A program made the position numbers and the translations under genes. DNA of 64,000 nt, taken from positions 5,268 through 69,267 of IMG/VR virus record IMGVR_UViG_3300045988_126190. The stretch is one strand, 5' to 3'. The DNA is from a virus. How positions within the stretch are numbered: position 1 is the first letter of the stretch; every line of letters begins with the position of its first letter. Of the stretch, positions 1-64,000 are shown one piece after another. The notes below the pieces were generated by a model. That model ran no database searches and had not been told where the DNA came from. It worked only from the letters and a program-made list of their open reading frames with translations.

Positions 1-579
1 ATCATCAACGCAGGGGAAGTTTATGATTATGCCGCAGGCAGCCGACAAGGGCCGTTCACCTACTACGGCTTCCCAGACAGCGCGGATGAAACTTGGTATG
101 CTCCAATCACAACCGGTCCGGTCAATCCGTGCTGGTGGGACTGGACGCTGCTTTCGTGTGTGGAGGAGGCCGATAACAGGTACCGCGTGGAGCAGGAATT
201 CCATTTCGGCAATAATGTTTCGACCGGCGCGATCTCCAACAACAATGCGCCGTCGCTTTGGAACAACTTCACGCGCTACCCGACGATACAGCGGGCCCCA
301 CAGAACTATCAGAGCGGCTCCCTGACGTCGCTCATCGGTGTAATTGCCGACGGGGAGTATACGGACACCATTGCGGCAAGAGACGCGATCTGGGCGCTTT
401 CTACGACGCAGAACACGTTGTTCCTCAAGAACCGGAAGGGCGACGTGCTGATGGTGGCGATCTCCGGCGCGATTACTATGCAGACGGGCGACAATACACC
501 GCAGCAGACGCAGACGGCGACCATCCCTTGGGTAGAAATCGGCAGCGCAGACGGCGTTCAGATATATTCTCTGAGCTGA
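1..579 (+). CDS. phage virion (tail/baseplate-region?) protein, C-terminal fragment, open at window start
   Basis: Frame 1 is open from nt 1 to the stop at 577-579 (track lists only 160..579). Last large gene of a + strand late operon. Confidence 0.55.
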   Translation: MINAGEVYDYAAGSRQGPFTYYGFPDSADETWYAPITTGPVNPCWWDWTLLSCVEEADNRYRVEQEFHFGNNVSTGAISNNNAPSLWNNFTRYPTIQRAPQNYQSGSLTSLIGVIADGEYTDTIAARDAIWALSTTQNTLFLKNRKGDVLMVAISGAITMQTGDNTPQQTQTATIPWVEIGSADGVQIYSLS

Positions 580-592
580 CGGAGGTGAGAGT

Positions 593-769
593 ATGGCGAA
601 GAAGCAGCGCGTTCTTGTGCTGAAAACCGGTGAGGAATTCCCTATTGTCGGGGAAAACGGCCGGTACTGGCTCTGCGAGGGAGCGAATTTCCGAAAATCC
701 AACCGGGAAATTCAGGAGATCAAGGCACTCAAGGCGGAAAAACCTGCCCGCAAAGAATCGGACGAATGA
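593..769 (+). CDS. small hypothetical protein (58 aa)
   Basis: ATG preceded by a GGAGGTG RBS. Below the track size cut-off. Followed by a terminator. Confidence 0.5.
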   Translation: MAKKQRVLVLKTGEEFPIVGENGRYWLCEGANFRKSNREIQEIKALKAEKPARKESDE

Positions 770-870
770 GTTTAACTTTTTAGGACTGAAAACTTGAACT
801 CGTTATCGGAATCACGGTATATCCGGATGGTTTTTGAAATGAGTTTAAGAAAAACGCACGAAAAACGCAC

Positions 871-908
871 AAAAATCGCACGGGCGTGTGTTCCCGTGCG
901 ATTTTTAT
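871..908. terminator. bidirectional intrinsic terminator
   Basis: AATCGCACGGG / CCCGTGCGATT stem with an A-run before and a T-run after. Lies between convergent operons. Confidence 0.6.
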
Positions 909-947
909 TATCTCAAGGTTCCATGCGTGAGCGTTTTCTCGGATTGC

Positions 948-1946
948 CTATCGCAGTTTTGCTACCATGTCGTCGCAGTAGCGGGAAATGTCGCACGGGT
1001 TGATGATCTGATATTTCTCGACGACCTTCTTGAAGTAGTCGTCAATCAGTTTCTTATCAATCGTGGCCGCGCTGCGGTCGTTTGGAAGCAAATTGCCTCG
1101 CGTTTCAATCCACGGGCGTTCGTTATGCGTAATTCGGCTCAGAACGCCGCCCGAATACATCCCGAATATATCTGCAACCGCGTTCATAAGGACGATTTCA
1201 CGCGTAGTAAACTCCGAAAAATCTTCGGCTTCTTCCATCGTCGGCATAGAAATCGGGTTCCATCCGCAGTCGCTGTACATCCGGTATATGTCGGGATAAA
1301 CAGGTCCATACGCCCACGCTTGGCAGTCGTCAGTGAAAAGGTCGGTACGGTACAATGCGCGGAAGAACGCCTGCGCAAAATACAGCAGTTTCTGGAGCAC
1401 CATAGGGGTAACTTCCTCGGCTCTGTGCAGCATATACCTTGCAACCAGCGCAATCTTGTCGCGACCGTACAGCACGGAAATCTTGTTTACCGCCGCCCTG
1501 CATTTTGCGTAGGCAACGGACGTGATACGGTCCTTGTTTTCCTCAAGGTACTTCCCCATCACGTCATGCGAGGACAGCACCTCCTTCAAGAGGTCAGAAT
1601 GCGCCTTTGACGGAAGCTGACCGCCGACGTAGCGGTTGATGGTCACATCGCCAAAACCCAGCAGTTTCGCAAGTGGGCCAGCGCCGATGTTGTATTTTTG
1701 GAGAATCTGTTCAATTTGCGCGACAGTGATCAGGTTGGCGGCTTTGCGGTATGCTTCATGTGCCGCAATAGCGTTTTCGTCGTTTACTTCAGCAACATAT
1801 GTTTCCTCGCCGCAAACAGTGCAGTAAGCAGTTCGTTCGACATAGCTAAATGTAATTCCGCGAACGGTCTGTTCGATTTTCCGCGACTTTACTTCATATT
1901 CTGTTTCAGCCCCGCAGTTGACACAAAAAGTATTCATATCGTTCAT
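948..1946 (-). CDS. antitoxin: MqsA-like zinc-ribbon/HTH fused to a Panacea (DUF4065) domain
   Basis: N-terminal CxxC...CxxC plus HTH. C-terminal LQKLLYFAQ...AWAYGPVYPDIY motif. ATG at 1946 has an AAGGGAG RBS and abuts the toxin stop. Confidence 0.75.
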   Translation of the reverse strand: MNDMNTFCVNCGAETEYEVKSRKIEQTVRGITFSYVERTAYCTVCGEETYVAEVNDENAIAAHEAYRKAANLITVAQIEQILQKYNIGAGPLAKLLGFGDVTINRYVGGQLPSKAHSDLLKEVLSSHDVMGKYLEENKDRITSVAYAKCRAAVNKISVLYGRDKIALVARYMLHRAEEVTPMVLQKLLYFAQAFFRALYRTDLFTDDCQAWAYGPVYPDIYRMYSDCGWNPISMPTMEEAEDFSEFTTREIVLMNAVADIFGMYSGGVLSRITHNERPWIETRGNLLPNDRSAATIDKKLIDDYFKKVVEKYQIINPCDISRYCDDMVAKLR

Positions 1947-1976
1947 AGAAGTTGCTCCCTTCACTTCACTTGGCAA

Positions 1977-2372
1977 TTATTGGTCATATTTCCCTTTTTC
2001 GTGAAATGAAATTACCATAACTATATCATACGCAGTACGCGTCTCGATATATAGTTTCAAGTACAGTTTTACTAATTCAGGTTCGCCAAAGTATAAAAGC
2101 TCGGCATCCTTGAAAAACTTGTAGACCTCGGCAGATATATCATATCGCGGGTTATCATTTGGAGAAATCTCGACGCAATCCTCTGCCGAAAGCATTTTCA
2201 AAATATCGCACTGTTCTTTGTGCGAAAGACGATACTTCTCTTGCAGTTCTTTATTTTTCCATCTTGGAATGACCTTGATGTCGCCGGTTGCCAGCAGCGG
2301 CTTCATCCTCTTAATGAATTCTTGCGCTTTTTTGTAATCGTCTGGCGAAAGTTCGGTACGGATAGGAATCAC
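1977..2372 (-). CDS. MqsR-like toxin
   Basis: C-terminal LYLKLYIE...DIVMVISFHEK resembles MqsR VYLKITVIHDVLIVSFKEK. Toxin-first gene order as in mqsRA. Confidence 0.6.
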   Translation of the reverse strand: MIPIRTELSPDDYKKAQEFIKRMKPLLATGDIKVIPRWKNKELQEKYRLSHKEQCDILKMLSAEDCVEISPNDNPRYDISAEVYKFFKDAELLYFGEPELVKLYLKLYIETRTAYDIVMVISFHEKGKYDQ

Positions 2373-2394
2373 CTCGGCTTCTCTTTCTGGCTAT

Positions 2395-2433
2395 AGTATA
2401 CGCTTGTGATAAGAAAAAGTCAATATCTTATCA
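2395..2433 (-). promoter_or_regulatory. TA promoter with palindromic operator
   Basis: Minus-strand TTGACT-17-TATACT. The -35 box is bracketed by the inverted repeat TGATAAGA/TCTTATCA (2407-2433). Confidence 0.5.
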
Positions 2434-2483
2434 TAAAATTATGCAGATGATAATTTTTGCTCAAATTTGATGTTATAGGGAAA

Positions 2484-2524
2484 ACGAGCGGAATCCCAAT
2501 TACGGGGCTCCGCTCGTTTTGTTT
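2484..2524. terminator. hairpin terminator/insulator
   Basis: ACGAGCGGA/TCCGCTCGT stem flanked by an A-run and a T-run. Confidence 0.5.
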
Positions 2525-2584
2525 TACTGGCTACAACGATTCTATGATTGCGCGCCGTGACGAAAAAATTTTTTGAGAATGGGG

Positions 2585-2613
2585 TTGACATATGCCTAGG
2601 CGTATGTTATATT
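2585..2613 (+). promoter_or_regulatory. promoter of RHH cassette A
   Basis: TTGACA-17-TATATT with the palindrome GCCTAGGC in the spacer. Confidence 0.55.
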
Positions 2614-2645
2614 TTGTCTAGGCGAAAGTGAAGTGAGGTGAGAGT

Positions 2646-2834
2646 ATGCCGCCGAAAACAGGCCGTCCTATCGTTGGGACAGAGCCAAAAAACAAGCAAA
2701 TCGCACTCAGGGCAACCGAAACAACCGTCAGGAAATTTCAAGAATGTTCTGATGCCACGGGAAAAACCAAGACCGAATTGCTTGAAGAAATGGTGGATTC
2801 CCTGTACAAAGAGGTAACGGCTAAGAAAAAATAG
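2646..2834 (+). CDS. ribbon-helix-helix (Arc/CopG-like) regulator
   Basis: 62 aa with N-terminal GRP motif shared with the RHH genes at 3383 and 42509. GAGGTGAG RBS. Confidence 0.6.
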   Translation: MPPKTGRPIVGTEPKNKQIALRATETTVRKFQECSDATGKTKTELLEEMVDSLYKEVTAKKK

Positions 2835-2899
2835 ATGCAACCCGTCCACGACCAAATGACCGGATTGCATCTACCCAAACGACGGGGAAGCCCCATCTG
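2825..2899 (-). ncRNA. putative sar-like antisense RNA of cassette A
   Basis: Predicted from the antisense promoter at 2906-2934 and hairpin 2833-2872, which has a T-run only on the minus strand. Confidence 0.4.
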
Positions 2900-2905
2900 A
2901 AATCT

Positions 2906-2934
2906 ATTATACTCAGATAGGGCTTCCTTGTCAA
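2906..2934 (-). promoter_or_regulatory. antisense consensus promoter between RHH and ant
   Basis: Minus-strand TTGACA-17-TATAAT. Confidence 0.6.
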
Positions 2935-2958
2935 ACACTGTTTTGAAAGGGAGCTATT

Positions 2959-3378
2959 ATGAATAACGAAATCCAGATTTTCAATTACAACGACCATGAA
3001 GTCAGAACCGTTCAGAAAGATGGCGAACCGTGGTTTGTCTTAAAAGACGTTTGCGGAATCCTTTCCATTGGGAATGTAGCTGATGTTTACGCTCGCCTTG
3101 ACACCGATGAAAAGGGGGTCGGCCAAATCGACACCCTTGGCGGACGGCAAAACATGAGCATTATCAACGAATCCGGACTCTACAACGTCATTCTCCGTTC
3201 CGACAAGCCAGAAGCGAAGCCCTTTCGCAAGTGGGTCACGTCCGAAGTCCTTCTATCTATGGTTGAAATGCACAATTCTGGTGCTGTGATTTTGTACATT
3301 ATGCCGCAAAATATTTTCTTGACATTTTTGCGTTCCGGAAATATAATTGAATTATCGGAACACAGAAATGCGAGGTGA
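2959..3378 (+). pseudogene. truncated Bro-N antirepressor
   Basis: Bro-N motifs are intact up to KWVTSEVL, then the frame runs into the promoter of the next cassette. Lacks the C-terminal half present in the 42800 paralog. Confidence 0.65.
3319..3347 (+). promoter_or_regulatory. promoter of RHH cassette B
   Basis: TTGACA-17-TATAAT with the palindrome TTCCGGAA (3333-3340) in the spacer. Confidence 0.55.
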
Positions 3379-3382
3379 AATT

Positions 3383-3556
3383 ATGGCTCCGAAGGCTGGG
3401 AGACCGAAGTCGGAGAATCCGAAGGATGTTGATGTGAAGGTAAGATTTGACAAGGAGCTGAACGCAAAGCTACTGCAATACTGTCAAAAACACGACATCA
3501 CGAGAACAGAAGCAATCCGGCGCGGTGTTCATCTGCTTCTCTCCCAAGAAAAATAG
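3383..3556 (+). CDS. ribbon-helix-helix (Arc-like) regulator
   Basis: MAPKAGRP...VRFDKE...EAIRRGV is homologous to the 42509 product. GAGGTG RBS. Confidence 0.7.
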   Translation: MAPKAGRPKSENPKDVDVKVRFDKELNAKLLQYCQKHDITRTEAIRRGVHLLLSQEK

Positions 3557-3559
3557 AAT

Positions 3560-3630
3560 AAGACAATCGGCCTGCCGTAGGAAGCTAAAACCGATTGCCT
3601 TATTTCAACACAACTCCTGAAGGAATTGGT
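3560..3630 (-). ncRNA. putative sar-like antisense RNA of cassette B
   Basis: Antisense promoter at 3637-3665 plus a bidirectional hairpin (ACAATCGG/CCGATTG) with T-rich flanks. Confidence 0.4.
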
Positions 3631-3636
3631 AAATCT

Positions 3637-3665
3637 ATTCTATCATTCCTCTGGGGAAAAATCAA
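3637..3665 (-). promoter_or_regulatory. antisense promoter overlapping the ant RBS
   Basis: Minus-strand TTGATT-17-TAGAAT. Confidence 0.5.
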
Positions 3666-3674
3666 GGAGGAATT

Positions 3675-4430
3675 ATGAATAATCAGATTCAAGTTTTTAA
3701 TAATCCTGAGTTCGGCACCGTCCGTACTATTTGCGAGGACGACAAGGTCCTTTTCTGTGGCAGTGACGTTGCGAAAGCGCTTGGGTATCAGAATCCCAGC
3801 CGCGATGTCAACCGGCACTGTAAGGCAATTATAGAGAGATGTACTACCGATTCGGTAGGTCGTCAGCAATCTATGCTTTTCATCCCCGAAAGCGACGTTT
3901 ACCGTCTTGTGTTCGGGTCGAAGTTGCCTACCGCCGAAAAGTTTACCGACTGGGTGACGGAGGAAGTTCTGCCCTCCATCCGGAAGCACGGGGCGTACAT
4001 GACGCAGGAGAAGCTGCAAGAGGTGCTGTGCAATCCTGATGCGCTGTTCCAGATCGTTTCTGCGCTGAAGGAGGAATCCGACAAGCGGAAGGCCCTCGAA
4101 ATCCAAAACTCTGCGCTTGCCGTGGATTTGGCGATCGCGCAGCCGAAGGCAGACTATTTTGATGACTGCATGGCACGCGGCGGGCTGATGAATTTCCGCG
4201 ACACGGCAAAGCTGCTCGGTATGCGGCAGAAGGAATTTATTGACAACCTCCTGCGGGACAGTTACCTTTATCGGGATAAGCGCGGCCGGCTGCTTCCCTA
4301 TCAAAAGCGGAACAACGGCTACCTTGAGATTAAGGAAGCGTTCAACAATTCGTCCGACTGGAACGGGGTGCAGACGCTTGTTACTCCGAAGGGGCGCGAG
4401 TTCTTTCGCTCTCTCTATCCCAGCGTTTGA
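3675..4430 (+). CDS. antirepressor (Bro-N + KilAC/ANT-like C-terminal domain)
   Basis: IQVFNN...FGTVRT, WVTEEVLPSIRKHGAY. AAGGAGG RBS. Confidence 0.85.
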   Translation: MNNQIQVFNNPEFGTVRTICEDDKVLFCGSDVAKALGYQNPSRDVNRHCKAIIERCTTDSVGRQQSMLFIPESDVYRLVFGSKLPTAEKFTDWVTEEVLPSIRKHGAYMTQEKLQEVLCNPDALFQIVSALKEESDKRKALEIQNSALAVDLAIAQPKADYFDDCMARGGLMNFRDTAKLLGMRQKEFIDNLLRDSYLYRDKRGRLLPYQKRNNGYLEIKEAFNNSSDWNGVQTLVTPKGREFFRSLYPSV

Positions 4431-4443
4431 GGGGGTGTTCGGC

Positions 4444-4620
4444 ATGTTTGAGGGCTACACCGAAAAACAGATCGTCGAGATGATTCGGGCGGCTTTGAAA
4501 TCGCCGGAGCGTCGCGCGGAGCTTATGCGCTTGTTGGATTCCCTAGGGCTTCTCCCACAGGAGGTGCCTGACAAATTGACACTCCCCACGGCTAAAGCAG
4601 GGGGATTCTCGGTTCGCTGA
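4444..4620 (+). CDS. small conserved cassette protein, 3' end replaced by IS sequence
   Basis: MFEGYTEKQIVEMIRAALKSPERRAELMRLLDSLGLLP is homologous to the 43568 and 25217 products. It diverges right after LGLLP, where the IS end begins. Confidence 0.55.
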   Translation: MFEGYTEKQIVEMIRAALKSPERRAELMRLLDSLGLLPQEVPDKLTLPTAKAGGFSVR

Positions 4621-4760
4621 CCGTAGCCTTCACCATGAGAGGTCTTACATGGTCTCCCCGAGCGTATCGGTTCGGGCGTGTCCCGCCCTACCATATATTC
4701 TATCTACGCCAGCAGGCGCAGACCTTCGTTGAGGATGTTCTTCGCGGCGTTGATGTCCCG
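4570..4760 (-). ncRNA. putative TnpB omega (re)RNA
   Basis: Position overlaps the tnpB 3' end and extends to the right end, as in characterised TnpB elements. Not folded in detail. Confidence 0.4.
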
Positions 4761-5822
4761 GCCGTGGACTGTACCGCAAACCGGGCAAAACCACTCCCGC
4801 ACAGAAAGGTCTTTCGTTCCGGGCCACTGAGCACCACATACAGAGCAAAGCTGGCTGGACGGAAAGAAGCGGTCTATCGTGACCACCTGTTTTCCATACC
4901 ACTTTGACTTGTATTCCAACTGCCGCCGGAACTCACCCCACGATGCATCAGAGATGGACTTGGCCAGCCTGTGGTTCTTGACCATGTTCTTGGGCGCCAA
5001 GTCCTCAATGCAGATCAGATCGTACTGGCGCATAAGGTCAGTGGACAACTTGTGGAGCATATCCTGTCGCTGGTTGGCGACGTGCTCATGCAGTCTTGCC
5101 AACTGAAGCCTTGCTTTCTCCCGGCGGCTGCTCCCCTTTGTTTTTCGGGAGAGTTGCCGTTGGAGTTTTGCAAGTTTCTTCTGGCTCTTGGATAGATACT
5201 TATGGTTCGGATACTCCACACCATCGGAGGTGATTGCAAATGCTTTCAGCCCCATGTCGATGCCGACCACCGCCCCTGTAGATGGCAGCGGCTCCATATC
5301 AACGTCTGTACAGCACAGGGCTACGAAGTATTTTCCGCTTGGGGTCTGGCTGACGGTTGCGGACAGAACACGCCCCTCTACAGGCTTGCTGATCCGGCAT
5401 TTTACCTTTCCCAGTTTGGGGAGCTGTACAGAGCCTTCCAATACTTTGATATTTGCGCCAACGCACTTGCTCTTATAGCTTTGTCGATGGTTTCGCTTGC
5501 TCTTGAACTTTGGGTATCCGGGTTTCCCGCCTTTTTTGACCCGCCGAAAGAAGTTCTGATAGGCTGTATCCAAATCCCGCAGAGAGGATTGCAGGGCGGT
5601 TGCATCAACTTCCCGCAGCCAGATGGTTTCCTCCTGTTTCTTCAGAGACGTCAGGTCTTTGTCTTGCGTGAATCGTGTGGGAGATTTTCCTGTTTCCCTG
5701 TATGCCTCTATTCGCTGTGCAAGATAGTGATTCCAAACAAAACGACAGCAGCCAAATGTCCGGTGTATCTGTTGCGCTTGTGCGATATTGGGATAGATGC
5801 GGAATTTGTAGCTATATTCCAT
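4704..5822 (-). CDS. tnpB: TnpB RNA-guided nuclease
   Basis: 372 aa with RuvC motifs GIDMG, IEDL, RDINAA and zinc finger CSVCG...CPVCG. Confidence 0.9.
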
Positions 5823-5831
5823 TTCGGAACC

Positions 5832-6242
5832 TCACACATTCTTCTGGCCTTCTATGTACTGCTTGATGACTAACAATGGCGCACCGCCAACAGTAGATAC
5901 AAAATACGAGTTAGTCCACAGCGATGGGAGCCGCGACTGAAGCCAGCTAAATTCTTGTCTCAGAATCCGAGAAGTACGCCCTTTTATTTGTTTTACGGCT
6001 TTGTGTATCCCGAATTGCGGGTCTACTTCCATAAGCAAATGCACATGATCTGGCATAATTTCCATCTCTATGACATCGATGTGGAGTTCATGACAAATTT
6101 CATCTATGAGTTCCTTCAAGCGGGCATTGACACCATCGACCAAGACCTTACGGCGGTATTTTGGACACCAGACCACATGGTACTTGCAAGAGTACACCAC
6201 GTTGTTGTTGTTCTTATATTTCATGGAATTATTATACCACAT
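5832..6242 (-). CDS. tnpA: IS200/IS605 Y1 (HUH) transposase
   Basis: YHVVWCPKYRR, DHVHLL and YFVSTVG motifs. The start may be the internal Met at 6224. Confidence 0.9.
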   Translation of the reverse strand: MWYNNSMKYKNNNNVVYSCKYHVVWCPKYRRKVLVDGVNARLKELIDEICHELHIDVIEMEIMPDHVHLLMEVDPQFGIHKAVKQIKGRTSRILRQEFSWLQSRLPSLWTNSYFVSTVGGAPLLVIKQYIEGQKNV

Positions 6243-6357
6243 TAAGGCATCTAATGCAAGACCTACTTTTTACGGGGAAATAAAGTGTGGCTTATATCCC
6301 CATGCCTAAAGGCAGGGGCTTTACGCCACGATTGGTAAATACCTGATGCTTTCCCTA

Positions 6358-6398
6358 CCGGATGCCCGATCCTTCAGGTCGAGCATCCGGTTTTTCTT
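6358..6398 (+). terminator. intrinsic terminator orphaned by the IS insertion
   Basis: CCGGATGC...GCATCCGG stem followed by TTTTTCTT. No + strand gene lies directly upstream except across the IS. Confidence 0.6.
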
Positions 6399-6434
6399 AA
6401 CATGGTCAATTTCGACCAGTTTCGCATAAGTGCA

Positions 6435-7463
6435 TCAGACAGCGGTGGAAAGGCTCATGCGCTTTTCGTTTCTGAGCGCTTCTTTTGCCATTGCGGCGAG
6501 GACTTCCTTTGCGGAGTTCTGACCCCGGCGCTGCATCAGACGACCGCAATAGCGCTGCGTCGTGGTGATGGAGACGTGACCAAGCTCGGACTGGACAAAT
6601 TCCATGCTGGCACCGGCATTCAGGAGAAGTCGGCTGCCGATATGACGAAGGTCGTGCGTCCGGACACCGGGAACGCCGGTGACGGAATTGACGTGGCGCT
6701 CGACAACGGAGGACAGCCACTGACTGCTTCCCCGGTGCCACTGCGCTTCTCCGCTGGTGAAGGTGCCGAATTCATGCGCGGCGGTCGTGCCGAACAAAGG
6801 CGCGGTATCGGGAGCATCAGCCGGACGAATGCCGGAGGCCAGATAAAGCCGGACGGCGCTCTGGGCAAAGGGCGTGAACTGCACGCAGCGGTACTTGTTG
6901 CCCTTGCCGTGCTCGACGTTGATCTCACCGTTTTCAAAGTCGAGATCGCAGAGACGAAGGTCGAGCAATTCCGAATTTCTGATCTGACTCGTCAGTAGAA
7001 TTGCCGTGATGGCGTAATTTCGCGGCCACATCGCTCTCATTTGCGACGCGGGGCATTCGTTGACGACCAGACGGGAAAGTTTCGTGTCGGGCAAAATAAT
7101 GTCATACGGACGGCTCTCCGTTTTCGGATAAAACTCCGGCTCGACCGGATTAACGGGGTATTGAAGCTCCCGGCCGAACAGAGGCTTACGAAAAGCAGAG
7201 AAGAAGTACGACAGCTCGTTGAGGTACTGCTTAACGGTCGTGGCCTTTTTGCCGCCGTTAAGCATGGCATCACGCCAAGAAAGAATCACGGAATAATCCG
7301 GGTCGGTTTCCGGCTCTGCGCTCTCGCAGTTGGAAATCCAGTAGCTCCGGAACAGCGTAAGCCGCGTTGCATAGTTGCGCAACGTCTTTTCCGATGTGTT
7401 CTTCATTCTCAAGTTCTGAAGGTAGGCTGACGTCGCCGCGTCAAACTTCTCTAGCGCTGTCAT
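6435..7463 (-). CDS. tyrosine recombinase (XerC/D-like phage integrase family)
   Basis: C-terminal THDLRH...LGHVSITTTQRY catalytic motifs. GGGAGG RBS before the ATG at 7463. Confidence 0.85.
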   Translation of the reverse strand: MTALEKFDAATSAYLQNLRMKNTSEKTLRNYATRLTLFRSYWISNCESAEPETDPDYSVILSWRDAMLNGGKKATTVKQYLNELSYFFSAFRKPLFGRELQYPVNPVEPEFYPKTESRPYDIILPDTKLSRLVVNECPASQMRAMWPRNYAITAILLTSQIRNSELLDLRLCDLDFENGEINVEHGKGNKYRCVQFTPFAQSAVRLYLASGIRPADAPDTAPLFGTTAAHEFGTFTSGEAQWHRGSSQWLSSVVERHVNSVTGVPGVRTHDLRHIGSRLLLNAGASMEFVQSELGHVSITTTQRYCGRLMQRRGQNSAKEVLAAMAKEALRNEKRMSLSTAV

Positions 7464-7523
7464 AGCTTCTTCCTCCCTGCTTTTTTGTTGTAGCACGCTT
7501 TGTTTCCTCGTGTCTACAGTTGC

Positions 7524-7552
7524 ATTATATCAGTTGCTAGCAACATTGTCAA
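7524..7552 (-). promoter_or_regulatory. consensus promoter with palindromic operator GTTGCTAGCAAC
   Basis: Minus-strand TTGACA-17-TATAAT. The operator at 7533-7544 also occurs in the promoter at 60358. Confidence 0.6.
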
Positions 7553-7582
7553 GAGGTTTTTTAGAAATTTCTAAAATATTTT

Positions 7583-8296
7583 TCAGACGAGTTTTCGGAT
7601 GGCATCAACAGCCTTTCGGGTGTAGCGGAAGGTCTGGACCTCCTTGTTGCTGTAGGGGCTTTTATCAAAGAACCACTTGCCGTATTCGGCGGTTTTGAGT
7701 CCGTTCTGGTTGGCGATTTTTCCGACGCGGTTTGCGGTGATACCGAGTGCGGCGGCAATTTCGGCGGCGGAATAGTAGCGATCGATCTTGCATTCCGGCA
7801 GCGGGATGACCTCCTTGCCTCCGGATAGAACGGAGCTGGCGTAGCTGCTGCACACCTGCTTATATTCCGGTGTTGCGAGGTTGCCGATCTCAAGCCACAG
7901 GGCGGCAACATTGGCGCGGCTGTTGTTCAGGTCAATCTCAAGCCGCTGCTTCTGCAAGGGGTCGGCTGTGTAGGAGCCGGTTTTCCGAATGGACGGAAGA
8001 ACCTCGGACGTGACCCAGCGTTTGAATTTCTTCGCAGTGGGCAGTTTGGAGCCGATAATGAGGGCGTAGAGGCCGGATTCGTTGATGATGGTTTGATTCG
8101 GATTGCCTTTTCCGTCGCGAATCGCGACGGTATTCCGGTCATCGTCATCTACGTGCTTAGCGATGGCATCTCTGGGGTTGCTGTAGCCCAGAATGTCCGC
8201 TACATCCTTTCCGACGAACCACGGTTCGCCGTTGATTGTGGTGGTTCGGACTTGGCCGAACTCGTCGTTCTTAAAGATTTGGATTTCTTTGCTCAT
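7583..8296 (-). CDS. Bro-N domain protein with C-terminal DNA-binding-like region
   Basis: IQIFKNDEFGQVRT, PWFVGKDV, RWVTSEVLPSIRK. Confidence 0.8.
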   Translation of the reverse strand: MSKEIQIFKNDEFGQVRTTTINGEPWFVGKDVADILGYSNPRDAIAKHVDDDDRNTVAIRDGKGNPNQTIINESGLYALIIGSKLPTAKKFKRWVTSEVLPSIRKTGSYTADPLQKQRLEIDLNNSRANVAALWLEIGNLATPEYKQVCSSYASSVLSGGKEVIPLPECKIDRYYSAAEIAAALGITANRVGKIANQNGLKTAEYGKWFFDKSPYSNKEVQTFRYTRKAVDAIRKLV

Positions 8297-8357
8297 TTTT
8301 ACCTCCTAATATTTTTTTGATTTGGTTGGCTGGGCTACCGTTTGTGACACACCCTTT

Positions 8358-8651
8358 TTACAGATTGGAGAGCGTTGCGTCGCCGAGGACCACAGCATTG
8401 GACGCAGAGCCGAACTGGACGACTACGCACTGTTGACCGACGGTAAGATTGGCTGCGCTGCCCACATAGGGAAGCTGGATTTCGTCGGAAAACGGCTGCG
8501 TGACTCCCATTTTCCCGCTGCGGGCTGCGGAGGTCACTTTGGCGCGGTAGAAGGTCACGGCGTTCTCCATGCGGGGCTTGATGCACTTCGCCCAGATGTA
8601 CTCGCCGAGATTGTTGGCGAGCTTGAGCATTTCTTCATTCTCGTTCGGCAT
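8358..8651 (-). CDS. hypothetical phage protein
   Basis: GGAGG RBS. Packed in the operon. Confidence 0.6.
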   Translation of the reverse strand: MPNENEEMLKLANNLGEYIWAKCIKPRMENAVTFYRAKVTSAARSGKMGVTQPFSDEIQLPYVGSAANLTVGQQCVVVQFGSASNAVVLGDATLSNL

Positions 8652-8997
8652 TTGGATTTTCCTCCTTCATCAGTTTTACTTTCTTCACATTGCGTGGAAG
8701 CCGGAGCTTCGCAGCTGCAAGGGATTCGGCCAGCACGCAGAATTCGGTCTTTTCCCCGTGCAGCTCGGCGGAGAAGGTGTATTTTCTCAGAACGACATTG
8801 CACTTTGGCGTCATTTTTTTCGTCTCCTTTTTTTCAGGTGGGATTTCGATGCGCTTCCCGTTCAGGTAGGGCTTGTACCCGGCCTTGGCAAGTCTTTTGA
8901 GCTGGGCGGGCGTATAGCCGCAGTATGGAATGGAGGAACAGACACCGGCCTCGCCGGATTTTCTCATTTCGTATACGTTACAGTCCTGTTTTGCCAT
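8635..8997 (-). CDS. hypothetical phage protein (start uncertain, 8997 or 9024)
   Basis: ORF in the operon. GGGGAG precedes the internal ATG. Confidence 0.45.
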   Translation of the reverse strand: MAKQDCNVYEMRKSGEAGVCSSIPYCGYTPAQLKRLAKAGYKPYLNGKRIEIPPEKKETKKMTPKCNVVLRKYTFSAELHGEKTEFCVLAESLAAAKLRLPRNVKKVKLMKEENPNAERE

Positions 8998-9262
8998 CCC
9001 ATTCTCCCCTGTGGCAGTAGCCATCTTCCTCGTTTTCGACCCCAGTCAAAGAGCAGAACCAGCCGACCGCGTCGCCGTATTCATCGGTTACGGGGCTGGC
9101 AAACGAGCATTCATAACAGTGGACGACCTCGACGAGCTTCCCGTCACGGATTTTCTGTAAAGCCTCCATTCCCATACGGCAAGCCTCGTTGACGGGGTCG
9201 ATGCTTTCGTAGTGCTCCCGATGCTCCGGGTCAAGGATTTCGATCGCGCGATCAAGTGTCAA
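8978..9262 (-). CDS. Cys-rich hypothetical protein
   Basis: TTG start overlaps the upstream stop (TTGA). GGGGGTG RBS. Confidence 0.5.
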   Translation of the reverse strand: MTLDRAIEILDPEHREHYESIDPVNEACRMGMEALQKIRDGKLVEVVHCYECSFASPVTDEYGDAVGWFCSLTGVENEEDGYCHRGEWDGKTGL

Positions 9263-9669
9263 GCTAACGCACCCCCTGCCATGTGCAACCCCGGCAGAAC
9301 ATCCATCTTGTAGCCGCTTTTGACGAAACGCCTTGCCAGTTCCGTGTCGATTCCGTTCCACAACCACTCATAAATAACGGTGATATCAGTCTCGGAAAAC
9401 GATGTGCCGCAAAATTCGTTAATCCCACGAAGATGATACTCATGTACCTCTTTGTTTCTCCACTCCACGCTGTAATGGCAAGATTCACACGCCTCCCGTG
9501 ATAACCACTCAAGGCACTTTACCCTCACATCTTCTTCCGTTTCGCACTTTCCCAATGCAAAATAGGAATTCACACGCGGGTTCGGGTCGGCAACAAACTC
9601 GATTTGGCCGTTAATGATTGCTTTTGGGAATGCGTGGAACAACTTTTTCAATGTACTCTGGTTAACCAT
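9259..9669 (-). CDS. hypothetical phage protein
   Basis: GGAGGAG RBS. 136 aa. Confidence 0.6.
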   Translation of the reverse strand: MVNQSTLKKLFHAFPKAIINGQIEFVADPNPRVNSYFALGKCETEEDVRVKCLEWLSREACESCHYSVEWRNKEVHEYHLRGINEFCGTSFSETDITVIYEWLWNGIDTELARRFVKSGYKMDVLPGLHMAGGALA

Positions 9670-9898
9670 GATTCTCCTCCTTGTAATTGTCCTTCATGTT
9701 CCGATTTCGACGGCAGCAGGAGCATTTTTGATAGCGCTTGCCGTTCCATTTGCAGCCGTCGCAGGTATTGCCTGACCGCCGCGCCGCGTCATGTCTCAAT
9801 TCCTTCGGCACCATCTGCCGGTATGCAGCGCCGCTCTCATCATAAAGCGAATTTTCGGATTTTGACGTTCCCCCAAGAGCAAACATAAATCTTTCCAT
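9662..9898 (-). CDS. Cys-rich hypothetical protein
   Basis: ATG overlaps the upstream TGA. Confidence 0.5.
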   Translation of the reverse strand: MERFMFALGGTSKSENSLYDESGAAYRQMVPKELRHDAARRSGNTCDGCKWNGKRYQKCSCCRRNRNMKDNYKEENHG

Positions 9899-10206
9899 CA
9901 CGCGTCACCGTCCTTTCGTTTTCCGTAACTGCAAAAGTCGTCCGCGTCCGGCGTTTCGTCTTCCCGCCATCGGCATTCTTCGTTCGGATAGCCGCCGTTG
10001 TTGTCCTGCCAGTACCGGCAATCCTCGCACCGGATAACCGATACTGCATCAATAGTCGGTTCTTGCTGCAAGAGCCATTTCAAGGACTCGTAGTCCCTAT
10101 CGCCAGAGCCGACCAATGGAACACAGTGGCATCGCTTGATTTCTCTGGCAAGAAACGCATCCGCATCAATCACCCGCATTATCATCACCGTCCTTTCGTT
10201 CCCCAT
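9898..10206 (-). CDS. hypothetical protein (start uncertain)
   Basis: ORF with several candidate ATGs (10206/10185/10179). Confidence 0.5.
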   Translation of the reverse strand: MGNERTVMIMRVIDADAFLAREIKRCHCVPLVGSGDRDYESLKWLLQQEPTIDAVSVIRCEDCRYWQDNNGGYPNEECRWREDETPDADDFCSYGKRKDGDA

Positions 10207-10360
10207 TCCAGCAAAACCAGTCTGGGCTTACTTTGCATGGAGAACAAAGCAGTCTATCGACCCAAGACACTTTTCCATTACCACCAGTAGCACATTTCTT
10301 CGACTGACAAGTCCTGTTCTCATTGTGGTAATAAATGCAGTCCTTACATGGATTTCGCAT
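10166..10360 (-). CDS. Cys-rich small protein
   Basis: Internal ATG with a GGAGG RBS. The upstream part of the track ORF overlaps the previous gene. Confidence 0.45.
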   Translation of the reverse strand: MRNPCKDCIYYHNENRTCQSKKCATGGNGKVSWVDRLLCSPCKVSPDWFCWNGERKDGDDNAGD

Positions 10361-10706
10361 CGTTGTCGCCTCCGTCCATGCGGCATCCGCAATTAGGACA
10401 ATAATTTGGCAATTTATATCTGTCATTGACAATCTCGCCACATTCACTGCAAGTATGGTCAAAATAGAAACAATAATAATCATCATCTGTATGAAAACTA
10501 TCATCGTCTTTAATCCAATGCCCATGCACCACCGGCGCAACGTCGGCGGCGGGCGCGTTTTCAACCGAACTTATAACATCTTCGCAATCAAACATCCCCT
10601 CTGGATATTTCATGCTTCTCCCATACACGCCGCCAGCGTCTGCCCAACAAGTAGGCAAATCCTTAATATGCGCTATCAGTGCTTCTCTTTCGACGTATTC
10701 AGCCAT
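10344..10706 (-). CDS. zinc-ribbon protein
   Basis: MAEYVEREAL...CSECG...CPNCG. AGGAGGG RBS. Confidence 0.55.
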   Translation of the reverse strand: MAEYVEREALIAHIKDLPTCWADAGGVYGRSMKYPEGMFDCEDVISSVENAPAADVAPVVHGHWIKDDDSFHTDDDYYCFYFDHTCSECGEIVNDRYKLPNYCPNCGCRMDGGDNDAKSM

Positions 10707-10881
10707 CGTTACCCTCCTTTCCTCCGTGGAACCATTCCTGCAGCTCGTGCGCACACGAAACGCACAATTCATAGTCGTTGTCGTCTATGTCGTTCTTTCG
10801 CAGCCGTATGCCTGCGTAAGTTACAGAGATCTTTGGATAGATTTCCGCGCCGCAGCGATCACATATCAGTTTTGTTGCCAT
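10699..10881 (-). CDS. small zinc-ribbon protein
   Basis: MATKLICDRCG...CVSC. GGAGGG RBS. Confidence 0.45.
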   Translation of the reverse strand: MATKLICDRCGAEIYPKISVTYAGIRLRKNDIDDNDYELCVSCAHELQEWFHGGKEGNDG

Positions 10882-11107
10882 TGTCAGCCCTCCTGTTCCA
10901 CAAACTAGAAATATAACGCTTTGCCTCTCGTTCTGGATTTTTAACCCAGCGCGGAATATGATAGCGATGCCTGATTTCTGCGCCGCATTGTTCGCAATGG
11001 GCTTGCACCTCGAAGTAATGCGGATTTTCACATTCATCGATTGCCCCGATGCCTCGCGAAGCTCTGCCGCCGCAGAACGGGCAGGGCTTCAGATTAGCAT
11101 TATCCAT
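10859..11107 (-). CDS. Lar-family restriction-alleviation-like protein
   Basis: LKPCPFCGG near the N-terminus and WNRR near the C-terminus. Confidence 0.6.
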   Translation of the reverse strand: MDNANLKPCPFCGGRASRGIGAIDECENPHYFEVQAHCEQCGAEIRHRYHIPRWVKNPEREAKRYISSLWNRRADNGNKTDM

Positions 11108-11279
11108 CGTCAATCCTCCTTTCCCACGCGTCTATAACTTTGTCTTTGTCCTCGGACTCTTTTGTCCGATTGAAGCAACCTCCGCAAGCGACGTAATACA
11201 CCGTCCCGCACATCGTATATCTTTCCAGCATGCTGATGTTCGCCGACCCGCAGAAGGGACAAGCCTTAAGTTCAACCAT
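11100..11279 (-). CDS. second Lar-family-like protein (59 aa, not in track)
   Basis: Own translation: MVELKACPFCGS...IDAWERRIDDG. Its stop overlaps the next start. Confidence 0.55.
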   Translation of the reverse strand: MVELKACPFCGSANISMLERYTMCGTVYYVACGGCFNRTKESEDKDKVIDAWERRIDDG

Positions 11280-11640
11280 CCCTTACCATCCTTTCCAGCC
11301 AGTCGATGACTTGCTCCTCAACCTGAACGCGCCCTTTGTAAAACCCCATCGGCATAATATTGTTCACGCTTTCGGCCATAACGTAGTTCTCGTCGTCGTG
11401 CTGGTGCTGTCTTTTTAGGTGCTCGAGCTGGAACTTCAGCGCAGCATTTTTTACTTCCAGTTTTTTGTTCCCGTATTGCCTCGGGCCGATGTCCGGAGCT
11501 CTGTTTATGATGTTCTCGATTACTTGCAGCACCCGCAGAATCGTGTCGGGATCGCAGACCTCGGTGTTCCACGTTTTGAGGTTTTTGTATTCGCTCAGCT
11601 CTTTCAACAGCCACTCGCGGCTTGTGTAACGGTCAGCCAT
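11272..11640 (-). CDS. hypothetical phage protein
   Basis: 122-aa ORF in the operon. Confidence 0.6.
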   Translation of the reverse strand: MADRYTSREWLLKELSEYKNLKTWNTEVCDPDTILRVLQVIENIINRAPDIGPRQYGNKKLEVKNAALKFQLEHLKRQHQHDDENYVMAESVNNIMPMGFYKGRVQVEEQVIDWLERMVRDG

Positions 11641-12100
11641 TTTGTGCCTCCTTCAATGCCGCCTCCGCTTCCTCGCGGGTTAGGAATACGGTCTTGCCGA
11701 CCGCCAAATCCCATCTTACACACTGCGTACTTGTCCAGTCGCAGTCGATGTCAGCCCAGAGGCGCGGTTCCGTATAGCCGTTCACATGGAACTGCCCGAT
11801 GCGCTTCTCAACTACCTTGTCGCAAAACTCGGTATACACGGTCGATCCAACCTTGCACGGCAGGATAACTGCGCGTCCCTCCTTGTCGGCCTCGGCCAGC
11901 TCACGCAAGCGGTCATAGCTGCCGATGCTGTTAAGCACTCGCATCATGGCGTCCCATTCAGCCCACAGGCTAGCCACTTCGCCCGGTGACAGCCCAACGT
12001 CCTCATAAGCCGCAAGGCGTATCATCGCGCGGCCTACATCGCCTGTCGGGATTGCGCGTATATGTCCGCCGAGCCTTTCGTATTTCGTCAGTCGTTTCAT
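11633..12100 (-). CDS. hypothetical phage protein
   Basis: ATG overlaps the upstream TAA (TAATG). GGAGGGAG RBS. Confidence 0.55.
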   Translation of the reverse strand: MKRLTKYERLGGHIRAIPTGDVGRAMIRLAAYEDVGLSPGEVASLWAEWDAMMRVLNSIGSYDRLRELAEADKEGRAVILPCKVGSTVYTEFCDKVVEKRIGQFHVNGYTEPRLWADIDCDWTSTQCVRWDLAVGKTVFLTREEAEAALKEAQNG

Positions 12101-12474
12101 TATGCTCCCTCCTTCGGCGCTTCCGGCAGCGGCATCCAATAAACAATTTCGTCGCCCCAAGCGTCCCAAAAGTCCGTTGGGGCAAGCCAGTCTATTCCGT
12201 TCCAAATCGCTACCATAAAGAGCTTTCGCCTCGTATACACAAGCATAGCTTCGCTTTTTCTTGTATTTTGGTGCACTTCTGGCAAGCGCTCCTCCACCGG
12301 AATCCACCTCGGCACCTTCGCTTCCAGCTCCGCAATTCGTGCCGCCTGCTGCTCGATCAGGTCGGCGGCATCAAAGATCATTGTGTCGCAGTCCAATCTC
12401 TTGCAATATGGGCAATCTCCGCAGGACCGTCTTCCGCACGCCCGCAGTGCCTTAACAATCTCATCTTTTGTCAT
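12100..12474 (-). CDS. DUF551-like protein
   Basis: PRWIPVEERLP...YWMPLPEAP. The N-terminus is near-identical to the 33799 product. Confidence 0.6.
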   Translation of the reverse strand: MTKDEIVKALRACGRRSCGDCPYCKRLDCDTMIFDAADLIEQQAARIAELEAKVPRWIPVEERLPEVHQNTRKSEAMLVYTRRKLFMVAIWNGIDWLAPTDFWDAWGDEIVYWMPLPEAPKEGA

Positions 12475-13181
12475 GTCGCTTCCTCCTCATACGCCTCTCT
12501 CAGTTTCCGAATCACGCTGCCGCCGTAGCTGTTTTCTGTGAGCTTGATAAACTCCTCCACCGTCAGCAGCTCGTCATCCGTGAGTTTGTATCCGTGGCGC
12601 TTGGCGAACTCCGACCGCCCCATATCGCAGGAGCCGGTCAGCCTGTGATGCCAGCCGTAGTAATCTGCCGAGGGATATTGCTTTCCCCACTCGTGCGCCT
12701 TGACGAACTCGGCAATTCTCTCCTCCTCCGGCATATCCTCGAACAGTTTGTCCCGCAGCGCATCCATCGCCGCGCGGAGCGTTTTCCCGTGGGCAAAAAG
12801 GCTGCCCTGCTTGACGATGTAGCAATCCTCTGTCGAGAGGTCGTCGCAAAGAATTCGCCCCTTGGCAGCGTTCCCGTGTACATGGTCAATGAGCGTTGGA
12901 ACGTCGTCAATTTGATATACCTTTTGGCCGCAAAAGGACACAACCCCCTTGTCGTAGCCGTAGCCGGAGCCGTAGCCGGGGCCGTAGCCGGGGCCGCAAC
13001 CGGAGCCGTAGCCGGAGCCGTAGCCGTCGCCGTAGCCGGAACCGTCATCGCCGCCGTAGCCGGAGCCGCCGCCGGAGCCTAATCCGTCGCCGTAGCTGGA
13101 GCCGCCGCCGGAGCCGTCGCCGCGGCCGATGCTGTCTACAGCCTCAGCGAACCGCTCCGCCGCCGTTTTCAGCGCTTCCAT
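12471..13181 (-). CDS. protein with Gly/Tyr/Ser-rich low-complexity N-terminal region
   Basis: About 60 aa of GSGYG/GPGYG repeats followed by a globular C-terminal domain. Confidence 0.65.
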   Translation of the reverse strand: MEALKTAAERFAEAVDSIGRGDGSGGGSSYGDGLGSGGGSGYGGDDGSGYGDGYGSGYGSGCGPGYGPGYGSGYGYDKGVVSFCGQKVYQIDDVPTLIDHVHGNAAKGRILCDDLSTEDCYIVKQGSLFAHGKTLRAAMDALRDKLFEDMPEEERIAEFVKAHEWGKQYPSADYYGWHHRLTGSCDMGRSEFAKRHGYKLTDDELLTVEEFIKLTENSYGGSVIRKLREAYEEEAT

Positions 13182-13489
13182 ACCTTTACCTCACCCAGAA
13201 TCTTCACCGCCTTATCCGAGCACGGCAAAATCTGGATTGCGTCCGTGACAACCATTTCCGGCACAACCACGGTAAATTTGCAGCTGCTCGGATTCGTCAC
13301 GCCGTCTACCGCCAGCTGCTCCACCGCGCAGGCGCCCTCCCAATGCCACAGCTTCCGCACATTCCGCAGCTCGACCTCCCGCCCGTTCCGACCGGCGATC
13401 TGCCCGAAGAACACGCCGCTCCGGTCGCCTCGGATGATGTAATACTTGTTTTCCACGTTAATTTCCTCCTTCAAATTTTTGGTTGTCAT
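13169..13489 (-). CDS. hypothetical phage protein
   Basis: 106-aa ORF. Confidence 0.6.
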   Translation of the reverse strand: MTTKNLKEEINVENKYYIIRGDRSGVFFGQIAGRNGREVELRNVRKLWHWEGACAVEQLAVDGVTNPSSCKFTVVVPEMVVTDAIQILPCSDKAVKILGEVKVWKR

Positions 13490-14376
13490 ATTGTCGTTGC
13501 TCCTTTCAGCCTGTAGTTTCTCGCCCGGTCTTTTCCTACGGTGATAGCGCTGCCCTTGGCCCGCTCGTAGATTCGGCTACCTACCGCCTCGTCAATGTCG
13601 AGCAGTTCGTCCTCTGTCAGCTCAGTCGAAATGATCGTGATGGATTTGGGGTTGGAATACCGGAAGTTCAGAATCTCAAACGCGACGTTGATATCTGCAA
13701 TGGTCGGCTTTTGATAGTCGCCATTTGGCGATTTGCCTGTCTTAAAGAGGTCGTCTATGTAGAGGACATCGACCGTCTTGTATACATCGACCATCTTCTT
13801 GTAAGTTTCCGAGTCACCAACGTTAGCTTTTATCGCGACAATTTCATCGCGCCACAGCATATATCTTACGTTTTTTCCAGCAAGCAGAAACTCGCGGCAG
13901 ATTGCTGTGCAGATGTGAGTTTTGCCGCAGCCAACTTGTCCGCCGACGAAGAACCATCCTTCTGGGCTTTCAGCATAGGTCATGGCTGCTTTCTTCAAAG
14001 CTTCCTGCCACGGTTCTGTTGCCTCAAATTTGTCGAACGTGTAGTCTCGGATGATATCTTTCAGGCCGCTGCGCCGCATCCGAAGGATTGAGTTCCGCAC
14101 AGGAATGCATTTGCAATCGCTTATGCTGTGGCTGAACGTCCCATCATCAAACTCCACCACGTTGGCGATATAGCCTTTGTTTTTGCACAGCAGACACTCG
14201 TAACCGTCTTCCTCGTTGCGCCGACCAATATCGTCATTTATACTGTTTACTCGGAATTGGGCATACTCTCTGGGAGAAAGAGGCTTAAACGTAGTGCCCG
14301 TACCGCGTAGTTGGTTGAGAAAATCCTTGATTCCCTCCACCAGATTCCCTCCTTTCGTGGTTTTCGTAATTCCCAT
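13486..14376 (-). CDS. DnaC/IstB-like ATPase (helicase loader)
   Basis: Walker A GGQVGCGKTH and Walker B VLYIDDL. The start is uncertain. Confidence 0.8.
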   Translation of the reverse strand: MGITKTTKGGNLVEGIKDFLNQLRGTGTTFKPLSPREYAQFRVNSINDDIGRRNEEDGYECLLCKNKGYIANVVEFDDGTFSHSISDCKCIPVRNSILRMRRSGLKDIIRDYTFDKFEATEPWQEALKKAAMTYAESPEGWFFVGGQVGCGKTHICTAICREFLLAGKNVRYMLWRDEIVAIKANVGDSETYKKMVDVYKTVDVLYIDDLFKTGKSPNGDYQKPTIADINVAFEILNFRYSNPKSITIISTELTEDELLDIDEAVGSRIYERAKGSAITVGKDRARNYRLKGATTI

Positions 14377-15121
14377 CCAAAACCTTTGGGAAGTTGTTTG
14401 GACGAATGAACCAGTCAAACGTGATGTCAAAGCCTTCCTTCGTGCGCCCCATGAGAAAATCGGAAGATTTAACGTTCTCAACAGCTTTCAGCACACTTTC
14501 CAGCCCGTAGTCCTTTATTCGCCTTTTCAGCCACGTGTACCGATCTGTGTTTTCGACAATCGCCCGGATTTGCTTCACGCCGATGGAATTCCATGCATCA
14601 ATTACAGACTGTATCTCTTTCTTATTACCATTTTCATTACCATTTTCATTATCAGTTTCATATTCATTTTCATTTTCAGCGTTTGTTGTGGTTTTTGTCG
14701 CAACAAAATTCGTATCAAAATCGGAAGAAAACTCAGATTTTTGTTTTTCTACTGCCTTCCCTCGCCTTGCTGAAGCCCTGATATCACTGAGTTTTCCGTC
14801 TTTCACCATACGGCGCTGAGAAAGCGAATCCCCATTTAACTGAATTACGTTTTCTTCGAGCAGTTCTTCCAGTGACCGCTTGATTACATCCACTGTGTAT
14901 GGCATTTGTCGAGAAAGTTTAACGGCAAAATCTGTAATTTTGTTCTCGTTTTGTTTGTCTTTTTGTCGCAACAAAATAGAACCGTATGTTTCGGACTTGT
15001 GAAGGAGACACATAAGTCGGATGTAGACCCCCGTACTCTCGGCACTGCATTCGTTGAGTTTTTCGTCACTCAAAAAATCCTGAACATAGAGCGGAAGGTA
15101 TGGCTGATTTCGTAGTGCCAT
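14285..15121 (-). CDS. replisome organizer (DUF1376/DnaD-like)
   Basis: N-terminal YLPLYVQDFLSDEKL. Internal NENG repeat. Sits upstream of the loader. Confidence 0.7.
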   Translation of the reverse strand: MALRNQPYLPLYVQDFLSDEKLNECSAESTGVYIRLMCLLHKSETYGSILLRQKDKQNENKITDFAVKLSRQMPYTVDVIKRSLEELLEENVIQLNGDSLSQRRMVKDGKLSDIRASARRGKAVEKQKSEFSSDFDTNFVATKTTTNAENENEYETDNENGNENGNKKEIQSVIDAWNSIGVKQIRAIVENTDRYTWLKRRIKDYGLESVLKAVENVKSSDFLMGRTKEGFDITFDWFIRPNNFPKVLDGNYENHERRESGGGNQGFSQPTTRYGHYV

Positions 15122-15137
15122 TCACACTCCCTCCCGG

Positions 15138-15569
15138 TCAGAAGGGCAACTCGGAGGGGTCGTCGGTCATCAGGGTATAGTCGGCGGTGCCAGCTGTGCT
15201 GGTCGGGGCTGCTGTGGCGGCAGAAGCAGGATAAGCGCCGGTGTTACTCGCACGGCTCTCGCCGAAGTAGATATTCTCGACGTTGATCTCTGCGGTCTTG
15301 CGCTTGTTGCCGTCACGGTCTGTCCATGAGCGGAATTGCAAGCGTCCGACGACCATGACGAGGCTGCCTTTGTGCATGGAGTTGGCAACAAACTCCGCCG
15401 TAGCGCGCCAAGCGACGCATTCGATAAACTGGGCTTCCTTTTCGCCGGAGTCGGAGCGCCGGTCCTCATCGACGGCAATGGTGAACGTGGTGACTGCAAT
15501 ACCGGACGGGGTGCGGCGCATCTCCGGTTCCTTGGTGAGGCGGCCGCCAAAAATGCATTTGTTGAGCAT
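15138..15569 (-). CDS. ssb: single-stranded DNA-binding protein
   Basis: OB-fold sequence and acidic C-terminal DDPSELPF. Confidence 0.9.
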   Translation of the reverse strand: MLNKCIFGGRLTKEPEMRRTPSGIAVTTFTIAVDEDRRSDSGEKEAQFIECVAWRATAEFVANSMHKGSLVMVVGRLQFRSWTDRDGNKRKTAEINVENIYFGESRASNTGAYPASAATAAPTSTAGTADYTLMTDDPSELPF

Positions 15570-15570
15570 G

Positions 15571-16179
15571 TTAATACCAATTCCTTTCATCTTCGTCGTC
15601 GCTGAAGGGGTTCGTGTCAGCGAGTTCGGTTTGCTCGTGATCGCTCGGATCGAGCTCCGGATTGCCCCAATCGGGCGGAGCACCGAAGTCGGGGAGCTTG
15701 TCGTAGGTGCTGTCGCGTTTTTTTGGCTTGCGCGGCTTTTTCTTTGCGTCCTTTGCCGAGAGCATCGGGTCGGGCGGCGCGTCGAAAACGCCGTAGAGGT
15801 TGTTAAACAGCGTATTCAGCAATTGACCGGGGACAAAAAAGCTGATTTCAAAGCTGCGGGAAACCTTTTCCGTTCCGGCCACGCTGTACTTGGTGTCTCT
15901 CTTGGTGATGTAGGGGCGCTCGGTGTAGGTGCCGAATGCGACGATGTAGTCGCCGGCTTCAAGTCCCTTGGCGATGTCGTACACCGACGACCGCTTACGG
16001 ATGATGCAGTTGAGGAAAATACCCTTCTTCAGCCGGAGAGCAAACTCGCAGTAGGGGCTTTTGCTTCGGCACTTCTCGACGGAATTGCGGGTGACCTCGC
16101 CCCAAGCAATGCACGACCAGTGCTGTACCCCACTATCGTCGGTAATCAGCGGCGTTCGGAATAATCCGCCGTATTTCAT
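15571..16179 (-). CDS. hypothetical protein with acidic aromatic C-terminal tail
   Basis: 202 aa, ends in FSDDEDERNWY. Lies between recT and ssb. Confidence 0.6.
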   Translation of the reverse strand: MKYGGLFRTPLITDDSGVQHWSCIAWGEVTRNSVEKCRSKSPYCEFALRLKKGIFLNCIIRKRSSVYDIAKGLEAGDYIVAFGTYTERPYITKRDTKYSVAGTEKVSRSFEISFFVPGQLLNTLFNNLYGVFDAPPDPMLSAKDAKKKPRKPKKRDSTYDKLPDFGAPPDWGNPELDPSDHEQTELADTNPFSDDEDERNWY

Positions 16180-16236
16180 GTTGTTCCCTCCTTTGCCGCC
16201 GCATCGGCGCGGACACGGCGGCGGTTATCAGCATGG

Positions 16237-17244
16237 TCAGTCATTGAAAAAGCTCTCCTGCGCCGGAGATGCCATTTTTTTCGCCGTAGACGGCTTTTCG
16301 GCTTCCGGGGTGAAATTAGACACCGGAACATCAATCGTTTCACCAGCGTCAAAATTCGCGCTCTCAGAGGCATCTGGAAGCGAATCAACGGGTGTAGCAT
16401 CAATCAGAGCACCGGAAATGGGGTTCGGAGCGTCCAAAATCGGCGCTTCGCCGTCCTTTTCCGGCGCGCTGTCAATGGCGATTGCCTCGCGGATGGATTT
16501 CGGGGCGCGGCCGTCGGACAGCAGCTGCTTGTACATGGTTTTCTTGCACATTTTGATGTGCGGTTCCTCATTGGGCAGTGCATACCACGAAGAGCCGGAC
16601 TGCTTCTTTGCAATTTCTTCGTCGGACAGCTCGTGATTCAGAATCATGTCATAAGTCTTTCTGTTAAACGCTTTACTATACTTGTCTGCGTGGCGAAGAA
16701 TTTTTTCGTGTGTCCAATAAATAGCTTGGAAATAGTTGTTGTAGTCGTCGTTGAGCATGAAAAACGCGTAGTAGCCGACGATGGGGAGCTGGTCGCGCAC
16801 GTCGTCGTCCTCAATCCACTCAAAGATCGGGGCGCGGGTGCGGGGGTCTCTGCCCTTGTATTCGCCCTGACGCACATCGAAGCAGTCGATGGCAGAGTAC
16901 TTTCCAGAGCGGATAGAAAGCTGCTGCAAACCCTTTGCGCCGATCTGGAAGGCAGCCTTTGTTCCGTAGGGAACGACGCTGTATTCGCCGAATTCTTCAG
17001 ACAGGTCAAGGCCGATTTCACCGTAAAGGACAGAGGAAACGATGGAGGCGGGGTCACAGTTTTGCAGTTTGGGAGACTTAGAGACGATGCGCTTCATGGT
17101 GGCAATGAGCCGCGCGGCCTTTTCGGCGCTGCCGCCGACCTGCTTGGTCAGACCGGCAACAATCGCATTTTGGTTTACGTAGCTGGTAAAGCTGGTGACA
17201 GGAGCGGCCGGTCTTGCGGCGGAAATCTGGTTATTTGCTTTCAT
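16237..17244 (-). CDS. recT: RecT-family single-strand annealing protein
   Basis: Characteristic RecT core (AAFQIGAKGL...IVGYYAFF). Neighbours are an exonuclease and SSB. Confidence 0.85.
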   Translation of the reverse strand: MKANNQISAARPAAPVTSFTSYVNQNAIVAGLTKQVGGSAEKAARLIATMKRIVSKSPKLQNCDPASIVSSVLYGEIGLDLSEEFGEYSVVPYGTKAAFQIGAKGLQQLSIRSGKYSAIDCFDVRQGEYKGRDPRTRAPIFEWIEDDDVRDQLPIVGYYAFFMLNDDYNNYFQAIYWTHEKILRHADKYSKAFNRKTYDMILNHELSDEEIAKKQSGSSWYALPNEEPHIKMCKKTMYKQLLSDGRAPKSIREAIAIDSAPEKDGEAPILDAPNPISGALIDATPVDSLPDASESANFDAGETIDVPVSNFTPEAEKPSTAKKMASPAQESFFND

Positions 17245-17260
17245 TCTTATAAAACACCTC

Positions 17261-17599
17261 TTATTTCGTTTTAGATTTACACTCTAATTTGCGCTTACGA
17301 TACCGAACGGCTTGAACAGTAACAGAGAGCATCGCGCTGATCTCACGCAGGGACTTCCCCTCGTCAAGGAGAGCGGTCAAGGTCTGATCAGAGAATCGAT
17401 GCGGTCTGCCGGGGTTGTCGAACATGCCCTCATTGGGAGAGCGCGCGTTTCTGAGGCAATTCACACATTCGGGATAGGGGCAATGCAGGCAGCGTTCGAT
17501 TTGCTCCGGGGTATCGCGATTGACGCTTCTTCCGACATGCGCTTCAGCGGCAGGCGCGGCATTCCAAGGATAGCGGCCGGAAACACCAAAGAAATTCAC
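17261..17599 (-). CDS. Cys-cluster + HTH (sigma-70 region-4-like) protein
   Basis: GTG start with a GGGAGGTG RBS. CLHCPYPECVNC followed by LREISAMLSVTVQAVRYRKRKL. Confidence 0.55.
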   Translation of the reverse strand: MNFFGVSGRYPWNAAPAAEAHVGRSVNRDTPEQIERCLHCPYPECVNCLRNARSPNEGMFDNPGRPHRFSDQTLTALLDEGKSLREISAMLSVTVQAVRYRKRKLECKSKTK

Positions 17600-17603
17600 T
17601 TCC

Positions 17604-18065
17604 TTACACCTCCCGAATGATAATGCCTTTTTTATCGGCAATTTCTTTTGCCTTGTTGATATAAACTTGGTTCCGCTTGCCTTTGGCATCCTCATAGATC
17701 GGCTGACCGTTGCTGTCTTTGTAATAAAAATCAGCCTTATAGATGACCGGCCGGATGCGCGTACCGTCGGGCAGCGTGAAGCCCTCGACGAGCGTAATGT
17801 TCTGCTGCAACCGGAGGTCGGTGATCTCGCCACGATCAAGCATAGCCTTGAGGACAAGGAAACGGTTTGCTTCGCGCTTGGAATCAAAGCGGATGCCGCA
17901 AACGTCGGCTTTTTGGTTTCCGTACTTGTTTTTCCTAGGCTCGTCCATCTCGGCCTTGATTTTCTGCGCGATTTGCCTACCTTTTCGCTGGGTTTCTTGC
18001 TGGTTGAGCTTTTGAAGAATTTGCCGCTGCGCCTTTTCCGGGAGCTGCGAAATATCAATGCTCAC
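17604..18065 (-). CDS. DUF1064-family (putative resolvase/nuclease) protein
   Basis: NKYGNQK...GIRFDSKREANRF motif. GTG start with a GGGAGGG RBS. Confidence 0.65.
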   Translation of the reverse strand: MSIDISQLPEKAQRQILQKLNQQETQRKGRQIAQKIKAEMDEPRKNKYGNQKADVCGIRFDSKREANRFLVLKAMLDRGEITDLRLQQNITLVEGFTLPDGTRIRPVIYKADFYYKDSNGQPIYEDAKGKRNQVYINKAKEIADKKGIIIREV

Positions 18066-18999
18066 GGGGAACCCTCCCGTATTTGATGCCGTGGTCAAGC
18101 AGGAACTCTCGCAGCGCCATGAGCTGTGCTTGCGTTGCCCAGACACGGAAGTCAATCACATTGATTTCCGGGAGCTCTGAGGAAGGCTGCTGCTCCTGCG
18201 CTGCGGCTCCTTGCAGTTTTGCCTCCCGCTCAGCGCCGACGACCTCTGCGACAGAGGCGGTCGTTTGCGCGGCTTTTTCCGTTGCGGCAGCCATTGCTTC
18301 AGCGGCAGCCTTAGCGGCGGCTTCCTTTTGCTCGCGAAGCTTTTCCAAGCGTTCCTGATCGGCAATCAGTTTCTCATTTTGCTGCATACAGGCGGCAAGG
18401 TCACGCGTCTTGAGGTACTGGTCAATTAACACAGCTTCAAATGGGCTATGTAACGAGTGAATCGCGCTAAGAGACGAGCGGACGGTTGTTATTGCGGAAA
18501 TAATGTCCTTCTGCGCCGCTTCTTCGCTGTAGGTCTTGTTTTCCCACTTAGGATTCTGGATGTCCTCGAAGGAGAGGAATCGGATATCCTCGCCGATTTT
18601 TTCATTGAAGAAGATGCGGAGAGAGGCAATCTTCTGGTCTTTCTCCCGGCGTTCAAATGCCTTGACCTGACTGTCGATGTTCCCAGCGGCCTCATCACAC
18701 ATGGCAATCAGGGGCTTGCAGTTGGCCTCAAACTCGGCAGCGGGCGCTGAGAGCAGCTTCTTGACGGTCTTTCGGTATTCGTCGATGTTGGAGCGCAGGC
18801 GGTTAACATTCGCCCTTGCGGACTTTGCATCGGGGATGGTGTCGGGCGTGACGATGAGCGTGGAATAAGGGATAAGTTTTTCCTTCAGGACTGCGCCGAC
18901 CTCCTCGAAGTTGGCAGGGATGCGAAGCTGCTGAACGGCGGCGAGGGCTTCCTGATCGACGCGAAGCTCCAATTCGCCGAGGTGGACATCATTGCTCAT
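18055..18999 (-). CDS. DUF1351-like recombination-module protein
   Basis: 314 aa with a coiled-coil middle region. Position is typical of RecT modules. Confidence 0.55.
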   Translation of the reverse strand: MSNDVHLGELELRVDQEALAAVQQLRIPANFEEVGAVLKEKLIPYSTLIVTPDTIPDAKSARANVNRLRSNIDEYRKTVKKLLSAPAAEFEANCKPLIAMCDEAAGNIDSQVKAFERREKDQKIASLRIFFNEKIGEDIRFLSFEDIQNPKWENKTYSEEAAQKDIISAITTVRSSLSAIHSLHSPFEAVLIDQYLKTRDLAACMQQNEKLIADQERLEKLREQKEAAAKAAAEAMAAATEKAAQTTASVAEVVGAEREAKLQGAAAQEQQPSSELPEINVIDFRVWATQAQLMALREFLLDHGIKYGRVPREH

Positions 19000-19252
19000 A
19001 ATCTGTGGTACTCCTTTCCGGTTTCAAAAGTGTGTAAACGGCGTAACGCACGGTAGCGCCGAAGGAATTTTTGCTTTCCTTTATGGTGGTGACAATGGGA
19101 ACGCCGCGCTTTCTCAGGTCCCAAATCCGAGCGCCAAGGCGCATACATCCGAACTCCCGAAGTGCATCAAGCGGCGTAATGGCACCGTGTGTTTGAAGGT
19201 ACAGGAGAATCATTTCGGTCTGGCTTGCGATCTGCTCCCTCACTCCCATCAT
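18989..19252 (-). CDS. winged-helix DNA-binding protein
   Basis: ILLYLQTHGAITPLDALREFGCMRLGARIWDLRKRG. Confidence 0.55.
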   Translation of the reverse strand: MMGVREQIASQTEMILLYLQTHGAITPLDALREFGCMRLGARIWDLRKRGVPIVTTIKESKNSFGATVRYAVYTLLKPERSTTDYEQ

Positions 19253-19458
19253 TCGCCCTCCGTGTAGTACGTGTCGATGGTGCGGCACGGGAAGCTCGGC
19301 TCTTTTATGTTGATTGCGGTGACAATGCCGCGCTGCTCCGGGTCGGAAACGGTCGGTGTGATGACTTTATCCCCGACGTTCAAGGGGAGCTTGGTCTCAT
19401 AGGTGTATTCGCGGCCACCATAGAAGCCGCCCTTGTAATACTTAATGGCTACAAACAT
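19249..19458 (-). CDS. hypothetical protein
   Basis: 69-aa ORF in the operon. Confidence 0.5.
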   Translation of the reverse strand: MFVAIKYYKGGFYGGREYTYETKLPLNVGDKVITPTVSDPEQRGIVTAINIKEPSFPCRTIDTYYTEGE

Positions 19459-19471
19459 TGTGTTTCTCCTT

Positions 19472-20125
19472 TCATAGCGTTAAACAGAGACTCGGCATGG
19501 TGCCGGTCTGTACGTTTTTCCAAAACTGCGCGGCCTTGGGGAGCATCCATTCGATGTCCGGCTGACAATCGGCGCGCTCAAAATGGTAGGCTCTGAGGGA
19601 ACCGTCGCCCTCCTTGTCCAGCAGCAGCGCCCACAGGACAGCAAACTCGAAGTCGCCGCAGTACATTTGCTGGCAGATTTGCGTGTAGTAATACTTCGGA
19701 ATTTGACAATTCCATTTCTCCCAATCGGCACGGCTGAGGCATGTTGCGGTCTTGCTTTCGTAGATACCCTTTCTCCCGGTTGCGCACTCTACCAGCTCTC
19801 CGTCCGGCGTGCAAAACAGGAAATCGTAGGTTCCCTCGCGCCGCAGGATGGTGTAGGGTGTAAAGCTCAGTTCAAATTCCGGGTGCATCAGCCGGAACAT
19901 TTCCCGCAGCGGCTCTTCTGCGCGGTTTCCGAAATCGACGCGCTCGTTGCCAGACAGGTCCTTTGGCTGAACAAGCCCGCATTTCTCCTTCCAGAGCTGC
20001 AACGGCGTCTTAAAGCCGCTCATACCGATGGCGGATGCTAGATCGCTTGCGCCGATGCCGCAGCGCGCCTCTAGCCATGTGTCGCGGTCAGGATAACTCG
20101 CTCTGCTGACTCTTGTAGCGCTCAT
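19472..20125 (-). CDS. YqaJ-type (lambda Exo-like) exonuclease
   Basis: GIGASD..., ESKTA and YYTQ.QQM motifs. Paired with recT. Confidence 0.8.
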   Translation of the reverse strand: MSATRVSRASYPDRDTWLEARCGIGASDLASAIGMSGFKTPLQLWKEKCGLVQPKDLSGNERVDFGNRAEEPLREMFRLMHPEFELSFTPYTILRREGTYDFLFCTPDGELVECATGRKGIYESKTATCLSRADWEKWNCQIPKYYYTQICQQMYCGDFEFAVLWALLLDKEGDGSLRAYHFERADCQPDIEWMLPKAAQFWKNVQTGTMPSLCLTL

Positions 20126-20366
20126 AAGCTAGGTCCTCGGCATATTTTTTGATGCTTGCCCAGATATACCGGCTGGCATTCTTCCCGTTTTTGAGTTTGC
20201 TCATATACTGCCGGAGCGCCGGAACGGAATAGCCGATTGCCTCGCCGAGGGATTGATAGGTAAGCGCGTTTCGCCGGATGAAATCTTGGATTTCAGAATA
20301 GCGGCGCGTATTCTCTTCTGCGCGGGCTGCCCTGAGAACGATTGTTTCTTGCTCTGCTGCTTTCAT
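20088..20366 (-). CDS. HTH protein
   Basis: Internal ATG with a GGGGGTGAGG RBS. Confidence 0.5.
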   Translation of the reverse strand: MKAAEQETIVLRAARAEENTRRYSEIQDFIRRNALTYQSLGEAIGYSVPALRQYMSKLKNGKNASRYIWASIKKYAEDLAYERYKSQQSELS

Positions 20367-20680
20367 TTCCTCACCCCCACCCAGATAGCGATAACGGCAA
20401 AAAGTGCAGGGAAAACAGCCGGAAGCGGGTTCTCGGCGTTCCACAGAAGCACGGAACAGAAGCCACAGAAGGTCGCGACGATTCCCATGATGCAGGAACG
20501 GACGCGGCGAAGCAGACGGCGGATTTCTTTGCGGCGGCGACGCTCGGCTTCACTGACGCGTGCTTCGACCTCGTGGCGCTGGCGGGCTTCACGAGCGCGG
20601 CGCTCCTCGGTGCGGCGCTCAAACTTACAGAATTCTGCGGTCTCGTCAATGACCGGAACGATAGAAAGACATTTATTCAT
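20363..20680 (-). CDS. Arg/Glu-rich protein with C-terminal membrane anchor
   Basis: AGGAGG RBS. Hydrophobic C-terminal segments. Confidence 0.5.
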   Translation of the reverse strand: MNKCLSIVPVIDETAEFCKFERRTEERRAREARQRHEVEARVSEAERRRRKEIRRLLRRVRSCIMGIVATFCGFCSVLLWNAENPLPAVFPALFAVIAIWVGVRK

Positions 20681-20909
20681 CGGCGCTTTCCTCCTGCTCG
20701 TCAAAAGGCGGAAATTTTCCGGTGACCGCGCAGTAGACTGCGACCACAAACTTTTCGGCATCCTTCTGCGTCGGCGTGATGGTCGTCGCGAAATTCGCAA
20801 AGGTCTTAACCAAAACCTTGGTGCTTATATCCTTGATATGAACGTCCTGTTTGATGCTTGAGGTGCCGTCGTTGTTTGGCTTAAAGGTGAATACAATTTT
20901 TCCTTTCAT
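20673..20909 (-). CDS. hypothetical protein
   Basis: AAGGAG RBS. Confidence 0.5.
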   Translation of the reverse strand: MKGKIVFTFKPNNDGTSSIKQDVHIKDISTKVLVKTFANFATTITPTQKDAEKFVVAVYCAVTGKFPPFDEQEESADE

Positions 20910-20939
20910 TATCAAATCTCCTTATGTAGTTTGTAGCGG

Positions 20940-21209
20940 TTAGTTGAGCATCTGCGACATTGCGTCGGATGCGCCGGGGAATTGCTTGAGGTTGAGCGCG
21001 TCGCTGAGTTGCTGGATTTCCGAAACGGTCAGAGAACGCGGCGCGCTTCGGCGGCGATAATAGGTCTGCGTTGACCATTTGAGTCTTTCGCAAAGCTCGG
21101 CGGCCTTAATTCCGGCAAAAACGCGGGCAGTCTCGACGATCTTGAAGAAATTTGTTGCCGCAATATCGCGCCGGCCCTCTACCGTCTGGCACCAATTCGT
21201 TTTTGGCAT
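20940..21209 (-). CDS. hypothetical HTH-like protein
   Basis: ATG overlaps the upstream TAA. Confidence 0.5.
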   Translation of the reverse strand: MPKTNWCQTVEGRRDIAATNFFKIVETARVFAGIKAAELCERLKWSTQTYYRRRSAPRSLTVSEIQQLSDALNLKQFPGASDAMSQMLN

Positions 21210-21469
21210 TACTCCTTCGCCTCCAAGCCGATACGGACGATCCGATCTACCGAGACACCAAGGGAACACGCGATGGCGACGGCACTTACAAGCGACGGGC
21301 TTGCTCGGCCGCTCTCAATATTGGAAATCGTCTGCTGCGCTATGCCAGTGTCAATCAGGATATCTGTCTGACGAATGCCCTTTTGCTTACGGACAATTCT
21401 GACACCGCGTCCGAACGCTTTCGCCAGCGCATCCGCATCAAATTTGGCAGAATGTACTCTTCTGCTCAT
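21209..21469 (-). CDS. XRE-family HTH regulator (Cro-like position)
   Basis: KGIRQTDILIDTGIAQQTISNIESG. First gene of the leftward early operon. Confidence 0.7.
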   Translation of the reverse strand: MSRRVHSAKFDADALAKAFGRGVRIVRKQKGIRQTDILIDTGIAQQTISNIESGRASPSLVSAVAIACSLGVSVDRIVRIGLEAKE

Positions 21470-21609
21470 TTCATCAACACCCCTAATAGCGCACCGAACA
21501 GCATTGCGAAACAGATGCCGACGGACGCAATGTTTAACCAGAGCAGCAGCTGCGTCTTGCGAGACAGCTCGTCAATCTTGTCCGGCTCGGTTTGATTGTG
21601 CCGCCTCAT
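21466..21609 (-). CDS. small membrane protein
   Basis: ATGA overlap with the upstream gene. One transmembrane segment. Confidence 0.4.
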   Translation of the reverse strand: MRRHNQTEPDKIDELSRKTQLLLWLNIASVGICFAMLFGALLGVLMK

Positions 21610-22736
21610 TGCGCTACTCCGTCCTGTTTGCCGAGAAAGCGGTTGATGAAGTAGCACTGGCCTTTCCCGGTGACGACCGTCGTCTTTGTGATGACGTTGC
21701 AGCCATTGGAATTGAGGTGGCAGCTCTCCTTTACCTCGAACAAGCCCATTTCCATAGCTCTCTGCGTAGGCATATTCCGGTTGTCACCGCGCTTGACAAG
21801 GAAGCCGTTCTGCCGGAGCCATTCAAACAAGCGGTTCTGACCGATGTTGATTCCGTTCTGCTTCAGCAGCTTTGCCAGAGCGCCGATGAGGATGGTCGTT
21901 TTGCTGGCCGATACGGCATTGGAAAAGAGGACGTGCGGCTTTTGCTCCTCGACGGTGGCCTCCAGCGCCTTGCGCTTGTCCTGCTCGGCTTTCAGCTCGG
22001 TCAAAAGCCGGATGCCGAAGTCCGGGGTCAGCACCATCTTTTCGAGCGTTTCGGGCGTCATATACGCGCCGTGCTTGCGAATAGAAGGGATAACCTCGTC
22101 GGCAATGAACGCCTGAAATTTTTCTGCCGCCTCGTTTTTCGCCTTCATCGCCAGCCGGTAAAACACATTTTCTGGGATGTAGCCGTCGCGCCCACAAGTG
22201 GGCACGCCCATTTCGCTCAAATAACCTTCGACGCGCGTCCAGCGAACAACCTCGTTGCCACTTGTGGCAACGGTTGTGAACCCAAGTCCTCTGGCGACAT
22301 TTTCCAGTTTGAGATATGCTGTCCCGTCCTTCTCGTAACAAGCCACGCCGCCGATGATAGTAATTGGGGTTTCCATGACGCATCGTGCGGTTTGCTGCGC
22401 AATATCAGTAGCCCCGTCTTTTTCATGCTTGCGGATGGAGGGTAAGACCTCGGACGTGACCCACCGCTTGAATTTCTTGGCTGTCGGGAGTTTGGAACTG
22501 AGGACGAGAGAATAGAGACCGGATTCATTGATAAGAGCTATAGCCGTCCCGTTGACGGTGAACGATTCGTTCACCGTCCGATCATCCTCGTCGATGTGAT
22601 CGCGAATCGCCTTCTGCGGATTAGAATATCCGAGAATGACAGCAACGTCTTTGCCGACGAACCACGGCTCATTGTTGATTTCTACGGTTCGGATTTCACC
22701 GAACTCAGGATTGTTAAATACTTGAATATCGTTCAT
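21606..22736 (-). CDS. antirepressor (Bro-N + KilAC/ANT-like domains)
   Basis: IQVFNNPEFGEIRT, RWVTSEVLPSIRKHE, and a second ...IPSIRKHGAYMTPE block. Confidence 0.85.
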   Translation of the reverse strand: MNDIQVFNNPEFGEIRTVEINNEPWFVGKDVAVILGYSNPQKAIRDHIDEDDRTVNESFTVNGTAIALINESGLYSLVLSSKLPTAKKFKRWVTSEVLPSIRKHEKDGATDIAQQTARCVMETPITIIGGVACYEKDGTAYLKLENVARGLGFTTVATSGNEVVRWTRVEGYLSEMGVPTCGRDGYIPENVFYRLAMKAKNEAAEKFQAFIADEVIPSIRKHGAYMTPETLEKMVLTPDFGIRLLTELKAEQDKRKALEATVEEQKPHVLFSNAVSASKTTILIGALAKLLKQNGINIGQNRLFEWLRQNGFLVKRGDNRNMPTQRAMEMGLFEVKESCHLNSNGCNVITKTTVVTGKGQCYFINRFLGKQDGVAQ

Positions 22737-22752
22737 ATGTGCCTCCTTTTAA

Positions 22753-23166
22753 TTATTTCGTTGTGACCTTCGCCAATTCGGCGAGGGCAGTTGCGGCCTG
22801 TACCACGACATCGGCAGACGTGGCCAAATATTCGCTGGATTCGGAATAGTGTCGGATGATTTTCATGAGCGAATCAGCGGCCTCGTCAATCCGGGTCTGC
22901 ATATCGGGTTTTTGGCTAGGGGTCTTTGGTTCGGTAGGCGCGCCGCTCACCAAATCCTGAACAGCCACAGAAAAGCGCTCGGCAATTCTTTGAAGCGCAT
23001 AAATACGGGGCATCCTTCCGCTTTTCCACCCAGTGACGGCGCCAGAGGAAATCCCGAGTTCGCGGGCTACAGCCGTAGGATTTGAGCCGAAATCTTCACA
23101 AAGCCGCTTGTAATTTCTCCAAAATATGGTTTCCGCTGTTTTATCTCCTAACTGATTGATTTTCAC
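22753..23166 (-). CDS. XRE-family HTH regulator
   Basis: VARELGISSGAVTGWKSG. Confidence 0.7.
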   Translation of the reverse strand: MKINQLGDKTAETIFWRNYKRLCEDFGSNPTAVARELGISSGAVTGWKSGRMPRIYALQRIAERFSVAVQDLVSGAPTEPKTPSQKPDMQTRIDEAADSLMKIIRHYSESSEYLATSADVVVQAATALAELAKVTTK

Positions 23167-23210
23167 CGCCCTGTACGATAAAATAAATTGTTTAGAAGGG
23201 AGGTGAGAGA

Positions 23211-23432
23211 ATGGCGCGTGATTATAGCGGGTTTTCCCTTGAAGTGCTCTATCGGCTGGCTCTTATCTGCGTAAAAGAGGATGTTGCATTGCTGCCGGAA
23301 GAAACGAAGGTTTCGTCCGAAGAACTATCTGCAAACGCCGTGGCTTCACTGGAAAGACATCTAGCCGAAATCAGGTCAAACCCTGCATTTGAAAGCATCG
23401 CAGACGACATTAAAAGAAATACTTGCGGCTGA
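23211..23432 (+). CDS. small hypothetical protein
   Basis: GGGAGGTGAG RBS. 73 aa. Confidence 0.5.
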   Translation: MARDYSGFSLEVLYRLALICVKEDVALLPEETKVSSEELSANAVASLERHLAEIRSNPAFESIADDIKRNTCG

Positions 23433-24291
23433 TCCAACCCCGTGAATCCTCCGGGACGGTGCTTTGCAGGACGAAGCGCTCACATTTGTCGCAAGCAGTT
23501 TTAATGTCATTCAACGAAAGCCCTTGTTCGTGAGATATTCGCAGTATTTCGCGGGCAAGGGCGTCAATATTTTCGGCGCGTTTCGTGTGGTAACGAGATT
23601 TCACATATGTGGCGGGTTCAGCAGAGTGCATTTCGCGCAGTTGATCGGGAGAGCAGCCGTACAGTTCAGCAAGCTTCTGCGCATCGTCGTCAGGTGCAAC
23701 CTCAACGCCGAGTTCGATGTCTTCCAAGCGCTTTTGGCTGATTCCAACGGCTCTCAGAACATCGTCCAGCGTCATTCCTGCTTTTTCGCGGAATTCGCGG
23801 TAGCGGGGAAGCTTTTCTGTGCGCTGGCATCGAGAAGCAGGACGTTCAATCAGCACATCGTGCAAGGTAACTCCAAGATAAGAAGCAATCTCCGCAAGCT
23901 TTCGTAGCCTCGGCTGGGTTTTCCCAGTATTCCAAAGAGAATACGCCGCAGACGTGATATTGCAGTCCTTAAAAAACTGCTGTTTAGATATTCTCTTTTC
24001 GGCGAGCAGAGCGTTAATTCGACCAACATTAGCATTAAACGAACTCGGGGCACCTCTTTTTTCCGGGTCACTCAAAGCAGTCGTGTCCTCAATAGAGCGT
24101 TGCGGGTCAATGAGTTCATCCACTGTAACGGCAAGATAATCTGCAATCAGCGAAGCGGTTCCAATTAACAACATTTTCGATCGACCACGCTTAAGGTCGG
24201 ATACAATCTCCTGCCGCAGCCCGAGCTCTTTACACATGGCGGCAATCGTGATACCTCTTTCGAAGCAAAGCCGCGCTATCGTTTCGTACAT
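23410..24291 (-). CDS. regulator with three tandem XRE-type HTH domains
   Basis: Three HTH units recognisable at about aa 5-60, 90-150 and 165-220. Confidence 0.7.
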   Translation of the reverse strand: MYETIARLCFERGITIAAMCKELGLRQEIVSDLKRGRSKMLLIGTASLIADYLAVTVDELIDPQRSIEDTTALSDPEKRGAPSSFNANVGRINALLAEKRISKQQFFKDCNITSAAYSLWNTGKTQPRLRKLAEIASYLGVTLHDVLIERPASRCQRTEKLPRYREFREKAGMTLDDVLRAVGISQKRLEDIELGVEVAPDDDAQKLAELYGCSPDQLREMHSAEPATYVKSRYHTKRAENIDALAREILRISHEQGLSLNDIKTACDKCERFVLQSTVPEDSRGWISRKYFF

Positions 24292-24315
24292 TGAATGTCT
24301 ACCTCCTGATCTCGC

Positions 24316-24525
24316 TTATGTATTCGTATCTTCTGCGGTTCGCTTTTGCAGAATCGCGTCAAGCGCGGCCTCCATGCGCTTTTGAATTCCTTCTGGCTTG
24401 CGCTTTCCGCTGAGAATCATGGAAATATAAGACTTTGTAACTCCCATTTCGCAAGCCAGTTCAGTAAATGTGATGCGAGCGTTGTGCATCTTCCCAACGA
24501 GACGTCCAGTCCATTTTTCCGGCAC
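24316..24525 (-). CDS. small HTH regulator
   Basis: GTG start with an AAGGAGGGTG RBS. ACEMGVTKSYISMILSGKRKP. Confidence 0.6.
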   Translation of the reverse strand: MPEKWTGRLVGKMHNARITFTELACEMGVTKSYISMILSGKRKPEGIQKRMEAALDAILQKRTAEDTNT

Positions 24526-24823
24526 TGTTTCACCCTCCTTCCCGTTATCAAATGAAATAGGCAGCCGACTGTATATGCCAAATATGAAAAAACTATAAAT
24601 TTTCTCGCCGCGGCCGCTTTTGGGGTTGCAAAAGTTAACAGTCTGTGTTACCATGTTGTTGCCATCAACGCAATAACGTCGGCTCGGGACTTGCATCACG
24701 GGCCTTGCTTGCTGTTTACTCTTTCAACCGCAATTTGATTATATAGCTATATTAGTTAGAAATCAAGTGTTTTTGTTAATTTTTCTAACTTTTTACGTTT
24801 AGCACAAATAGGAGGTGTTCAAT

Positions 24824-25144
24824 TTGGACAATTTCTACAAAAGATATTGTGAGCTCTGCGCAAAAGCGGGGAAATCTGTGTCCGGAGTGGCCGCAGCCGT
24901 GGGTCTGTCCAATGCCGCGGCAAATGGGTGGAAAAAAGGGAAAATTCCAAACGACACCACTTTAACGAAATTATCGGAGTATTTAGGCGTGACGGTCGAA
25001 TATCTCAAAACAGGCGAAGAAAAAGCGCCCACCCAAACGGGTGAGCGCAGCGACGACGAGTTGACTATGCAGATTCTTGAGGCGTTGAAAAATGCGGACA
25101 GGGATCAAAGGGAGGCAATCCTAACTCTGTTAACAAGGAAATAA
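24824..25144 (+). CDS. XRE-family repressor-like protein (CI-like position)
   Basis: AAAVGLSNAAANGWKKGKIP. TTG at 24824 lies 8 nt after GGAGG (the track starts at GTG 24815). Confidence 0.7.
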   Translation: MDNFYKRYCELCAKAGKSVSGVAAAVGLSNAAANGWKKGKIPNDTTLTKLSEYLGVTVEYLKTGEEKAPTQTGERSDDELTMQILEALKNADRDQREAILTLLTRK

Positions 25145-25217
25145 GCGCGGCTCGGCGCTCCGGGGATGCAAGGGCTTTACGAATCAGCTCGGTCAGTTCT
25201 TCTTCTGTACAGTCCAT
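25065..25217 (-). pseudogene. orphan homolog of the cassette small protein, antisense to the repressor 3' end
   Basis: Own translation: MDCTEEELTELIRKALASPERRAALISLLTELGLPP... GGAAAGGAG RBS. Homology ends after LGLPP. Confidence 0.4.
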
Positions 25218-25343
25218 CTTTTTCTCTCCTTTCCGCGACGAAGATCAGCATCGAGGCATAATCTTTTCGCATTTTAATTAAAATTTTATATTTTTGTGCA
25301 TTCTGCGAATAGAATTCCCGAGAAAAATGAGTATACTACAGAT

Positions 25344-25445
25344 AGAGTGTTATGCTCATGTGCCGCGTGTCGTCAGCGACGGATAAGAGTGCGACTTGCT
25401 AACATTTCCGCGTTCCTGCCAGCGGGATATAAGATGCGGGATTGA
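25344..25445 (+). ncRNA. candidate type III antitoxin RNA (about 2.3 imperfect 42-46-nt repeats)
   Basis: Units at 25344-25385 and 25386-25431 share AGAGTG...GCT...CCGCGT...CAGCG..GGATA. Downstream of a TATACT -10 box and upstream of a terminator and the toxin. Confidence 0.4.
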
Positions 25446-25448
25446 AAC

Positions 25449-25482
25449 GCCGGGGTTCTGTTTTTACAGGCTCCGGCTTTTT
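25449..25482 (+). terminator. terminator between repeat RNA and toxin
   Basis: GCCGGGG/CTCCGGC stem followed by TTTTT. Confidence 0.5.
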
Positions 25483-25497
25483 CTATGGAGAAATCAA

Positions 25498-25992
25498 ATG
25501 AAAAAAACAGAAATTTTACTCAACGGTCTTTACATTATCCGTGACGAATACTTTGCGAGATTCCAGAATGGGCGGCTGACGGACAATAAAGGGGCGGCAC
25601 GACCTAATTATTACGCCGTCAAGGACGCGGGCGGCATCTTCTGGATGATTCCTTTGAGCACACAAACGAAGCACTACAAGGAGAAAGCCGCTGCATATGA
25701 AGCTAAGTATGGGGCCGGACGATGCCTGTTTTATGAGTTTGCGAATATTGGCTCCGTAGAGCGTGTAGTTTTAGTCGGGAATATGTTTCCCGTAACCTCA
25801 GAGTATATCGAACGGGCATACACTATCGCGGGAAGCCGATATATTCTGAAAGACAGGAACGCAATAGCCAGAATCCGAAAAAAGGCCGGTCGATATTTGA
25901 GTTTGGTAAATCGCGGTATAATCGATAACCCAGCCAAGATTCTACAAATACGTGACGAGCTTCTAAAAAGCAGGTCATGCGAGCTCTTGTGA
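25498..25992 (+). CDS. ToxN/AbiQ/CptN-like type III toxin endoribonuclease
   Basis: IFWMIPLSTQTKHYK and NMFPV motifs resemble the ToxN YLAPLTSPKKWH and FMIPI motifs. GGAG RBS. Confidence 0.65.
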   Translation: MKKTEILLNGLYIIRDEYFARFQNGRLTDNKGAARPNYYAVKDAGGIFWMIPLSTQTKHYKEKAAAYEAKYGAGRCLFYEFANIGSVERVVLVGNMFPVTSEYIERAYTIAGSRYILKDRNAIARIRKKAGRYLSLVNRGIIDNPAKILQIRDELLKSRSCELL

Positions 25993-26289
25993 AATTCACC
26001 AAATCAGAAACGAATTTTTTGTGTAGTTTTTCTGTTGTGCCCAATTATGATTGATGGTAGAATTATTACATAGACGACATCTGCTGAAAAGCCGAGCCGT
26101 GCCGCCTGTACCAGAGGCAGCACGGCTTAATAGAAAATTCTGTCGTCAGAGGAAACGTCCGCCGTACATCTATCGTAACAGAAATCAGGAAGGATGTCCA
26201 CGCACAAATCTGAGAAAACTTCGCAGCTGTTGCGAATTCTCTGCGCAAAATTTGCGGACTCCTTCCAGAAAAAGAAAAGGGGCTGAAAA

Positions 26290-26868
26290 ATGAACGCGTA
26301 TCAAGAGCTGGCGCCACGCTTCGACACCTACCGCGATACCATCAAGGCTGCAAAAGCAAAGAAGGGGTATTCCCTATCAACGCTCGCCGAAGAATCCGGC
26401 GTTGCATATTCGGCAGTCAGCCGCCTATGCGACGGAACACAGTCTGAACCGAAACTGTTTAACGCCGTCGCACTTTGCAAGGTGCTGGGCATATCCATTG
26501 ACGACACCTTCGGGCTGAGATCGCCGACGGAGGAAAACACAGAGCAATTGCGGGAAAGAATCCACTGGCTGGAGCTGAAAAATGCTGAGCTTCGCGGAGA
26601 AAACGAGCGGTTAGAAGCAACTAACCAGATTCTGCAAAATGGCATCGACGCACGAAGGCCGTTGATCTATATTTTGCTGAGCTTGTGCGTCGCGCTGGCG
26701 TGTGGCATTGGTGTCTATCTTGTAATTGACGCGAATATCCGCGACGCAGGGCTGATACAGTTCGGCAATTTTTCACCCGGCGCGTGGGCTTTTGCCGCTG
26801 TGATCGTCGGGACACTGGCATCCGTGGTCATTGCCACACTGAAAATTACCAAAAAGCAAAGAAAATAG
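26290..26868 (+). CDS. membrane-anchored XRE-family regulator
   Basis: N-terminal HTH, a coiled coil and two C-terminal transmembrane segments. Confidence 0.65.
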   Translation: MNAYQELAPRFDTYRDTIKAAKAKKGYSLSTLAEESGVAYSAVSRLCDGTQSEPKLFNAVALCKVLGISIDDTFGLRSPTEENTEQLRERIHWLELKNAELRGENERLEATNQILQNGIDARRPLIYILLSLCVALACGIGVYLVIDANIRDAGLIQFGNFSPGAWAFAAVIVGTLASVVIATLKITKKQRK

Positions 26869-26891
26869 CGAACAAAAGCGAGGCATTCCCT

Positions 26892-27917
26892 ATGTATATC
26901 CCAGAACCAAAGAAAAATAAAGACGGAACATGGAGCATTCAGCTCAGAATCAACAAGCAATCCATCATGGTAAACGCTGATTCCGCCAAGGAATGCAAGC
27001 GCCGCGCGGCTATCGTCAAGGCAGAGGCGCAGAACGCCGCTAAACCAATAAAAAAGAGCGAGCTGACACTCACTCAGGCAATCGACGAATACATCAATAC
27101 GCGCCAAAATTCGCTGTCTCCGTCCACAATACGCGGCTACCGCATCATTCAAAGGACACGCTTTCAGTCTACGATGCCGCGCAGAATTTCAACGATCCAG
27201 CAAAACGAATGGAGAAAAATCATTGACGAGGAGCTTGGCGTCGCCTCGAAAAAGACTGTGAAAAATTCTTGGGCGTTCGTAAAATCCGTACTCAAGGAAA
27301 ACGGCATCACGCCGGACGATAGCGTGAAGGTCGCGCCGCAGCGAAAGAAAAGCGATGCGGTTTGGCTGGAACCGGACGAAATCAAGAAGTTTGTTGCCGC
27401 CGCTGCCGATAATTCTCTGTGCATACCAATGTTGCTTGCGCTGATGGGAATGCGCTTATCTGAAATAAAAGCCCTTCGGTGGGAAAAGATCGACAGAGAT
27501 GCGGAGATCATCCGAACCAACGGTGCCGTGGTGCGAAATGAGGATGAGAAGTACGTATATAAAAGCGAACAGAAAAATATTTCGTCTGACCGCGCGGTCC
27601 CGCTGCTGATGCCGGAGCTTCGTGCGGCGATTCGGCGCGAGTGGAAGTCGGAAGGAGATGTTCTTACCGTTGCAGAAAGTACGCTCAGACGGACGGTCGC
27701 CAGAGTGTGCGAGAAGGCGGGCGTGAAACGAGTAACCATTCATCAGCTTCGCCATAGCTTCGCCTCCCTATCCGCGCATTTGCGAATTCCAAAGGAAATC
27801 TCCAGAGAGATCGGCGGATGGAGCAATGATAAAATCATGGACGAGATTTACACCCACATAGCGCAATCGGATATCGAGCGATACAAAAATGAGCTTTGGA
27901 AGTTCTACAATGAGTAA
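26892..27917 (+). CDS. int: tyrosine integrase
   Basis: RLSE...HQLRHSFASL...GGWSNDKIMDEIYTH catalytic motifs. Adjacent to the att site. Confidence 0.9.
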   Translation: MYIPEPKKNKDGTWSIQLRINKQSIMVNADSAKECKRRAAIVKAEAQNAAKPIKKSELTLTQAIDEYINTRQNSLSPSTIRGYRIIQRTRFQSTMPRRISTIQQNEWRKIIDEELGVASKKTVKNSWAFVKSVLKENGITPDDSVKVAPQRKKSDAVWLEPDEIKKFVAAAADNSLCIPMLLALMGMRLSEIKALRWEKIDRDAEIIRTNGAVVRNEDEKYVYKSEQKNISSDRAVPLLMPELRAAIRREWKSEGDVLTVAESTLRRTVARVCEKAGVKRVTIHQLRHSFASLSAHLRIPKEISREIGGWSNDKIMDEIYTHIAQSDIERYKNELWKFYNE

Positions 27918-27995
27918 AAAATTTTCTGCGCATAACGCGGAATTTTTCGTTGAGCAGCCCGTTTTTGTGAGCATAGCAACGATACAGAACACGCT

Positions 27996-28020
27996 CGATA
28001 GCATTCTCGATAGCATTATT
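27996..28020 (+). repeat. arm-type direct repeat (GATAGCATT x2), left of core
   Basis: CGATAGCATTCTCGATAGCATTATT, 22/25 identical to 28226-28250. Confidence 0.55.
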
Positions 28021-28115
28021 GATTTTGAATTTTGCTATTGACGCGTGAAATATGGAGTATCCGTTCCAAAAATGGAACAATCAGAAAGCCCGCAAACCAT
28101 TGGAAATAAAGGAAA

Positions 28116-28152
28116 AGCCTCGAAACACTGATGTTTCAAGGCTTTTCTTTTT
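28116..28152 (+). terminator. intrinsic terminator abutting att core
   Basis: AAGCCTCGAAACA/TGTTTCAAGGCTT stem followed by TTTTCTTTTT. Confidence 0.6.
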
Positions 28153-28179
28153 GGCGGAGAGGGCGGGATTCGAACCCGA
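28153..28179 (-). other. att core: 27-nt tRNA 3'-end fragment (T arm + acceptor + CCA, Ser-like)
   Basis: Reverse complement is CGGGTTCGAATCCCGCCCTCTCCGCCA. No matching 5' acceptor strand or D/anticodon arms lie beyond 28180. Confidence 0.7.
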
Positions 28180-28225
28180 AAGATATTAGCTTAAAACGCT
28201 GTGTTTTCAATGGTTTCAAAATTAC

Positions 28226-28250
28226 GATAGCATTTTTGATAGCATTATTT
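28226..28250 (+). repeat. arm-type direct repeat, right of core
   Basis: CGATAGCATTTTTGATAGCATTATT. The inverted repeat AAACCATTGRAAA (28094-28107 / 28207-28220) also brackets the core. Confidence 0.55.
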
Positions 28251-28844
28251 CCCAGCGGTTGAAGCTTGGTATGCTGAATTCGTTTTTGTGAGCATAGCGC
28301 CAATGTCGTGTTTCATATTATTATTACGGTTTGTTATATGGAATGCAATTATTTTATCAAAAATTTTTTCTTTATTCTTTGCGAGTCGGAATCGTTTTTG
28401 TGCGCATAGGCGCGGGTTCGCGATTCTTCGCGGAGTTGAGGCCGTTTTTATGAGCATAGCGGCAGAAATCTGATGGAAGCATTTTCGTTTCTCTGAGTAT
28501 AGCGGCAAAAAAACTCGGCACGGCATTTTTGTTTTTCTGAGCATAGTCCGGGCTTGAAAATAATTACACAAGCATCGGGGAAAATATCGGGTGCTTCGCG
28601 CAAAGCTCGAAAAAGCTCCGACCGGGAAATCCGTTTTTCTGAGCATAGCAACGGATATTCCCGGCCGGAAAGCTCGTTTTTGTGAGCATATCGGGCAGCG
28701 GACGACGGTTTTCTGCGGACGGGCATCACGCAGCCGCGCCCGGAGGCACCTTCAAAATAGACAGCGGCAAGCAGTTTTTCATAGCTGATCATTTTTTCAA
28801 ATCCTCCATATTTTGAGAGAGGCGCAGCCGAAGCCGCGCCAATT

Positions 28845-29201
28845 TTACGCGATAGAATAGTAATACTCACGCATGGCCGGCAGTTTTTCCGGGATGCTCC
28901 GACGATCCCGGACATACTCCAAAAGCGCCGAGGTCGGCAGCGCGTCAAGAATTTTTTCATACTGCGCCGCATCCGGCAGCAGCTCGAAGCGCCGCGAAAA
29001 CTCCGCTTTATTTCGGCTTGCGGCCGCGCTGATCCGCTCCATATCGGCGGCGGGGATATAATCCGCAGAAACATACAAGCGAATATTTCCCGCCGGGGAT
29101 ATGTGCGCAACGCGTTTATAGTCGCCGTGCTCCGAAACGGCTTTATTGCATACCGTGATACCATTTCCAAGGCATCCGAGAAATAAATCAAAATTTTTCA
29201 T
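28845..29201 (-). CDS. hypothetical protein
   Basis: 118-aa ORF. Last clear gene of the RHH-led operon. Confidence 0.6.
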   Translation of the reverse strand: MKNFDLFLGCLGNGITVCNKAVSEHGDYKRVAHISPAGNIRLYVSADYIPAADMERISAAASRNKAEFSRRFELLPDAAQYEKILDALPTSALLEYVRDRRSIPEKLPAMREYYYSIA

Positions 29202-29221
29202 GTGTCAAGACCTCCGGCGCT

Positions 29222-29446
29222 TCAAGCGCTGAATTTATTATTTCCGTCGCGTTCGTGGCAGCGGTTCCAGAGCTGCGCCAATTCATACGCGGCTTTTTTT
29301 GTGGGCGCGATGCTGGCGAACATCAGGCAACCGGGGACGCCGGAAAGAAATTCGGCGATGTTGGTTGATTCGCTGACCTTGAGGACATACGCAACATATT
29401 TTCCGAAACTGTCTTTTACATCAACGGCAATATAAAAATTTTTCAT
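29222..29446 (-). CDS. hypothetical protein
   Basis: Internal ATG with a GGAGGGAG RBS. Confidence 0.55.
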   Translation of the reverse strand: MKNFYIAVDVKDSFGKYVAYVLKVSESTNIAEFLSGVPGCLMFASIAPTKKAAYELAQLWNRCHERDGNNKFSA

Positions 29447-29522
29447 ATATAGCTCCCTCCATAGGTCCGGCGCGGACGCGATCCGCGCCGGGTATATCTG
29501 TTTTTGTGTGTATTGTGGCAGT

Positions 29523-29924
29523 TCATGCAATCGCGCCGCAGCGCATCAGCTCCCGCGTTTTTTCGTCGGCTTCGTGGTACCGCATCCACCAGTCATCAAG
29601 CGCGGCGTTTTCTGCGTCAAAAAGCGCGGTAAATTCTGCGCGGGACTCAAAATCCATAATATCAAAATGACCGAACAAATCATAATTTGCAGGAGATACG
29701 CAGCGGGATTCGTTGATATCTGCACCGCGCAGCCGGGAAAATACAGCCGAGATAAAATCCCGATCAAGCGCGTTTTCGTAGTAAATGCGCCAGACATTGA
29801 ACCCGTAGCGATAACGGACGCGCTGAAGCTGCAAGCCGTTTTTCTTTGCAAGGGAAATAACTTTTTTATCGAACGCGGAAAGCTCAGAGGCGTTCACGCG
29901 GTTTTTCTGTGTATTGGTTTTCAT
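29523..29924 (-). CDS. hypothetical protein
   Basis: 133-aa ORF. Confidence 0.6.
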   Translation of the reverse strand: MKTNTQKNRVNASELSAFDKKVISLAKKNGLQLQRVRYRYGFNVWRIYYENALDRDFISAVFSRLRGADINESRCVSPANYDLFGHFDIMDFESRAEFTALFDAENAALDDWWMRYHEADEKTRELMRCGAIA

Positions 29925-29942
29925 TTCTGCATACCTCCCAAA

Positions 29943-30740
29943 TTAAAGCGCTTCGCGGGTTCTGAAGTATTCCGCACAGGCGGCCGTATAAGCGGACCGT
30001 TGCAGCTCGCTGAAATGCGCGGCGGCAAACAGCTTTTCGCGGTTTTCGTAGTCCTTCACGCTGTCCACATTCGCAAAGCAGGAAATAACATCATAGTCGG
30101 CTTGCCAGTTGATGCCGTATTCGTGATTATCCATTTCATAAAGGAAGGCGGATTTCCAATAGTCGAAGTTGTCCGCGTTGGCGTTGGCGGCGGCTTCGAT
30201 TCCCTGCCGAAGCTGTGCGCATTTCTTCACAAAATCGCGATCAGTATAATATGCGAAACAGACAGGACTTAGAACCATGGTTTTAATTTTCTGAGTATAT
30301 GCGGCCTCCTCTGCGTCATTGTGGAAGATCTGGAAGCAGGAAACACGCTTGCGCCGCATTCCGTAATAGTTTTGCAGATAGTAGCGGCGGCGGTCAATCT
30401 CGTCCGGGTCTGACGTCGGCGCTACAAGCTCGGCCTCCGTGAATAAAATGCGGTTAAGTTTCGCAACATACAGCGCGCGCAGCTCTTCGCGGCCCTTGCC
30501 TTTGTGGTGCAATTCATAATCATTCGCATAGTAAATATGCTGACCGTCTGCGAAAACGAGAGCGGAAAAACCGAAGTAGCCACCGAAGTCGATAAAATAG
30601 ACCTGATGCCCCTTGATTTCTTCCATTTCTTCCGCAAACGCTGCCGCGCCGGACTCCGTCAGCGCTTCAATATCGCGGATGTCGTATTCACTGAAATTTT
30701 TGCCGTTGTAATACTTGATTTCCTTCTGAATCTGTGCCAT
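29943..30740 (-). CDS. hypothetical protein (265 aa)
   Basis: Long ORF with an RBS. No motif recognised. Confidence 0.65.
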   Translation of the reverse strand: MAQIQKEIKYYNGKNFSEYDIRDIEALTESGAAAFAEEMEEIKGHQVYFIDFGGYFGFSALVFADGQHIYYANDYELHHKGKGREELRALYVAKLNRILFTEAELVAPTSDPDEIDRRRYYLQNYYGMRRKRVSCFQIFHNDAEEAAYTQKIKTMVLSPVCFAYYTDRDFVKKCAQLRQGIEAAANANADNFDYWKSAFLYEMDNHEYGINWQADYDVISCFANVDSVKDYENREKLFAAAHFSELQRSAYTAACAEYFRTREAL

Positions 30741-30838
30741 AATAATAATACCTCCATAATAATATTGATTTTCAATGTTGTTGTGAGTTGGGGCACGATG
30801 CGCGGCCTATCTTGCCGGACTGTCCGCGCATCGTGTTT

Positions 30839-31021
30839 TTATTTGTTGTTGTTGTCCTGAATTAACCTTTTAATTGCGCCGGTTGCAGATAGGCCGGAAG
30901 CCTTCAGCGCTTCGATTTTTGCGATCAGCTCGGCATCTTCGATCTTTCGCAGCTTTAACATATATTGCGAGTAGGTTTTTGTTTCGTATCGCCGTTTTGC
31001 TTCGTTGCTAACTTTTCCCAT
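30839..31021 (-). CDS. ribbon-helix-helix protein
   Basis: MGKVSNEAKRRYETKTYSQYMLKLRK... AGGGGTGA RBS. Confidence 0.55.
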   Translation of the reverse strand: MGKVSNEAKRRYETKTYSQYMLKLRKIEDAELIAKIEALKASGLSATGAIKRLIQDNNNK

Positions 31022-31032
31022 GAAATCACCCC

Positions 31033-31060
31033 TTGACATTCTGTTTTGATGTGGTATAAT
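31033..31060 (+). promoter_or_regulatory. promoter of antisense sRNA
   Basis: TTGACA-16-TGgTATAAT (extended -10). Confidence 0.55.
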
Positions 31061-31066
31061 ATTCCC

Positions 31067-31175
31067 GAAGGGTAAGCAAGGGGCGGCGACCGCTGCAACG
31101 GTCACGGCCCACCCCCCATTAAGTAGGAATTTGTGGAAGTGGCCGCGCCTTTGCTAGGGTGCGGTTATTTCTTTG
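31067..31175 (+). ncRNA. candidate type I antitoxin sRNA
   Basis: Carries CACCCCCCATTAAGTAG, complementary (16/17) to the toxin RBS region. Ends in hairpin CCGCGCC/GGTGCGG plus a T-run and overlaps the toxin 3' end. Confidence 0.45.
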
Positions 31176-31245
31176 CTATTGCGATAACTCCGAAGATAAC
31201 AACGGATAACAGATTCAAAAGCGCAATGACTTCTAATACTGTCAT
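31165..31245 (-). CDS. 26-aa hydrophobic Hol-Tox-like type I toxin
   Basis: Own translation: MTVLEVIALLNLLSVVIFGVIAIAKK. GGGGGGTGA RBS. Confidence 0.6.
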   Translation of the reverse strand: MTVLEVIALLNLLSVVIFGVIAIAKK

Positions 31246-31308
31246 ATTGTCACCCCCCGTTAAGTAGTCGGCGGGATGAGCTTTTCCGTTCCCCTTGCTT
31301 ACATTAAC

Positions 31309-31337
31309 ATTGTACCATACAATAACGTATTTGTCAA
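31309..31337 (-). promoter_or_regulatory. toxin promoter
   Basis: Minus-strand TTGACA-17-TACAAT. Confidence 0.5.
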
Positions 31338-32655
31338 TAACTTTTTGCTGGTTTTTCAATATTTTTTCAATTATTTTTGCAGCTGCCGAGATGCAGCGAA
31401 AGAGGGCACGCCGAGGAGATTTTCCCCGGCCTTTTTCTTTTCCCAGATGCAGAAGGCGCAAGCGCGGCCACGGTGCAAGGAATCAGGACGCGCAGACGGT
31501 GCAGGGCTTCCAGCGATACGGACGGCAAAAAAGCACCGGCGCCCCGGCTGGATGGATGAAAACCGCCGAGCCGCCCGGCTTCCTGTGTTCTCCGTCCCTT
31601 GCGTGCGCGCGTGTATATTGTAGCCTGCGCCCGTTTATATAAATAATATACAGTGCGCGCGCGTAAATGCTACCCCCGCCCCCGCGCCCCTCATGCAAAC
31701 AACGCCCCCGCCCCCGCGCCATTATACCCGCGTCCGCGCGTCCCGCGTTGCGCGTTCTCTGCAATGCAGGCAATTATATAATAATACTGTAAATCAAACT
31801 ATAGTTAATTGCAACTAACTCAATGGGGATATACAGGGGCGGGAGGTGTTTTTTGCAGTAACTAAGAAACTGCAACAAAGGACAAAAAAAGAGCAAAGAG
31901 CCGCCGCGAAGCTGTACCGGAGCGCGTCCGACCGTTCCCGGCTTCATGTTCGTCAATTTGCATAACGGCAGAAGCACCGCGCCCGGTTTCGGCTCTGCTG
32001 GCGTTGTGATTATTAACTATAATCGAAACATCAGCGGCACTAGCGGCCATTTCCCCGGCTGATTCCGAACGGCCGGGGGTGGGTTTACAGTTGGAAAGCG
32101 GATTTTTCTGCTACCAAAGGCAATAGCTCTTCCCCCCACCCCCTTGTTCCCAAACTGGGCTTAGACCACGGGAATAGATGCGGCAAAGAGCGGAGCCATC
32201 CCCTGTTCCCAAATCCAGCAACCAATGCAAACGCATCGCGGCGAATTATAAGCACCAACTTGTTCTCCTGACTGTGAGGGAAAGCCACAGAAAGTGCGGG
32301 AAGCATTTTCTTCCGTTGCGCTGTGATTTCGTGAAAGATTCAGAGGGATTTTTGCGAAAAGTATACACTTTTTTCATATCGAGGGAAAAAGGACCGTCCT
32401 AGGCTGGCTGAGCTGGCTTAGGGCGGTTTTGTTGTTTTGCGTTAAATTGGCGGTGGTGTGGTGAATCGGATGTGGGGCTGAGGTGGATTGTTTACGGGGC
32501 GTACGCGCTTATCGGGTGACGGGCGGGTAGTTTCAGCCATTGGGAGCCAAAAATCGATTCTGCGCGAAAATAACGGCATGTGCAGGTGGAAAATAATTAC
32601 ACGGGTAGGTGTGATATGCTGGAAATAGAAACGAGCGGAGAGGCGGTGAAGGTGG

Positions 32656-33327
32656 ATGGTGATATGCGACCACGACTGTGAGCGGTGCAAATATCCGGAT
32701 TGTTTGTGTGATGAGCTGACGGCGGAGGAGATTCGTCGGTCGGACGAGCTGGACAATGCGATTTTGCGGTCACGGGGAGAATTTGGGCGTGGCGGTCGGC
32801 ATCCGCAGCCGAGGGTAGAGCAAGAGAGCGGGGCCACGGTAAGGCAGTGGCGGGAGCGTAACGGCTTGTCTTTAGAGTCGGCGGCCTTTGTGATAGGGGT
32901 CGGCGCGTGGACAATGCGGTATATCGAGAGCGGCGGGCCGGTTCCCGAGGAGGAGTGGAAGAAGGTCGCGCGGTATGTGGATGAGCATTGTGAGGTAGAC
33001 GCGGAGGAGGCTTATACGCCGCAGGTGTTGGCGCGGCAGCTCATGGCCTCGCGGGCATCTTCTCCGTTCCGGGTAGCTCTGCGGTCGGTGTTTCTTTCCT
33101 GCTGGGACGACCTGTGCGCGGCGTGCGGAAAGAGCGGCGCAGAGTGTCAGGGCTGTAAATGGCAAAGAGAGGAGGGAGAAAAGGGTGCCGAAGTATCTGC
33201 TCGACAGAGCGATGAAGGGGACGGCAAATTTCGAGGTCAAGGTGCCGACCAATGGCGGGATATGGTCTGTGCCGGAGTACAAGGTGTACGGAAGGATCGC
33301 GCTTGGAGAGACCGTGACGGTGTATGA
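32656..33327 (+). CDS. Cys-rich HTH protein (3' end doubtful)
   Basis: VRQWRERNGLSLESAAFVIGVGAWTMRYIESG. The last 143 nt overlap the next, more protein-like ORF. Confidence 0.5.
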   Translation: MVICDHDCERCKYPDCLCDELTAEEIRRSDELDNAILRSRGEFGRGGRHPQPRVEQESGATVRQWRERNGLSLESAAFVIGVGAWTMRYIESGGPVPEEEWKKVARYVDEHCEVDAEEAYTPQVLARQLMASRASSPFRVALRSVFLSCWDDLCAACGKSGAECQGCKWQREEGEKGAEVSARQSDEGDGKFRGQGADQWRDMVCAGVQGVRKDRAWRDRDGV

Positions 33328-33454
33328 CGGCTCTGAGATGCACCGGGGCGAGGTCGTTTACATTCATCCGCAGGGGCGATTTTTTCAAATACAGGCAAAT
33401 GGGGAAACGTGGCGGACGTCGTTCGCGTTCCCGACAACGAAAGGAGAAGATTAA
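33185..33454 (+). CDS. hypothetical protein
   Basis: GTG start after GAGGAGGGAG. Confidence 0.55.
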   Translation: MPKYLLDRAMKGTANFEVKVPTNGGIWSVPEYKVYGRIALGETVTVYDGSEMHRGEVVYIHPQGRFFQIQANGETWRTSFAFPTTKGED

Positions 33455-33457
33455 AGC

Positions 33458-33802
33458 ATGGCAAGAAAGACGAAAGAGCAGCAGATTAACGAGCTGAAGG
33501 AGCAGGTAGCGCGTTTGGAGGAGTTGTTGCGGAAGCATTGCGCCTTGTTCGACGAGTTTAAGGGCCGGGTATTGCGCGGGGAGTTCCGAAGCCGGTGGCT
33601 TCCCGTGACGGAATTCATCCCGGATGAGGGCGAGTTCCTCTTTGCGCGGCTGGATGACGGCACGTTCATTGTTGCGAAGTACGCAGACGGAAAATTCGAC
33701 CTCGGCGGGGACGAGACGACCGCTTCTGTCACCCATTGGTTCTATGCGCCGTTCTTTGCGGAGCAGACAGAGGAAGCTGAAAGCGAGGAGGAATCAACAT
33801 GA
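33458..33802 (+). CDS. hypothetical protein (coiled coil + DUF551-like C-terminus)
   Basis: 114-aa ORF. Confidence 0.6.
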   Translation: MARKTKEQQINELKEQVARLEELLRKHCALFDEFKGRVLRGEFRSRWLPVTEFIPDEGEFLFARLDDGTFIVAKYADGKFDLGGDETTASVTHWFYAPFFAEQTEEAESEEEST

Positions 33803-34290
33803 CAAAAGATGAGATTGTTAAGGCACTGAGAGTATGCGGAGAAAGTAGGTTTTGCGAGGAGTGCCCCAGCTATGAGCTGAAAGACACGATGGGCGTTTAC
33901 CCTTGCGCCGACTTGCTGATGATGAAAGCTGCCGTCCTGATCGAGCAGCAGGAGGCAAGAATTACAGGGCTGGAAGCGAAGGTGCCGAGGTGGATTCCGG
34001 TGACGGAGCGGCTACCGATGAAGGGTGAAGATGGGCGCCGCGACAGCGATTGGGTACACTGCATTGTGTCTGTCATATGGACATATGGCAGCAATTTTGC
34101 CGATGCTGAAACGCACGTCTTTTCGGCTCCTGCTCTGTTCGATGTAGACCAAAAAATCTGGCACGTGGGGTCAACGGACGAGTCTCGCTTCAGCGTTAAT
34201 GCGCTGATTCCGCGGGAGATTTCTGATGGCAGCTACTTCGTCACCCATTGGATGCCGTATCCGAAACCGCCGCAGGAGGGCCGCAAATGA
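33799..34290 (+). CDS. DUF551-like protein
   Basis: MTKDEIVKALR...EAKVPRWIPV..ERLP...HWMPYPKPP. Paralog of 12100-12474. Confidence 0.6.
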   Translation: MTKDEIVKALRVCGESRFCEECPSYELKDTMGVYPCADLLMMKAAVLIEQQEARITGLEAKVPRWIPVTERLPMKGEDGRRDSDWVHCIVSVIWTYGSNFADAETHVFSAPALFDVDQKIWHVGSTDESRFSVNALIPREISDGSYFVTHWMPYPKPPQEGRK

Positions 34291-34634
34291 GCTATGATTT
34301 GAGAATTGCCGTGAAGGTTCAGGGCTGCGACCGGTTCGCGATCATTGCGACACCGGAGTATGACCAGCCTACCTACAACCTCGGCGAGATGTTCCGAGCG
34401 TGTACCGGTTGGGATTACAACCAAGGCGAGTATTACAACTGCGCCGAGGTGATTGGGAAAATCGAGCAAGGAATCCACGAGCTTTCTGTAAACCGCCAGA
34501 AATACAAGCCGATGGAGCCGAGTAACGGCTGGGGCAGCATCGCAAGCGCGAAGCGGGCGCTGGAAAGCCTGCGCGACTGCATCTATGAGCAGGCAGAGGA
34601 TATTCCCATCGAGTGCCTGTGGGTCGCATGGTAG
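34287..34634 (+). CDS. hypothetical protein
   Basis: ATGA overlap start. Confidence 0.6.
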   Translation: MSYDLRIAVKVQGCDRFAIIATPEYDQPTYNLGEMFRACTGWDYNQGEYYNCAEVIGKIEQGIHELSVNRQKYKPMEPSNGWGSIASAKRALESLRDCIYEQAEDIPIECLWVAW

Positions 34635-34646
34635 GAGGTGGACGAA

Positions 34647-34847
34647 ATGACAGAGGCGTTTAAGCAGGGCAGAGAGCTGACGGCAGAGCAGGTGCTCGCC
34701 GCGATTTATAACTGCAAACTCGACCATTGCCGCCAGTGCAAGTATTTGCTGCACGGGGAGGCTTGCATGGACGAGCTGCTGGACGATGCGGCGGGCGTGA
34801 TTGTGCGGCTCAATGCGGCGCTGGAAGCGAAGGAGGGGAAAGCATAA
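34647..34847 (+). CDS. hypothetical protein
   Basis: TAGGAGGTG RBS. Confidence 0.55.
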   Translation: MTEAFKQGRELTAEQVLAAIYNCKLDHCRQCKYLLHGEACMDELLDDAAGVIVRLNAALEAKEGKA

Positions 34848-35191
34848 TGGCAAAGGGAAACTATCAGCAGCGGCTCAAGGAAGAGCGGCAGGGATTTCTC
34901 GACGTTGGGATTGACTTTGGGACGCAGCGGACGGCGGATTATCTTTCCATCGTTCTGAACGACCCGGAGATCATGGGAAAATCGGCGATGGGTGCCAGCC
35001 GTCTCCGCAAGGTGTTCGACGCGGTACATGAGCTGGAAAAGACCTTCAATGCGGCGTTTTACGCCAATCCGGAGCAGGACTACTGGCAGGAGGTGCTTGA
35101 CCGCCGCCTTGCGGAAATCTTCGGGAAGGACAACCTGTGCCCGTTCAAGGAGCGCTATCCGTTTTTGAAGGAGGTCCGCTATGGCAAGTAG
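34847..35191 (+). CDS. hypothetical protein
   Basis: TAATG overlap start. Confidence 0.6.
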   Translation: MAKGNYQQRLKEERQGFLDVGIDFGTQRTADYLSIVLNDPEIMGKSAMGASRLRKVFDAVHELEKTFNAAFYANPEQDYWQEVLDRRLAEIFGKDNLCPFKERYPFLKEVRYGK

Positions 35192-35224
35192 CATCGTGCA
35201 TCAAAAGAAACGAGTGGATAAGCT

Positions 35225-35839
35225 ATGAAAACTTATACAAAAATCATCAAGAACGTGGAGGTATTCGGGCTTGAGCGGAGCGTGGCGGCGAGCCGGTATC
35301 CGATGGCGGTGGATGTCAGCGGGTGTCCAAGCGACATTTCCAAGGGAACGCTTGCGCTGGCGCAGTGCAGGACAGGGACGGGGCATGACCAGTTTCTGAC
35401 GGGTATCATCGTCCAATTCGACCTGACGTTTACGATAAAGGCGTGGGTCGAGGCGTGGGTCGAGGCGGAGCGGTATCATTTCTTCGACGTCGTTTCGAGC
35501 CAGTCTACTATGCATAAGGCGGCGAAGTTTGACATTTCTGCACAGTGCATCGGGTATGTGCAGCCGGAAATCATCGCGGCGTGCAAGGCGCTCCAAAGGG
35601 CGTACAGGAAGGAGCCGACACCGGAGAATTACCTCAAGCTGCTGTACAATCTGCCGGTCGGCTTCCGGCTGACGGCGCGAATGACAACGAATTACCGGCA
35701 GCTCAAGACCATTTATCAGCAGAGAAAAGATCACAGATTACCGGAATGGCGGCGCTTTTGCGACTTTATCGAGGATTTGCCCTTTTCGGAATTTATAACC
35801 GGCGAAAAGCCAAAGGTACAAAAGGAGTATGACGAATGA
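35225..35839 (+). CDS. hypothetical protein with weak ThyX-like motif
   Basis: ERYHFFDVVSSQS loosely resembles the ThyX RHRxxSxxxxSxR signature. Confidence 0.55.
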   Translation: MKTYTKIIKNVEVFGLERSVAASRYPMAVDVSGCPSDISKGTLALAQCRTGTGHDQFLTGIIVQFDLTFTIKAWVEAWVEAERYHFFDVVSSQSTMHKAAKFDISAQCIGYVQPEIIAACKALQRAYRKEPTPENYLKLLYNLPVGFRLTARMTTNYRQLKTIYQQRKDHRLPEWRRFCDFIEDLPFSEFITGEKPKVQKEYDE

Positions 35840-36057
35840 AGATATTAACACGGAGCCGCGTGCTCGACATATCGTCCACCATCGCAGCGCTCATGCATAC
35901 GAACAACGAACTGCTGGACGAAGGTACGGCGGCGGGGATCAATTTCGGACTGGTTCTGCTTGCCGACGAGATCGGCGTGCTGCATGTTGTGCAGAGGATG
36001 CTCAACACACACCTTGGGGCAATAAAGGAGGACGAGAAAAATGAAACTGGAAATTGA
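35836..36057 (+). CDS. hypothetical protein
   Basis: 73-aa ORF with overlapping start. Confidence 0.5.
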   Translation: MKILTRSRVLDISSTIAALMHTNNELLDEGTAAGINFGLVLLADEIGVLHVVQRMLNTHLGAIKEDEKNETGN

Positions 36058-36223
36058 AGTGCCGGATGGCTTTCTTGGCGGAGAGCTAGTGTTCCTTGAG
36101 GAAGCAGCGGGCGCTCTCAAACTGAGCACGATGACCGTCGATACCGACTGTGAGGCTCGGGGCAAACTGCCCGGTACGATACCAAAGCAGGAGAAACAAC
36201 TTGTTCCGTGGGAGGCGGACTGA
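36041..36223 (+). CDS. hypothetical protein
   Basis: 60-aa ORF. Confidence 0.45.
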   Translation: MKLEIEVPDGFLGGELVFLEEAAGALKLSTMTVDTDCEARGKLPGTIPKQEKQLVPWEAD

Positions 36224-36777
36224 TGGAAAACAAAATGACGACAGATCGCGCGATTGAACTTCTGCGGTGCAGGGGCGTGAATTTTACGCTGGACGAATAC
36301 TGCGAGGCGGTGGGCATGGCGGTAGCGGCGCTGAAACAGAGCGCAGGGCGCGACGTGCAGCACGAGACGGATGTTTTTAAGGATGCCATTAAAGAATTCG
36401 GAGAGACGGCACAGGTTACGATGGTGTTCGAGGAAATGGCGGAGCTGCAAAAGGAGCTCTGCAAGTGGATGCGGAACGGAGAATCCGTTGTGGCAACTCA
36501 CCACATTGCCGAAGAAATCGCAGACGTGGAAATCATGCTCGACCAGATGAAACTAATTTTCGACTGCGCGGGATTGTCTCAAGGTTACCGCAGGGCGAAA
36601 ACGGCGCGGCTCGCCGGACGCATCGAAAAAATAAAGAAGAATCGGGCGGATGAAGCAGAAGAAAAGAATGAAAGCCTTCGACAGACACAGGAAACCAACG
36701 GATGTCCGGCAGACAAGACGCTGACTAAGTCGGCGCTTGGACGGGGCTTTTGCAGGGAGACGGAAATAACTCTCTGA
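36223..36777 (+). CDS. MazG-like nucleotide pyrophosphohydrolase
   Basis: EEMAELQKE ... AEEIADVEIM metal-binding motifs. Confidence 0.7.
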   Translation: MENKMTTDRAIELLRCRGVNFTLDEYCEAVGMAVAALKQSAGRDVQHETDVFKDAIKEFGETAQVTMVFEEMAELQKELCKWMRNGESVVATHHIAEEIADVEIMLDQMKLIFDCAGLSQGYRRAKTARLAGRIEKIKKNRADEAEEKNESLRQTQETNGCPADKTLTKSALGRGFCRETEITL

Positions 36778-36806
36778 AAATTTTCCGAGAGAAACTAAAA
36801 AACGAT

Positions 36807-36816
36807 GTGGTATAAT
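36807..36816 (+). promoter_or_regulatory. extended -10 promoter candidate upstream of packaging genes
   Basis: TGTGGTATAAT with no good -35 box. Confidence 0.35.
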
Positions 36817-36891
36817 CGGGGCGTGATGGAACATTATCTGTCACGCTCCGCTGTTTTGCTATTTCCTTTCTATCGTCTTCCTTTCCCGACG

Positions 36892-36918
36892 GCCACGACG
36901 GACAGCCTCCGTCGTGGC
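36892..36918 (+). other. 10-bp GC hairpin in terS leader
   Basis: GCCACGACGG/CCGTCGTGGC with no U-tract. Confidence 0.5.
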
Positions 36919-36946
36919 TCAAAGGATAATATGACAGCGGAAGTAC

Positions 36947-37864
36947 ATGAAAAGGAATTGGCAGGTGAGGAATGTGCAGGCAAGAATCGTTGAGGCAGAG
37001 GCGGCAGAGTCCCGTTTTCGCAGTCTGAAGGAGCTGCTTGGCGCTGACCTTGCCTGTTTTTGCTTTTGCGCGGTCAACGACGTGCCGTATGACCCGGCGC
37101 TTCCCTCCCCCGAAAGCTGGGAGGCTTACTGCCACGCGCTGAAGGGCGAACGGTCGAAGGAATGGTTCATCGACGGCGAGACGAACGTCAACACCGTGCT
37201 TTACCTCGGAATGAACGACGAGGAGCGCTGGGAGCGCGTTTGGGGCAGCGGCGACCCAAATCGACCGTACAGCAAGCAGGACTACCAGCGGCTCGACGAG
37301 CTTTGGAAAACCTACTCCGCCAGACTGATGGGCGCCGGGGGGATGGATGCCCAGCAGGAGGACACGATCCGCACCTGCTGCAAGGAGCGGCTTCTGGCTG
37401 ACCGCTGCATCGCGCAGGGGACGAAGGAATCCGTCTATATGGCGGCGAAGCTCAACAAGACGATTCAAGACCAGCTCGCGGCAGAGAACCTACGCAAAAA
37501 GGACGCAAAGCCGGTGGAAAACGCGAAGGTGGACGGCATTGTAGACGCTTTGCGGAAGAAATACGGCGTGGGTGTGGAGCTGACCTATGAGCAGGCTGTT
37601 GAAATCTGCGCGAAGTGGATGACGAGCCACCGCTACCCTTATACGATGGACGCGGCGGAAAAGGCGCTGCTTTCGATTATCAACACGATCCGGAAGAACA
37701 ACGACCAAGCGGAAATGCAGGAGCTTCCGGCACAGTTCGGTCTTTTTGCACAGAGAAGCGAGTTTGCGGGAATTCCGAACGACATGGAAGAGGATGCCTA
37801 CCGCTACTTGGGCTTGACGAGAGAGCGAAAGCGCAAGGGCGCGGACAGCACTCTGGGAGAATAA
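36947..37864 (+). CDS. probable terminase small subunit
   Basis: Position immediately upstream of the large terminase. No motif recognised. Confidence 0.5.
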   Translation: MKRNWQVRNVQARIVEAEAAESRFRSLKELLGADLACFCFCAVNDVPYDPALPSPESWEAYCHALKGERSKEWFIDGETNVNTVLYLGMNDEERWERVWGSGDPNRPYSKQDYQRLDELWKTYSARLMGAGGMDAQQEDTIRTCCKERLLADRCIAQGTKESVYMAAKLNKTIQDQLAAENLRKKDAKPVENAKVDGIVDALRKKYGVGVELTYEQAVEICAKWMTSHRYPYTMDAAEKALLSIINTIRKNNDQAEMQELPAQFGLFAQRSEFAGIPNDMEEDAYRYLGLTRERKRKGADSTLGE

Positions 37865-37867
37865 GCC

Positions 37868-39685
37868 ATGCCGCGCAAGGGAACCGTCTGGACGGCGGGG
37901 GCCGGTTGGGTGCGGTCGCAGGAGTACGAGGCAGCACAGTATGACAGTCTCGGTGACGGATGGGGCTTTCTGATCTCCTTTTGGCGCTGGTTCCCGGATA
38001 TGCTTTGTGACCTTTCTCGCAGTGACGAAGCAGACTATGAGCTGGCGCTATTACAGCGTGTATTCATGCGAGCCAAGGCACGGTATCAATACTGCGACAT
38101 CACCGCCTGCCGTGGCGCGACCAAATCGTTCTGTTCCATTCTGGAAGAGGCCTGCGAGGGTCTGTTGTGGCCGGGCATTACGACGGCATATTTCGGGCCG
38201 TCCCTGCGGCAGACCGCAAAGATCGGCGCAGACACATGGGAAACCATTCAGGAAAACTATCCGGCGCTGGCCGCACACTATAACGTCGAGGTCAAGGGCG
38301 GCGACCGCTTTAAGATCACGACGGGATACGGAAGCAGCTTTTCCATTGACGCATTTCGCGGCGCAAACCTGTGTAAGGTCGTGGCCGAGGAATATGCGCA
38401 GGAGGAGGCACCCCCGTTTGACATTGAAGATTATAAGCGCGTCGTGCTGCCCGCAGTTCGTATTGAGTACCGCGTAAAGGGCAAGCGCGACCCGACCTAT
38501 GTCAGATTTAAGCAGCACTCCATTACCTCCGCATCGCGGCGGCAGAACCACGCCTATGAAACACGGTGCCGCCACATTCGGATGATGGCGAGAGGCGAAA
38601 GCGCCTTTGTAATGGACGTTTCCTATGAGGTAATCCTGCTGATGCAGATGCGCCCCGTGATGTGGGCAGAAACGCTCAAGAGCGAGCTTAGCCCCGACGA
38701 ATGGGCGCGAGAGATGGAGAGCCTTTACACCGGCAGCGACAAGAATCCGGTCGTTCGCGACAGCGTTCTGACGGAATCGCGGTGTATGCTGCTGATGGAG
38801 GAGCATCACTGCTGCAAGGACCACGCGAACAAGGTCAAGCCGGAGGATGTGAAATACATCATCGGCTATGACGTTTCTTATGCAGACGGCGCGATCAACG
38901 CAAAATGCGCCTGTGCTGTAATCAAACTGACGAAGCAAACCAATTGGCTCAAGCGAGATCGATATCTGAAGCAGGTCGTCTGGCTGTCCGGTTGGGAGCC
39001 GGAGGAGCCGAGGGCGCAGGCGGCACGGCTGAAAACCATTTGGAACCGCTACTGCTTTGAGGGCAGCGAGACCTACATTGCCATCGACGCATGGCAGTAC
39101 GGCACCGCCGTGTTGCAGGCACTGATGGGCGACTTGGAGGACGGGCTGCCTCCCTTGTGCAGCCACGACCATTCCTTCTGCCCGGAGCTGGAGCGTGACG
39201 GCGCGATTCCGGTCGTGTTCCCCGTAAAGGCGGGCGGCGTCGGCGTGACTGACCCCGACAGCGAAATGCTGCGCTATGCCGAGGTGCAGTTTGAAAACCG
39301 CAACGTACAGCTTTTGACCTCGAACTGGGGCGAGGGCTTAGATGCCTATAAGACCTATCACCGCATCAAGGACGACGAGTTAGACCACCTGATCTACGCT
39401 CCGTACAAGGAAACGAACGTCCTGATTGGGCAGATGCAGAACCTGAGGAAGGTTCCTTCCGGCGCAGGGATGGCAGAGAAGCGAATCTCGTCCCATATCC
39501 AGCGCGACGACTGGTCCGCACTGAAATATGCCCTGCGCGTGGCGCAGAAACTGGAAACGAAATATCTGCTCAAGACCTATCAGAAGTCGGCGTGGGACGC
39601 GGAATACCAGAAGGGTTCCAGTTTCTACGCATCCGGCGGCGGCGTCCGCACGGTGGGACGGTTTGCAGGAAGGAAATACACATGA
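37868..39685 (+). CDS. terL: terminase large subunit
   Basis: 605 aa. Size, position and ATPase/nuclease-like layout fit. Confidence 0.8.
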   Translation: MPRKGTVWTAGAGWVRSQEYEAAQYDSLGDGWGFLISFWRWFPDMLCDLSRSDEADYELALLQRVFMRAKARYQYCDITACRGATKSFCSILEEACEGLLWPGITTAYFGPSLRQTAKIGADTWETIQENYPALAAHYNVEVKGGDRFKITTGYGSSFSIDAFRGANLCKVVAEEYAQEEAPPFDIEDYKRVVLPAVRIEYRVKGKRDPTYVRFKQHSITSASRRQNHAYETRCRHIRMMARGESAFVMDVSYEVILLMQMRPVMWAETLKSELSPDEWAREMESLYTGSDKNPVVRDSVLTESRCMLLMEEHHCCKDHANKVKPEDVKYIIGYDVSYADGAINAKCACAVIKLTKQTNWLKRDRYLKQVVWLSGWEPEEPRAQAARLKTIWNRYCFEGSETYIAIDAWQYGTAVLQALMGDLEDGLPPLCSHDHSFCPELERDGAIPVVFPVKAGGVGVTDPDSEMLRYAEVQFENRNVQLLTSNWGEGLDAYKTYHRIKDDELDHLIYAPYKETNVLIGQMQNLRKVPSGAGMAEKRISSHIQRDDWSALKYALRVAQKLETKYLLKTYQKSAWDAEYQKGSSFYASGGGVRTVGRFAGRKYT

Positions 39686-40044
39686 TGAAAAGCACGGACA
39701 AATATGGGCTTTACGTCGTGAGGCCAGAGGACATCGGCGAAAACGAGAAATATTATCTGATTACGGCGACGTACTGCCTGCTATACACCAAGAAAAAGCC
39801 GAAGGACGGGTTTCCCGTGAAAAACCTGACGGCGCTGCCGTCGCTGGCGAAGCAGTGGTTAAACGGGGCCATTGAGAGCCTACGGCAGGAATATTTGATG
39901 GAGAATCAGCAACAGCTTTTGGCCAAGGGCAAGGCGTTCAGCGACGCGCTTCGGCAGGAGCTTGAGGCTGAGAGAATCCGCATCAAGGAAAGCGAGATGA
40001 CAAAGGACGATGCAGCAACAGCAGAAGAAACCAAGAGCGAATAA
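39682..40044 (+). CDS. hypothetical protein
   Basis: ATGATG overlap with the terL stop. Confidence 0.55.
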   Translation: MMKSTDKYGLYVVRPEDIGENEKYYLITATYCLLYTKKKPKDGFPVKNLTALPSLAKQWLNGAIESLRQEYLMENQQQLLAKGKAFSDALRQELEAERIRIKESEMTKDDAATAEETKSE

Positions 40045-41806
40045 TGCGTCGTCGTATGCCACCTACGACCAGTATTTCGGAGCGCTGCGGCAGTTAGCCT
40101 CCGAATACGGCGACGTACCGAGCGACGGTTTTTGGAGCGCGTGGACACGGGCTTCGATGTCAACGAATCCCTTTATCAACAACAGCCGCGTCAAGCATAT
40201 CTCCTCCTTCCCTGCCGACGTTACCAAGCCACAGATTGTGGAAATGCTCAAGGCACCGGAGGACAACGAGCAGGCGCTTCGCGAAACGGCGGCGGGCTTG
40301 GAATGGGGTGCCTTCCCCTTCCGGAAAATCCGCATGACCTATCAAGGGGTCAACACCTACCACTATTACCACTACCCCGCGAACCTCACAAAGGAGGACG
40401 CGAAATCCGATACGCTGCGGCGCGAGGGTGTGCTGCTGGACAAGTTCAACCGGCGCTTTCAGCCGGACGCGCTGGCGCACCAAATCGTCGGGCAGGCGTG
40501 GCAGATGGGCAAGGTCGCCTATTATCCGCGCTATTCGCTGGATAAGCCGCACAATCGGGTGAATTTCGCGTTTGCACAGCAGATTCCCTCGGACTGGATC
40601 AAAATCGTCGGCTTTAACTCCGAGAGCAAATACACGGTCATGTTTAACATGATGTACCTGTTGCAGCCGGGGTCTGACTGGCGGCAGTTCGGCGATTTGC
40701 TTGCGCCGTATCTGGACGATTTTGACAGCGTGCTCGACCCCTTCGGGACGACAGGCAAACCGGACGGTTTGGGGAAAAAGTTCGTCTACGCCTCAAAAAA
40801 CACGGTGCAGAGCGCAGACGGCAGAGCCTTCCGCATCCAGCCGGACAAATTAAAGGCGAACGCAGCGGGAAATCCGCAGATATACAACCAAAACGGGCAG
40901 TGGGCGTATTACGTCACCCTCCCTGTGGAGGACGTTTGGGTGTTCGAGATCGACGACACGACGAGAGCCGTTGCGCCGATGAGCACGGGACTGTTCATCA
41001 GTTTTGACCAGATTTCCCAAATTGAGGACGTGGCGCTTGCCGTGATGCAGAATCCGCTTGTGTCGATTGCGTTCGGCGAGATGCCGTACTACGCAGAGCG
41101 CAAGACGGAAACCAGCGACCCCATTAAGCTTTCCCCGACCGGACGCGCCTACTACGTGGAGCTGTGGAATCAGATGATTGCGGCGGCAAATGCGGGCGGC
41201 ATTGCGTTCTTCCCCGCACCGATGGAAAAGCTCCATTTGGAAACGCTGCCGGAGGCGACCGGCTCAAGCGACATGACCTCGAAAAACTACGCCTACGCCG
41301 TGATGAAATCCGGCATGAGCGGTCTTATCCCCATTAACAGCGACCCGAGAGCCGGTGCGGTGGAGATCAGCGCGAAGCTGGAGGAGGCGGTTTGCTTCTG
41401 CATCTACCGCCAGATGGAACGGATGATGGAATCCGTTTACCGCAGAATGGGCCTGCGGTACGAATGGCGGTTTACCATGTTCGGCGGCTTCGTTTCGGAC
41501 AAGGCCGACCTCGAAAACGCACGAAAGGGCTTGCAGATCGGAATGCTCTCCGAAACGCTCAAGTACCTTGCGCTGCGCGGGATGAGTCTGTGGGACGATA
41601 TGAGCGTGTCGCACTTCATCAATGAGAGCGGCGTGCTTGACCTGAGAATCCCACCTATCACGAGCTACACGGCGACGCAGGGCGAAAGCGGCTTGCCGCC
41701 GAAGGCTCCGAAAGACCCGGACAACGAGGGCGGCAGACCGACAAAGGACATTGACGCGGCGCTGGAAAGCGGCTCTGAGGCGCAGGAAAGCGATTTGGAC
41801 GGGTGA
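40010..41806 (+). CDS. portal protein
   Basis: 598 aa, downstream of terL. Confidence 0.7.
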   Translation: MQQQQKKPRANNASSYATYDQYFGALRQLASEYGDVPSDGFWSAWTRASMSTNPFINNSRVKHISSFPADVTKPQIVEMLKAPEDNEQALRETAAGLEWGAFPFRKIRMTYQGVNTYHYYHYPANLTKEDAKSDTLRREGVLLDKFNRRFQPDALAHQIVGQAWQMGKVAYYPRYSLDKPHNRVNFAFAQQIPSDWIKIVGFNSESKYTVMFNMMYLLQPGSDWRQFGDLLAPYLDDFDSVLDPFGTTGKPDGLGKKFVYASKNTVQSADGRAFRIQPDKLKANAAGNPQIYNQNGQWAYYVTLPVEDVWVFEIDDTTRAVAPMSTGLFISFDQISQIEDVALAVMQNPLVSIAFGEMPYYAERKTETSDPIKLSPTGRAYYVELWNQMIAAANAGGIAFFPAPMEKLHLETLPEATGSSDMTSKNYAYAVMKSGMSGLIPINSDPRAGAVEISAKLEEAVCFCIYRQMERMMESVYRRMGLRYEWRFTMFGGFVSDKADLENARKGLQIGMLSETLKYLALRGMSLWDDMSVSHFINESGVLDLRIPPITSYTATQGESGLPPKAPKDPDNEGGRPTKDIDAALESGSEAQESDLDG

Positions 41807-41810
41807 TGCT

Positions 41811-41990
41811 ATGGTAACGACCGAGGACATCAAAATCATCAACGACGCTCTTAAAAAGGGCTTTGACGTGAGAATTCAGAACACCCCGGACGGCTACCGC
41901 ATTGTCGCGGACAAGGTGAGCGTCCTGAAGCGCGGGCATTCCGCGAAAAAGCCCAGCGCAATGATGGGTTATTCCGACAAGAGGCAATAA
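41811..41990 (+). CDS. small hypothetical protein
   Basis: 59 aa. Confidence 0.5.
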   Translation: MVTTEDIKIINDALKKGFDVRIQNTPDGYRIVADKVSVLKRGHSAKKPSAMMGYSDKRQ

Positions 41991-41995
41991 AAAAC

Positions 41996-42012
41996 CGGCG
42001 GGTTTCCCGCCG
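41996..42012 (+). other. GC hairpin without U-tract
   Basis: CGGCGGG-UUU-CCCGCCG, starting 6 nt after the stop codon. Confidence 0.55.
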
Positions 42013-42016
42013 ATAT

Positions 42017-42083
42017 GCCGCGCCCTAGGTGGCTGGGAGGGCTGAATGACCCTCAATGATCGGTTCAATTCCGGTGCGCGGTA
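42017..42083 (+). ncRNA. mini tRNA-like element 1 (67 nt)
   Basis: Acceptor GCCGCGC/GCGCGGU. T arm AUCGG-UUCAAUU-CCGGU. Stem GAGGG/CCCUC with the 8-nt loop CUGAAUGA. 4-bp D stem with GUGG loop. No CCA. Confidence 0.5.
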
Positions 42084-42209
42084 TTTGATTTTCGTTGCAT
42101 TGGCCTCCTTTCTGTTAACGCCCCACGACGGATGGCGCTTTTGCGAGCTGCGAGACGGCCGAGCGTCTGGGATGAAACAATCCGTGCCGGTGAAAATCCG
42201 GCGACATAT

Positions 42210-42262
42210 GGGGCGCAAAGGGAGCGGCGACGTTGCCGGCGGTTCGAGTCCGTATGCCCCTT
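42210..42262 (+). ncRNA. T-loop-containing minihelix followed by U-tract
   Basis: GGGGCG/UGCCCC closing stem. GCGG-UUCGAGU-CCGU arm. Inner CGGC/GCCG hairpin, then UUUU. Confidence 0.3.
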
Positions 42263-42444
42263 TTGATCGTCCCCTGCCGCCGGGGTCTCACAAATAGGCG
42301 GCTTGCAAAAATCTTCTAAGGGGTGTCCATTTCGCGCGCCCCTTGCACACTGAACAACGTTATTCTTGCGATTACTCCTACAAATTCGTCACCCTGCACA
42401 AATCTAGCTCCTGAATTTCGTACATTCTGCTGTTTCAATTATCC

Positions 42445-42472
42445 TTGACTTTTGGCGGACATAAGTTATAAT
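42445..42472 (+). promoter_or_regulatory. promoter of RHH cassette C
   Basis: TTGACT-16-TATAAT with the inverted repeat CATAAGT/ACTTATG flanking the -10 box. Confidence 0.55.
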
Positions 42473-42508
42473 AGACTTATGGCAGACAAAAGTTGGAGGT
42501 GAGGTACA

Positions 42509-42679
42509 TTGTCGCCAAGAACCGGCAGACCAACAGAAAACCCGAAGCAAGAGCGCATTACCGTCCGATTGGACAAGGAATCCGCTGAAATCCTGCACCT
42601 GTACTGCGAGAAAAAGAACGTAGACAGAGCAGAGGCGATTCGCCGAGGGGTTAAGAAGTTGGCAGACGAAATAAAATAG
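42509..42679 (+). CDS. ribbon-helix-helix (Arc-like) regulator (56 aa, not in track)
   Basis: TTG start after GGAGGTGAGG. Own translation: SPRTGRPTENPK...VRLDKE...EAIRRGVKKL. Confidence 0.6.
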   Translation: MSPRTGRPTENPKQERITVRLDKESAEILHLYCEKKNVDRAEAIRRGVKKLADEIK

Positions 42680-42740
42680 AGTGTTGGCTGCCTCTCACAA
42701 CAAACCAACACCCTATCAGACAGGACAGGGAAACCTATCC
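42672..42740 (-). ncRNA. putative sar-like antisense RNA of cassette C
   Basis: Antisense promoter at 42747-42775 plus hairpin GTGTTGG/CCAACAC with a T-run on the minus strand. Confidence 0.4.
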
Positions 42741-42746
42741 GAAATC

Positions 42747-42775
42747 ATTATACATCGGAGCGGCTTCCTTGTCAA
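42747..42775 (-). promoter_or_regulatory. antisense consensus promoter
   Basis: Minus-strand TTGACA-17-TATAAT. Confidence 0.6.
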
Positions 42776-42799
42776 ACATTGTTTTGAAAAGGAGCTATT

Positions 42800-43552
42800 A
42801 TGAATAACGAGATTCAGATTTTCAGCAATGAAGAATTCGGAGAAATCCGCACTTTGGCTATCAACGATGAGCCGTGGCTCGTCGGAAAGGATGTAGCCGA
42901 AATCCTTGGATATGCAAACCCTAACGAAGCAATATCGGACCATGTAGATGACGAGGACAAACTCAATAGCAAAACGCTATCGAGTTTTTCTGCAAATCTT
43001 GGACAGCGCGGTGGCTGGCTCATTAACGAAAGCGGGTTATACTCGCTTATCATGAGTTCCAAGCTTCCGGCGGCAAAGAAGTTCAAACGCTGGGTCACAT
43101 CCGAAGTTCTCCCCTCTATCCGCAAGAACGGCGGGTATATCGCGGGTCAGGAAAGCATGACACCGGCGGAGCTGATGGCTTCGGCGCTGCTGATGGCGCA
43201 GAAAACGCTTGCAGAGCGCGAGGCGAGAATTGCCGACCTGACGGTACAGAATCAAATCATGCAGCCGAAAGCGGAATACTTCGATGAGCTGTGCGACAGA
43301 GAAACCTTGACCGGCATTTACGAGACGGCGAAGGAGCTGGGCGTAGCGCCGAGGAAGTTCACAGCGGATTTGGTCAAGCACAGATACCTGTACCGTGGGA
43401 AAAAGGGACAGCTCCTGCCATGCGAGAGCAAGAACGACGGGCTGTTTGTATTAAAAGAAACCTTCAACAACCAAACCAAATGGAGCGGCACACAGACGCT
43501 CATTACCGTAAAAGGGCGCGAACTGTTCCGCATGATGCGCCTCGGCGCTTGA
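42800..43552 (+). CDS. antirepressor (Bro-N + KilAC/ANT-like)
   Basis: MNNEIQIFSNEEFGEIRT, RWVTSEVLPSIRKNGGY. The leader is near-identical to that of 2959. Confidence 0.85.
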   Translation: MNNEIQIFSNEEFGEIRTLAINDEPWLVGKDVAEILGYANPNEAISDHVDDEDKLNSKTLSSFSANLGQRGGWLINESGLYSLIMSSKLPAAKKFKRWVTSEVLPSIRKNGGYIAGQESMTPAELMASALLMAQKTLAEREARIADLTVQNQIMQPKAEYFDELCDRETLTGIYETAKELGVAPRKFTADLVKHRYLYRGKKGQLLPCESKNDGLFVLKETFNNQTKWSGTQTLITVKGRELFRMMRLGA

Positions 43553-43567
43553 TTGGAGGCGTGCGGT

Positions 43568-43693
43568 ATGTTTGAGGGCTATTCGTTAGAGGAAATCACC
43601 GATATGATTCGGCACACGCTGAAAGACCCGGAACGGCGAGAAAGGCTGCTCGGCCTTTTGGAAGAGCTGGGGCTTTTGCCGAGGAATTCATAA
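43568..43693 (+). CDS. small conserved cassette protein (41 aa)
   Basis: MFEGYSLEEITDMIRHTLKDPERRERLLGLLEELGLLPRNS. Confidence 0.55.
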   Translation: MFEGYSLEEITDMIRHTLKDPERRERLLGLLEELGLLPRNS

Positions 43694-43709
43694 ACTACAT
43701 AGTGCAATG

Positions 43710-43792
43710 CAGCCGCGAATGGGCGGCTGTGAAGAGCAAAGAGGCTCATTGACACAGGAGACTGTGTTAATGGGTCTCTTTTTTGTTGTTTT
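43710..43792 (+). terminator. hairpin + GAGCAAAGAGGCTC + long terminator (copy 1)
   Basis: CAGCCGC/GCGGCTG hairpin, the 14-mer at 43734-43747, AGAGGCTCATT/AATGGGTCTCT stem, then a T-run. Confidence 0.6.
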
Positions 43793-43825
43793 CACAGATT
43801 ATTCAACCAAGGAAGTGATTATCAC

Positions 43826-44365
43826 ATGGCTTTAAGAGATTACGAGGCGCGATGGCAATTTCTGCGGCAACCGGCGCGGGAGGCTACCGAGGCCTACGAA
43901 ACCGGCACACGGTGGTTCGACCAGATGAAGGAGCTGCTGCTCATTGAGGGCGGGCTGGTGCATCTTTCGGAGATGTTCCACCGTACAGCACACTGGTTCC
44001 CGACGCAGTTTGACGTGATCGGAGACATTCTGCACCAGCGGCACGTGATTCAGGACTACGGCGCGACACCGGAATTTCCGGGCGTCGGCTTGTCGGACGG
44101 CGGCGAAATCGGCACTTGCTTTGAAATGGCAATGCGGGTGTTTGAGGAGATCGAGCGGAAGCTCAAGACGCTGATTCGCCTCTGCGACGAGCAGAACGCT
44201 TGGGCGATTGCGCGGCAGTTTGAAAATCTGCAAATCGCCAACAGCCAGCGGCACGAGCGGTTTCTGTACGCATGGAAGATGTACGAGGAAGCCGAGAGCG
44301 CCAGCTCGTTTGACAATTGGGTGCTGCACCTGCTGGACGAGGAAGAAACGGAGGCTGATGCGTAA
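43826..44365 (+). CDS. hypothetical helical protein
   Basis: 179-aa ORF. Confidence 0.6.
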   Translation: MALRDYEARWQFLRQPAREATEAYETGTRWFDQMKELLLIEGGLVHLSEMFHRTAHWFPTQFDVIGDILHQRHVIQDYGATPEFPGVGLSDGGEIGTCFEMAMRVFEEIERKLKTLIRLCDEQNAWAIARQFENLQIANSQRHERFLYAWKMYEEAESASSFDNWVLHLLDEEETEADA

Positions 44366-45792
44366 TGCCCTTTAAGAAACCGGCCGGAGGCGACCGCTAC
44401 CGGAGCTTTTGCGGCGAATTTCGATTCCTTTCGACAGACGATGCGTTCAATTTCCACGTGGAAATCTGGCTTTTGAACGATCTCGTCAACCGGAACAACT
44501 GGAAATACATCAATCTGGAACAGCACAGAGCACTGTTTGCGGGTACGCCGATCCTGATTGCCTATACCAACGGCGGCAAGGGCATCGGCGACGGACACAA
44601 TTTCCGCATGGAAACCGACCCGCGAACGGGAGAGGAAGCGCCGTCGTTTACCGGCGCGACCGCAGAACGAATTGTTGGCGCTCTTTCCGATGACCAAGCC
44701 GATGTACGGCTTGAGCAGAGGGACGGACATACATGGATTGTCGGCAGAGGCCGCCTGTGGAAATGGTACGCCAAGGAGCTGGTGGAAAAGATTGAGCGTG
44801 ACGCGCGACAGGGGCGCAGCATGAGCATCTCCATCGAAACCTTGGTGACGAAAGCCCACATGGAGGGCGACGTCGAGGTAGAGGAGGAATACAAAATCCT
44901 CGGCACAACCATTTTAGGCGACCATGTTACTCCGGCAGTCGCAGGCGCTCACATAGCCGCCTTGCAGGAGATGAAGCAGTTCAATGAGTTAAAGGTCCGG
45001 GCTGCATCCTACAACGGCAAACCCCAAGCAAACAGCAAGCCTAACAATCAACATCAAGATCGAAAAGGAGTGAAAACCTTGAATCTTTTCAGTAAGAACC
45101 AGCTCAAGGAGCTTCAGAGCCGCTTTGCCGAGCACACCGTTTTGGCAGCGGGCAGCGACGACAATGGCATTCATGTTTGCATGATTGACAAGGACGGCGC
45201 TCCCATTGTTTACACGATGTCGGGCATGGAGGACACCATTGTCCCCGAGGGCTTCCACAGAGACTCCGTGAGCGCGGAATTTTCTTGCGGTGTTCGTGTA
45301 GATGCCTTTGACGCAATCGAACGGGCGCTTTCGCCCATGACCGCCGAGAACCGCGTCCTGCGCGAGCAGAATGAGAAGCTGACGGCTGACCTTGCCGCCG
45401 CCAACAACAGCGTCAAGGCGATGCAGGAGGCCGAGGACAAGCGCCGCAAGGCCGCCGCAAAGGCCGCTGCCGAAGCGTTCCTCGAAAAGCTGAACGAAAA
45501 CCGCGACGAGATCGACCGCATCAGCGTTGAGATCATCAAGCCCGTGCTGGAACGTGCCGAGGCAGGCGGTTTCAACGAAATCTGCAACGAGGCCGGCGAA
45601 TGGTGCGGCGACCGCGCTGCCGAGGATGCCGTTTGCGAGCGCGCCATGCGCCAGCAGATGGAGATCGACAAGCGCAACGCCGAGCAGACCAGAAACGCGC
45701 AGAAGAAAACCTACGCGTTCGAGGTTGCCGGTAAGGACGGCACGAATTCCGGCTCGGAAATCGAAAACATCTACAACAACCTCATGAAATAA
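44365..45792 (+). CDS. probable prohead protease/scaffold fusion
   Basis: Position between portal and capsid. C-terminal coiled coil. Functional call is weak. Confidence 0.45.
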   Translation: MPFKKPAGGDRYRSFCGEFRFLSTDDAFNFHVEIWLLNDLVNRNNWKYINLEQHRALFAGTPILIAYTNGGKGIGDGHNFRMETDPRTGEEAPSFTGATAERIVGALSDDQADVRLEQRDGHTWIVGRGRLWKWYAKELVEKIERDARQGRSMSISIETLVTKAHMEGDVEVEEEYKILGTTILGDHVTPAVAGAHIAALQEMKQFNELKVRAASYNGKPQANSKPNNQHQDRKGVKTLNLFSKNQLKELQSRFAEHTVLAAGSDDNGIHVCMIDKDGAPIVYTMSGMEDTIVPEGFHRDSVSAEFSCGVRVDAFDAIERALSPMTAENRVLREQNEKLTADLAAANNSVKAMQEAEDKRRKAAAKAAAEAFLEKLNENRDEIDRISVEIIKPVLERAEAGGFNEICNEAGEWCGDRAAEDAVCERAMRQQMEIDKRNAEQTRNAQKKTYAFEVAGKDGTNSGSEIENIYNNLMK

Positions 45793-45810
45793 TGAAAGGG
45801 TGAATCTACT

Positions 45811-46452
45811 ATGGCTTCTATCGCTAAAACCGCATTTGAGGTTTCCGTGAGCAACATCACGAGAAACAACATCCAGAATGTCCCCGGTTATTTCGGCAGC
45901 GGAACCGGAACTTCCTTCGTTCCCGACATCTGCCCGGCCGGCTTCCTCTGCACCCGCTCCGAGCTGGCTGCGAACGAGGGCTACGAGGGCAAGGGCGCGA
46001 ACGGCGCTGACATTCTCAACGGCAACACGTGGCGTTTTATCGCGGCGGCGGCCGGCACCTCCGGCGACCGTCTGGGCGACCACACCGGCATTTATGCCTT
46101 TAATTCCTACAACGCACAGCAGGGCACCATCGGCGGCAATACCTACTATGCCGGTGCGAACACCCTCGGCCTTGAGCTTCCCGCAGGCGAGCGCGGCGAC
46201 TTTACCGAGCTGATTGTCGGCGAGCAGTACACGTGGGGCGTTGGCGACTTCTCGACCGCTCCCACGGACAGCACCTTCCTGTATGCGACCATCGTCAACG
46301 GTCTGCTTGTGGCCTCCAAGACCGCACCCGCAGACGGCAGCGGCGTGTACCTGAAAATCCTCCGCAGCAAGCCTTTCACGAAGGGCGCTCGCTACGCCGG
46401 ATTTAACGGCTATGTCTGCGAGGTTTGCCGCGCGGCGGCAGCCAAGTCCTGA
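45811..46452 (+). CDS. head-associated protein (decoration?)
   Basis: 213 aa, immediately upstream of the capsid gene. Confidence 0.5.
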   Translation: MASIAKTAFEVSVSNITRNNIQNVPGYFGSGTGTSFVPDICPAGFLCTRSELAANEGYEGKGANGADILNGNTWRFIAAAAGTSGDRLGDHTGIYAFNSYNAQQGTIGGNTYYAGANTLGLELPAGERGDFTELIVGEQYTWGVGDFSTAPTDSTFLYATIVNGLLVASKTAPADGSGVYLKILRSKPFTKGARYAGFNGYVCEVCRAAAAKS

Positions 46453-46474
46453 GAGAAAAGGAGAGTGAAGTAAT

Positions 46475-47701
46475 ATGTTGAAGCTCAACAGCCTTGACAC
46501 CAATGTTTTTATCTATCACAGCAACAACGACGAGACCATCGGCACCGGCGCGAACAAAATCAGCCGCGATGAGCTGATTGCCTCCGGCCGTCTGTGCGCT
46601 ACCGAATATCTCGGCAAGCAGCTCGACCCGAAGGGCTTCGTTTCCCGCCTTGCGCAGTTTGGCGGCAGCTACGACGTTGCGGCCCGCAAGCACATGGAGA
46701 AGAAGCTCCTGTTCTGTGCGACCAAGGCCTACGCGGCGGTCGGCAAGCCCGCTCCGGAGAACGTGGAAGCGGTCAAGAGCGACATGAACCTCTGGAAAGA
46801 CCCGATTTTCCTGCGCACGATGTCCTACATTGACGCAGAGGTCGTATCTCCCCTTCTGTACAGCGTCATTTCCGACCTCGGCGGCCAGATGCTGAATCTG
46901 CGCAGCGCTCCGGTTGGCCGCACGGTTGAAATCAACGTGCAGTCCAACGAGGCGTTCCTGTGGGAGGACAGCGCTCCCGGCTCCGGCCACAGCACCACCA
47001 AGAACTACCTGTACGGCGACACCATCACCCTCAACCCGAAGATGTACGTCTGCAACGGCACCATCAAGTGGTTCCAGCTCGTCGCTTCGGACAACGGCAT
47101 GGACGCCGGCTGGTACTACACCGCCATTATCCGTGGCCTGTGGAGCAAGATCACCGCGCTTTACACCAAGGCGCTGCTGAACGCGGCGACTAACACCATG
47201 TACGTTCCCTCCTACCTGACCTTCGACTCCTACACCTCCGCCAACTGGGCGTCCGCGACCACTGCCGCTGCGGTTGCCAACGGCGTTCGCCGCGAGCAGC
47301 TGATGGCGTTCGGCAACTACGCAAGCCTCCAGAAGGTGCTGCCCTCCGGGACCGCCTCTGACGCTGCACTGACCTATCAGCTCGGCGAGGAATGGATGCG
47401 CAACGGCTTCGTGAGCATGGTTGGCCGCGTGCCGCTGTTCGAGATCATGCCTGCCATGGTTCCCGGCACGGTGAACACCACCGGCACGATGATCGACCTC
47501 GACAAGCATCTGTTCATTACCGCACGTGTCGGCGACGCGATGGCTCCCATCTACGGCGCGATTGCCGAGGGCTGGCCGGTCGCGATGGAGTACACCCCGT
47601 CCGAGACCGCAGACTTCGAGATCAGCATCAACATGAGCACGCTCATGGATTTCAAGCCGGTGTTTGCCTCCAAGGTCGCCGTTATCCAGAACGTTATCTA
47701 A
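46475..47701 (+). CDS. major capsid protein
   Basis: 408 aa. Position, and followed by a stabilising hairpin. Confidence 0.6.
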   Translation: MLKLNSLDTNVFIYHSNNDETIGTGANKISRDELIASGRLCATEYLGKQLDPKGFVSRLAQFGGSYDVAARKHMEKKLLFCATKAYAAVGKPAPENVEAVKSDMNLWKDPIFLRTMSYIDAEVVSPLLYSVISDLGGQMLNLRSAPVGRTVEINVQSNEAFLWEDSAPGSGHSTTKNYLYGDTITLNPKMYVCNGTIKWFQLVASDNGMDAGWYYTAIIRGLWSKITALYTKALLNAATNTMYVPSYLTFDSYTSANWASATTAAAVANGVRREQLMAFGNYASLQKVLPSGTASDAALTYQLGEEWMRNGFVSMVGRVPLFEIMPAMVPGTVNTTGTMIDLDKHLFITARVGDAMAPIYGAIAEGWPVAMEYTPSETADFEISINMSTLMDFKPVFASKVAVIQNVI

Positions 47702-47715
47702 TCCAAGCCTTTTTC

Positions 47716-47737
47716 GGAGGGCGGGAAACCGCCCTCC
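47716..47737 (+). other. 9-bp GC hairpin with GAAA tetraloop, no U-tract
   Basis: GGAGGGCGG-GAAA-CCGCCCUCC. Confidence 0.6.
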
Positions 47738-47744
47738 CCTATCC

Positions 47745-47812
47745 GCCGCTCTGGGATGGTCTCCTTTCGGCAAGTACAGAAAGGCACGACGGTTCGACTC
47801 CGTCGAGCGGCA
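47745..47812 (+). ncRNA. mini tRNA-like element 2 (68 nt)
   Basis: Acceptor GCCGCUC/GAGCGGC. Perfect T arm GACGG-UUCGACU-CCGUC. Stem CUUUC/GAAAG with a 10-nt loop. Mini D arm. Confidence 0.5.
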
Positions 47813-47855
47813 CTTAAAAAACGAATTTTCACCATAGTTGAGGAGGTAAAAACCT

Positions 47856-48533
47856 ATGGCAGAGGCAACGAAGCGAACCTACACGAAGAAAACTACGGCT
47901 GCGCCGAAGGAAACCGCCGAAACGGCGGCTCCCGCAGCAGAAAAGACCTACACGAAGGCCGAGCTGGACGCCATGATCGCGGCGGCAGTCCAACAGGCGA
48001 TCGCGAATTATGCTCCCGCGCCGCTCCCCGCGCAGACGGCCGGCGACAGCGTTGTTACCGTGCTGTTTATCGCAGAGGTATCGAAGGAGAACCAGTTGGA
48101 GCTTCCGGGCTACGGCGCGATGCGTCCGAATTCGTATCTGGAAATCCCGAAGAAGGAGTTTGGAGGCAAGTTCATGTCGCCGCTGGCACGGCTCCTGATT
48201 GATAAGCGCCATATTCTGGTGGTGGACGGGCTGACGGAGGACGAAAGAATCCGCTGGAACTGCGACTACAAGGACGGCGAGGTGCTGTCTGAGCGCGTAT
48301 TTGACCACATGCTGGACTTTGACACCGCGCAGCTGTGTGACATCGTTTCCCATCTTTGCGACGAACACAAGCGCTTTGTGTGCCGCAGAATCACGCAGGC
48401 GCGGGTGGACAAGGACAACCGGCTCTCTCTTGACCGCGTAAAGGCGGTAAATGCGCTGACGACCCACATTGTTGAGGGCGGCCTTTTGCAGCCGGTCATT
48501 GAGGATTTTGCGAAGGAACTCGTGAAGAAGTAA
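47856..48533 (+). CDS. hypothetical virion protein
   Basis: 225-aa ORF. Confidence 0.6.
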   Translation: MAEATKRTYTKKTTAAPKETAETAAPAAEKTYTKAELDAMIAAAVQQAIANYAPAPLPAQTAGDSVVTVLFIAEVSKENQLELPGYGAMRPNSYLEIPKKEFGGKFMSPLARLLIDKRHILVVDGLTEDERIRWNCDYKDGEVLSERVFDHMLDFDTAQLCDIVSHLCDEHKRFVCRRITQARVDKDNRLSLDRVKAVNALTTHIVEGGLLQPVIEDFAKELVKK

Positions 48534-48580
48534 GCAAATCTACGCGATTCCCCCATAAAAATAAGACTATTTCAAAGGAA

Positions 48581-49291
48581 GTGACCAACGTGACGACAAG
48601 TTGGAGCGACATTCTCACCGCAGCGCTCACGGTTATCAACGATATTCGGTGGAGAAAGCAGCTTGCGACCAATGCGGCAGAGTTCTACCGAGCGAAATCC
48701 GCCTATGTCACAATGGCGCTTCCTTTGCTCTGCCGTCCTCCGGAGCTGCTACAGCACATGCAAAGCGGATTGGTGGAGCCGGAATACGCCTCGCTGGAAT
48801 GGAAAGTATCGGAAAACGACACCACCGGCGAGAAGGTTGAAATATCTACCGGATTGGTAGGCTTTGAGCTGATGAGCGTGTCGATGCTCCTGCCGGACGG
48901 AACCGGCGCGATTGCATATCCGAACGCAACCTATGACGCGGGGAGCGGCAAAATCACGTTCCCGCCGCAGGACGCAAGCGGCGTGATCTACAGCATCGAC
49001 TTTTACACGGACGGGCAGTTCCAAGACCTGACCTTGACGCAAAAGCGGCTGCTGGCGCTGGCCGTGGCGGTGGTGTGGGACGAGCATTTTGACCGAGACT
49101 GGCTGAACAGAACACCGAAAATCCACGACGCAAGCTTTGAAACCGTGAACGAGGCGAACTACACAGATAAATCATCCAAAAGCCGCAGTGAAAGCAGGGC
49201 AATCTTTGAGGACGAGCTTCGGAAGTATGAGCAAAACTGCGCATACGTCGCCACGATGCCGAAAGCGCCCCCGCGCGTCACACTGATTTAG
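48581..49291 (+). CDS. hypothetical virion protein (start 48581 or 48590)
   Basis: 236-aa ORF with GTG starts. Confidence 0.6.
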   Translation: MTNVTTSWSDILTAALTVINDIRWRKQLATNAAEFYRAKSAYVTMALPLLCRPPELLQHMQSGLVEPEYASLEWKVSENDTTGEKVEISTGLVGFELMSVSMLLPDGTGAIAYPNATYDAGSGKITFPPQDASGVIYSIDFYTDGQFQDLTLTQKRLLALAVAVVWDEHFDRDWLNRTPKIHDASFETVNEANYTDKSSKSRSESRAIFEDELRKYEQNCAYVATMPKAPPRVTLI

Positions 49292-49302
49292 GAGGTGCTG
49301 AA

Positions 49303-50112
49303 ATGGCAGAGGTTTTTCTGAAGGGCTCGGCTTATTCCATCCCGTTTCTGATAAAAAGCGGGAAAACAACCATCACAAACGAAAACGTTGCCAGCGTTCG
49401 GCTGGGGCTGGGCAACCTGACGGCAAGCTGGCCGGGCGGACGGCTCCGCTACAGCGGCGGGTACTGGCTTTTCCCGGTGACACAGGCGCAGAGCTACGCG
49501 CTGCCGCAGGGCGAAACCTACTATCAGGCGCAGATTCAAATGGCCAGCGGAGAGACGTTTTCCTCGAAACGGCAATGCATCTTCGTTGACGGCACGATCT
49601 TCCGAACGCCATTCGGCGAGACGCAGTTGTCCACGCCCGAAACGGCAGACGCGCAGCCGATTCCGGCGCAAATTGAGCCAAAGCCGGAGCAAATCGCGGT
49701 GGAAATCCAGACGCTTGGCGGTGGGCTGCCGTCGAGTTATGTGCTTCCTCCGGCAACGAGCGACAAGTTGGGCGGCGTAAAGGCTGACCCCGCGACCGAG
49801 CAAGATACCGTCCCCGTAAGAATTGGGGAAGATGAAAAGCTCTATGCAGAAAATCAGCTCCCGACCGTTACCGAGGAGGACAACGGGAAGGTTCTGGGCG
49901 TGGTGGACGGGAAAATTGGTCTGATCTCGGGCGGCGGCACGATTTACGAAGGCCCCTACGAGGTATCGCCCATCTTTGACGACCCTACCGTTCTGCCGAC
50001 GGAAGGAAAATTCCTGACACAGGACGTTTCGGTAAATCCCATCGGCCTTTCTAGGACGAGCAATCCTAGCGGCGGCCAAACTATTTTTATTGGAGGAATC
50101 ACAAATGGCTAA
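49303..50112 (+). CDS. fibre-like virion protein
   Basis: LPPATSDKLGGVKAD motif, common in phage fibre proteins. Confidence 0.55.
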   Translation: MAEVFLKGSAYSIPFLIKSGKTTITNENVASVRLGLGNLTASWPGGRLRYSGGYWLFPVTQAQSYALPQGETYYQAQIQMASGETFSSKRQCIFVDGTIFRTPFGETQLSTPETADAQPIPAQIEPKPEQIAVEIQTLGGGLPSSYVLPPATSDKLGGVKADPATEQDTVPVRIGEDEKLYAENQLPTVTEEDNGKVLGVVDGKIGLISGGGTIYEGPYEVSPIFDDPTVLPTEGKFLTQDVSVNPIGLSRTSNPSGGQTIFIGGITNG

Positions 50113-50692
50113 CCAGTACGTAAACAAGGTCGTGCTTGCCAACGGTACCACGCTCATCGACTTAACTGCCGATACCGTAGTCGCTGACAAGTTACTCAAG
50201 GGCTACACCGCCCACGACAAATCCGGTGCACAAATCACCGGCACCAGCACCTTTGACGCAGACACCAGCGATGCCACCGCCGGTGCAGCGGAAATCCTGC
50301 TCGGTAAGACCGCTTATGTGTCCGGACAGAAAATCACCGGCACGATGCCCAACAACGGCGCAAAGACCCTGAACATCACCAAGGCCGACACGCCAGTTGC
50401 CATCCCCATGGGCTACCACGACGGCTCCGGCAAGGCGCAGATTGACCCGACCGAGCAGGCGAAGATCATTGCCACGAACATCCGCGAGGGCGTGACCATC
50501 CTCGGCGTTGAGGGCTCGATGAGCGGTTCTGAGGACATGAAGCCGCAGGCCAAGACCGTCACCCCGACGTTTGCGGCGCAGGAGATTCTTCCCGATGAGG
50601 GCTACAACTGCCTGTCGCAGGTCACAGTCAGCGCAATTCCCGTGGCTTACGTGGACAATACGCAGGGTGGTCAGACCGTCACCATCGGCTAA
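50105..50692 (+). CDS. receptor-binding-like protein, paralog A
   Basis: N-terminus NKVVLANGTTLIDLTADTVVADKLLKGYTAH is shared with the 50727 product. Confidence 0.55.
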   Translation: MANQYVNKVVLANGTTLIDLTADTVVADKLLKGYTAHDKSGAQITGTSTFDADTSDATAGAAEILLGKTAYVSGQKITGTMPNNGAKTLNITKADTPVAIPMGYHDGSGKAQIDPTEQAKIIATNIREGVTILGVEGSMSGSEDMKPQAKTVTPTFAAQEILPDEGYNCLSQVTVSAIPVAYVDNTQGGQTVTIG

Positions 50693-50726
50693 ACAGCCAA
50701 GCGAACACTAACAGAAGGAGGCCGCT

Positions 50727-50990
50727 ATGGCAGCGAACAAAGTGATTATCAACGGAGAAACTGTGTTGGACTTGACCTCCGACACAGTAACTCCGGATAA
50801 GCTATTGCAGGGCGCCACGGCGCACGGTGCCTCCGGCGCTCTTGTAGAGGGCACGATGCCCAACAACGGCGCGGTGTCCAAGACGATGGACGGCCTGACG
50901 ACGACCTCCGTCGCCATTGCGGCGGGCTACACATCCGGCGGTACGGTGAGCCTCACCGATGCAATTGAAACGGCTCTTGCAGCTATTTGA
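50727..50990 (+). CDS. receptor-binding-like protein, paralog B (short)
   Basis: NKVIINGETVLDLTSDTVTPDKLLQGATAH. Confidence 0.55.
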   Translation: MAANKVIINGETVLDLTSDTVTPDKLLQGATAHGASGALVEGTMPNNGAVSKTMDGLTTTSVAIAAGYTSGGTVSLTDAIETALAAI

Positions 50991-51001
50991 GGAGGTTACT
51001 T

Positions 51002-52114
51002 ATGAGTGTACAGACCGAAATTGACCGCATCATTACGGCGGTCGGCGCGGCTTATGATGCCGTGGAGGAAAAGGGCGGCACGCTTCCCGCAAGCGAAACA
51101 GTCGCAAACCTTGCCGAGGCAATCAACAGCATTCCGAAGGATACACATCAGGCGGTGGAGCAGGCTACGCCGTCCCTGTCGCTCAATGCGGCGACCGGCG
51201 AGGTCACGGCAGAGGCGACACAGGCCGCAGGCCTTGTTGCCGCCGGGACGAAGAAGGCGACCATGCAGCTTGCGACCCAAGCGGAAAAAACGGTTACGCC
51301 GACAGAGGCGGAGCAGACCGCCGTTGCATCGGGGAAATACACCACCGGCGACGTTGTGGTTGCGGCAGTTCCTGCCGAGGCAAAGACCGTGGAGCTTTCC
51401 ATGCCGAGCGGCGACCAGACGGTCAGCCCTGATGCCGGGAAATTCCTGAGCGCAGTCACGGTAAAAAAACCCGCGACGATGCTTCCTGAGAACATCAAGA
51501 AGGGCGTAAGCATCGGCGGCGTGGTCGGCACGCTGGAAAGCGGCGGTGGCGACCTCGACGCGTTCATTGAGGGAAACCTCCCAATGATTACAAGCAACGC
51601 AAGCAATGTTAGAGAATTTGCGTCCTACTTCAACTCGTATATTTGGTCGGCAAGTTTCCCGAAAGCAACAAGCATTGGCAACGCTGCATTTCAGTACAGC
51701 GAGTATTTAGATTCTGTGAGTTGTCCACAAGCAACGAAAATTGGACAAAGCGCATTCGACGGATGCTGGAATTTAAGAACAGCAAACTTCCCACTGGCAA
51801 CGAATATTGACGAAGGCGCGTTTTCCGGCTGCGGCAATCAGCTCAGAACGCTAAGCTTCCCCAAAGCAACCAGCATTGGTGGAAGGGCATTTGCGGGTTG
51901 TGCCAAACTCACTGCACTTGTGCTTAGTAACGCAGAGGCAGTTTGCAAATTAAGCAACAGTACTAGCGCTGGCGACGCCCTTAAATCCACTCCTATTGCG
52001 GATGGGACAGGCTACATCTATGTTCCCGATGCACTGGTGGATAGTTATAAGGCAGCAACCAACTGGTCGATCTATGCGGCGCAAATCAAGCCCTTGTCGG
52101 AGTATTCGGCATAA
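51002..52114 (+). CDS. BspA-type leucine-rich-repeat protein
   Basis: C-terminal repeats ...FPKATSIGNAAF...CPQATKIGQSAF...FPLATNIDEGAF. Confidence 0.65.
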   Translation: MSVQTEIDRIITAVGAAYDAVEEKGGTLPASETVANLAEAINSIPKDTHQAVEQATPSLSLNAATGEVTAEATQAAGLVAAGTKKATMQLATQAEKTVTPTEAEQTAVASGKYTTGDVVVAAVPAEAKTVELSMPSGDQTVSPDAGKFLSAVTVKKPATMLPENIKKGVSIGGVVGTLESGGGDLDAFIEGNLPMITSNASNVREFASYFNSYIWSASFPKATSIGNAAFQYSEYLDSVSCPQATKIGQSAFDGCWNLRTANFPLATNIDEGAFSGCGNQLRTLSFPKATSIGGRAFAGCAKLTALVLSNAEAVCKLSNSTSAGDALKSTPIADGTGYIYVPDALVDSYKAATNWSIYAAQIKPLSEYSA

Positions 52115-52288
52115 GGAAGGATGGAAAGGGACGAATGATCTACTTACATGAGCAGCAGCTCGACGACCGCCTTGTGCGGCACTGGGCATACAGCGAAACC
52201 AATTGCGCAGGAGGTGGCTGCCCATGTTCGTGGCTCCAACGAAGTCGCCGAAGAAACGGCGCAAATCTAAAATCACTTACGGGAGGCG

Positions 52289-52576
52289 TTGCGTTTGGGC
52301 GCTCGAGAAATCTTAACCCTTATCGGCGAATTGATCGCGCTGATCAGCACGATTACCGCCTGCGCCGTGAGCATCAGCAAGGTCATGAGCGGGACGAAAT
52401 GCCTGCTACGGAGCGAGATGCTGCGAATCTACTACAAGCACAAGGATTCCCAACAGATACGGCAGTATGAGTATGAGAACTTCGTGTACCTTTACGAAGC
52501 ATACAAAAAACTGGGCGGCAACTCGTTTATTGACAAAATCTATCTTGAGGTAAGGACGTGGGAGGTCACGTCGTGA
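52289..52576 (+). CDS. membrane-anchored protein of lysis region
   Basis: N-terminal transmembrane segment plus LRIYYKH...YKKLGGN motif. Non-ATG start. Confidence 0.5.
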   Translation: MRLGAREILTLIGELIALISTITACAVSISKVMSGTKCLLRSEMLRIYYKHKDSQQIRQYEYENFVYLYEAYKKLGGNSFIDKIYLEVRTWEVTS

Positions 52577-52598
52577 GCCGGGCGAAGGGAGCGGAAAA

Positions 52599-52808
52599 AT
52601 GAAGAAGGAATACCAATTCGGGACGGTCCTCTACGACGAGCAAGAGCACCTGATCCGCTGCATGGCCTGCAAACGGCCGGTCAACGAGAAAAAGCTCCTG
52701 TTCCGACACGATGGACAGTGGGTGTGCGGGAAATGCCTGTGCGGCGTTGAGAACACTCCCACGCAATGCACGCTTTGCAGCACCGCTAAGGCGGCTGTGG
52801 AGGGATAA
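52599..52808 (+). CDS. small zinc-ribbon protein
   Basis: CMACKRP...CGKCLC. Confidence 0.5.
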   Translation: MKKEYQFGTVLYDEQEHLIRCMACKRPVNEKKLLFRHDGQWVCGKCLCGVENTPTQCTLCSTAKAAVEG

Positions 52809-52831
52809 ATTACGGGCGAAAGCCGGAAAGG

Positions 52832-53050
52832 ATGAGAAAAAACATGATGAACGATAAACTGTACAAAATTCTGAAGTACATTGCCATGATCTTCCTGCCT
52901 GCGCTGGGAACGCTGTATTTCGCGCTGGCGGGAATTTGGGGCTTCCCCTATGCCGAGCAGGTGGTTGGCACAATCACCGCAGTTGACACGTTCTTGGGCG
53001 TGATTCTGGGCATCTCCACGGCACAGTACAACAAGAAAATGGGAGGCTGA
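52832..53050 (+). CDS. holin
   Basis: YKILKYIAMIFLPALGTLYFALAGIWGFPY...VDTFLGVILGIS. Two transmembrane segments, upstream of the amidase. Confidence 0.7.
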   Translation: MRKNMMNDKLYKILKYIAMIFLPALGTLYFALAGIWGFPYAEQVVGTITAVDTFLGVILGISTAQYNKKMGG

Positions 53051-53054
53051 CGCA

Positions 53055-53846
53055 ATGAAGATCGTCCAGCAATTTACCACCAAGAATCCGAGCTACTATG
53101 CCAATGAGGTACAGCAGGACTATCGGTATGCCGATTTCCAAAGGTACGGCGCGAAGGGAGCCGTCCTGCACAGCATCGGATGCCCGCAGCCGTCGGCGCA
53201 GCTGATTGCCAACAACTTCAACCGCTCCAACGCAGAGGCATCCGTCCATGCCGTTTTGCAGGCGGACGGACTGGTGGTACAGACGATGCCGTGGAACTAC
53301 CGAGCATGGCACGTCGGCGGCAGCGCAAACAACACGCATGTCGGTGTGGAGATGACGGAGCCGGATTGCATCTGGTATGACGCGAAGAACGGCTACAAGC
53401 TGCACATCAACGACTACGCCAAGGCGACCGCGTTTGTCAAGGCGACCTATGCTGTGGCGGTGGAGCTGTTTGCGCAGCTCTGCGCGGAAAACGGCTGGAA
53501 TCCGCTGGAGGACGGCGTGATTCTGTCGCACAAGGAGTGCCACGCAAGAGGTCTCGGCAGCAACCACGGCGACCCGGAGCATCTGTGGGACGCGCTCAAC
53601 ACAGGCTACACAATGGACAAATTCCGCGCGGATGTCGCGGAGAAAATGGAGGAGGAAAATATGGTACGTTACCAACACGTCGAGGATATGCCCGAATGGG
53701 CACAGCCGGATATTCAGGAGCTGGTGGACGCAAACGTGCTGCGCGGCGACGAGAACGGCAACCTGAATCTGACCGAGGACATGATCCGGATGGCGATCAT
53801 CAATAAGCGCTACACCGATCAGACGAGCTGCTGCAAGGGCAAGTAA
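53055..53846 (+). CDS. endolysin, N-acetylmuramoyl-L-alanine amidase (Amidase_2/PGRP-type)
   Basis: HSIGCPQP, WHVGGSANNTHVGVEM and SHKECH motifs. Confidence 0.8.
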   Translation: MKIVQQFTTKNPSYYANEVQQDYRYADFQRYGAKGAVLHSIGCPQPSAQLIANNFNRSNAEASVHAVLQADGLVVQTMPWNYRAWHVGGSANNTHVGVEMTEPDCIWYDAKNGYKLHINDYAKATAFVKATYAVAVELFAQLCAENGWNPLEDGVILSHKECHARGLGSNHGDPEHLWDALNTGYTMDKFRADVAEKMEEENMVRYQHVEDMPEWAQPDIQELVDANVLRGDENGNLNLTEDMIRMAIINKRYTDQTSCCKGK

Positions 53847-53874
53847 AAAACAACAAGAAGGACGGGATGTCGCT

Positions 53875-55197
53875 ATGAGTTTGCAGGACAATATCAAAAA
53901 CGGGCTGCTGACTGGTGGCGGCATTCTCGGCTTTTCTTCGAGAAACCAGCCCGCAGAGTACAAGGACCGCGCACATCCGTATTTTTCGGACGCGACACGC
54001 GCCTTTGTGGAGGAGCGGGCGCAGTATGCCTCGGATTTTTTCACGGCAAAGACGGTAGGGCTTGACCCGAATGACCCGCTGCGGGAAATCTCCGTGCAGC
54101 TGCGGATGGCCAATGTGGTTCGTCCGTCCGCCGCCATCCAGCGCGCCTTTGACGATTTCAAGGAGGTTCTGCTGGCAAACCCCGAATACGACTACATCCG
54201 GCAAGGGACGAAATTTTTCGTCGAGGGAAGCTGGTGGCTGGCGTACAACCCGGACAATATTTCCAGTGTGAGCGCCAGCGGCATCATTCGCCGGTGCAAC
54301 GCGACTTGGAATTTTCTGGACTACTACGGCAACCTCCACCGCGAGCCGATTTGTGTGGAGGCGACGCACGCCAACGCCAACGCGCCGGATTCGCAGCAGG
54401 CGGTTGTTGTGCCGTCCGGCTATTTCAATGTGGTTTGCCAGTATAACGAATACACGGCGCAGATCAACGACAACACGCGGCTGATTCTGGGGTCGAGAGT
54501 CTACAGCGTGAGCGGCTTCAGCGACTTTGAAACGGAATTCACGGAGGACGATTCGTCGGTGCGGCTTCTGCGCTTCTCGGTACGCGTGGGAGAACCGAAC
54601 CACGACATCGATGATATGGCGCGTCGCGTCGCCGGAGCGAAAACCTTCTCTTGGGCGCTCGACGTGTTCGGCGCGACGCAGCTCTACGTCGGCGACGCAG
54701 CCAAACTGGCGGTCGCCTCGCGGAGAAACGGCGAGACCGTAGAGAACACACGGGAGCATCCTATCGACTACCGGTTTGAAAGCCGTGACCGGGACATTGT
54801 GACGGTTGACCGAGACGGGAATCTCAAAGCGGCGGCTGCGGGAGCGACGGAAATTCTGGTTTCCCTCGCGCAGAATCCGGAGGTCAAGACCGTGTTCCGC
54901 GTTACCGTGAGCGAGGCACAGGAGCCGTTTGTGGCATTTGATGCCGTGCCGCCTGCCTCTATGGACGCATACGGCGTTCCTGTTTCGCTCAGGGCAGCGT
55001 ATTTTGAGAACGGAGTGGAAACGGACGCGGCGGTGCAATGGGCGTTTACAGGCGCAAATAACGCCGCCTACAGCGCCGAGGTCGCAGGGAACGCGGTGAT
55101 GCTCCGGTGCTGGGCGGGCAGCGTTACTCCGCTGACTGTGACGGCAATGTGCAACGGCAGGAGCGTGAGCGCAGAAATTGCCCTTCTTGGGCTTTAA
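53875..55197 (+). CDS. virion protein with C-terminal Ig-like (Big_2-like) repeats
   Basis: DIVTVDRDGNLKAAAAGATEILV and a second Ig-like unit. Confidence 0.55.
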   Translation: MSLQDNIKNGLLTGGGILGFSSRNQPAEYKDRAHPYFSDATRAFVEERAQYASDFFTAKTVGLDPNDPLREISVQLRMANVVRPSAAIQRAFDDFKEVLLANPEYDYIRQGTKFFVEGSWWLAYNPDNISSVSASGIIRRCNATWNFLDYYGNLHREPICVEATHANANAPDSQQAVVVPSGYFNVVCQYNEYTAQINDNTRLILGSRVYSVSGFSDFETEFTEDDSSVRLLRFSVRVGEPNHDIDDMARRVAGAKTFSWALDVFGATQLYVGDAAKLAVASRRNGETVENTREHPIDYRFESRDRDIVTVDRDGNLKAAAAGATEILVSLAQNPEVKTVFRVTVSEAQEPFVAFDAVPPASMDAYGVPVSLRAAYFENGVETDAAVQWAFTGANNAAYSAEVAGNAVMLRCWAGSVTPLTVTAMCNGRSVSAEIALLGL

Positions 55198-55211
55198 GGA
55201 GGCGGCGCGAG

Positions 55212-55415
55212 ATGAAGCACACCTGTCCCTATGCGACGAGAAAACCGGGAAGCGCAAGCCTATACTGCAAGCTGTTAGTTGAGGCTAACAAGCCGTTCCC
55301 CTACTGCGCACATCAATACCTGTGCCGCATTACAAACCGCTGGGAGAACACAGAAATGTCGAGAGATTGCCCGGTTCGACCAGATATAATAGAGCGTGAC
55401 CATACCAGAGCTTAA
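55212..55415 (+). CDS. Cys-rich small protein
   Basis: AAGGAGG RBS. 67 aa. Confidence 0.5.
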   Translation: MKHTCPYATRKPGSASLYCKLLVEANKPFPYCAHQYLCRITNRWENTEMSRDCPVRPDIIERDHTRA

Positions 55416-55430
55416 AAGGAGGAAAAACGT

Positions 55431-56012
55431 ATGGAGCAAATGTTCGATATCATTCAGGCGCTCAAGGGAGCGCGCGACTATGTGCCGCACAAGGAAAAGG
55501 CGGCGTTTATCGCACAGTGTGCGGGGCGATGCTTTGACAAGCTGCAAATCACCGCAGACGGCATTGTGCCGCTTCCGGACGTTTACAAGGAAAACGTGGC
55601 GATGAAGGAGCGGTATCTGCTGGCGGCTTTGCTACGGCTCTATCTCGGCGTTCCGGTCGAGGCTGCCAGCACAGAGGCTGACCCATGGCTGATGAGCGAC
55701 GCGGAGTATGACAAATGGGCGGCACTGCACATTGAAAGCCAGATTCAGCGGACGAAGGGCGATTCCGAGCTTAGAAACCGCTGCTACGATCTGCTGGGCG
55801 ACTACTGGTCCTTGGGGCGGCAGTTCAGCGCGGAGATCAGCGGGATGCTGGCGGCAATGAACGACCCCATCACCAGAATCATGGCTTCTATTAAGGCCGG
55901 AGTTACCCCGGAGCGCGTGCAGGAGCTGGCCGAGAGCGTGAAAAAGCTCGAAAGCGACCTGAAGGGCTACGACGGACGCTCGGCATCGAAGGGACGGAAC
56001 GCCAATGACTGA
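55431..56012 (+). CDS. hypothetical virion protein
   Basis: 193-aa ORF. Confidence 0.6.
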   Translation: MEQMFDIIQALKGARDYVPHKEKAAFIAQCAGRCFDKLQITADGIVPLPDVYKENVAMKERYLLAALLRLYLGVPVEAASTEADPWLMSDAEYDKWAALHIESQIQRTKGDSELRNRCYDLLGDYWSLGRQFSAEISGMLAAMNDPITRIMASIKAGVTPERVQELAESVKKLESDLKGYDGRSASKGRNAND

Positions 56013-56700
56013 TTTTTCCAGTCCCTACTATCCCTACGAAAAGGTAAACGAGGGCTATAACAGCTTTGACGGCGCGGAGCTGATTCCATATCAGATTCTT
56101 TCTTATCTGATGGATATGGAGGATGCCCACGGCTATGTTCCCGTGGACGACAACGCAAGACCGCGCGTCCGGCTGATGAAATATCTTTACCACGACGGAG
56201 CGAATCCCTTGGCACAGCCGCTCCCGACCGGCGCAGAGAAGCGGTCGATCTTGTTTGACGCGAACGAGCCGGTTTTGAACACCGACGAGCAGAAGGCCAA
56301 GCATCCGAAGGGCTACCGCCTGTTTGCACAGCAATACTGGCAGCAAGCGGAGTTGACGGCAAGGACGCTGATGAAGTGCTATGTGGGGCGCGTGATTCCC
56401 TACTCCCCTTTTCAGGCTTCAATTGGGCTGATTTTTGAGCTTTGCACCTTCTATGGGATGGACGCAGTGACAAAAACGACCGCCTATTCCAAACTCTACG
56501 CAATGGAATGCGCGCTGCTGGCGGCCCTGCACGGGGTGAACATTACCGGCATCGGCGTGGTCAATTTTGACCGCAGGATGCACATTGACGCGGGGTCACA
56601 GCCCTATCGTGACGACGGGTCGCACCTGTACCGCGTCGTGAAACTGTCCATCGACTGGATGGAAAGCAAAAGCGAGGGCACCGTATCGGCTTGCCGGTGA
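56005..56700 (+). CDS. hypothetical virion protein
   Basis: 231-aa ORF. Confidence 0.6.
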   Translation: MTDFSSPYYPYEKVNEGYNSFDGAELIPYQILSYLMDMEDAHGYVPVDDNARPRVRLMKYLYHDGANPLAQPLPTGAEKRSILFDANEPVLNTDEQKAKHPKGYRLFAQQYWQQAELTARTLMKCYVGRVIPYSPFQASIGLIFELCTFYGMDAVTKTTAYSKLYAMECALLAALHGVNITGIGVVNFDRRMHIDAGSQPYRDDGSHLYRVVKLSIDWMESKSEGTVSACR

Positions 56701-56722
56701 CGGAGCATTTCGCCAAGCGCTG

Positions 56723-56804
56723 CGGCCGCGAAGGGGCGGCCGTTGAGAGCAAAGAGGCTCATTGACACAGGAAACTGTGCCGATGGGTCTCTTTTCGTTG
56801 TTTT
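56723..56804 (+). terminator. hairpin + GAGCAAAGAGGCTC + terminator (copy 2)
   Basis: CGGCCGC/GCGGCCG hairpin. 14-mer at 56747-56760. Same long stem as copy 1. Confidence 0.6.
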
Positions 56805-56840
56805 ACAAACAATTTTTGGTTCATCGGAAGGAGAGTTAGA

Positions 56841-57695
56841 TTGGACAAACTTCCATGGAATATTCAGCGAGCAATCGCTAGGTATGAGCCGATTGCCTTT
56901 GAAAATGCCACGCTCTTTCCCATCACAATGGAAGAATACGAGGAATTTACCGTGGCGCGGCAGGCAATCGAGTTCATGCAGCAGCAATTTAAGGACGTAA
57001 GACTGATGTCGATGCCGATTTTGCAAGCGTATTACGAGGTGGACAGCGCACTTGCAGCACGCGGAGAGCCGACGACCAATTTGTTCTTCTGTTCGCTTTT
57101 GTCCCTTGCGCTGGCTTTTAGGCTTGCACAGGGCAAGGACATCAACGAACGGGTGCAGCAGATTCAAATCGCGCTCTCCCCCGACGGCAGGAAGACGCTC
57201 AAATGTCTGCGGATTCCGCTTTCGGATGGGTCTTACGCCGAAATCACACCTGCCAAGTTTCAGAAACTTCGCGCAATCATTGCCGCACAAAACGGCTTGG
57301 AACTCGAAGCGGACGAGGCAAACCCCGACCTTGTGCAGTCCAAGCGCGACATGCAGTCGAACAACGCTCCGGCTCTGGATGCCCGCATTGAAATTTTCGT
57401 TTCTTCCGTTGCCGCCCTGTCAAGCACGGAGGAGGAGGAGATTTACCGCTGGCCAATCCTGAAGTTTGAGCGCCGCGCGGCTGCAATCAAACGCGCAATG
57501 GACTACATGATCTACACCACAGCGGAATTACAGGGGACAAAGTGGAAGGGCGGAAACCCGACACCGAATCCTTGGTTTGACCGCAAGAGCAATGACCTTG
57601 GGCTCATCGCTATGGGCGAATTCACCAATGGACAGGCTGTACAAACGCAGAGCGGCGGTTTTGCGCCGCCGCTTCCGACCACATCACAAGATTAA
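56841..57695 (+). CDS. hypothetical virion protein
   Basis: TTG start after GGAAGGAG. Confidence 0.55.
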   Translation: MDKLPWNIQRAIARYEPIAFENATLFPITMEEYEEFTVARQAIEFMQQQFKDVRLMSMPILQAYYEVDSALAARGEPTTNLFFCSLLSLALAFRLAQGKDINERVQQIQIALSPDGRKTLKCLRIPLSDGSYAEITPAKFQKLRAIIAAQNGLELEADEANPDLVQSKRDMQSNNAPALDARIEIFVSSVAALSSTEEEEIYRWPILKFERRAAAIKRAMDYMIYTTAELQGTKWKGGNPTPNPWFDRKSNDLGLIAMGEFTNGQAVQTQSGGFAPPLPTTSQD

Positions 57696-57708
57696 GGAGT
57701 TGAATTAT

Positions 57709-58839
57709 ATGGGACTTCCTTCCTTTACTGACCAGAGCATTTATCTTCAGGGCACTTGTAAAGCAATGTGCCTCGACCCCAAGACCGGCAATGTGGACTA
57801 CTATTCCGACAAGTTCTCCACCGCCAACGTGACCACCTCCAACAACGAAAACATCATCCGCTCCGGCCTCGGCAACGGCATTGCGACCATCATTCCGACC
57901 GACTGCGACGTTTCCGTTGACTTCGCTTCCGACGCGTTCTCCCTGTGGGCGAAATCCGCCAACGTCGGCGCGAGGCTTTCCTTCGGCGCTCCGGTGCTGA
58001 CCTGCACGACTGCAACCGCAACCGGAAACACGCTCAAGGCGGACATCACCAAGGGCACCCCTGTCGCCGGTATTGCCCGTAACGCCATCGAGTGCTACGT
58101 GCAGGAGGTCGGCGCAGCCGCTCCCGTCGCTACGACCGGAGCCGCGTACCAGATCAGCCCGACGGACGGCACCATCTCCGGCTTCACCGCAGTCAGCGGC
58201 AAGAGCTACAAGGTGTTCTACTACATCAGCACGGCGCGCGCCCAGATGGCGGCAATTCCGAGCCAGTTCAACCCGCGCGTCGAGTATTTCACCGCGCAGA
58301 TTGCCGGTTATCGCAACGTTAACGCGGCGAACAACAGCGGTACCCGCGCCGGTTGGCTGTATGTCATCATTCCGCTGCTGAAGTTCGGCGGCGCAAACGG
58401 CGGCATTGACGGCTCCCAGACCGCGCACGACACCACCCACCTTGTCGGACGCGCCCTTACTCCCGAGGAAGCGGTTGTTACCGATTCCTGCGAGGACTGC
58501 GGCGGCACCGGCTCGAGCGTGGCGTACTATGTTTGGGTCGAGGACGACGCTTCTGCCAACATCGATGGGCTTGTTCTCATCGGCGGCGTTGTTTCCGTTC
58601 CCAAGGGCGGCAAGGCGAAGGCCAACTTCCTGCTGGCGATGGCAGACGGCTCTCTCATGACCCCCGACCCTGCCTTTATGAGCTACGAGCTGACGACCGC
58701 GCCCACGGGCGTTACGGTGGACAATTCCGGCGTTCTGACCGCTACTGCCAGCGCTACCGGCGACGGAGAGCTGACCGGCACTTACACCGACGGCAGCACG
58801 ACCTTCACTCTCGCGGTGAACGTTACCGTTACCGCCTGA
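57709..58839 (+). CDS. probable major tail protein with Ig-like C-terminus
   Basis: AAGGAG RBS. 376 aa. Position upstream of the tape measure. Confidence 0.5.
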   Translation: MGLPSFTDQSIYLQGTCKAMCLDPKTGNVDYYSDKFSTANVTTSNNENIIRSGLGNGIATIIPTDCDVSVDFASDAFSLWAKSANVGARLSFGAPVLTCTTATATGNTLKADITKGTPVAGIARNAIECYVQEVGAAAPVATTGAAYQISPTDGTISGFTAVSGKSYKVFYYISTARAQMAAIPSQFNPRVEYFTAQIAGYRNVNAANNSGTRAGWLYVIIPLLKFGGANGGIDGSQTAHDTTHLVGRALTPEEAVVTDSCEDCGGTGSSVAYYVWVEDDASANIDGLVLIGGVVSVPKGGKAKANFLLAMADGSLMTPDPAFMSYELTTAPTGVTVDNSGVLTATASATGDGELTGTYTDGSTTFTLAVNVTVTA

Positions 58840-58948
58840 TATCCCCAAAACAAAGCCCACGACCTCATTTTTGGGGTCGTGGGCGTACGCGAACCTGAAA
58901 GGGCTATCCTTTTGGGCTGGCGCATAAAAACCGCGTGGAGGGGAAAAT

Positions 58949-59386
58949 ATGGGCTTACATGAGGACATCCTCCTGTTCCGCACTCGCCTCAACGCCGCAA
59001 TCGATGACGCGATGCAGACGGACGTTGCGGAGGCGGCGAAGCAGCGGCTTGCGGACACCGCGCAGGAATTGGTCTATGACGCGTATGAACCGGCGTTTCG
59101 CGACCGCTGGTACGACGACGGCGGCTTGCTGGACACGACGGAGAACGTGATGGAGACGCACTACAATCCTGCTGATTTGGAGCTGGAAATCGTCGATAAT
59201 CCGCCATGGCACGACGGGGACGATGAGAGCACGGCGGGGATTCCGCTGACAGAGGCAGTGGAAAAGGGCGTTTTAATGGGCGGCGCCGGTCCGCGACCGT
59301 TTGTTGCAGAGGCGGAGCACCGCTTTGCCGCAAGCGGCGAATTTTCGGAGGCGCTCATGGCCGGGCTGCGGCGAAACGGATTTTAA
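58949..59386 (+). CDS. hypothetical tail/neck protein
   Basis: 145-aa ORF. Confidence 0.55.
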   Translation: MGLHEDILLFRTRLNAAIDDAMQTDVAEAAKQRLADTAQELVYDAYEPAFRDRWYDDGGLLDTTENVMETHYNPADLELEIVDNPPWHDGDDESTAGIPLTEAVEKGVLMGGAGPRPFVAEAEHRFAASGEFSEALMAGLRRNGF

Positions 59387-59410
59387 TTCGTTTTCTTGTT
59401 TGCTCGATTC

Positions 59411-60094
59411 TTATTCCTGCCCACTTTGGTACATCATGTCTACAAAGGTTTCAATCCCGTCAACGTGTTCAAGCAGGTTCGCCTTCGGTGCCTGCTTCAT
59501 TGGGTCTAAAATAAAATCAATGCCGCTCCTGCGAGCAATTTTAGCAACAGGAAGGAAATCACTATCTCCTGCGATTAACACGATCTGGTTCGCAAGTTTC
59601 CCTGCGGCAATCGAAGCTGCATCAAGCCCAATTCGCATGTCGACACCTTTTTGTTTTACGTCCAAACGGAAATCCCAATCGGTAAGGTCGGACACCGCCC
59701 GGCGACCGCTAAGAAGGTCAGATACGACAGAAGGCTTAAGTATGAATTCAGCCTGATTTTCAGCTAATTCCCCGCGTCGAATTGCAACCTTTCTTTTTGC
59801 TGCCAGTTTTTCAAAAAAGTCTCGCGTCCATTTCGTTCCGGCACCACGAGAAAAGTCAATTGCATTTCCTGTTAACGGATGGACGATTTGTCTCGTCATT
59901 CCGGGGCAGTCGTAATAGAATATTCGGTAGAGATCGCGCGGCTCATCCGGTTCAGAAATATGCAAAAAACAATAATGGAATAGCTCATTTGCACGTTCTT
60001 CTGCGCTTTTTGTTCCCCACAAGGCGGCCGCGCGCTTGCGATAGTACCCGCCGTCTACCAAAATGGCAGTTTTTCTTATCTCTTTCTGATTCAT
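59411..60094 (-). CDS. NYN (LabA/DUF88-like) domain protein
   Basis: AILVDGGYY ... GVDMRIGLD ... IVLIAGDSDFLPV. Opposite strand and visibly AT-richer than its flanks. Confidence 0.75.
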   Translation of the reverse strand: MNQKEIRKTAILVDGGYYRKRAAALWGTKSAEERANELFHYCFLHISEPDEPRDLYRIFYYDCPGMTRQIVHPLTGNAIDFSRGAGTKWTRDFFEKLAAKRKVAIRRGELAENQAEFILKPSVVSDLLSGRRAVSDLTDWDFRLDVKQKGVDMRIGLDAASIAAGKLANQIVLIAGDSDFLPVAKIARRSGIDFILDPMKQAPKANLLEHVDGIETFVDMMYQSGQE

Positions 60095-60357
60095 TGTCTG
60101 CTCCTTTCAAAAAATAAAACCTATGAGTCCGGATTCTCCCGAAAGGTGGAAGCCCTCGCCCATAGGTTTGATAAAACACAACAAGGTAACCTTGATGCAA
60201 CTGTATTATATTCGATCTGCGCCAAAAAGTCAACCCAATTTTGAGCAAAATGCTCCAAATTTGCACATTGGGCTTCAATACGCACGACAATAATTGCCTG
60301 CGCTTCGGCGCTTTTAATAAAAAACGCCTGATTCGTTATCCATTTTATTATATTCCC

Positions 60358-60387
60358 TTGACTTAGTTGCTAGCAATGCTGTATACT
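60358..60387 (+). promoter_or_regulatory. promoter with operator GTTGCTAGCAAT
   Basis: TTGACT-18-TATACT. The TTGCTAGCAA palindrome at 60367-60376 matches 7533-7544. Confidence 0.6.
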
Positions 60388-60414
60388 GGTTCCAGAAAGC
60401 CAGGAGGTAGCAGT

Positions 60415-60600
60415 ATGGAGCGGAAAAGTCGCGCAGATTACTATCGGAAACGACGGGAGGCAATCGGGCAATTCAGCGTTCCGATGCCGCGAGATAAGCT
60501 GGAAGCGCTCACGAAGAAGCTGAAGGCCGAGGGAAAGACCAAAACAATGTGGCTGACCGAGAAAATCGACGAGGAAATCGGCACAAAGCACGAAGAATAA
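60415..60600 (+). CDS. ribbon-helix-helix regulator
   Basis: AGGAGG RBS. FSVPMPRDKLEALTKKLKAEGKTKTMWLTEKI. Confidence 0.6.
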   Translation: MERKSRADYYRKRREAIGQFSVPMPRDKLEALTKKLKAEGKTKTMWLTEKIDEEIGTKHEE

Positions 60601-60630
60601 AGGAAAACACAAAAAGAATATTGCAGCGCG

Positions 60631-60707
60631 GTCACAGGCTGGTGACTGCAAGGAGCAAAGAGGCTCGGAAAACGGAGAAAAACCGTTTTTCGGGGCTTTT
60701 TTTGTTT
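60631..60707 (+). terminator. hairpin + GAGCAAAGAGGCTC + terminator (copy 3)
   Basis: GTCAC/GTGAC hairpin. Identical 14-mer at 60653-60666. Stem followed by TTTTTTT. Confidence 0.55.
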
Positions 60708-60730
60708 CCTACGTCAAATGATAGGTAGGT

Positions 60731-63700
60731 ATGTCTATGGAAAGTGTAAAATTAACAGTCCAAGTCGTTGATGCGCAGCTGACGCAGCTGGAAAACCGGG
60801 TCAATGCGCTCAAAAACACGCCAATCTCGCTGAAAATCAACGCCACCGGACTGGACAAGGCGACCAAGGATACGACCGCGCTTATCAAGGCCTGCACAAA
60901 GCTCGTTGAGGCGCAGGTGCAGGTCACGAAGGCGGAAAACGCGCTGGAAAAGCAGCGGCTTTCGACCGAGGCTTCGGCAAACCGGGCAAGGACGGCGGAG
61001 GCAAACCTCGCAAAGCAGCACGCGGCGACCGCGACAGAGCAGGCGCGGCTTGCCACGCAGCAGGAAAAGACGGCCACTGCGGCGAAAAACCTTGAAATTC
61101 AGCAGGAAAAGACGAATACGGCGGTTGCGAAGGGCGAGGCTTCGGCAAACCGGGCAAGCCTCGGCTTCAGTACGCTGTTGTCAACCTATCTCCAATTTGC
61201 GGCGATCTCTGCGGTAAGAAGCGGGATTTCGGACGCATTTGAGACCATGAAGGATGTTGACACGCAGATTATCAACATTCAGAAGGTCACGGACGCGACG
61301 GATGCGGCGATGGACACGCTTTCCGAACGCGCATATTCCACCGCGTCGAAGTACGGCGTGGCGGCAAATGAATACCTTGCCGCTGCGGCAGCCTTTGCTA
61401 AGGCCGGTTACTCCAACTATGAGGAGCTGGCAGAGCTGGCGACGAAAACGCAGCTCGTCGGTGACGTGACGGCTGATGTTGCGTCGAAATTCCTGCTCTC
61501 TGCGGATGCGGCATACAAATTCGGCGGAAACGCGGATGAGCTGGCGACCGTTCTTGACAAGGCCAACGTGATTGAAAACAATTACGCCACCTCGATTGAA
61601 AAGATGGCGGCAGGCTTCCCGAACGTCGCCTCCACAGCCTCGATGGCGAAGGTTTCCATTGATGAGCTGATGGCGGCGCTCGGCACGGTCACGGCGGTCA
61701 CGCAGGAGAGCGGCGAAAAGGCCTCCTATGCGCTGCGCTCTCTGTTTTTGAATATCCTCGGTGACGTCGGCGCGGAAATTGACGAAACCACGAAGGTCAC
61801 TGCGGACAGCGTGAACACCCTTTGGGGCGTTATCTCGAAATATGCCGACGAATCGCTGATTGCGGCGCACAACGCCGGGGAGCTTATCGACCCGATGGAA
61901 GCGATTAAGGCGCTTTCCGAGGCGCAGAAGGACAATCTGCTGGAAGAAGCAGACCTGATGCAAATCGTTATGGCGCTCGGCGGCAAGCTGCGCACGAACC
62001 AGTTAAACGCCCTCATTTCCAACTACGACATGTACGAGGAAATGCTCTCGCAGATCAAGACCGCAACCGGCAGCGCCGACCAAGAGGTTGCAACCATGAG
62101 CAAGAGCTGGGAGGCAAGCCTCAAGCGGCTCAGAAACACATGGACACAGTTTGTTTCGCATGTGGTCAGCAGCGATACCCTTGTGAACGGGATCAAGTTT
62201 CTCGAAAAGCTGGTCAAGCTACTGGATAACGGCTTTGTCGCGCTAATTGCAAAGGTCGTTCTTCTCACTTCTGTCATCAAGCCGCTGTCGTCCGGCATTG
62301 CGAAACTGATTGTCGGCTTCAAGAATACTCTCGGCGCTGTAAAGAATCTGCCTCGCTATCTTCAGCTTCTTGGTGCTTCCGAAAAAGAACTCGAAGCGGT
62401 TGGACTTAGTGCTGCTGGTGCGCAAACTGCACTCAGTGTAGCGATTAGCGGGGTCCTTGTCGTCATCACGGGCGCCATCATGCTACATACTAAACTAAAG
62501 CAGGAAGCGGCAGAAACCGCCGAGAAACTTCAAGCTTCCGCTAATGCAGCTCGCGAAGATGCAGAGGAAAGTGCCAACGCTGTAGAAAAACTCATTGAAC
62601 TCCGTGGTGCTTATGAGCAGTCTAAAACGAAAGGCGACGTTGCAACAGAGGCTGCGAAAAACCTTGCCGAGGCCCTGAAAGAGGTTGGAATTTCCGCAGA
62701 CGGGGCGAAAGAATCTCTTTCCGGCTACGCTGATGAGGCAATCCGCAGCAATATAGAATCTGGGCTGAAAGAAGCCAGAAACGCAAAATCTAAAGCTACA
62801 GCGGCCCTGTATCATGAAGCTTCGACTGGCAGATCGGGGGAAAGCTCGGTTGCGTTTGATATGTTACGCGCCCTCGGCATTCAAGGCGACAAGAACTACG
62901 ACGAAAGATTCTTTTCTGGTTCGACCGCATTTGCGAACCTTCGTAACGCCAAGGAAAACGAACAGCTAATTCTACAGTATTATGATTGGCTTGTCGGCAT
63001 GAGCGAAGAGGTCGCAAATCTTGCTGAGGCTGACCCTGCAATATGGAACAAATATGCGGTCAAGGGTTTAATGGACGCAATTTCATCCCTCGAACCCGCT
63101 GTCACGACTTATCGAGAATCTACGGCAACGGAAGCTTCTTTTTACGGAATGCAGGCCGCATATCAAACCGCAATCCGTAGCGCTGAAGAATATAACAGAA
63201 AAATCGAAACCGTTTCCAATAACGAGGCGCTTTCTTCGGAGTACAGAGAGAACTACATCTCCACCCTTCAGGCGCTTTATCCGGAATATGCCGCGCAGGC
63301 AGAAGCAATTGACGAAGTAACCAGCGCCGCAGACGCTTCCAATGCGAGCGGCAAGAGGTTTATCGACACCCTGTTTGACGAAAAGGGCGCATTGAAGGAT
63401 TCTGCGGCGGCAACGCTGGAGGCCAACGGTGCCTTGCAGCAGATGGCCACCACCCAAGCCAAGGAGGATTGGGACGCCGCGACCGAGCACTTTAACAGTC
63501 TTGTTGAAAGCCTCGGCGGCGAGGACAGTGCCCTCGTCGTTAAGGCCCTTGAGCTTATCAGTTTGGGCAGTGAGGCGGCTGAAGCAGAGCTCGCCAAAAT
63601 GGGAGACGCCGGCAAGGATGTCGGAGACGCGATGCAACTGCTTGGCTCTGCGCTTGACGACGCGAACGCCAAGCAGGAGCTCTACAATATCATCACCAAG

Positions 63701-64000
63701 GCCACAGCGGCGACCACCGCAGCTGGTAATGCGCTGATTACAAAGGCGGAGGCGGCGCTGCGCGGGGAAGCGGGTGCGGCAGCGGCACTCAGCACGGCGC
63801 TTCAAAACGCAGACAGCGCTACCATTGAGTATGCACGAGCCACCGTGCAAGCGCAGGCTGTAGCGGCACAGGCGAATTTCAATAACCTTGTCGCCCAGCT
63901 CGGCGGCGTGACCAGCGCTGCCGTTCAGGCTACACTTGCCATGTATGCGGCATATACCGCATTCTCTGGCGGCGGCAGACCGCAGGGCGCAACCTCCGGC
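60731..64000 (+). CDS. tail tape-measure protein, N-terminal 1090 codons, open at window end
   Basis: Own translation shows no stop from the ATG at 60731 to nt 64000. Has coiled coils, a TP901-type core (NEYLAAAAAFAKAGYS) and transmembrane segments. Absent from the ORF track. Confidence 0.8.
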   Translation, partial: MSMESVKLTVQVVDAQLTQLENRVNALKNTPISLKINATGLDKATKDTTALIKACTKLVEAQVQVTKAENALEKQRLSTEASANRARTAEANLAKQHAATATEQARLATQQEKTATAAKNLEIQQEKTNTAVAKGEASANRASLGFSTLLSTYLQFAAISAVRSGISDAFETMKDVDTQIINIQKVTDATDAAMDTLSERAYSTASKYGVAANEYLAAAAAFAKAGYSNYEELAELATKTQLVGDVTADVASKFLLSADAAYKFGGNADELATVLDKANVIENNYATSIEKMAAGFPNVASTASMAKVSIDELMAALGTVTAVTQESGEKASYALRSLFLNILGDVGAEIDETTKVTADSVNTLWGVISKYADESLIAAHNAGELIDPMEAIKALSEAQKDNLLEEADLMQIVMALGGKLRTNQLNALISNYDMYEEMLSQIKTATGSADQEVATMSKSWEASLKRLRNTWTQFVSHVVSSDTLVNGIKFLEKLVKLLDNGFVALIAKVVLLTSVIKPLSSGIAKLIVGFKNTLGAVKNLPRYLQLLGASEKELEAVGLSAAGAQTALSVAISGVLVVITGAIMLHTKLKQEAAETAEKLQASANAAREDAEESANAVEKLIELRGAYEQSKTKGDVATEAAKNLAEALKEVGISADGAKESLSGYADEAIRSNIESGLKEARNAKSKATAALYHEASTGRSGESSVAFDMLRALGIQGDKNYDERFFSGSTAFANLRNAKENEQLILQYYDWLVGMSEEVANLAEADPAIWNKYAVKGLMDAISSLEPAVTTYRESTATEASFYGMQAAYQTAIRSAEEYNRKIETVSNNEALSSEYRENYISTLQALYPEYAAQAEAIDEVTSAADASNASGKRFIDTLFDEKGALKDSAAATLEANGALQQMATTQAKEDWDAATEHFNSLVESLGGEDSALVVKALELISLGSEAAEAELAKMGDAGKDVGDAMQLLGSALDDANAKQELYNIITKATAATTAAGNALITKAEAALRGEAGAAAALSTALQNADSATIEYARATVQAQAVAAQANFNNLVAQLGGVTSAAVQATLAMYAAYTAFSGGGRPQGATSG

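Follow-up and report, generated by a model that had tools for sequence, protein, structure and literature searches.

The 64-kb window analyzed here, which is the whole stretch of DNA under study, comes from an uncultured gut Clostridia phage, and its late operon holds three intergenic modules that each pair a hairpin with a tRNA-like element. The reading we favor, at a probability of roughly 55%, is that the elements are tRNA-derived processing signals in the late polycistronic transcript, at which RNase P would cut and leave the upstream mRNA protected by its hairpin; RNase Z possibly cuts alongside RNase P. The acceptor/T-arm core conserved in these elements is the classical minimal RNase P substrate.

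Anatomy of the three modules

The features are collected in Table 1. Behind the 59-aa small gene, hairpin 1 starts 5 nt past the stop and is followed on the plus strand by AUAU rather than a U tract, and element 1, which begins 27 nt after the stop codon, has a 7-bp acceptor stem (GCCGCGC/GCGCGGU), a 4-bp D stem with a 4-nt loop, a 5-bp anticodon-like stem (GAGGG/CCCUC) closing an 8-nt loop (CUGAAUGA), and the T arm AUCGG-UUCAAUU-CCGGU, ending in the A at 42083 with no encoded CCA. Folding of 42017-42083 gives this cloverleaf as the minimum-free-energy structure (z = -1.85 for the element by itself, -2.66 when the hairpin is included). The preliminary description had drawn this locus as a 7-bp GC hairpin without a U tract, a 4-nt gap and a tRNA-like element lacking CCA, repeated as a unit after the capsid gene, and the sequence and the fold bear it out on each of these points, with the second unit at 47716-47737 and 47745-47811.

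Table 1. Positions of the module features, in window coordinates.
Feature	Position	Strand	Description
59-aa small gene	41988-41990		stop codon TAA
Hairpin 1	41996..42012	+	CGGCGGG-UUU-CCCGCCG, 7 G/C pairs
Leader AUAU	42013..42016	+	links hairpin 1 to element 1
Element 1	42017..42083	+	66-nt tRNA-like cloverleaf (42017-42082) plus discriminator A 42083
Spacer	42084..42185	+	sequence-conserved among relatives, without supported structure
Hairpin 3	42186..42202	+	GCCGG-UGAAAAU-CCGGC; 5/5 pairs invariant in 7 sequences
Leader GACAUAU	42203-42209	+	between hairpin 3 and element 3; AUAU precedes G42210
Element 3	42210..42260	+	short 51-nt tRNA-like element
Hairpin 2	47716..47737	+	GGAGGGCGG-GAAA-CCGCCCUCC, 9 bp, no U tract
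Leader CCUAUCC	47738-47744	+	between hairpin 2 and element 2
Element 2	47745..47812	+	67-nt tRNA-like element (47745-47811) plus discriminator A; CCA not encoded

In the second module, hairpin 2 starts 15 nt and element 2 44 nt past the capsid gene stop codon, and element 2 combines the acceptor GCCGCUC/GAGCGGC with a central 6-bp stem bearing a 10-nt loop and the T arm GACGG-UUCGACU-CCGUC; its leader reads UAUCC in the window versus GAUAU or GAUAC in close relatives. The third unit (42186-42260) is an additional copy that does not appear in the preliminary description, and its element has the acceptor GGGGCG(C)/(A)UGCCCC, a central hairpin and the T arm GCGG-UUCGAGU-CCGU; in relatives, element 3 takes a 92-nt form resembling a class II tRNA.

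Several other readings of these loci were rejected. The spacer between the first and third modules holds an anti-Shine-Dalgarno-like stretch (CCUCCUUUCU, 42104-42113), and a minus-strand open reading frame running from the RBS-like AGGAGG opposite it has 11 codons here and about 45 in the relative L001, hence is unconserved and was not accepted as coding. A plus-strand frame at 42046-42297 was rejected as coding, its start falling inside a variable loop. The covariation term of a consensus fold was unfavorable for a single large structured RNA spanning 42083-42212, and no covariation in relatives backs a duplex between the T run that precedes hairpin 2 and the A run that follows element 2.

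None of the three hairpins is an intrinsic terminator on the plus strand, where a T run is absent after each. On the minus strand (41994..42014), hairpin 1 extends to 9 pairs followed by a T6 tail (TTTTTATTGC) and scores as an intrinsic terminator, a reading absent from the preliminary description. Leftward cargo genes adjoin element 3 in L107 and L111, and L082 has neither the A run nor the cargo. Hairpin 1 probably does a second job as a putative minus-strand terminator that would stop leftward transcription from the neighboring variable cargo.

Within the window, a hairpin followed by an element occurs twice under strict criteria, both times on the coding strand and in intergenic gaps, versus 0 occurrences in 300 dinucleotide-preserving shuffles; relaxed criteria add the third copy on the plus strand and yield none on the minus strand. 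The motif GGTTCRANTCC is likewise found 4 times in the window versus 0.36 expected. Taken by itself, the geometry of acceptor plus T arm does not reach significance in a single window (2 versus 0.69 expected, with at least 2 in 15% of shuffles).

Conservation among related phages

A lack of compensatory covariation in homologous phages had been put forward in the preliminary description as grounds against a functional element, and such changes are in fact found. The acceptor and T stems of element 1 are 100% paired across its set of 7 homologous sequences, a number of close homologues so small that within-lineage covariation amounts to a handful of events: one acceptor pair changes from C-G to U-A in L082, and one T-stem pair from C-G to U-A in L110, with U.G in the window as the intermediate. 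The first acceptor pair in L082 is G.A. In element 2, a T-stem A-U pair becomes G-C in L110, L111, and L082, and in the long form of element 3 compensatory changes affect 2 acceptor pairs and 4 pairs of the central stem. Hairpin 1 is kept in six close relatives, with the loop as its sole variable part, and the GAUAU preceding element 1 is invariant in the 7 homologues.

The middle of the elements behaves differently. One D-stem pair of element 1 is broken in 4/6 sequences, and its anticodon-like loop reads UUAUAGGA in L110, whose capsid protein is 97% identical, so that 5/8 positions differ from the loop in the window; in L082 the D/anticodon domain of element 1 is replaced whole and the middle of element 2 is rewritten.

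The capsid gene has about 180 relatives, from which 119 distinct post-capsid sequences were compared. In 13 lineages, nearly always on the transcribed strand, the slot behind the capsid stop is built from a hairpin lacking a U tract, a gap of 4-7 nt (consensus AUAU), and then a tRNA, a tRNA-like element, or a bare acceptor/T-arm minihelix of 39-46 nt. The hairpin is present in 107/119 distinct relatives, with a T run behind just 3/107, and a supposed dichotomy between hairpins with a U tract and hairpins with a tRNA-like element was consequently dropped, nearly all post-capsid hairpins being without a U tract. The acceptor/T-arm architecture was found in 26 of the 119 sequences, representing 13 lineages, versus about 1 in shuffled and 2 in reversed sequences, by scanning for the pattern acceptor (7), linker of 8-41 nt, T stem (5), 7-nt loop and acceptor 3' strand; since these cross-lineage elements come from a structure-based scan, their pairing is partly circular, and the independent features are the loop motif, the leader, the strand, and the spacing. 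Loop sequence lay outside the search criteria, and U[U/G]C[A/G]A opens 26/26 loops, with U54 and C56 in 13/13 lineages and A58 in 12/13. The leader consensus over the 13 lineages is A(-4) U(-3) A(-2) U(-1), with U(-1) and A(-2) each in 9/13. The gap between hairpin and element is 4-7 nt in 20/23 cases. With respect to strand, 54 distinct elements lie on the late-operon strand versus 11 on the opposite one, and a reverse-complement control of the structure scan gave 25 matches, at first sight as many as the native strand, that reduce to 4 lineages, one of which is a single coding-region coincidence common to a large clade.

Bare minihelices are found in L062, L069, L142, L152-157, and L183, among others, and true tRNAs occupy the same position elsewhere: L083 has a tRNA-Thr with CCA behind the hairpin, L060 and L074 carry a tRNA-Trp and a tRNA-Asn in the corresponding slots, and the post-portal slot of L021 contains five tRNAs together with two mini elements. 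The same slot therefore presents a series that runs from tRNA through tRNA-like element to bare minihelix, with the acceptor/T arm conserved. Not every relative carries the module. In the majority the hairpin stands alone or gives way to a smaller two-tier hairpin lacking a T loop, in some the slot is empty, and one large clade shows only the two-tier hairpin after GAUAU; because it is absent from most relatives, the module must be dispensable or replaceable.

An exact-string search of IMG/VR with the T-arm-plus-acceptor sequences of elements 1 and 2 returned the same phage and two chance matches within a coding gene. Among cultured or annotated relatives, a DNA search gave antirepressor-gene matches only and a protein search one unannotated record at 28% identity.

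Candidate roles of the elements

Elements 1 and 2 share with canonical tRNAs a 7-bp acceptor stacked on a 5-bp T stem and a 7-nt UUCRANY loop, and none of the three elements is a usable tRNA. ARAGORN calls nothing for elements 1 and 3 and reports element 2 as "tRNA-???" with a 2-nt anticodon. No Rfam family matches anywhere in the 64 kb at gathering scores, permissive thresholds giving weak tRNA-clan matches only, and the best scores, all with the tRNA-Sec model, are 18.1, 15.5, and 12.8 bits for elements 1, 2, and 3, versus a gathering score of 47, so the ARAGORN and Rfam runs suggested in the preliminary description gave no tRNA call for element 1. A 7-nt anticodon loop is replaced by 8 nt in element 1 and 10 nt in element 2. 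We deny the elements usable-tRNA status because both detectors reject them, because the anticodon-like loop varies between near-identical phages, and because a relative with 89% identity has exchanged the whole D/anticodon domain. The same results weigh on the idea that element 1 is a working non-canonical tRNA, such as a quadruplet or other unusual decoder, to which its cloverleaf fold and 8-nt loop lend some appeal; with that loop changed in L110, the domain gone in L082, no CCA encoded and no recognizable identity elements, this is extremely improbable. Two known RNAs were also set aside: ARAGORN finds no tmRNA, and instead of G3.U70 the 3:70 pair is C-G (elements 1 and 2) or G-C (element 3), while a C4-type antisense RNA of P1/P7 has no Rfam match even at E = 10, and elements 1 and 3 are kept in relatives without ant cargo. 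The window shows no excess of sequences complementary to the loops of elements 1 and 2, which also speaks against antisense targets.

What the elements do offer is the minihelix that RNase P recognizes, a coaxial stack of about 12 bp ending in a T loop, with 7 + 5 bp in elements 1 and 2 and 6 + 4 bp in element 3, together with a single-stranded leader carrying U(-1) and A(-2), AUAU standing before both G42017 and G42210. Replacement of the T loop reduces the efficiency of RNase P, and leaders with U(-1)/A(-2) are common and bind well (PMC11143913); the T loop of the substrate is required and the D loop is dispensable (PMC4919913). The overall layout, in which the tRNA-like fold lies downstream on the same strand with a GC hairpin 4-7 nt upstream, is of the t-element/mascRNA type. 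In the mechanism we propose, the 7-bp acceptor stem would stack on the 5-bp T stem beneath the T loop cap, presenting the minimal shape that bacterial RNase P measures, and the host enzyme would cleave between U(-1) and G(+1), which for element 1 would be between U42016 and G42017. The upstream mRNA, encoding the portal and the small gene or the major capsid protein, would be left ending 4-7 nt past a strong GC hairpin, to which 3'-exonucleases would trim before stalling, so that this mRNA would be stabilized. RNA polymerase would continue into the downstream late genes, since the hairpin has no U tract, and the net effect would be to raise capsid mRNA without ending the operon. RNase Z may cut behind the discriminator and release a small tRNA-like RNA. 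That the transcript runs across the element, that RNase P or RNase Z cuts it, and that the upstream mRNA is stabilized are all inferred steps, and it is shape alone that points to the enzyme.

Three roles had been offered for element 1 in the preliminary description. The comparative data favor its RNase P/Z punctuation as a candidate role, because the acceptor/T arm is kept as the D/anticodon parts are lost or replaced, the hairpin stands 4-7 nt upstream, the leader is A(-2)U(-1), and tRNAs occupy the same slots, and they lead us to discard its quadruplet decoder. Its third suggestion, a decoy for tRNA-targeting defenses, divides in two: the lack of loop conservation makes anticodon nucleases unlikely targets of such a decoy, and enzymes reading the acceptor end are possible ones. 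Two considerations count against RNase P itself. A hairpin merely 4 nt upstream might hinder binding of the leader by the RNase P protein, and conservation of the acceptor/T arm fits RNase Z, the CCA-adding enzyme, TruB/TrmA, EF-Tu, or acceptor-end toxins equally well.

The presence of tRNAs in the same slots of relatives is also what would be expected if ordinary phage tRNA genes had formerly filled these slots, leaving the elements as non-functional relics, headed for deletion, beside hairpins that act alone, and the clearly degenerate D arm and anticodon loop, the shortening of element 3 in the window relative to its 92-nt form, and the sufficiency of the hairpin alone in many relatives are consistent with such decay. 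Decay would be expected, however, to strike all stems alike, whereas the acceptor and T stems stay paired by compensation as the middle is rewritten or deleted, and 13 lineages have arrived at the same reduced acceptor/T-arm form, in which the T-loop motif is intact, the distance to the hairpin fixed, and the leader conserved, so we consider relics rather unlikely. A related proposal gives all function to the hairpin, as an RNase Y or RNase III site, a pause site, or an attenuator without a U tract, with the tRNA-like fold incidental. Hairpins without a U tract do stand behind the capsid gene in 107/119 relatives with or without a tRNA-like element, and the large clade with just the two-tier hairpin after GAUAU fits as well, but the proposal leaves unexplained the T-loop motif, the 12-bp acceptor/T stack, the compensatory changes, and the fixed 4-7-nt spacing, and we find it quite improbable.

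A conserved acceptor/T-arm core could also be recognized by factors in trans, and the elements might be excised as mini-tRNA-like decoys or sponges for acceptor/T-arm readers, namely antiphage toxins, the CCA-adding enzyme, or modification enzymes. Late, capsid-linked expression would yield a high copy number, CCA is encoded after the minihelix in a few relatives (L183, L186/L028), and toxSAS FaRel2 is a precedent for an antiphage toxin that reads the acceptor stem (PMC11559606). Acceptor sequences vary freely between lineages, however, so no single tRNA identity is mimicked, G3.U70 or any other identity set is absent, no defense or anti-defense gene is consistently adjacent, and a decoy role would not explain the linkage to hairpins or the placement at the ends of highly expressed genes; a trans-acting function is accordingly improbable. 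We are doubtful as well of a broader proposal, in which the elements would form a new class of 39-92-nt mini-tRNA-like RNAs in gut Clostridia phages, excised by host tRNA-processing enzymes and both punctuating the operon and acting in trans as stable minihelices, for example by soaking up acceptor-end toxins or enzymes. Finally, the sequences could work as DNA, as points of recombination or integration for the exchange of cargo genes (morons): in both L110 and L111, 0-3 nt separate the 3' end of element 3 from the variable cargo, which is different again in L107, and the phage's own integration site is a tRNA 3' end (integrase 26784-27917, tRNA 3' fragment 28152-28176). The post-capsid elements nevertheless have no adjoining cargo, phage genomes often have mosaic joints at feature boundaries in any case, and the 54 to 11 bias toward the transcribed strand and the stem covariation indicate RNA, which makes a DNA-level role very unlikely.

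Relation to known processing systems

The plant mitochondrial t-elements are non-canonical tRNA-like folds at mRNA ends that carry the T-arm motif GGTTCRANYCC, and they are taken to direct RNase P/RNase Z cuts that exonuclease trimming converts into mRNA 3' ends, a task that falls to tRNAs proper at other genes (Forner et al. 2007, PMC1920247). The phage elements resemble them in being tRNA-like folds embedded in longer transcripts, with the T-arm motif and a position at mRNA ends, but t-elements are organellar and have no regular GC hairpin 4-7 nt upstream, and the phage elements are reduced further, to 39-nt minihelices. In the MALAT1/MEN-beta transcripts, RNase P cuts at the 5' end of a tRNA-like structure (mascRNA in MALAT1) to produce a mature, stabilized upstream 3' end without a conventional terminator (PMC8457004). 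MALAT1 and the phage module share a protective structure immediately upstream of the tRNA-like element; MALAT1, however, is a eukaryotic nuclear lncRNA protected by a triple helix, and its transcript ends there, whereas the phage uses a GC hairpin and its operon continues.

[quoted passage not shown] These provide precedents for phage-encoded non-tRNA substrates and for intercistronic cuts, although the model minihelices are synthetic and usually end in 3'-RCCA, C4 is an antisense regulator whose Rfam family is unmatched here, and no recurrent module of this kind, linked to a hairpin and placed behind capsid genes, is described among these substrates. In mitochondrial tRNA punctuation and in bacterial secG-leuU co-transcripts, RNase P excises tRNAs and so separates the flanking mRNAs (PMC2241853). 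The tRNAs in those transcripts are functional, whereas the phage elements have lost the decoding half and kept the processing half. In the late polycistron of phage T7, host RNase III cuts intergenic structures to give hairpin-ended, stabilized mRNAs. That system differs in its enzyme and in its long imperfect duplex, in place of which the present phage has a tRNA mimic and a separate hairpin. A literature search for tRNA-like punctuation of phage late operons found nothing, a result of limited scope that is no proof of novelty.

If RNase P does cut at these elements, phages of a major gut bacterial group would set the ratio of capsid to downstream late mRNA by hijacking the host tRNA-processing machinery with a pared-down tRNA mimic, and bacterial viruses would have their own equivalent of mitochondrial tRNA punctuation, plant t-elements, and MALAT1/mascRNA. 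The series in the post-capsid slot would then represent a natural evolutionary reduction of a tRNA gene to the "minihelix" RNase P substrate that is known as a synthetic construct. Many of the "odd tRNA" calls in phage annotation would be accounted for, and the modules would supply compact, portable processing signals for the engineering of operons in Firmicutes.

Hairpin and tRNA-like element units in the window

The window carries a temperate siphovirus-like genome whose host is an uncultured gut member of the Clostridiales/Oscillospiraceae; the closest genome record is the MAG MGYG-HGUT-02255, remoter relatives lie in Flavonifractor and Flintibacter genomes, and DNA and protein searches found no close cultured or annotated phage. 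The genes flanking the units are on the + strand throughout, and the capsid gene was assigned through its homologues, one of which is labelled 'Major capsid protein' in UniRef. A tyrosine integrase gene (Pfam Phage_integrase; 26784-27917, +) adjoins a lone tRNA-gene 3' end (28152-28176, -; GGTTCGAATCCCGCCCTCTCCGCCA) with a terminator-like hairpin after it, the full tRNA being absent there; this site is most likely where the phage attaches, or else the end of a prophage, within a tRNA gene.

Genes and hairpin/element units of the window
Feature	Position	Strand	Remarks
Large terminase	37868-39685	+	
Portal	40010-41806	+	PHROG matches
59-aa gene	41811-41990	+	TAA stop 41988-41990
Hairpin 1	41996-42012	+	CGGCGGG-UUU-CCCGCCG, then AUAU
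Element 1	42017-42082	+	66 nt; minimum-free-energy fold is a cloverleaf
Hairpin 3	42186-42202	+	leader GACAUAU; new in this analysis
Element 3	42210-42260	+	51 nt
Ribbon-helix-helix gene	42509-42679	+	cargo island
Ant/Bro-N antirepressor	42800-43552	+	cargo island
Structural genes resuming past the cargo	43826-44365, 44365-45792, 45811-46452	+	
Major capsid protein	46475-47701	+	
Hairpin 2	47716-47737	+	after capsid gene
Element 2	47745-47811	+	after capsid gene

The preliminary description of a GC hairpin followed by a mini tRNA-like element agrees base for base with the window sequence, and the recurrence of the unit after the capsid gene, which it also reported, was confirmed. Element 1 has an acceptor of 7 bp and a D stem of 4 bp whose loop is 4 nt long; then come a 5-bp stem carrying the 8-nt loop CUGAAUGA, a variable region of 4 nt and a T stem of 5 bp, with UUCAAUU as its loop. 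An A follows at 42083, and CCA is absent. Taken by itself, the geometry of acceptor and T arm is not significant for one window (2 occurrences vs 0.69 expected, with 15% of shuffles reaching 2); two GC hairpins of the window end 4-9 nt upstream of such an element, an arrangement seen in 0 of 300 dinucleotide-preserving shuffles. The T-arm motif GGTTCRANTCC is found four times (0.36 expected), the fourth copy being an integration-site remnant.

The spacer between elements 1 and 3 (42084-42185) is kept in sequence in seven phages and contains an anti-Shine-Dalgarno-like CCTCCTTTCT at 42104-42113; examination of it for structure or a target found neither. If elements 1 and 3 were both processed, the spacer would be freed as an RNA of ~125 nt with hairpin 3 at its end.

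The cargo island (42445-43552) resembles the P22 immI region. It carries a near-perfect + promoter at 42445-42472 and, between its two genes, a perfect minus-strand promoter (42775-42747) directed at a small terminator-like hairpin (42730-42711), a layout that recalls a sar-like antisense RNA. At 43738-43781 a strong + strand terminator, a hairpin of 20 bp with its T tract, ends the island before the structural gene 43826-44365, and it is found also in L110, a relative in which the ant cargo is missing; a weak Rfam match to mir-7445 at this terminator is spurious. Variable cargo starts 0-3 nt from the 3' end of element 3 (window 42260 on) in L110 (~3590) and L111 (~1415) and ~70 nt farther away in L107 (~1290), and element 3 therefore marks a mosaic joint. 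Read on the minus strand, hairpin 1 precedes a T6 run and is scored as an intrinsic terminator. In all six close relatives that retain the A run, element 3 has variable cargo on its right, the first cargo gene being leftward in L107 and L111, and L082 lacks both A run and cargo; from this co-occurrence, in a small sample, hairpin 1 may also stop convergent transcription.

Conservation of the acceptor and T arm

Close homologues are few overall, and element 1 was compared across seven. Its acceptor and T stems are 100% paired in these, with a double change from C-G to U-A in the acceptor of L082 (89% capsid identity) and another in the T stem of L110 (capsid protein 97% identical), for which the window itself holds the U.G intermediate; the compensatory covariation sought in homologous phages was thus found in both stems. 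One pair of the D stem is broken in four of six sequences. In element 2 the acceptor is retained, the T stem has gone from A-U to G-C in L110, L111 and L082, and the middle is rewritten in L082. Element 3 takes in relatives a 92-nt, class II tRNA-like form in which the variable arm is long and the D stem missing, with compensatory pairs in the acceptor (2) and central stem (4), and is shortened in the window and L108. In the long form (L001 6201-6292; L082 5658-5753) the loop CAAAGAG is unchanged though its 9-bp stem varies at four pairs, which hints at a sequence-specific role. Upstream of both its tRNA-like elements (~5415-5440 after the small gene; ~9310-9335 after the capsid gene) L082 has a motif, ATTATTCGCTATTCACT, that is absent from the window and could be a promoter or repeat.

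The elements are no working tRNAs. Rfam gave no match at gathering scores, and on small windows the best weak match of elements 1, 3 and 2 was a tRNA-clan model (18.1, 12.8 and 15.5 bits, respectively, vs a gathering score of 47), with the alignment restricted to the acceptor and T arm. ARAGORN, which like Rfam had been suggested in the preliminary description, did not call elements 1 and 3; for element 2 it returned 'tRNA-???' and an anticodon of 2 nt. The decoding question is settled by close relatives, since L110 has the loop UUAUAGGA on the same stem and L082 has an unrelated 6-bp hairpin in place of the entire D/anticodon domain; the earlier idea of a quadruplet-type decoder is contradicted by this loop turnover and is hardly credible. 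Between window (42041-42048) and L110 (3330-3337) the loop differs at five of eight positions with identical flanking stems, a divergence far above that of the remainder of the element. The elements fall outside canonical tRNA, C4 RNA, tmRNA and intrinsic terminators; they show all those features of tRNA-like RNase P substrates that can be tested on sequence.

The post-capsid slot across relatives

We read the stretch 3' of the capsid stop at each of ~180 loci with capsid-protein relatives (down to 33% identity; viral, genome and metagenome collections and encoding contigs). Of 119 distinct sequences, 107 have a GC hairpin there, and in only three of the 107 does a T run come next. In 26 sequences, which make up 13 lineages with unrelated acceptor sequences, an element lies 3' of the hairpin, consisting of a 7-bp acceptor strand, an 8-41-nt linker and a 5-bp stem with a 7-nt loop abutting the acceptor 3' strand; these were ascertained by structure, so their pairing is partly circular. 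Of 23 measurable gaps to the hairpin, 20 span 4-7 nt, and control scans gave ~1 match (shuffled) and 2 (reversed). All 26 loops start U[U/G]C[A/G]A in a scan that used no loop-sequence criterion, with U54 and C56 invariant, R57 in 13/13 lineages and A58 in 12/13. In consensus the leader reads A(-4) U(-3) A(-2) U(-1), and 10 of 13 lineages have G at +1.

The contents of the slot form a graded series, from genuine tRNAs (tRNA-Thr(UGU) with CCA in L083; tRNA-Trp plus tRNA-Asn in L060 and L074) through 65-67-nt tRNA-like elements (window lineage, L082, L117) to bare acceptor/T-arm minihelices of 39-46 nt (L062, L072, L069, L142, L152-157, L165/166, L174, L178, L179, L183). The post-portal slot is similar, L021 holding five tRNAs with two mini elements among them. 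Counted across every locus, the late-operon strand carries 54 distinct elements and the opposite one 11, and the minus-strand matches look like coding-region coincidences. Many relatives have the hairpin alone or a smaller two-tier hairpin, and the tRNA-like part is therefore not essential to the family.

In the large L025-L081 clade (34-36% capsid identity), the region ~40-75 nt past the capsid stop holds a hairpin, GAUAU and a 33-nt two-tier hairpin, GGYGC-GAAG-YCYGC-AUGAGG-GCRGA-GCRCC, which shows U-A/C-G covariation with some C.A exceptions and has minihelix topology, the T-loop motif being absent. L002 (portal 55% identical) lacks element 1. Upstream of its terminase genes, at 305-379, it has an acceptor/T-arm element of 75 nt whose central hairpin has 7 bp, and this location would count as a third slot.

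Proposed RNase P processing and competing readings

Selection keeps the 12-bp acceptor/T-stem stack, its T-loop cap and a short single-stranded U(-1) leader. Bacterial RNase P cleaves less efficiently, and at a shifted site, when the T loop is replaced, and the D loop is dispensable (PMC11143913; PMC4919913). Because the kept part matches the tRNA portion that this enzyme measures, the elements are candidate RNase P substrates, and because of their fixed 4-7 nt partnership with a U-tract-less GC hairpin at the portal-proximal and capsid cistron ends, we propose that hairpin and element form an RNase P processing module of the late transcript, a reading to which we give a probability of about 0.55. 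RNase P would cut at +1 of the element, 3'-exonucleases would remove the few leader bases and halt at the hairpin, whose end would stabilise the upstream mRNA, and transcription would go on into the downstream late genes; RNase Z might also cut after the discriminator and set free a small RNA. RNase P/Z punctuation with a hairpin-protected 3' end had been proposed in the preliminary description, and of this scheme the sequences show the anatomy, position, strand and conservation of the units; that the site is transcribed, that it is cleaved and that the upstream mRNA is stabilised is what we infer.

Pure decay of tRNA genes would account for the degenerate middle of the elements, but it is an unlikely explanation, leaving unaccounted for two stems maintained by compensatory changes, an intact T-loop motif and the convergence of 13 lineages on one reduced form. 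Somewhat less probable is a trans-acting mini-tRNA-like RNA or a decoy, the latter also raised earlier; identical constraints would come from any factor recognising the acceptor/T arm, yet acceptor sequences that vary freely and elements tied to hairpins and gene ends argue against this as the main role. A role for the hairpin by itself, as a signal to another nuclease, is slightly more doubtful again, as T-arm conservation would be left unexplained. The joints with cargo seen where element 3 ends (3' side) would suit a DNA-level recombination site, to which neither the post-capsid copies nor the strand bias lends support, making it quite improbable.

Among the systems closest in function to the phage units are plant mitochondrial t-elements (PMC1920247), the MALAT1 triple-helix/mascRNA module (PMC8457004), mitochondrial tRNA punctuation and E. 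coli mRNA-tRNA co-transcripts (PMC2241853). Phages encode non-tRNA RNase P substrates, namely phi80 M3 RNA and P1/P7 C4 RNA (PMC11143913), and in the literature searched, of incomplete coverage, tRNA-like or minihelix modules linked to hairpins were not described for phage late operons. The phage hairpin and element units are real, conserved and open to a mechanistic interpretation, with a putative role in processing.

What the first reader, a model, noticed from the sequence alone, without database searches (positions are those of the whole stretch)
47716..47812. Second hairpin + tRNA-like unit directly after the major capsid gene
A 9-bp hairpin with a GAAA tetraloop (47716-47737, no U-tract) is followed 7 nt later by a 68-nt element. 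That element has acceptor GCCGCUC/GAGCGGC, a perfect T arm (GACGG-UUCGACU-CCGUC), a mini D arm and a 5-bp stem with a 10-nt loop. Both units start GCCGC and have the same compact architecture. Both sit after genes whose mRNA would benefit from a protected 3' end. The recurrence argues for a functional composite element rather than a decayed tRNA.
Basis: partly seen in the sequence, partly recalled or inferred. Interest (0 to 1): 0.8.

Follow-up and report, generated by a model that had tools for sequence, protein, structure and literature searches.

The report
tRNA-derived processing signal after capsid gene
Right after the major capsid gene of a gut Clostridia phage sits a strong hairpin followed by a stripped-down tRNA look-alike that cannot decode; related phages carry real tRNAs or even smaller tRNA "minihelices" at the same place, so it most likely acts as a cutting signal for the cell's tRNA-processing enzymes that leaves the capsid message with a protected end.

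Summary
A 9-bp GAAA hairpin with no U-tract (47716-47737) is followed 7 nt later by a 68-nt tRNA-like element (47745-47812). The upstream ORF is an HK97-fold major capsid protein. The element is not a canonical tRNA: it fails Rfam tRNA, and ARAGORN calls it "tRNA-???" with a 2-nt anticodon. It is under selection in its own clade: 3/68 sites vary (two form a compensatory T-stem pair) against 33% of synonymous capsid sites. In about 125 distinct relatives the same slot holds a hairpin followed by true tRNAs, 65-67-nt tRNA-likes, 39-47-nt acceptor+T-arm minihelices, a two-tier hairpin, or nothing. Acceptor+T-arm elements are about 30-fold enriched there and are strand-specific. A conserved A-U-A-U leader matches published Firmicute RNase P preferences. 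Best explanation (inferred, untested): a tRNA-derived "punctuation" signal. RNase P, probably with RNase Z, cuts the late transcript and leaves the capsid mRNA ending in a protective hairpin. The closest analogues are plant-mitochondrial t-elements and MALAT1/mascRNA. The element is functional and composite, but it descends from a tRNA, the hairpin often occurs alone, and unit 1 belongs to a larger conserved noncoding module.

The parts
46475..47701 (+). Major capsid protein gene (408 aa, HK97 fold). Its mRNA 3' end is what the element is proposed to define.
   Evidence: AlphaFold model from alignment A1 has pLDDT 78.5. All top Foldseek PDB hits are phage capsid proteins, E ~1e-8, probability 1.00. 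245 homologues were found, and P0092 is named 'Major capsid protein'. No Pfam, PHROG or PDB sequence hit.
47716..47737 (+). GC-rich 9-bp hairpin with a GAAA loop and no U-tract. Proposed barrier to 3' exonucleases on the processed capsid mRNA.
   Evidence: Sequence. Not called as a + strand terminator. Within the clade the stem varies at 0/18 sites and the loop at 4/4, and L097 has the loop inverted to TTTC. An equivalent hairpin ends 0-7 nt (median 5) before +1 in 23 of 25 distinct slot elements, the exceptions being L058 (14 nt) and L095.
47738..47744 (+). Single-stranded leader CCTATCC between the hairpin and the element. Close variants have GATAT or GATAC.
   Evidence: Leader consensus over 25 distinct elements: -4 is A (15), -3 is T (18), -2 is A (19), -1 is T (19). 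The window's own -1 and -2 are C and C, a departure from that consensus.
47745..47751 (+). Acceptor stem, 5' strand GCCGCTC. The predicted RNase P cleavage site lies between 47744 and 47745.
   Evidence: 7/7 Watson-Crick pairs with 47805-47811. Varies at 0/7 sites in the clade. Identical in L095 at 89% capsid identity.
47752..47787 (+). 36-nt interior. It holds a 3-bp mini D stem and a central arm CCTTTC (47763-68) / GAAAGG (47779-84) with the 10-nt loop GGCAAGTACA (47769-78). There is no canonical anticodon loop.
   Evidence: ARAGORN and RNAfold. Varies at 1/36 sites within the 95-100% clade. Only ~47% identical to the equally long interior of L095, which has no central stem.
47788..47804 (+). 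T arm GACGG-TTCGACT-CCGTC, containing the GGTTCRANYCC motif at 47791-47801.
   Evidence: Sequence. A:U at 47789:47803 is replaced by G:C in L099, L100, L101 and L095, a double compensatory change. It is the best hit in the window for model R1, which was built without it (16.9 bits).
47805..47812 (+). Acceptor stem 3' strand GAGCGGC plus discriminator A. No CCA is encoded (CTT follows). The predicted RNase Z site is after 47812.
   Evidence: Sequence. Varies at 0/8 sites in the clade. The true tRNAs in the slot (L096, L065, L030) encode CCA, whereas none of the tRNA-like or minihelix copies does.
47813..47858 (+). Variable A-rich spacer, then SD GAGGAGG (47840-46) and the ATG (47856) of the next late gene (225 aa, unknown function).
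   Evidence: The spacer varies at 10/30 sites, while the SD-to-ATG stretch varies at 0/18. ORF list.
41994..42083 (+). Unit 1: hairpin 41994-42014, ATAT leader, then a 67-nt tRNA-like element (GCCGCGC ... ATCGG-TTCAATT-CCGGT GCGCGGT A) with the 8-nt loop CTGAATGA. It lies after the portal gene and a small ORF.
   Evidence: The homologue in L095 carries compensatory acceptor changes. L197 has five true tRNAs in this slot. It is part of a larger conserved module. The hairpin scores as an intrinsic terminator on the minus strand only.

Best explanation
The 68-nt element is a tRNA-derived, non-decoding tRNA mimic that is transcribed as part of the phage late (structural) operon. It serves as a 'punctuation' signal for the host's tRNA-processing enzymes. 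Step 1 (inferred): RNA polymerase reads through the U-tract-less hairpin and the element. Step 2 (inferred from anatomy): RNase P recognises the coaxial acceptor/T-arm stack and cuts at 47744|47745. This leaves the capsid mRNA ending in a 9-bp GC hairpin plus a ~7-nt tail, which 3' exonucleases trim back to the hairpin and no further, so the most-needed late message is stabilised relative to distal genes. Step 3 (inferred): because no CCA is encoded, RNase Z probably cuts after the discriminator at 47812. This releases a ~68-nt RNA and gives the downstream mRNA a new 5'-monophosphate end. What is shown here: the element is structurally tRNA-like but not a tRNA; it is under purifying selection; the acceptor and T arm are the invariant core across lineages; and the slot is shared with true tRNAs and with minimal acceptor+T-arm helices.
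For: (1) Same slot, same upstream hairpin, different fillings. True tRNAs occur in L096 (Thr, 62.9 bits) and L065 (Trp 49.7 bits, Asn 72.2 bits). 65-67-nt tRNA-likes and 39-47-nt minihelices occur in 38 of 125 distinct slots. Excising a true tRNA necessarily cuts the mRNA at this point. (2) What survives in every reduced form is the acceptor+T-arm stack, which is the published minimal RNase P substrate type (PMC4919922). D and anticodon arms are lost. (3) Position and strand specificity. The strict scan gives 13 hits in 32.5 kb of slot, 9 in 732 kb elsewhere and 4 on the minus strand. Model R1 gives 12 of 12 hits at E<=1 in 1.47 Mb inside the slot on the + strand, including 4 that were not in the seed. 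With anchors defined by T-loop sequence only, 34 of 38 in the slot have 6/6 acceptor pairing, whereas coding-sequence anchors never do. (4) Selection in the window's clade. The element varies at 3/68 sites against 66/199 third-codon sites (p=3e-7) and 19/51 flanking noncoding sites (p=6e-6). The hairpin stem varies at 0/18 and its loop at 4/4. The compensatory A:U to G:C change keeps the T stem, while U13A breaks the competing MFE helix. (5) G:U pairs (14 of 231 cells) and strand asymmetry point to RNA-level selection on the + strand. [quoted passage not shown] The ~5-nt single-stranded leader matches the 2-5 nt range over which holoenzyme affinity rises (PMC4919922). (7) No promoter-like site and no + strand terminator lies between the capsid stop and the next gene. 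(8) Experimentally supported precedents exist: plant-mitochondrial t-elements define mRNA 3' and 5' ends through RNase P and RNase Z (PMC1920247), and MALAT1/mascRNA does the same for a lncRNA (PMC4919922).
Against: There is no transcript or cleavage data, so every mechanistic step is inferred. The window's own leader has C at -1 and -2, departing from the consensus. The nearest-neighbour model disfavours the T arm in the window's sequence (about 6.5% probability; 2 kcal/mol above the MFE). Without an encoded CCA, one RNase P contact (RCCA with L15) is missing. 46 of 125 slots have the hairpin alone, so whatever the hairpin does can be done without a tRNA-like signal. The largest clade has a two-tier hairpin without a T-loop. 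The interior is also conserved in the window's clade (1/36), which a pure cutting-signal model does not require. A few such units lie outside the slot (L236, L181).
Confidence: 0.5

Rival explanations
1. The released small RNA is itself the product that matters. After processing and CCA addition, the 68-nt tRNA mimic (and the minihelices in relatives) would act in trans. It might serve as a decoy or competitor for host tRNA-binding enzymes or tRNA-targeting anti-phage nucleases, as a chargeable acceptor minihelix, or as a regulatory RNA that uses its exposed 10-nt loop.
For: The interior, including the 10-nt loop, is as conserved as the stems within the 95-100% clade (1/36 variable sites). True tRNAs, which act in trans, occupy the same slot. 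Phage regulatory RNAs matured by RNase P are known (PMC4919922). Plant t-element RNAs accumulate and receive non-encoded C/CA (PMC1920247).
Against: The interior is unrelated in L095 (about 47% identity, with no central stem) and is reduced to an 8-15-nt linker in the minihelix class. There is no G3:U70 or other obvious minihelix identity set. No antisense target in the window scores better than targets of shuffled loops. The tight positional coupling to the capsid hairpin is not needed for a trans-acting RNA.
Confidence: 0.2
2. It is a transcription-level element. The U-tract-less hairpin acts as a pause or factor-dependent (leaky) terminator after the capsid gene, and the tRNA-like fold modulates read-through or simply sits in the read-through region.
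For: Five relatives have a genuine hairpin plus U-tract terminator in this slot, and several minihelix lineages have a hairpin followed by TTTAT or TTTTAT. Differential expression by a terminator after the capsid gene is a familiar phage design (own knowledge, e.g. T7 T-phi).
Against: The window's hairpin is followed by CCTATCC, and no + strand terminator is called. This model does not explain why the acceptor+T-arm geometry, the T-loop motif and the A-U-A-U leader are conserved.
Confidence: 0.1
3. It is a non-functional relic: a tRNA pseudogene left in a slot where tRNA genes come and go.
For: The slot content turns over rapidly between lineages. The element has lost its CCA, D arm and anticodon loop. 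Many relatives lack any element. ARAGORN flags it as an odd tRNA.
Against: Variable sites are 3/68 against 33% at synonymous and neighbouring noncoding sites (p about 1e-6 to 1e-7). There are compensatory changes in the T stem and, in the unit-1 and minihelix lineages, in the acceptor. The non-random pattern of loss always spares the acceptor/T stack. The short class is confined to one slot and one strand.
Confidence: 0.1
4. It has a DNA-level role. The tRNA-like sequence would act as a recombination or integration target (an attB mimic) that promotes exchange of cassettes or morons at module junctions.
For: Slot contents are mosaic. Unit 1 lies about 220 nt from a moron (Arc-like repressor and Ant) that is absent from L095 and L096. 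tRNA T-arm/acceptor regions are classic integrase targets (own knowledge).
Against: G:U wobble pairs and strand-specific occurrence indicate selection on the + strand RNA fold. No integrase or direct repeats were seen at unit 2. The capsid-proximal hairpin spacing and the leader motif are unexplained by this model.
Confidence: 0.05

Closest known systems
Plant-mitochondrial t-elements (tRNA-like processing signals; Forner et al. 2007, PMC1920247)
   Same: Both are non-canonical cloverleaves that keep the GGTTCRANYCC T-arm motif and an acceptor stem. Both are embedded in mRNA precursors next to coding regions, alongside true tRNAs and even simpler 'acceptor-stem-like stem-loops' that play the same role. 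In plants, RNase P and RNase Z generate mRNA 3' and 5' ends at their borders, and stem-loops just upstream of the 3' ends are thought to block exonucleases.
   Different: This element is in a DNA phage of Firmicutes, not in an organelle, and the host RNase P is the bacterial RNA-based enzyme. Processing is experimentally mapped for t-elements and not at all here. Here the element is tightly coupled (0-7 nt, median 5) to one strong hairpin in one syntenic slot, and a graded reduction series (tRNA, then 67 nt, then ~41 nt) is visible among relatives.
MALAT1 / MEN-beta 3'-end module (stabilising structure + tRNA-like mascRNA/menRNA cut by RNase P and RNase Z)
   Same: The architecture is the same: a 3'-stabilising RNA structure immediately upstream of a tRNA-like element. 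RNase P cleavage of that element creates the mature 3' end, and RNase Z releases a small tRNA-like RNA (PMC4919922).
   Different: The MALAT1 module is a eukaryotic nuclear lncRNA. Its stabiliser is a triple helix rather than a plain GC hairpin. There is no homology between the two.
Canonical phage-encoded tRNA genes
   Same: It has a 7-bp acceptor, a 5-bp T stem and a TTCGACT T-loop. It sits where relatives have real tRNAs (L096 Thr; L065 Trp and Asn), behind the same hairpin and leader.
   Different: It fails Rfam RF00005 (no hit at E<=10; the best clan member is tRNA-Sec at 15.5 bits against a gathering score of 47). It has no 7-nt anticodon loop, no full D arm and no encoded CCA.
RNase P-matured phage regulatory RNAs (P1/P7 C4, P4 CI; cited collectively in PMC4919922 as 'phage-induced regulatory RNAs')
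   Same: Both are small phage RNAs excised from longer transcripts by a tRNA-processing enzyme because part of them mimics a tRNA acceptor/T domain.
   Different: Those RNAs act as antisense immunity regulators with defined targets. No target complementarity above background was found here, and the location here is the structural operon.
Animal mitochondrial 'tRNA punctuation' of polycistronic transcripts
   Same: In both, tRNA-shaped units between ORFs are the signals that cut a polycistronic RNA into mRNAs (PMC3790967 abstract).
   Different: The mitochondrial punctuating units are functional tRNAs. Here the unit has lost its decoding parts, and only one or two junctions in the operon carry it.

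Membership tests
Canonical tRNA (Rfam RF00005 / clan CL00001) | Scores at or above the family gathering threshold (29 bits) | tested here: not met
   No gathering hit anywhere in the window. With E<=10 on 47600-47950 there is only tRNA-Sec at 15.5 bits (gathering 47), E 2.1. The positive controls pass: L096 at 62.9 bits, L065 at 72.2 and 49.7 bits.
Canonical tRNA (Rfam RF00005 / clan CL00001) | 5-bp anticodon stem with a 7-nt loop (U33, 3-nt anticodon, purine 37) | tested here: not met
   ARAGORN can only fit a 6-nt loop with the 2-nt 'anticodon' ag and a mismatched stem. RNAfold gives a 6-bp stem with the 10-nt loop GGCAAGUACA at >0.98 probability.
Canonical tRNA (Rfam RF00005 / clan CL00001) | 7-bp acceptor stem and 5-bp T stem with a 7-nt T-loop (T54, C56, R57, A58), with the 3' acceptor strand abutting the T stem | tested here: met
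   GCCGCTC/GAGCGGC and GACGG-TTCGACT-CCGTC. However, the T stem is not in the MFE fold.
Canonical tRNA (Rfam RF00005 / clan CL00001) | D arm (3-4 bp, loop with G18 G19) | tested here: inconclusive
   ARAGORN draws a 3-bp GGA/TCC stem with the loop TGGTC, which contains GG. RNAfold does not predict it. It is not conserved in L095.
Canonical tRNA (Rfam RF00005 / clan CL00001) | 3' CCA (encoded or added) and aminoacylation | not testable with these tools
   CCA is not encoded: A-CTT follows the acceptor. The true tRNAs in the slot do encode CCA.
t-element-type tRNA-like mRNA processing signal (works-like comparison) | Non-canonical cloverleaf retaining the GGTTCRANYCC motif and an acceptor stem | tested here: met
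   GGTTCGACTCC at 47791-47801. Structure as described above. The definition comes from PMC1920247.
t-element-type tRNA-like mRNA processing signal (works-like comparison) | Lies within an mRNA precursor, directly flanking a coding region, and is co-transcribed with it | tested here: inconclusive
   It is intergenic, on the same strand as the operon, 44 nt after the capsid stop and 44 nt before the next start. No promoter-like site or + strand terminator lies between them. There are no transcript data.
t-element-type tRNA-like mRNA processing signal (works-like comparison) | mRNA 3' and 5' ends coincide with the element's borders, through RNase P and RNase Z cleavage | not testable with these tools
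   There is only indirect support: the leader consensus A-U-A-U|+1 fits the published U(-1) and A(-2) preferences.
Intrinsic (Rho-independent) terminator, for the hairpin | GC-rich stem-loop followed immediately by a U-tract on the transcribed strand | tested here: not met
   The tail is CCTATCC, and the scan makes no call on the + strand. Only 5 of 125 relatives have a U-tract there.
tmRNA tRNA-like domain | ARAGORN tmRNA call, G3:U70 alanine identity pair, and a long insertion carrying a tag ORF | tested here: not met
   No tmRNA is called. Pair 3:70 is C:G in the window and is never G:U in 21 minihelices.
Antisense regulator of the P1 C4 type | Exposed loop(s) complementary to a target mRNA region in the same phage | tested here: not met
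   The best duplex of the loop with the window's + strand is -18.3 kcal/mol, within the range of 10 shuffled loops (-15.6 to -19.3). Host targets were not tested.

The most novel reading that the evidence does not exclude
Gut Clostridia phages have evolved a dedicated family of non-decoding tRNA mimics. These would be bacterial-virus 't-elements', seen here in a reduction series from full tRNA to a ~40-nt acceptor/T-arm minihelix. Their excision by RNase P and RNase Z would set capsid mRNA ends. The released, CCA-tailed minihelix RNAs would additionally act in trans on the host tRNA machinery or on tRNA-targeting defences.
Probability: 0.15. Interest if true: 0.8.

Novelty: new variant of a known kind. 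Interest (0 to 1): 0.6.

Why it matters
If the mechanism holds, this would show that tRNA 'punctuation' is also used by DNA phages of Firmicutes to tune late-gene stoichiometry. Until now that use of tRNA-shaped RNA purely as a cutting signal, with an adjacent structure protecting the new 3' end, is documented for mitochondria and for MALAT1-type lncRNAs. The relatives provide a natural deletion series (tRNA, then a 67-nt mimic, then a ~41-nt minihelix, then a two-tier hairpin). That series marks out what the host enzymes minimally need in vivo. It also explains a class of 'tRNA-???' or pseudo-tRNA calls in gut phage genomes, and it gives annotators a recognisable motif: GC hairpin, A-U-A-U leader, then an acceptor/T-arm helix after the capsid gene. 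The prediction can be tested directly with existing gut metatranscriptomes or with a Flavonifractor/Oscillospiraceae lysogen.

Tried and rejected
1. Rfam at gathering score on the window, and on 19 related loci, gave no family other than true tRNAs in L065 and L096. Rfam in E-value mode around both units gave only chance-level hits: tRNA-Sec, ncS025, PyrR207 and FMN.
2. GenBank phages (blastn, distant mode) gave only a 38-nt chance match to a mycobacteriophage.
3. Pfam, PHROGs and the PDB sequence search for the capsid ORF found nothing. A fold search was needed.
4. MAFFT on the raw minihelices misaligned the 5' strands (A2). I replaced it with a linker-trimmed alignment (A3).
5. Model R1 (short class) does not align globally to the window's 67-nt elements. 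It gives only local T-arm hits with weak E-values of 0.16 and 2.8, so the window's element is not a member of the short class.
6. The whole-window acceptor+T-arm scan is not enriched over shuffles. The signal is specific to the slot.
7. Covariation counts on A3 are reported only as description, because the sequences were selected by a pairing-based scan. The non-circular tests are.
8. The search for an antisense target of the 10-nt loop (unit 2) and the 8-nt loop (unit 1) found nothing above shuffled controls.
9. The tmRNA and alanine-minihelix (G3:U70) readings were rejected.
10. The csRNA catalogue paper (PMC10690425) has no supplementary text held, so I could not check whether this contig already carries a predicted csRNA.
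11. My first leader table mis-registered L177 and L178 by one base. It was corrected.
Full report
WHAT IS THERE. The window is a temperate siphophage or prophage of gut Clostridia. It is identical to IMG/VR UViG_3300045988_154853 and to a contig of an uncultured Clostridiales MAG. Relatives lie in Flavonifractor, Flintibacter and Oscillospiraceae genomes, and neighbouring genes carry SPbeta-type structural domains. ORF 46475-47701 has no Pfam, PHROG or PDB sequence match. However, its AlphaFold model (pLDDT 78.5) matches only HK97-fold phage capsid proteins (Foldseek E ~1e-8), and a homologue is named major capsid protein.

Fourteen nucleotides after its stop codon lies GGAGGGCGG-GAAA-CCGCCCTCC (47716-47737) with no U-tract. 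Seven nucleotides further on there is a 68-nt element (47745-47812). It has a perfect 7-bp acceptor, a perfect 5-bp T stem with the loop TTCGACT, a 6-bp central arm with a 10-nt loop, and at most a 3-bp D stem.

NOT A tRNA. ARAGORN reports it only as 'tRNA-???' with a 2-nt anticodon. Rfam finds nothing at gathering score. In permissive mode it finds only tRNA-Sec at 15.5 bits against a threshold of 47. No CCA is encoded. The thermodynamic model also prefers a competing helix over the T stem (-29.1 against -27.1 kcal/mol; T-stem probability about 6.5%). I count that as evidence against the tRNA-like fold at the single-sequence level.

THE SLOT IN RELATIVES. Using 245 capsid homologues I fetched about 260 loci. 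These gave 125 distinct sequences of the region after the capsid stop. Their contents break down as follows:
- Hairpin plus true tRNAs. L096, at 72% capsid identity, has tRNA-Thr with an encoded CCA (Rfam 62.9 bits). L065 and L079 have tRNA-Trp plus tRNA-Asn (49.7 and 72.2 bits).
- Hairpin plus 65-67-nt tRNA-likes: the window's clade, L095 and L107.
- Hairpin plus 39-47-nt 'minihelices'. These have a 6-7-bp acceptor, an 8-15-nt linker, a 5-bp T stem and the loop T[TG]C[AG]ANY. Examples are L177 and L178 at 68% identity, and about 20 more lineages at 34-45%.
- Hairpin plus a two-tier hairpin without a T-loop: 26 sequences of the largest clade.
- Hairpin alone (46 sequences), hairpin plus U-tract (5) or nothing (8).

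IS THAT MORE THAN CHANCE? The tests below do not depend on my having selected for pairing.
- A strict acceptor+T-arm scan gives 13 hits in 32.5 kb of slot, 9 in 732 kb elsewhere on the same strand, and 4 in 764 kb on the opposite strand (p = 5e-13). Shuffled slots give 0-2 of 125 against 32 of 125 observed.
- A covariance model of the short class (R1) was searched over 1.47 Mb of +/-10 kb flanks. It returns 12 hits at E<=1, all on the + strand within about 40-160 nt of the capsid stop. Four of them were not in the seed.
- Anchoring on the T-loop sequence alone, 34 of 38 anchors in the slot have 6/6 acceptor pairing and at least 2/3 of the remaining T-stem pairs. Outside the slot such scores occur at true tRNA clusters and unit-1-type elements, plus two minus-strand anchors at (2,6), and never at anchors in coding sequence.
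- The whole window is not enriched, so the effect belongs to the slot, not to base composition.
- Two further 'hairpin + (C/A)TA(T/C) + tRNA-like' units lie elsewhere, in L236 and L181. The unit is therefore not strictly confined to the capsid slot.

SELECTION IN THE WINDOW'S OWN LINEAGE. I compared eight sequences at 95-100% capsid identity.
- Third codon positions of the capsid gene vary at 66 of 199 sites.
- The noncoding pieces around the unit vary at 19 of 51 sites.
- The hairpin stem varies at 0 of 18 sites, while its loop varies at 4 of 4. In L097 the loop is inverted to TTTC.
- The 68-nt element varies at 3 of 68 sites (p = 3e-7 and 6e-6).
- Two of those three changes are the two halves of one T-stem pair (A:U to G:C). 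The third (U13A) weakens the competing MFE helix. This resolves the thermodynamic ambiguity in favour of the T arm.
- At 89% capsid identity (L095) the acceptor and T arm are unchanged. The equally long interior is only about 47% identical and has lost the central stem.
- G:U pairs in the stems and the strand asymmetry show that the fold is selected in the + strand RNA.

LEADER AND SPACING. In 23 of 25 distinct elements a strong hairpin (-14 to -27 kcal/mol) ends 0-7 nt before +1, with a median of 5 nt. The leader reads A(-4, 15/25) U(-3, 18/25) A(-2, 19/25) U(-1, 19/25). The RNase P review PMC4919922 states several relevant points. [quoted passage not shown] The protein subunit binds N(-4) to N(-7), and affinity rises with leader length from 2 to 5 nt. 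[quoted passage not shown] The window's own copy has C at -1 and -2, whereas its 97%-identical relatives have GATAT or GATAC. That is a blemish on the fit.

MECHANISM. Where a true tRNA sits in this slot, and no promoter or terminator intervenes (none is predicted in the window), maturing the tRNA must cut the late mRNA a few nucleotides after the hairpin. The reduced forms keep exactly the part that the tRNA end-processing enzymes recognise and lose the parts needed for decoding. I therefore propose a sequence of events. RNase P cleaves at 47744|47745. The capsid mRNA is left with a hairpin-capped 3' end. RNase Z probably cleaves after 47812, because CCA is absent. All of these steps are inferred. 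The short 3' tail left on the hairpin would be a poor toehold for 3' exonucleases; that point rests on my own knowledge of PNPase and RNase R requirements and was not tested.

CLOSEST KNOWN. The closest described systems are the following.
- Plant-mitochondrial t-elements. These are tRNA-like structures with the GGTTCRANYCC motif whose borders coincide with mRNA 3' and 5' ends made by RNase P and RNase Z. They occur alongside true tRNAs and 'acceptor-stem-like stem-loops' that do the same job (PMC1920247).
- The MALAT1/mascRNA module (PMC4919922).

MEMBERSHIP. The element is not a canonical tRNA, because defining features were tested and not met. It works like a t-element, but the defining experimental feature (mapped ends) cannot be tested here. 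The hairpin is not an intrinsic terminator. The tmRNA-like and C4-like antisense readings were tested and not met.

RIVALS. A trans-acting role for the released RNA remains open, because the interior is conserved within the window's clade. It is weakened by the unrelated interior of L095 and by the interior-less minihelices. A neutral pseudogene is contradicted by the substitution pattern. A transcriptional pause or terminator role fits the hairpin but not the tRNA-like geometry. A DNA-level recombination target is contradicted by the RNA-type (G:U, strand-specific) conservation.

THE OTHER UNIT. Unit 1 (hairpin 41994-42014, element 42017-42083) has the same size and plan, an ATAT leader, and an 8-nt loop. 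Its slot, between the portal gene plus small ORF and the 179-aa ORF, holds five true tRNAs in L197. However, unit 1 is the 5' end of a ~300-nt noncoding module with long invariant blocks that is shared with L095, L260 and L261. In L260 and L261 the module sits directly behind a TTG(C/A)AA-17-TAATAA promoter-like site. Its hairpin scores as a terminator only for the minus strand, facing a perfect minus-strand promoter in an adjacent Arc-like/Ant moron. The 'recurrence' argument is therefore true for the architecture, but the two units are probably not doing the identical job.

VERDICT. The element is a selectively maintained, tRNA-derived, non-decoding structure in a syntenic slot. The processing-signal mechanism is the best-supported reading, with confidence about 0.5, and it is readily testable. 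It is a new variant of a known kind. The literature searches I could run found no description of it in phages.

Noticed in passing
window 42016-42325 (also L095 5425-5815, L260 60-400, L261 9335-9625 minus strand): A ~300-nt noncoding module conserved across four phages in different gene contexts. In order, it contains: a tRNA-like element with an aberrant 8-9-nt loop; an anti-SD-like CCTCCTTTC; the invariant blocks ACGCCCCACG..GATGGCG and AACAATCCG.GCCGGTGAAA.TCCGGC; an optional third acceptor/T-arm piece (window ~42212-42270, deleted in L261); and GTCCCCTGCCG..GGGGTCT.ACAAATAGGCGGCTTGCAAAA. There is no Rfam match. In L260 and L261 it directly follows a promoter-like TTG(C/A)AA-17-TAATAA. It could be a cis-regulatory leader or a larger ncRNA.
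   Followed up: partly
window 42300-43800: A low-GC moron lies inside the structural operon and is absent from L095 and L096. It contains an Arc-like RHH repressor (42509-42679), an anti-repressor Ant (42800-43552, phrog_130 E 5e-75), a + strand promoter (42445-42472), a perfect minus-strand TTGACA-17-TATAAT (42775-42747) followed by a minus-strand terminator-like hairpin (42730-42711), and a strong + strand terminator (43738-43781). The layout is reminiscent of the P22 immI region (arc/ant/sar).
   Followed up: partly
window 41994-42014: The hairpin in front of unit 1 has its T-run on the other side, so it scores as an intrinsic terminator on the minus strand only. It could stop antisense transcription coming from the moron's minus-strand promoter.
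   Followed up: no
L095 9312-9345 and 5412-5440: In the 89%-identity relative, both tRNA-like units are preceded by a shared sequence module (..GACAT(G/T)ATTC..ATTATTCGCTATTCACT..). After the capsid gene this module is part of a ~90-nt insertion between the hairpin and the element. This suggests duplication or mobility of the upstream module.
   Followed up: no
L027-L080 / L205-L258 type loci, ~40-75 nt after the capsid stop: The largest clade (34-36% capsid identity) has, behind the same hairpin and AGATAT leader, a ~30-nt two-tier hairpin: GGYGC-GAA-GYCY-GCATGAGG-GCRG-AGA-GCRCC. Both stems show compensatory variation and there is no T-loop. It is possibly the most reduced form of the slot element.
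   Followed up: partly
L097 ~3743-3764 (equivalent to window 47716-47737): The hairpin loop is the exact reverse complement (TTTC instead of GAAA) in an otherwise identical palindromic stem. This indicates an inversion of the hairpin and shows that the loop sequence is not constrained.
   Followed up: no
L236 ~45-110; L181 ~1560-1780: Further 'GC hairpin + CTAT/ATAC + tRNA-like' units lie outside the capsid slot. L236 has a minihelix (CACCCG/CGGGTG with TTTTGG-TGCAACT-CCAAAA) next to a tRNA cluster. L181 has a tRNA-like element with a 7-bp arm and a 17-nt loop, followed by a unit-1-like block and a second acceptor/T-arm piece.
   Followed up: partly
L252 ~9.9 kb upstream of the capsid stop; L236 ~10.7 kb upstream: ARAGORN calls a tRNA with the anticodon CTA (reported as tRNA-Pyl, i.e. 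amber-reading) in L252, and a 'tRNA-???' with the 4-nt anticodon ggta in L236. These could be suppressor or frameshift-type tRNAs in related gut phages.
   Followed up: no
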